Assembly: GCA_964247135.1 (NCBI GenBank)
Contig: CAXTTL010000153.1
Location: forward strand, 1 to 11,669
Reading direction: 5' to 3'
DNA length: 11,669 nucleotides
Source: an uncultured Deinococcales bacterium
Lineage (GTDB): Bacteria > Deinococcota > Deinococci > Deinococcales > JAAFIG01
Part shown: positions 1 through 11,669 of the stretch, in pieces
Numbering within the stretch: the stretch's first letter is position 1
Layout: each line of letters starts with the position of its first letter
Program-made: the position numbers and the translations under genes
The notes under the pieces: generated by a model
Databases searched by the model: none
Told to the model about the DNA's origin: nothing
What the model saw: only the letters and a program-made list of their open reading frames with translations

Positions 1-50
1 GGCTTTCTGGCATTTGACCAAATTTTAATGCCTAAGTCATTTGACAACAA

Positions 51-893
51 CTAAACTTCTCGTATCTCGAGGATTTCTGCCAGCAACGCCAGTTTCTCGA
101 GTGGTATGGCTTCCCCTCGAATTTCTGGCTCGAGGTTTGCGTGTTGGACGGCGGCTCGAATTTGCTCGTTGTCGTAACCCGCAAGCTTCAGGTTGTTGCG
201 CAAGGTTTTGCGCCGATGGTGCAAGACCGCCTCGAGAATTTTCACCACACCGTGCGCGGGTTTCTTGCCAGGTTCAACCGTAATTCTGGCGATGCTCGAG
301 GTGATGTCTGGTTCTGGGAAGAACGCGCCTTTGGGTACGTCGCGCAGGCGTTTGGCGCTGCCGTACAGGGCGACCAGAGCGCTCAAAAATCCGTAACCGT
401 CCGAGTTCACTTTGGCATCCAGGCGCAGGGCAACCTCGCGTTGCACCAAAAATGTCAGGCTGGCGAAACGTCCGCTCTCGAGAATTTTGGAGATGATGGC
501 GGTGGAAATGTAATACGGCAGGTTGGCGACCAAAATGCTGCCCTCGGGTGCATGATGCCAGGGAAACTCGAGTGCGTCTTTAAAAACCACGCGAACGTTG
601 GAAAGTCCTGCCAGGGTTTCCTCGAGCACGGGTTGCAAGCGTTCGTCTTTTTCGATGCTAATCACATTTGCGCCCGTTTCGGCAAGGGCTTTGGTCAGTA
701 CGCCCAAACCAGGACCGACTTCAAAAACGTTTGCGCCTGCGGTCGCGCCGCCCGCCTCAACCATAAAACGCAAGATGTTGCCGTCGATTAAAAAGTTTTG
801 CCCAAGCGATTTGGTGGGGCGCAAACCGTGACGCGTCAGCAATTCACGCACGACGCGGGGCGAGTACAGGGTTTGGCTGTCAATCTCAATCAT
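51..893 (-). CDS. rsmA: 16S rRNA (adenine1518/1519-N6)-dimethyltransferase RsmA/KsgA
   Basis: 280 aa ORF with KSLGQNFLID, SAM-binding EVGPGLG, catalytic VANLPYYIS, QREVA and C-terminal RRKTLRNNL motifs. AAGGGA RBS-like sequence just upstream of the ATG. Confidence 0.97.
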   Translation of the reverse strand: MIEIDSQTLYSPRVVRELLTRHGLRPTKSLGQNFLIDGNILRFMVEAGGATAGANVFEVGPGLGVLTKALAETGANVISIEKDERLQPVLEETLAGLSNVRVVFKDALEFPWHHAPEGSILVANLPYYISTAIISKILESGRFASLTFLVQREVALRLDAKVNSDGYGFLSALVALYGSAKRLRDVPKGAFFPEPDITSSIARITVEPGKKPAHGVVKILEAVLHHRRKTLRNNLKLAGYDNEQIRAAVQHANLEPEIRGEAIPLEKLALLAEILEIREV

Positions 894-903
894 AAAATCC
901 CTT

Positions 904-931
904 AAAAAACCTCGAGTTCGAGGCTCGAGGT
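904..931 (-). terminator. Putative intrinsic terminator/attenuator between carD and rsmA
   Basis: Perfect 8-bp stem ACCTCGAG (909-916) / CTCGAGGT (924-931) with a 7-nt loop. The A-run at 904-909 reads as a U-tract on the - strand. Confidence 0.55.
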
Positions 932-957
932 CAAAGCTTACGATATTTTTGGTGCTC

Positions 958-1455
958 TTAATGCTCTAAGGCGGTGCTGATTTTTTTGGCTGCCTCTTCA
1001 AGGCTGATCTCGAGGCTCATGGCGATTTCGGTGGTGACCATGTGCCGTGCGTCGTCCATGATTTTGCGTTCGGTGGCGGAGAGGGCTTTTTCATTGTCGC
1101 GGCGTTGCAAGGTGCCGACCAGTTTCGCCACCTGAAAAATGTCACCCTCACCAATCAGCAGTTGTTCTTTGCGGTGGCGCGGCGTCCAACCCGCAGGCAG
1201 TTCCAAATCTGGCGGACGCAGCCCCTCGAGCAGTTCTGGGATGAGTTTTGCCACGGTGATGCGCCGCAGTCCGACCCGTTCGGCTTGCGCGACGGGAACC
1301 AGCACGCTCATGCTGCCTTTCATCAGTTCAATCTCGAAAAACGATTGCGCTACGCCGAGCACTGGACGTTCGACCATGCCAATGATCTTGCCAGCACCTT
1401 GTGAGGGGTAAACCACATGATCGCCAACTTTGAATGGAACACTCGTCTGGGGCAT
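958..1455 (-). CDS. carD: CarD/CdnL family RNA-polymerase-binding transcription factor (165 aa)
   Basis: FKVGDHVVYPSQGAGKI N-terminal RID motif, VPV...GLR, conserved wedge Trp in LPAGWTPR, LSATERK. Start set at ATG 1455 because AAAGGAGG lies directly upstream. The track's extension to 1776 is spurious. Confidence 0.93.
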   Translation of the reverse strand: MPQTSVPFKVGDHVVYPSQGAGKIIGMVERPVLGVAQSFFEIELMKGSMSVLVPVAQAERVGLRRITVAKLIPELLEGLRPPDLELPAGWTPRHRKEQLLIGEGDIFQVAKLVGTLQRRDNEKALSATERKIMDDARHMVTTEIAMSLEISLEEAAKKISTALEH

Positions 1456-1554
1456 GAAAAACCCTCCTTTGAGGGGGGTTGAAGCACGGCATTCTCGAGC
1501 CTGGTATTGCCCGAGAGACACTTGACGAACGTTGCGCCAAGCGCCGGATAAGCG

Positions 1555-1584
1555 ATTATACCGTGATGGGTGCTTTTTACTCAA
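1555..1584 (-). promoter_or_regulatory. Sigma70-type promoter for carD(-rsmA)
   Basis: - strand reads TTGAGT (1584-1579), N18, TATAAT (1560-1555), implying a leader of about 90 nt. Confidence 0.6.
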
Positions 1585-1617
1585 GTTGAATGAGATACAC
1601 GCCTGGTTTGTATGGCG

Positions 1618-1623
1618 TACAAT
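1618..1623 (+). promoter_or_regulatory. -10 element of a probable leaderless amylase transcript
   Basis: TACAAT ends 6 nt before ATG 1630. No Shine-Dalgarno sequence. Confidence 0.55.
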
Positions 1624-1629
1624 CCTGAA

Positions 1630-3603
1630 ATGAAGCGCTTCATTTCGGGGTTGGCGGTCTTGTTTTTCGTCTTTGTTTTGGGCGCAGATTTCAGTGCGAC
1701 TCGAGCGCCGACCGCCTCGGGCAACGCCTGGTACGCAAATGCGGTTTTTTACGAGATTTTCGTGCGCTCGTTTCAAGATTCCAACAACGACGGCATCGGC
1801 GATTTCAAGGGTTTAACCGCCAGGCTGGACGATCTGAAGGCTTTGGGTGTCAATGCCCTGTGGCTGATGCCGATCAACCCAAGCCCAAGTTATCACGGTT
1901 ACGACGTGACCGATTATAAAAACGTCAACCCCGACTACGGCACGCTCGAGGATTTTGACGCCTTCATGAAAGCCGCCCACGAAAAGGGTTTTAAAGTGAT
2001 TCTGGACTGGGTGGCAAACCACACCTCGAGTCAACATCCGTGGTTTCTGGAGTCGCAAAAACCCAATTCACCCAAACGCAATTGGTATCAGTGGCGCGAC
2101 AGTGACCCAGGCTGGGGCAAACCGTGGGGAACCGCCGAGCACACCTGGCACCTTTCGACGGTCAAACAAACCTCGAGCAACCTGAAAGTGATTTTCCCTG
2201 GCACAATCCAGGGTGCCCTGGGCGCAAAAGACTGGAATCCCAACGGACAGGAAACCCGTGCGCTCGAGGTTTCGCCTGGAATTTTTGAGTTGGTGGTGAT
2301 GCTGCCCAAAGGAAGTTATGAATTCAAGGTCGCCTTGAATGGTTCGTGGTCAGAAAATTACGGTGCGAACGCCAAAAAAGACGGTGCGAACATCAAACTC
2401 GAGGTGGGCAGTGACAACATCATTGTCAAATTTGTCTTCAACCAAAGCACGCATATTGTCACCGACAGCATCAACAACCCAGATTTGGTTCAAGCCCCCA
2501 CCAGCGTTCCACCGCGTCCGACGTTTACCGATGCGCCCGTCCCAGCAGGCTCGAGTTATTACTACGGCGCATTCTGGGAGGGAATGCCCGACTTAAACTG
2601 GCGCAACCCAGAGGTGGTCGCCGCCATGAACGACGGCGCAAAATTCTGGCTTGATCGCGGTGTGGACGGCTTTAGAATTGATGCCATGCGTTACATGGTC
2701 GAGGGCGAAAACGACAACAAAGCCGACAGCGCGGCGACGCTCGAGTGGACGCGCAATTTCTCGGGTTTTGTGCGCGGCATCAAACCCGACGCAGCAATCG
2801 TCGGCGAGGTTTGGACGGACACCGAGACGGTCGCAAAATACTTTCTAAACGGCGCGGGCGAGCAAATGGGTTTTGACTTTCCAATGCAAAAAGCCATCGC
2901 CGCCAGCGTGAACGGCTCGAGCAACGAAGCCATCAATTTTGAGTTGGCTCGGGTTGGCAAAGCCTATGGTCCCGAGGCGGTCGATGCGATTTTTGTCAGC
3001 AACCACGATTTGGATCGCCCATCCTATTTTGGAGCGGGTCGTTACCGTGTCGCTGCAAATTTATTGTTGACCCTTCCAGGAACGCCGTTCTTGTATTACG
3101 GCGACGAGATTGGCATGAAAAATGGTTCTCAGGGCGGCGATGAAGCCAAACGCACCCCAATGCCTTGGGACTCGAGCCTTGGCGCGGGATTCTCGAGCGG
3201 CAAACCGTGGACGGGTTTTGCAATGCAAGACGCGGGCATCAGCGTTAAAACACAGCGCGAAACCAAGGGTTCACTTTGGAATTTTTACGCCAACATGATT
3301 CGCATTCGGCAAGCCAACACCGCTTTGCGGGTGGGTGGCTTCGAGCCGCTCGGCACCGACAAACGCATCATGGCGTTCATTCGTTATGTGAACGATCAAG
3401 CCGTGATTGTGGTGATTAATTTGGACAGTGAACCGCAAAAACTCAAACTCAATTTTACGGGCACTAAACTCGAGAAGGCTCGAGGGGCAGTGCATGAGTT
3501 GACGCTGAACAAAACCTTGAAAACACTTACAGACTCGAATGTTTCGGGTTACGAATTAAAATTGAATGGCGCAGGTTTGGTTTTGCTCGAGATTGGACGT
3601 TAA
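1630..3603 (+). CDS. Secreted GH13 alpha-amylase (AmyA/GH13_36-like) with an internal X25/CBM-like domain
   Basis: Signal peptide MKRFISGLAVLFFVFVLGA. Motifs FYEIFVRSFQDSNNDGIGDFKG, SYHGYDVTDY, region I DWVANH, MPDLN, catalytic GFRIDA, VGEVW, FVSNHD, and PFLYYGDEIGM. An insert of about 135 aa lies at about 2152-2556. Confidence 0.93.
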   Translation: MKRFISGLAVLFFVFVLGADFSATRAPTASGNAWYANAVFYEIFVRSFQDSNNDGIGDFKGLTARLDDLKALGVNALWLMPINPSPSYHGYDVTDYKNVNPDYGTLEDFDAFMKAAHEKGFKVILDWVANHTSSQHPWFLESQKPNSPKRNWYQWRDSDPGWGKPWGTAEHTWHLSTVKQTSSNLKVIFPGTIQGALGAKDWNPNGQETRALEVSPGIFELVVMLPKGSYEFKVALNGSWSENYGANAKKDGANIKLEVGSDNIIVKFVFNQSTHIVTDSINNPDLVQAPTSVPPRPTFTDAPVPAGSSYYYGAFWEGMPDLNWRNPEVVAAMNDGAKFWLDRGVDGFRIDAMRYMVEGENDNKADSAATLEWTRNFSGFVRGIKPDAAIVGEVWTDTETVAKYFLNGAGEQMGFDFPMQKAIAASVNGSSNEAINFELARVGKAYGPEAVDAIFVSNHDLDRPSYFGAGRYRVAANLLLTLPGTPFLYYGDEIGMKNGSQGGDEAKRTPMPWDSSLGAGFSSGKPWTGFAMQDAGISVKTQRETKGSLWNFYANMIRIRQANTALRVGGFEPLGTDKRIMAFIRYVNDQAVIVVINLDSEPQKLKLNFTGTKLEKARGAVHELTLNKTLKTLTDSNVSGYELKLNGAGLVLLEIGR

Positions 3604-3635
3604 ACCTCAAAATCCAGAATCTCGAGCATTGACCC

Positions 3636-3656
3636 GTAGGGTGCGCCGTGCGCACC
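3636..3656 (+). repeat. GTAG-family REP element
   Basis: GTAG followed by a perfect 7-bp hairpin GGTGCGC-CGT-GCGCACC, in the gap between convergent genes. Confidence 0.7.
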
Positions 3657-3691
3657 ACCGAACACAACGCACAAATTGAAGTTTGGAATCA

Positions 3692-4528
3692 TCAAGATGA
3701 TTCAACTCGAGTTGCCAAAAACTGTTTCATGGCAGCAGTGTTCAACCCATGAAACTCGAGGTACATTTCATCCACGGCGTTCACATCCAAATTCTGGCGT
3801 TTTAAGGCAGCCTCAAAACTTGCATCCACATCCGCCAAAAGACTTGCCTCGAGATACGCAAAATACCCGAGGTTCTGGGTGATTAATTGTGCATCGTGAA
3901 GCCCACCGTGACACGGCAGCACGACGCGCGGCTTTAGCGCCCTCAACTTGAGCATGGTGGCTCGGAGTTGCGCCAAATTGCCTGAGCTTGCCACATACGG
4001 AAAAGGAAACTCGAGCGCATCGGTTGCCAGCAAGGTTTGCAACTCAGGAATCCAAACCACGATCTGGTCGTTGGTGTGCCCAAAAGCGGGCATCAACTCG
4101 AGCGTCAAATCCGAGGCGTTGATGGTGCAAGTCTCCGAAAAGTACACGGTTGGCGGCACGATTTTAACGTTTGCCAGTCGCAGTTCGAGCTTTTGCCGCT
4201 CGAGCAACTGCGTTCGTTGATGCTCGAGTAAATCCTTGGAATGCTTGTGCGCCAGAATCGGCGCTGGAAACGCTCCATCTTGGGCAAACACGGCATTGCC
4301 CCAAGTGTGATCGGAATGCTGATGCGAATTGATGACCAGCAAAACCCGATGCTCGAGATTCGCTTTGAGCATCGGCATCATCTCGAGCGCGTCTTCGGGG
4401 GTGGTGAAGGTGTCGAGCACAATCACGTGCGAATCTGAGATGATTGCAAAGCAATCGACTTCGCTGCCCGCCCTAAAAATCCGAACTCGAGGATCGACAG
4501 CGTCATACATGATTTCAGTGATTGGCAT
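3692..4528 (-). CDS. MBL-fold metallo-hydrolase (278 aa), substrate unknown
   Basis: Motifs LDT, SHQHSDH (HxHxDH), GHT, ATDA and PCHG. Start set at ATG 4528 (MPITEI), which avoids overlap with the CIA30 gene and sits 7 nt after a TGnGATAAT element. Confidence 0.88.
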   Translation of the reverse strand: MPITEIMYDAVDPRVRIFRAGSEVDCFAIISDSHVIVLDTFTTPEDALEMMPMLKANLEHRVLLVINSHQHSDHTWGNAVFAQDGAFPAPILAHKHSKDLLEHQRTQLLERQKLELRLANVKIVPPTVYFSETCTINASDLTLELMPAFGHTNDQIVVWIPELQTLLATDALEFPFPYVASSGNLAQLRATMLKLRALKPRVVLPCHGGLHDAQLITQNLGYFAYLEASLLADVDASFEAALKRQNLDVNAVDEMYLEFHGLNTAAMKQFLATRVESS

Positions 4529-4535
4529 GACAGGA

Positions 4536-4559
4536 ATTATCGCATGGCTGCCGTAGAAT
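4536..4559. promoter_or_regulatory. Back-to-back -10 elements for divergent leaderless genes
   Basis: - strand: TG-C-GATAAT (4544-4536), 7 nt before ATG 4528. + strand: TAGAAT (4554-4559), 7 nt before ATG 4567. The gap is 38 bp, with no SD on either side. Confidence 0.55.
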
Positions 4560-4566
4560 CTCGAGC

Positions 4567-5112
4567 ATGATCCACAAACTTTCCTTGACCGCCTTGATTC
4601 TGACCATTGGCGCGGCACTGGCAGGCGATGACCGTGTGTTGTTTTCTTTTGCCGAAAAATCAGCCGATTGGTTTGTGGTCAACGACGGCGTCATGGGTGG
4701 AATCTCGAGCAGTACCGTCAAACTCGAGAATGGCGTCTTGGTTTTTGAAGGGCAGGTGCGCCTCGAGAACAACGGCGGGTTTGCTTCGGTGCGTTCAAAC
4801 TCGAGCGAGCAAGACTTAAGCGAGTATTCAGGTGTCATTGTTAAGTTTCGTGGCGACGGCAAAATGTATGCCATGAACTTAAGAACCTCGAGTGCCAAGG
4901 GCGTTTTGTACCAAGTTGAGTTTCAAACCACGGCGGACGCGTGGCTCGAGATTCGTATTCCCTTCGCGCAGTTCCGTCCAACCCGATTTGGCAACAGCTT
5001 AAAAGGCTTTGCGCTCGAGAAAAGTCGTATCGAATCCTTTGGATTTATTATTGCCAACAAACGCGCCGAACGCTTTAAGCTCGAGGTCGATTGGATCAAA
5101 GCATACCGTTAA
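4567..5112 (+). CDS. CIA30 family protein with N-terminal signal peptide
   Basis: Motifs WFVVNDGVMGG-S, FEGQVRLENNGGFASVRS, RGDGKMY, WLEIRIPFAQFRP and FKLEVDWI are typical of bacterial CIA30 (NDUFAF1-like) proteins. Hydrophobic N-terminus ending in ALA. Confidence 0.9.
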   Translation: MIHKLSLTALILTIGAALAGDDRVLFSFAEKSADWFVVNDGVMGGISSSTVKLENGVLVFEGQVRLENNGGFASVRSNSSEQDLSEYSGVIVKFRGDGKMYAMNLRTSSAKGVLYQVEFQTTADAWLEIRIPFAQFRPTRFGNSLKGFALEKSRIESFGFIIANKRAERFKLEVDWIKAYR

Positions 5113-5113
5113 A

Positions 5114-5806
5114 TCATTGGCTCGAGATCATCGGGGCAAGGGTTGTGCAAGCCAAATATGCCGTACCTTGCTCATCATTTTTGTACTCGTTCAACAAATC
5201 TGCCATGCGCCGCTGTAACTCCTTGGCTCGAGCAAAACCAAGGCGCAACATCACCCATTCGTGGCGAATCGCGGGCGCCTCGAGCGCCAAAAAACTCTGG
5301 GTCAAACCCACGCTGCCAGTCTCGCCCGAACCGAGCGCGTGAACAAAATACACGCGGTCATCACAGCGGTACAGGCGCAAACCCAACTCGAGCGAACTGT
5401 TCTCCTGGGCTTCCCTGAAGCTCCTTGACAGGCTTCTGACCAAATCCTTGCGCCACACGTGCTCACTGTTTTCGAGCAACCGTTCGAGCGTACCTTCGGG
5501 CGAGACGCTGTACGGCACAAAGTAAGCATCGCTGCTCGAGCGGTAATGTTGCACGCTGCGTCCTTTGCGGGCTTCAATTCGGCTGACTTGAAGCAATCCA
5601 AGTTGCTCAAGTTTTTTGACGCCACGGTACATTCCCAGCATCGGTAGCTCGAGTTCGCTGGCAGCGGCTTTGATGGTGGTTTCGCGCCCAAGAAAAGGGG
5701 TGAGCCATTTGGCTTCGTCGGCGTTGGTCAACAAACGGGCGGCAGCTTCAGACCCAATCGTCTGCCAGGTACGTTTTTCTGGGCTGCTTTCACCAACTGG
5801 TTGCAT
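5114..5806 (-). CDS. Winged helix-turn-helix (ArsR-like) putative transcriptional regulator, 230 aa
   Basis: AARLL...LTPFLGRETTIKAAASELEL...YRGVKKLEQLGLLQV...GRSVQHYRS wHTH pattern, resembling a family common in Deinococcus. Start set at ATG 5806, 7 nt after an extended -10. Confidence 0.75.
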   Translation of the reverse strand: MQPVGESSPEKRTWQTIGSEAAARLLTNADEAKWLTPFLGRETTIKAAASELELPMLGMYRGVKKLEQLGLLQVSRIEARKGRSVQHYRSSSDAYFVPYSVSPEGTLERLLENSEHVWRKDLVRSLSRSFREAQENSSLELGLRLYRCDDRVYFVHALGSGETGSVGLTQSFLALEAPAIRHEWVMLRLGFARAKELQRRMADLLNEYKNDEQGTAYLACTTLAPMISSQ

Positions 5807-5813
5807 TGAAAGC

Positions 5814-5822
5814 AGATTATCA
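5814..5822 (-). promoter_or_regulatory. Extended -10 (TGnTAATCT) of the probable leaderless regulator gene
   Basis: - strand reads TG-A-TAATCT-gctttca-ATG. Confidence 0.5.
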
Positions 5823-5896
5823 TGCACCCTGTTGGGGAAGGGCAACAAGAATATGTCAGTTTTAAAATTCTTGTCATCAATTTGTTACAGTTCTTA

Positions 5897-5913
5897 AACT
5901 TGTTTGACAAGTT
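5897..5913. promoter_or_regulatory. Inverted repeat overlapping a perfect TTGACA; candidate operator
   Basis: AACTTGT-TTG-ACAAGTT, with TTGACA at 5904-5909. No good -10 at canonical spacing. Confidence 0.4.
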
Positions 5914-6007
5914 ACTCTGACTCTTTTGTTTCAAGAGTTGGAAGCAAAACTATGGATAAACAATGCAAAATAAGTGATTAACTCTTGCATTTTAGATGTC
6001 ATTGCGT

Positions 6008-6021
6008 TGAAACATGTTTCA
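6008..6021. promoter_or_regulatory. Perfect 14-bp palindrome; candidate operator for the ABC operon
   Basis: TGAAACATGTTTCA. Related sites at 6075-6088 and 6118-6143. Confidence 0.5.
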
Positions 6022-6201
6022 TTTAGCCTAAGCGTAGTTTTACATTCAAGTCATTCTTAACCGAGCACAACAGATTGCATCGTTTCAAGCCATTCTCGAG
6101 AGGAGTAAGGGTGACTTAAAAACGTTTTTCAAAAACGGTTTCAACCAGCAAGTTCTCGAGTTTTGAGGGCGCTTAAAAGTGTTGTTCCAAAAGGAGGACG
6201 C

Positions 6202-7950
6202 ATGAAAAAAGCTTTAATCGCGGCAATCGGTCTGGTTCTGGGAAGTCAAGCCCTGGCAGCCCCGTTTGTCTGGTCTGGCAAGTGGACCTCGAGCAAACCA
6301 GCCGAGGTCAAAACGGGTGGCGTGATGCGCTGGACGAACCTGTCAGATCACAAGACGCTTAACCCCTTCACCACCGCCGAAACGGGCAATATTCCTGGGC
6401 AGGTGGCAGCCACTGGAGGCTTTTTTATTCTCGATCCGGTCACGCTCGATCAAGTGCCTTACATGGCGGAGTCGTACACGGTCTCAAAAGACAAATTGAC
6501 CTGGACCTTCAACATTCGCAAAGGTATGAAATGGTCGGACGGCAAACCGATTGTGGCAGACGATTGGGTGACCACCTTCAAAATTCATACCGACGAAGAT
6601 GTGGGTTCAAATTCTTTTGACAGCTTTTTTATCAACGACAAACCCGTGGTCGTCAGCAAAGTAGACTCTGATACCGTCAAAATAAGCTTCCCCTCCGTCA
6701 GCGCCACCGCCCTCGAGACGGTCGGGTTTGCGCCTTGGCCCGCGCACGTTTTTGCGCCCATCTACGCCGCCAAAGGTGCGGCGGGCATCAAAGCGATGTG
6801 GACGCTCTCGGAAAAACCCGAGAACATTGTCTCGAGCGGACCGTTTAAATACGTGTCCTACAAGGCGAGTGAGCGTTTGACCGTCGAAAAAAACCCGTAC
6901 TTTGCCGAATGGAACAAAGATTCGGCGGGAAACGGACTGCCTTACTTGGACGGTTATGTGCAATTGATCGTCAAAGATTTGACCGCCGACCTGGCGCAAT
7001 TCTTGGCAGGACAAACCGATATTTACGCCCCACCAAACGCCGATGCTTTGGGACAGGTCAAGCGGGCTGTCGATGGCGGCAACCTCAAAGCGGTCTTGCG
7101 AGCCAACGTTGGACCCGCCGCCTCGAGCCAATGGATTGTTTTTAATTGGAACCGTAAATCTGATCCGTTCAAACAAAAACTGTTCAGGGATGTCAACTTC
7201 CGCCGTGCAATGAGTCACCTGACAAACCGTGCGGCAATGGTGGACATCGTTCTGGGCGGTTTGGGCGCACCAGCCTACTCGAGCGTCTACGCGGCATTCA
7301 AGGACTGGGTTTCGCCAAATTTGCAAAAATTTGATTACAACCTCGAGGCTGCCAAAGGACTGCTCGCCAAAGTTGGTTTCAGCAAACGCAATGCCGATGG
7401 TTGGTTGGTGGATCGTGCAGGCAAGGTGCTCGAGTTTGACCTGAACACCAACGCGGGCAACACCAACCGCGAGCAACTGGCGAAGATTTTTGCCGACGAA
7501 GCCAAAAAAATTGGGGTCAAAGTCAATTTCAAACCGATTGATTTCAACTCTTTGGTGGCGGCGCTTTTACAAGAGGGTGAAGATCGCAAATTTGACGCCA
7601 TCTTGCTGGGACTTGCCAACGGCAGCATCGTATACCCGCTCGGCAACAACGTCGAACCTTGCGGCACGAACCTGCACGCCTTTAACAAGTCAGGCAAATG
7701 CCTTGAGCCTTGGGAATCGCAAGTCAGCGCCCTGTACTTCAGGGGCAAGTCCGAACTCGACACCGCCAAGCGCAAAGAGATCACCCACCAGATTCAAGAG
7801 GTTCAATCGGGTGCTCAAGCCTGGGATTACCTGATCTCGCCCAACGTCCACAACGCCTGGAATGCCCGTCTGCACGGCGAATTCCCCCAGGGCGTAATGA
7901 ATTCCATCACTGGACTCAACTATTACGAACTCGCCTGGGTCAGCCAATAA
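6202..7950 (+). CDS. ABC transporter substrate-binding protein, family 5 (peptide/nickel/oligosaccharide; OppA/DppA-like)
   Basis: AAGGAGG RBS at 6191-6197. SPase I signal peptide MKKALIAAIGLVLGSQALA with no lipobox. Motifs KTLNP, AESYTVSKDKLTWTFNIRKGMKWSDGKPIVADD, SGPF, KNPYF, FRRAM. Confidence 0.93.
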   Translation: MKKALIAAIGLVLGSQALAAPFVWSGKWTSSKPAEVKTGGVMRWTNLSDHKTLNPFTTAETGNIPGQVAATGGFFILDPVTLDQVPYMAESYTVSKDKLTWTFNIRKGMKWSDGKPIVADDWVTTFKIHTDEDVGSNSFDSFFINDKPVVVSKVDSDTVKISFPSVSATALETVGFAPWPAHVFAPIYAAKGAAGIKAMWTLSEKPENIVSSGPFKYVSYKASERLTVEKNPYFAEWNKDSAGNGLPYLDGYVQLIVKDLTADLAQFLAGQTDIYAPPNADALGQVKRAVDGGNLKAVLRANVGPAASSQWIVFNWNRKSDPFKQKLFRDVNFRRAMSHLTNRAAMVDIVLGGLGAPAYSSVYAAFKDWVSPNLQKFDYNLEAAKGLLAKVGFSKRNADGWLVDRAGKVLEFDLNTNAGNTNREQLAKIFADEAKKIGVKVNFKPIDFNSLVAALLQEGEDRKFDAILLGLANGSIVYPLGNNVEPCGTNLHAFNKSGKCLEPWESQVSALYFRGKSELDTAKRKEITHQIQEVQSGAQAWDYLISPNVHNAWNARLHGEFPQGVMNSITGLNYYELAWVSQ

Positions 7951-7959
7951 ATCAAGCTC

Positions 7960-7983
7960 GAGGGGCAGGTTTTCTTGCTCCTC
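7960..7983 (+). other. Intercistronic stem-loop (mRNA-stabilising or weak terminator)
   Basis: GAGGGGCAGG-TTTT-CTTGCTCCTC: 10-bp stem with two G-U pairs and no downstream U-tract. Confidence 0.55.
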
Positions 7984-8006
7984 ACGCGGTTCTCTCGAGG
8001 TAGACC

Positions 8007-8990
8007 ATGTTGCCCTTCATCTTAAAGCGCCTGCTCAACCTGATCCCAGTTTTTATCGGTGCGACCGCACTGGCGTTTTTTATCGTCCAAGCCGCACCAG
8101 GAGATTTCCTCGACACGCGCCGCATGGACCCTCGCAGCAAACCCGAAACCATCGCACGGCTCGAGACTCATTTTGGTTTGGACAAGCCCGTGCCTGTGCA
8201 GTACGTCATCTGGTTGAAAAATCTGGTCGGCGGGGATTTGGGAACATCCTTTGATTTTGACCGTCCCGTAATCGAAGTGATCGCGCCCCGCATCGCCAAT
8301 TCCTTGCTGCTGGTGGTGGGAAACATTATTTTGCTCTGGCTGCTGGCGATTCCGCTCGGTGTTTACGGTGCGGTGCGACAGTACAGCTTGGGCGATAAAA
8401 CCCTCAGTTTTGGCTCGTATATTTTTCTCGGCTTTCCAAGTTTTTTTCTCGGCTTGATCGTCGTGTACCTGCTGCTGCAATTCAAATTTGCCACTGGTAA
8501 TTTGATTTTCCCCTTGGGCGGCATGACCTCGGCGGGCAACGAAAACTTTTCACCGATCAAACAGATTTTTGACGTGCTCTGGCATTCGGTCGCCCCCATT
8601 TTGACCCTGACCATCATTGGCGTGGCAGGACTCTCGAGGTTCATGCGCGGACAGATGCTCGAGTTTCTGGACGCCGATTTTGTGCGCACCGCCAAAGCCA
8701 AAGGTTTGTCGCAACGTGCGGTCGTGTACAAGCACGCCCTGCGCAATGCACTGCTGCCCTTCGTGGCAAACATCGGCGGCATCTTGCCTGCGCTTGTGGG
8801 CGGCGCAGGTTTTGTCGAACAGGTTTTTAACTGGCCTGGAATTACACCCTTACTGCTCGCCTCCGTCAACTCTCAAGATTTATACGTTTTTCTGGGCTTG
8901 ATCGCCTTAACGCTGGTGCTGCTGATTTTTGGAAATCTGATTTCAGATTTGCTTTTGGCAGTGGTCGATCCTCGAGTGCGATTTGAGTGA
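8007..8990 (+). CDS. ABC transporter permease, OppB/DppB family
   Basis: FILKRLL, APGD, FGLDKP..VQY..WL....GDLGTSF, EAA loop DFVRTAKAKGLS...YKHALRNA, EQVFNWPG, DPRVR. Confidence 0.95.
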   Translation: MLPFILKRLLNLIPVFIGATALAFFIVQAAPGDFLDTRRMDPRSKPETIARLETHFGLDKPVPVQYVIWLKNLVGGDLGTSFDFDRPVIEVIAPRIANSLLLVVGNIILLWLLAIPLGVYGAVRQYSLGDKTLSFGSYIFLGFPSFFLGLIVVYLLLQFKFATGNLIFPLGGMTSAGNENFSPIKQIFDVLWHSVAPILTLTIIGVAGLSRFMRGQMLEFLDADFVRTAKAKGLSQRAVVYKHALRNALLPFVANIGGILPALVGGAGFVEQVFNWPGITPLLLASVNSQDLYVFLGLIALTLVLLIFGNLISDLLLAVVDPRVRFE

Positions 8991-9107
8991 TCTGTAGGAG
9001 CGCTGCGACCATGCCCGTTAGGTGCATTTTATGGTCAAGAAGCTTGCTGCCATTTAATCCAGAAACTCGTTTCTCATACCAAAAAATGTACTTTACCTCA
9101 CCTGAAG

Positions 9108-9227
9108 CCCTCATCCGGCGCTACGCGCCACCTTCTCCCGCAGGGAGAAGGAAAACCCCTCGAGCCAAACGTGTAGAGCAATGAACCCCCCTTCTCTCCT
9201 TGAAGAGAAGGGTCGGGGATGAGAGGG
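9108..9227. repeat. Composite inverted intergenic hairpin repeat (CIR/RIME/BoxC-like)
   Basis: Left arm 9108-9151: CCCTCATCC-GGCGC.TAC.GCGCC-A-CCTTCTCCC.GCA.GGGAGAAGG. Right arm 9189-9227: CCCTTCTCT.CCTTGA.AGAGAAGGG-TCGGGGATGAGAGGG. CTCATCC (9110-9116) is complementary to GGATGAG (9217-9223). Confidence 0.75.
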
Positions 9228-9286
9228 AACGCGCACTTGCCCCCTCCCAAGCCCTCAAAACCCTCTCTCAAACCACAGGTAAACCC

Positions 9287-10432
9287 ATGACCATTGCTGC
9301 AAAACCTTCAAACCAAAAACTCGAGCCTGCCGCTCGAGGTCAATCTCAGGCGCAGGTGGTTTGGGCGCAATTCAAAAAACACCAGTTGGCGATTTTTGGG
9401 GCGCTGATTCTGGGCGTGTTGTATTTGGGCGCGATTTTTGCGCCGTTCATCGCGCCCTACGGCATGGCGGAGTACAGCACCACGGACATCACCAAGTACC
9501 AACCGCCGACCAGGGTGTACTTTTCTGATCCCCAAACGGGGCAACTCGAGTTGCCGTTTGTTTACGCCAGCAAACGCACGATCAACCAAGAGACGTTTCA
9601 AACCACCTACCTCGAGGATCGTTCCGTAAAATATCCGTTGCGCTTGTTTGTGCGTCGTCCGCTCGAGCCGTATAAGTTTTTGGGTTTGATTCCAGGCGAT
9701 CTGCATTTGTTCGGTGTCGATCAGCCTCGCAAAGTGTTTTTGCTTGGTACGGACGGTTACGGGCGCGATCTGTTCACCCGCATTTGGTACGGGGCGCAAA
9801 TTTCGCTGACCATCGGAATTATTTCGACGCTGGTGATCAACATTTTGGGTGTTGTGCTGGGCGGCATCGCAGGCTTTTACCGTGGTTGGCTCGACAACCT
9901 GATCATGCGCTTTACCGAAATTCTGGCGGCGATTCCCGACATTTTTTTGCTGATCGCTCTAACGGCACTGCTGCCGCAAAACCTCGACCCAATTCTGGTG
10001 TTTTACGGCATTGTGGTGATGCTTGGTTTTATCAATTGGGGCGGTCTGGCGCGGGTCATGCGCGGGCAAATTCTGGCGATGCGAGATGCCGACTTTGTCC
10101 AAGCCGCGATTGCACTGGGTGCGTCGGAGGCTCGAGTGATCGGGCGGCACATGCTGCCCAACAATGCCTCGTTTTTGATTGTCAATGCCTCCCTCGCCAT
10201 TCCTGGTTTTATTCTTGCCGAATCTGGACTTTCTTTTATTGGTCGCGGCATCCGTGAACCGTACTCGAGTTGGGGGTTGTTGTTAAACGATGTGACCCAA
10301 GGTGGTTTCTCGAGTTTTACGGATCGTCCGTGGGTATTAATTCCTGGTTTTTTTATTGTTTTAACGATTCTGTCTTGGAATTTTGTGGGTGACGGTTTAC
10401 GCGATGCGCTCGACCCGAAAAAACGCAGGTGA
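9287..10432 (+). CDS. ABC transporter permease, OppC/DppC family
   Basis: WAQFKKHQLA, LLGTDGYGRDLFTRIWYGAQISL, DNLIMRFTE, EAA loop DFVQAAIALGAS, ESGLSFIG, GDGLRDALDP. Start at ATG 9287, because the track's 9200 start lies inside the repeat element. Confidence 0.95.
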   Translation: MTIAAKPSNQKLEPAARGQSQAQVVWAQFKKHQLAIFGALILGVLYLGAIFAPFIAPYGMAEYSTTDITKYQPPTRVYFSDPQTGQLELPFVYASKRTINQETFQTTYLEDRSVKYPLRLFVRRPLEPYKFLGLIPGDLHLFGVDQPRKVFLLGTDGYGRDLFTRIWYGAQISLTIGIISTLVINILGVVLGGIAGFYRGWLDNLIMRFTEILAAIPDIFLLIALTALLPQNLDPILVFYGIVVMLGFINWGGLARVMRGQILAMRDADFVQAAIALGASEARVIGRHMLPNNASFLIVNASLAIPGFILAESGLSFIGRGIREPYSSWGLLLNDVTQGGFSSFTDRPWVLIPGFFIVLTILSWNFVGDGLRDALDPKKRR

Positions 10433-10447
10433 TTTTAAGGAGGTCGT

Positions 10448-11669
10448 ATGAAAAAATATGTTGTTCCGCTGCTGGTGATCGGTTTGGGCATGGCGCTGGC
10501 TGCCACGCCCAAGAATGCCCTGATCGAAATCATTCAAGATGTTCCCGCCACGCTTGACCCCAGTCAGGCGTATGACACAGGCTCGAGTCAGTTGGTCGAG
10601 AATGTTTACGATCAATTGCTGGGTTATAAGGGCGCAGACATCAAAACCCTTGTGCCGCTGCTGGCGACCGAGTACAAGGCTTCCAACGCCGCCAAAACCT
10701 GGACGTTTACTTTGCGCAAAAACGTCAAGTTTCAGAACGGCGACACCCTGACATGTGACGATGCGGCGTACACGTTCCGCCGTGCGGTGATTGTGAATAA
10801 CCCAAACACTTGGGGCGGCATGATCCTTGGAACGACCATGTTTGGCACAACCGAAAATGCGAGTAGCGATAAATCCATCACCTGGGACAAAATCTCGAGC
10901 GCGATCTCTTGCAACTCGAGCGGACAACTGGTCTTTAAACTGAGCTTGCCCGACGCCTCAATGCCGTACAAGGTCGCGTACACGGCGGCGGGCATCATCA
11001 GTCAAAAGTATGCGGTTGCCAACAATGAGTGGAGCGGCACTTCAAGCGATTGGAAAGCCTGGATCGGTAAGGATTTGCAGGAAGCCAACGGCTTTTTGAA
11101 CACCAACATGATGGGCGCCGGACCCTATCAACTGATTTCCAAAAGCCAAACCCAGTATGTTTTCAAGGCTTTCGCGGGCTATTGGGGCGGCAAACCCGAC
11201 CTCGAGAATGTCATTTTGCAAGTTGTCCCAGAGGAAGCCACCCGCATTCTGGCACTCCAAAAAGGTGATGCCGACACGCTTGGCGCGACCGTTTCGCGCC
11301 CTGGTTTGGCGCAGCTTCAGGGTATCGCTGGCGTCAAGATCATGGATGACCTACCCAACCTGACCGCCTCGGCGATTTTCATGAATCAAAACATCAAAGA
11401 CCCTGCGATTTTGGGCGGTGGCACCTTGAACGAAAAGGGAATGCCTGCGAATTTCTTCAGTGACATCAACGTTCGCAAGGGCTTTGCGGCGGCTTACGAT
11501 TACAACCGTCACATCAGCGAGATTTTACTGACCAAAGGCAAACGCCGCACGATGGCGCTGCCCGAAAATTTCATCGGGTACGACCCAAGCATTCCGCTGG
11601 CGCAATTTAACCTCGAGAAAGCCAAAGGGTTTTTCAAGAAAGCGTTTAATGGCAAACTCTGGGAGACTG
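10448..11669 (+). CDS. Second family-5 ABC substrate-binding protein (truncated by window end; absent from the ORF track)
   Basis: AAGGAGG RBS at 10437-10443. Manual translation: MKKYVVPLLVIGLGMALA-ATPKN...TLDPSQAYD...ENVYDQLL...PLLATEY...TWTFTLRKNVKFQNGD...GAGPYQL...YWGGKP...FFSDINVRKGF. Frame open to the end of the window. Confidence 0.93.
   Translation, partial: MKKYVVPLLVIGLGMALAATPKNALIEIIQDVPATLDPSQAYDTGSSQLVENVYDQLLGYKGADIKTLVPLLATEYKASNAAKTWTFTLRKNVKFQNGDTLTCDDAAYTFRRAVIVNNPNTWGGMILGTTMFGTTENASSDKSITWDKISSAISCNSSGQLVFKLSLPDASMPYKVAYTAAGIISQKYAVANNEWSGTSSDWKAWIGKDLQEANGFLNTNMMGAGPYQLISKSQTQYVFKAFAGYWGGKPDLENVILQVVPEEATRILALQKGDADTLGATVSRPGLAQLQGIAGVKIMDDLPNLTASAIFMNQNIKDPAILGGGTLNEKGMPANFFSDINVRKGFAAAYDYNRHISEILLTKGKRRTMALPENFIGYDPSIPLAQFNLEKAKGFFKKAFNGKLWET

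Follow-up and report, generated by a model that had tools for sequence, protein, structure and literature searches.

An apparent highly iterated palindrome, CTCGAG, in a family of uncultured Deinococcales

What produces 82 copies of one six-base palindrome in 11,669 bp of bacterial DNA, and is the word merely a by-product of composition or is it held in place? To our knowledge, highly iterated palindromes (HIPs) have been described in cyanobacteria only, and what they do has been a matter of debate since 1993. The stretch analysed here (the window, 11,669 bp in full) contains exactly 82 dispersed copies of CTCGAG, the first at 66-71 and the last at 11612-11617, or one per 142 bp, which agrees with the count of about 82 in the original prediction. 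Dinucleotide-preserving shuffles of the window (n = 200) contained a mean of 1.91 copies and a maximum of 6, and none of the 200 reached 82.

The ten ordinary open reading frames of the window (51-11668) have predicted products of KsgA/RsmA-like, CarD, alpha-amylase, MBL-fold and CIA30 type, one without a family, two SBP_bac_5 proteins and two Opp-type permeases; none is responsible for the motif, as had been surmised. The claim that the word occurs in every gene and in all three frames also holds: each of the ten carries 4-14 copies, with 42 sites read as CTC-GAG, 9 as nCT-CGA-Gnn and 24 as nnC-TCG-AGn (site 1700 lies in two overlapping reading frames and is counted twice in this tally). Intergenic copies are present as predicted, but they number 8 rather than 10 when longest-ORF boundaries are used (911, 924, 3621, 6095, 6155, 7957, 7994 and 9159).

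Some of these intergenic copies take part in local structures. An intrinsic-terminator-like hairpin downstream of CarD (902-932, minus strand) is made of two copies, at 911-916 and 924-929, with the stem ACCTCGAG / CTCGAGGT, a loop of 7 nt and a T-run after it (-14.2 kcal/mol when minus-strand positions 894-957 are folded with ViennaRNA). In the spacer between the binding-protein and permease genes (7951-8006, plus strand, fold -20.9 kcal/mol), the copies at 7957 and 7994 flank a separate GC-rich hairpin whose main stem does not come from the sites. The two permease genes are separated by a REP/REPIN-like dispersed repeat (8993-9236), which is present in dozens of copies of 75-98% identity in the source genome (G000) and its congeners and reaches a summed depth of 36-470 in its bin, compared with 0-19 elsewhere; it holds one CTCGAG (9159) but is separate from the CTCGAG phenomenon.

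The excess extends far beyond the window. G000 (5,091,702 bp in 386 contigs, 84% complete) contains 33,925 copies where 1,369 are expected from a zero-order model (O/E 24.8), making CTCGAG its commonest hexamer at 6.7 per kb, compared with about 0.25 in unrelated DNA. Confinement to this contig, one of the outcomes that was to count against the idea, is ruled out, since the word is present in every one of the 297 contigs that are 5 kb or longer, at 2.56-10.5 per kb. Coding DNA has 6.56 copies per kb and unannotated DNA 7.11. The spread is uniform, and none of 2,803 3-kb windows lacks the word. The closed genome of a relative, G011, examined as 20 samples of 20 kb, has 3.15-5.55 copies per kb all round the chromosome. 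Parts of the window are matched at 90-100% identity by contigs of four independent public studies. Given these contigs and the closed relative, an assembly artefact, another foreseen objection, can be dismissed.

A more searching question is whether composition suffices. A preference for the Leu-Glu codon pair or dipeptide, or the avoidance of other palindromes, could in principle inflate CTCGAG with no force acting on the word. The CTC-GAG frame does hold 63% of coding sites in G000, although the other two frames are enriched as well; many other palindromes are almost missing; and in outgroups and viral contigs of high GC the word owes its high frequency largely to codon usage. However, the 4,184 self-called genes of G000 contain 27,341 copies, compared with 3,743-3,908 after synonymous shuffling (5 replicates), a 7.2-fold excess over a null that keeps both protein and codon usage, and codon-order shuffling leaves 1,590-1,659. 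In the congener G004, frames 1 and 2 are 13-fold above the synonymous-shuffle null. GAGCTC, the reverse word that uses the same two codons, occurs 0 times, and some ten avoided hexamers with about 1,200 expected copies each cannot yield about 32,500 extra copies. A fourth-order Markov model of G000 does give an O/E of only 1.24, but this is an unfair null because it is built from the 5-mers of CTCGAG itself (G follows 88% of CTCGA). The enrichment thus survives the codon-preserving shuffle that had been suggested, and, with unannotated DNA equally dense, the argument that a single codon-pair preference is insufficient stands. The excess acts at the DNA level. Composition as the sole cause is refuted by the synonymous shuffle and by the retention of sites between G000 and G004 (see below), and we consider it scarcely credible.

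The unit of the excess is the whole hexamer and not TCGA. At 33,886 sites in G000, G is found at -1 and C at +1 in 39% each, the remaining positions are near background, and no position beyond the hexamer carries more than 0.07 bit of information. Other palindromes with the TCGA core are not enriched (TTCGAA, 131 copies; GTCGAC, 121; ATCGAT, 1,063), nor are other NTCGAN words or the CYCGRG and CTYRAG variants. The 18 one-off neighbours together amount to 22,412 copies (mean 1,245), as against 33,925 for CTCGAG, and none is drained; the deamination neighbours CTTGAG/CTCAAG and TTCGAG/CTCGAA are likewise undepleted, with O/E of 1.2-1.8. A dispersed repeat of the REP/MITE type was considered as a source of the sites and rejected, because the flanks carry so little information and the sites align gaplessly to one-off variants.

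Comparison of related genomes argues that the word is actively held. Between the congeners G000 and G004, 912 of 1,145 copies are retained (80%; other hexamers, 42%), which places the word first among 407. All frames show this retention, as does non-coding DNA (104 of 127). Among 378 hexamers CTCGAG has the lowest per-copy exchange with neighbouring words (0.089; median 0.328), and its copies disappear at a rate about 3.7 times below that of other hexamers. Because the flanks of conserved copies have diverged by 16.5%, these copies are islands of conservation and not parts of slow regions. In a comparison with another genus, 142 of 480 copies are common to both, compared with 17% for other hexamers; positions turn over between genera while density stays, so the force is ongoing and the word is no relic. 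Flanks at positions of gain or loss show about 1.14 times the control divergence, and since the offset is equal at conserved sites nothing points to import by recombination tracts. The original prediction of a DNA-level system that maintains the motif is borne out to this extent. CTCGAG is very probably a HIP-class six-base word of duplex DNA that a directional force on the whole hexamer keeps far more abundant than expected. Such a force would be either selection on individual copies or a conversion-like drive; assuming stationarity, the observed abundance corresponds to a scaled per-site advantage of about ln(27), roughly 3.

This force overrides codon choice and shifts proteins toward Leu-Glu. 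The dipeptide is 2.3 times expected, its O/E is 2.06-2.49 in trait genomes compared with 1.03-1.14 in trait-free genomes, and private Leu-Glu at aligned positions is found in ratios of 81:33 and 272:65; the control dipeptide Glu-Leu has an O/E near 1. The spacing of the sites is near-geometric above 18 bp, with pairs at 7-17 bp at 0.31-0.52 of expectation and pairs at gap 6 absent (0 compared with 219 expected). Genome-wide, the first 30 bp after stop codons contain 13.1 copies per kb, compared with 6-7 inside genes, and paired copies build terminator stems, as at 902-932.

The distribution of the trait was mapped as originally suggested, and the trait proved to be family-wide as well as genome-wide, being found in all 18 other genomes of the G000 family. 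The lineage assumed in the original prediction, Deinococcota, is correct. No published report of CTCGAG enrichment was found in the literature. The extreme trait also recurs in G253, a distant genome whose proteins have a median identity of 46% to those of G000, and near-total avoidance of other palindromes is seen both in G253 and in the G000 family; G197 has neither enrichment nor avoidance. The near-absence of CAGCTG is matched by a resident PvuII-type restriction-modification system. Enrichment is milder in most of the order, with about 2-3.5 copies per kb in three genera of family f5 (g13, g18 and g19), while genus g7 avoids the word (0.01-0.2 per kb) and density differs 20-fold between two genomes assigned to one genus.

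Several known systems offer points of comparison. The USS of Pasteurellaceae and the DUS of Neisseriaceae are spread evenly genome-wide, occupy tolerated frames with an effect on peptides, form terminators from paired copies, are common to related lineages and are explained by an uptake-bias drive without a methylase. CTCGAG is like them in its even spread, its frame bias with a Leu-Glu effect and its inverted pair at the 902-932 terminator, and unlike them in being a palindrome of six bases, at 6.7 per kb, with uninformative flanks. In E. coli, Vsr repair bias raises CCWGG, a methylase target, by a small amount and drains specific T-containing neighbours; unlike in that case, no Vsr domain was found in G000, and the corresponding neighbours of CTCGAG are undepleted. 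XhoI/PaeR7I-type systems recognise the same word, but a search of the 19 genomes of the family revealed none, and restriction normally leads to avoidance, as in genus g7, rather than to a 25-fold excess. Among the features that mark HIPs, the genome-wide excess, the presence in coding and non-coding DNA and the conservation were all found, and co-occurrence with a methyltransferase was not, among the enzymes surveyed. CTCGAG resembles HIP1 (GCGATCGC) and the alternate cyanobacterial HIPs (Elhai 2015, PMC4390886; Xu et al. 2018, PMC5861425): all are short GC-rich palindromes, tens-fold over-represented inside and outside genes, that arise by substitution rather than insertion, are better conserved than the background, do not follow from codon preference and have a patchy or polyphyletic distribution. 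A periodicity of 10-90 kb in spacing is reported for HIPs (Xu et al. 2018); the spacing analysis of CTCGAG covered the short range. It differs from HIP1 in phylum, in word and in length (six bases, not eight), in its higher density (6.7 per kb compared with 0.3-2.7 per kb for HIP1 in PMC4390886), in one-off variants without a bias to outer positions, and in the extreme avoidance of other palindromes alongside, with no co-distributed methyltransferase found.

This last difference bears directly on the mechanism originally favoured, a co-distributed orphan methyltransferase for CTCGAG or TCGA. In Elhai's model for HIPs, a methyltransferase marks the word, and methyl-directed repair or strand discrimination creates and preserves it, or the methylated sites serve replication, repair or transformation. 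The cyanobacterial HIPs co-occur with methyltransferases of the same word (PMC4390886), and the transformation effect of HIP1 needs methylation according to a preprint (bioRxiv 10.1101/2024.09.10.611283). The genomes of the G000 family are also rich in methyltransferases, and elsewhere in the order CTCGAG methylases are encoded next to XhoI-family endonucleases (PF04555, paired with a beta- or gamma-class methylase), in systems that are intact in G021 and G033 and decayed in G031. However, four G000 enzymes were traced across 41 genomes (MAGs 57-94% complete), and for each of them only 2-6 of the other 18 members of the family have an orthologue, with identities that disagree with phylogeny; counting all 19 members, the PvuII-type enzyme on C36 is found in 3 and the other three in 4, 4 and 7. 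Five methyltransferase families are patchy within the G000 family. No shared PF01555, PF02086 or PF07669 orthologue was found in a survey of five family genomes, no family-wide PF02384 orthologue among all 19, no PF01555 enzyme in the closed G011 and no match to a C5 enzyme in G008 (two queries). A search for PF04555 that detects G021, G033 and G031 gave 0 of 19 family genomes, and a resident XhoI-type restriction-modification system was rejected for the family on this ground. The beta-class XhoI-linked methylase has no orthologue in any of the 19, the gamma-class enzyme has no close homologue in G000 or among the enzymes collected from five genomes, and neither a Vsr nor a TaqI_C domain was found in G000 (84% complete). 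With the deamination neighbours undepleted and TCGA not the unit, the proposal of a co-distributed orphan enzyme is not supported. Non-orthologous methylases could share one specificity across the family, and we regard a methylation-linked mechanism as rather unlikely.

An abundant nucleoid-associated or condensing protein might instead bind the palindrome as a dimer, with dense sites selected for compaction or protection. A dimeric binder fits a palindromic hexamer, the even spread round the chromosome and the mutual exclusion of sites below about 18 bp, and a structural role has been proposed for HIP1 (PMC5861425). On the other hand, no candidate protein was found, the short-range exclusion could also come from coding constraints and the ban on GAGCTC, and the link with restriction-site avoidance is left unexplained, making an architectural role improbable. 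A Chi-like word that attenuates a nuclease at DNA ends, or saturation by a protected XhoI-type system, is more improbable still. A density of 6.7 sites per kb, where unrelated DNA has about 0.25, would mark self very effectively, XhoI-type systems are in circulation within the order, and the preprint cited above (bioRxiv 10.1101/2024.09.10.611283) suggests Chi-like behaviour for HIP1. But no XhoI-family endonuclease was detected in the 19 genomes of the family, a palindrome is its own reverse complement and can have no orientation bias, and the flanks show no asymmetry between GC-skew-positive and -negative samples of the closed G011.

We tentatively suggest, by analogy, that CTCGAG is read by a sequence-specific protein other than a conserved methyltransferase, which would most likely act in DNA exchange. 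The word would then mark self or kin DNA in uptake or recombination, in the manner of USS/DUS and as proposed for HIP1, and restriction-site avoidance and CTCGAG abundance would both increase with the flow of foreign DNA and of restriction-modification genes. Such a role would explain the near-total avoidance of many restriction sites in both extreme lineages. Known uptake signals are 9-12 bases long, lack palindromic symmetry and have a density of about one per kb; CTCGAG is shorter and about eight times denser. DNA uptake in Thermus is reported to be without sequence preference. Loss of competence had been expected without the word, but ComEC is intact in all five genomes concerned (the trait-free G197, and G253, G196, G011 and G009). 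HIP1 has been proposed as an uptake sequence (PMC13756078) and raises transformation efficiency, an effect for which methylation is needed (bioRxiv 10.1101/2024.09.10.611283). Taken as a whole, a maintained HIP-class word with a non-methylase reader in DNA exchange may well be the explanation, though we stop short of calling it probable. In an unlikely but more specific version, CTCGAG would be a methylation-independent kin-DNA word of Deinococcota whose bare hexamer is read by an uptake or recombination protein, with transformation acting as a conversion drive that is strongest under the heaviest DNA traffic. Such a drive would write CTCGAG into every gene and leave its mark even on protein sequence, and the lineages in which it was strongest would be the same ones that have purged nearly every common restriction site.

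A second HIP case, in another phylum and with another word, apparently without a methyltransferase link, makes the phenomenon general and tests which HIP features are essential. The graded strengths across the order, extreme in the G000 family and G253, milder in the three genera of f5 and absent or reversed to avoidance in g7, provide a comparative design for finding the responsible gene, and CTCGAG is a very strong marker of native versus foreign DNA in these genomes. If the kin-DNA reading is true, no uptake or recombination signal shorter or denser than CTCGAG would be known, and these bacteria would offer a second, experimentally independent system for the thirty-year-old problem of HIP1.

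The hexamer CTCGAG occurs exactly 82 times in the window, with the first site at 66-71 and the last at 11612-11617, which bears out the original prediction of about 82 sites. Across 200 dinucleotide-preserving shuffles of the window the mean was 1.9 sites and the maximum 6, and none reached 82. The window is contig C153 of the assembly G000 (5.09 Mb in 386 contigs, 52.65% GC), and the roughly 25-fold over-representation claimed from it extends to the whole genome: G000 contains 33,925 sites, or one per 150 bp on average, where a zero-order model predicts 1,369 (O/E 24.8). CTCGAG is the commonest of all hexamers in G000, the next most enriched ones are its own one-base-shifted overlaps, and G follows CTCGA in 88% of cases. 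A fourth-order Markov null (O/E 1.24) was set aside as circular, because the 5-mers of CTCGAG itself feed the model. Other palindromes of the form NTCGAN show no enrichment in G000 (TTCGAA 131 copies, GTCGAC 121, ATCGAT 1,063). The flanks of the sites carry at most 0.07 bit per position (39% of sites have G at -1 and 39% have C at +1), and the unit is the bare hexamer. Two further compositional features of G000 are a 3-fold over-representation of the AAAA/TTTT tetramers and a dinucleotide TA O/E of 0.39; with CTCC/GGAG and CTCT/AGAG also depleted (0.31-0.38), G follows most CTC trinucleotides.

The excess is not confined to one contig. All 297 of the G000 contigs of at least 5 kb contain the word, at 2.56-10.5 per kb, and none of 2,803 3-kb windows lacks it. 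An assembly artefact is excluded, because parts of the window recur at 90-100% identity in contigs of four independent studies. Public sequencing runs were used solely to show that the sequence is present in independent data; the share of each DNA run is small, and no RNA run containing window sequence is among the runs listed. Most of the few 3-kb windows of low density (3-5 sites; for example C70:13501, C8:22501 and C237:1) have a low GC content (31-47%), and these windows are candidates for foreign islands.

Could the word be a by-product of protein coding? The gene set used here consists of the 4,184 genes, 82% of the G000 sequence, that an in-house caller based on coding potential predicts; gene starts are those of the longest ORFs, and some are hence too long. 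CTCGAG density is 6.56 per kb in coding sequence vs 7.11 per kb in the remainder. Within genes all three frames are used, with 17,132 sites as CTC|GAG, 4,012 as nCT|CGA|Gnn and 6,197 as nnC|TCG|AGn. The excess survives a synonymous-codon shuffle within genes that keeps both proteins and codon usage, with 27,341 sites observed vs 3,743-3,908 after shuffling; this null is conservative because the codon usage it keeps is already inflated by CTCGAG. Shuffling codon order leaves only 1,590-1,659 sites. The vanishing of the enrichment under codon- or dipeptide-preserving shuffles, which the original prediction had named as its refutation, was not seen.

The word also marks the proteins. The O/E ratio of the dipeptide Leu-Glu (LE) is 2.34 in G000, 2.29 in its congener G004, 2.06 in the closed genome G011 from another genus of the same family (f1), and 2.49 in G253, a distant genome with the extreme trait, vs 1.14 and 1.03 in the trait-free genomes G197 and G020 and 1.58-1.69 in outgroups with mild enrichment. 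For Glu-Leu (EL), the dipeptide in reverse order, the ratio stays at 0.85-1.08 in every genome compared. In alignments of orthologues, 81 LE dipeptides are private to G000 and 33 to G197, and for G000 and G020 the numbers are 272 and 65; the corresponding counts are 33:36 and 108:71 for the control EL, and 15:33 and 54:100 for LD, which is depleted in G000. CTCGAG spells about 70-86% of the aligned LE dipeptides in G000.

The genes of the window are ordinary, and the original prediction had placed no responsible gene among them. Along G000 genes the density is flat (5.1-8.4 per kb, mostly 6-7); it climbs to 13.1 per kb over the 30 bp that follow stop codons and is 9.1 over the 30 bp beyond those. 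An example in the window is a terminator-like hairpin with a T-run at 902-932 on the minus strand, downstream of CarD, in which the CTCGAG copies at 911 and 924 form a 9-bp stem. Gaps shorter than 18 bp between sites are depleted to 0.31-0.52 of expectation, and the 6-bp gap, which would make GAGCTC, is absent (0 seen vs 219 expected). By our own arithmetic, longer gaps are near geometric once the exclusion below about 18 bp is allowed for; even spacing was rejected on this long-gap tail, and no periodicity is claimed. Around the chromosome of G011, 20 samples gave 3.15-5.55 sites per kb, and there is no flank asymmetry between its GC-skew halves.

Several other features of the window were observed. 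The spacer between two permease genes (8993-9236) is a dispersed REP/REPIN-like repeat; it recurs dozens of times, at 75-98% identity, on other G000 contigs and in congeners, and its read depth summed over public runs is 36-470. The window ends (1-113 and 11574-11669) match the ends of G000 contigs C129 and C45 at 81-94% identity, and these matches probably reflect repeats or assembly-graph overlaps where contigs break. The alpha-amylase (plus strand) and CarD (minus strand) have longest ORFs that overlap by 165 bp (1612-1776), and the true amylase start probably lies downstream of 1612.

The closest named relatives are records titled 'MAG: Deinococcales bacterium', and the trait is general in the family: all 18 other f1 genomes, from five genera, have 12,028-35,442 CTCGAG sites (4.3-6.8 per kb). 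The reversed word GAGCTC, with 0 copies in G000, has 3-25 in most of f1. The wider sample of the phylum covers 301 genomes, all of one order and five families (the row for G265, unpublished, is not relied on). It shows a gradient: the density is 0.01-0.2 per kb in the large genus g7, about 0.9 in genus g9, 1-2.8 in most of family f2, and 2-3.5 in genera g13, g18 and g19. In G020, a member of g7, the word is avoided: 200 kb contain 1 site. In sampled outgroups CTCGAG is the top or a near-top hexamer, at 2-3 times the synonymous null overall, 4-7 times in the two off-frames, and 1.8-2.5 per kb outside ORFs; a weaker excess at the DNA level is thus common across the order.

A second extreme lineage is found in family f3, where G253 has 24,536 sites (7.0 per kb) vs 683 (0.3 per kb) in G197, which carries the same genus label. 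In a 47-kb sample of G253 (51% GC) the O/E of CTCGAG is 29.5, GAGCTC is absent, and GGATCC, CTGCAG, CAGCTG, GTCGAC, CCGCGG and GCATGC occur 0-1 times each, while in a 96-kb sample of G197 (50% GC) CTCGAG, GAGCTC and the palindromes avoided in G253 are all near expectation. Median protein identity to G000 is 46% for G253 (n=12), 47-50% for other outgroup families and 56% for G011, and by these small samples G253 is no stray member of f1. The closeness of G253 and G197 rests on their genus label, and a comparison of five proteins gives only 51% identity between them.

Other palindromes are nearly purged from G000: GAGCTC 0 copies, GGGCCC 1, CGGCCG 3, AGGCCT 4, CGTACG 5, GGATCC 7, CCGCGG 11, CAGCTG 15, GCATGC 17 and AGATCT 25. 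This avoidance, for which samples of G004, G011 and G253 were also covered, far exceeds what restriction avoidance usually produces, and the distant G253 has it too. The O/E of GGCC is 0.016 in genus g1 vs 0.38 in G011. A scan of viral contigs for tight CTCGAG triplets returned at least 120 stretches; the 80 loci examined, mostly on high-GC contigs with GAGCTC often as common, did not include any with the syndrome.

The sites are strongly conserved. In 160,652 aligned columns between G000 and G004 (84% identity), 912 of 1,145 CTCGAG sites are kept (79.7%) vs 42% for all other hexamers, placing the word 1st of 407 hexamers. Conservation holds in every class: frame 0 keeps 82% of its sites, the other frames 72% and 75.5%, and non-coding DNA 82% (104/127). 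Divergence in the 40-base flanks on either side of conserved sites is 16.5%, vs 14.2% for conserved control hexamers; with flanks more diverged than those of controls, these sites form islands of conservation. G000 has 233 private sites and G004 has 195, with one-off alternatives at all six positions, mostly by transitions. Per-copy exchange with one-off neighbours is 0.089 (median 0.328), lower than for any other of the 378 hexamers compared. The 18 one-off neighbours average 1,245 copies genome-wide in G000 and none is drained; at stationarity, the CTCGAG:neighbour ratio of 27 would translate into a scaled per-site advantage of about 3. Between G000 and G011, 142 of 480 sites in alignable segments (71% identity) are common vs 17% for other hexamers. 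Positions turn over between genera with density kept, and therefore the force is ongoing.

What might this force be? The pattern of conservation and turnover is what either selection or a conversion-like drive would produce. Import of the word by recombination tracts left no specific signal; multi-base changes at gain and loss sites are mildly in excess (47/28/18/6% vs 60/27/9/3%). The original prediction proposed, among other systems, an orphan methyltransferase, to be sought as co-distributed with the trait. This proposal is not supported: across MAGs that are 57-94% complete, and with the proviso that different enzymes can share a specificity, no traced G000 enzyme is family-wide in f1, repertoires are variable and all candidates are patchy. 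G000 (84% complete) has about a dozen methyltransferase genes, and no XhoI-family endonuclease, Vsr or TaqI_C domain was found in it. Five well-assembled genomes vary in their sets of PF01555, PF02086 and PF07669 enzymes, and the 19 genomes of f1 vary in their PF02384 enzymes; the closed genome G011 has no PF01555 enzyme, and G008 (91% complete) gave no match with either C5 query. Among the candidates rejected, the two C5 enzymes of G000 each occur in 3-6 other f1 genomes, its D12 enzyme occurs in 7 of 19 with identities at odds with phylogeny, and the ~500-aa 'Eco57I' hits are HsdM-like with a mutual identity of only 25-32%. A CcrM-like PF01555 methylase gene (258 aa; G000:C189:4859-5632, minus strand, locus L009) has no CTCGAG over its 777 bp, for an expectation of about 5, and is probably a recent arrival.

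The beta-class enzyme on contig C36 was also rejected as the CTCGAG methylase; its orthologues are limited to G002 and G007 within f1 and to G019 and G253 outside it. It belongs to a complete PvuII-type system (L145, G000:C36:18510-22556) whose ORFs at 726-1217 (minus), 1214-1444 (minus) and 1501-2550 (plus) encode an endonuclease, an HTH controller and an N4-cytosine methylase. The recognition site of PvuII is CAGCTG, with only 15 copies in G000, and therefore the C36 enzyme explains an avoided word and not the enriched one. The methylase matches PDB 1BOO (E 1.5e-149) and is 67% identical to its G253 counterpart (L243), vs the 46% median of other proteins, which suggests, from sequence identity, that the two trait lineages have exchanged restriction systems horizontally. 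XhoI-family systems do exist elsewhere in the order, where the endonuclease search proved effective: the endonuclease is intact in G021 (L231) and G033 (L230), each with a convergent 340-aa beta-class methylase, and broken by TGA and TAG in G031 (L232), behind a 452-aa Eco57I/TaqI_C methylase. These three genomes still have 1.7-2.0 CTCGAG per kb. Probes from their XhoI-linked methylases found no orthologues in G000 or f1.

An analogy with the DNA uptake sequences (USS/DUS) fits the spread of CTCGAG, its peptide effect and its terminator pairs, and fails for length and symmetry. Were CTCGAG linked to competence, the trait-free G197 might lack the uptake machinery; ComEC is intact in G197 as it is in G253, G196, G011 and G009, and this speaks neither for nor against such a link. 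The closest known kind is the highly iterated palindrome (HIP) of cyanobacteria, which CTCGAG resembles in over-representation, codon independence, conservation and patchy phylogeny (PMC4390886; PMC5861425). Unlike HIP, CTCGAG is another word with another length, density and phylum, the methylase link is missing, and other palindromes are purged alongside. For HIP1, recent work points to transformation (bioRxiv 10.1101/2024.09.10.611283; PMC13756078).

No published CTCGAG excess in Deinococcota was found by full-text literature searches or by term look-ups in PMC4390886, PMC13756078, PMC4060949 and PMC8112702, although supplements of HIP papers or methylome surveys might list one; a passage look-up with other terms in PMC5861425 showed no non-cyanobacterial HIP. 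The CTCGAG excess is a real and striking feature, and apparently an unpublished one. New here are the phylum-wide gradient, the second extreme lineage (G253) with its trait-free congener (G197), the coupling of the excess with restriction-site avoidance, the negative survey of methyltransferases and XhoI systems, and the conservation test with a flank control. For the genomes that carry it, CTCGAG may serve as a marker of native versus foreign DNA.
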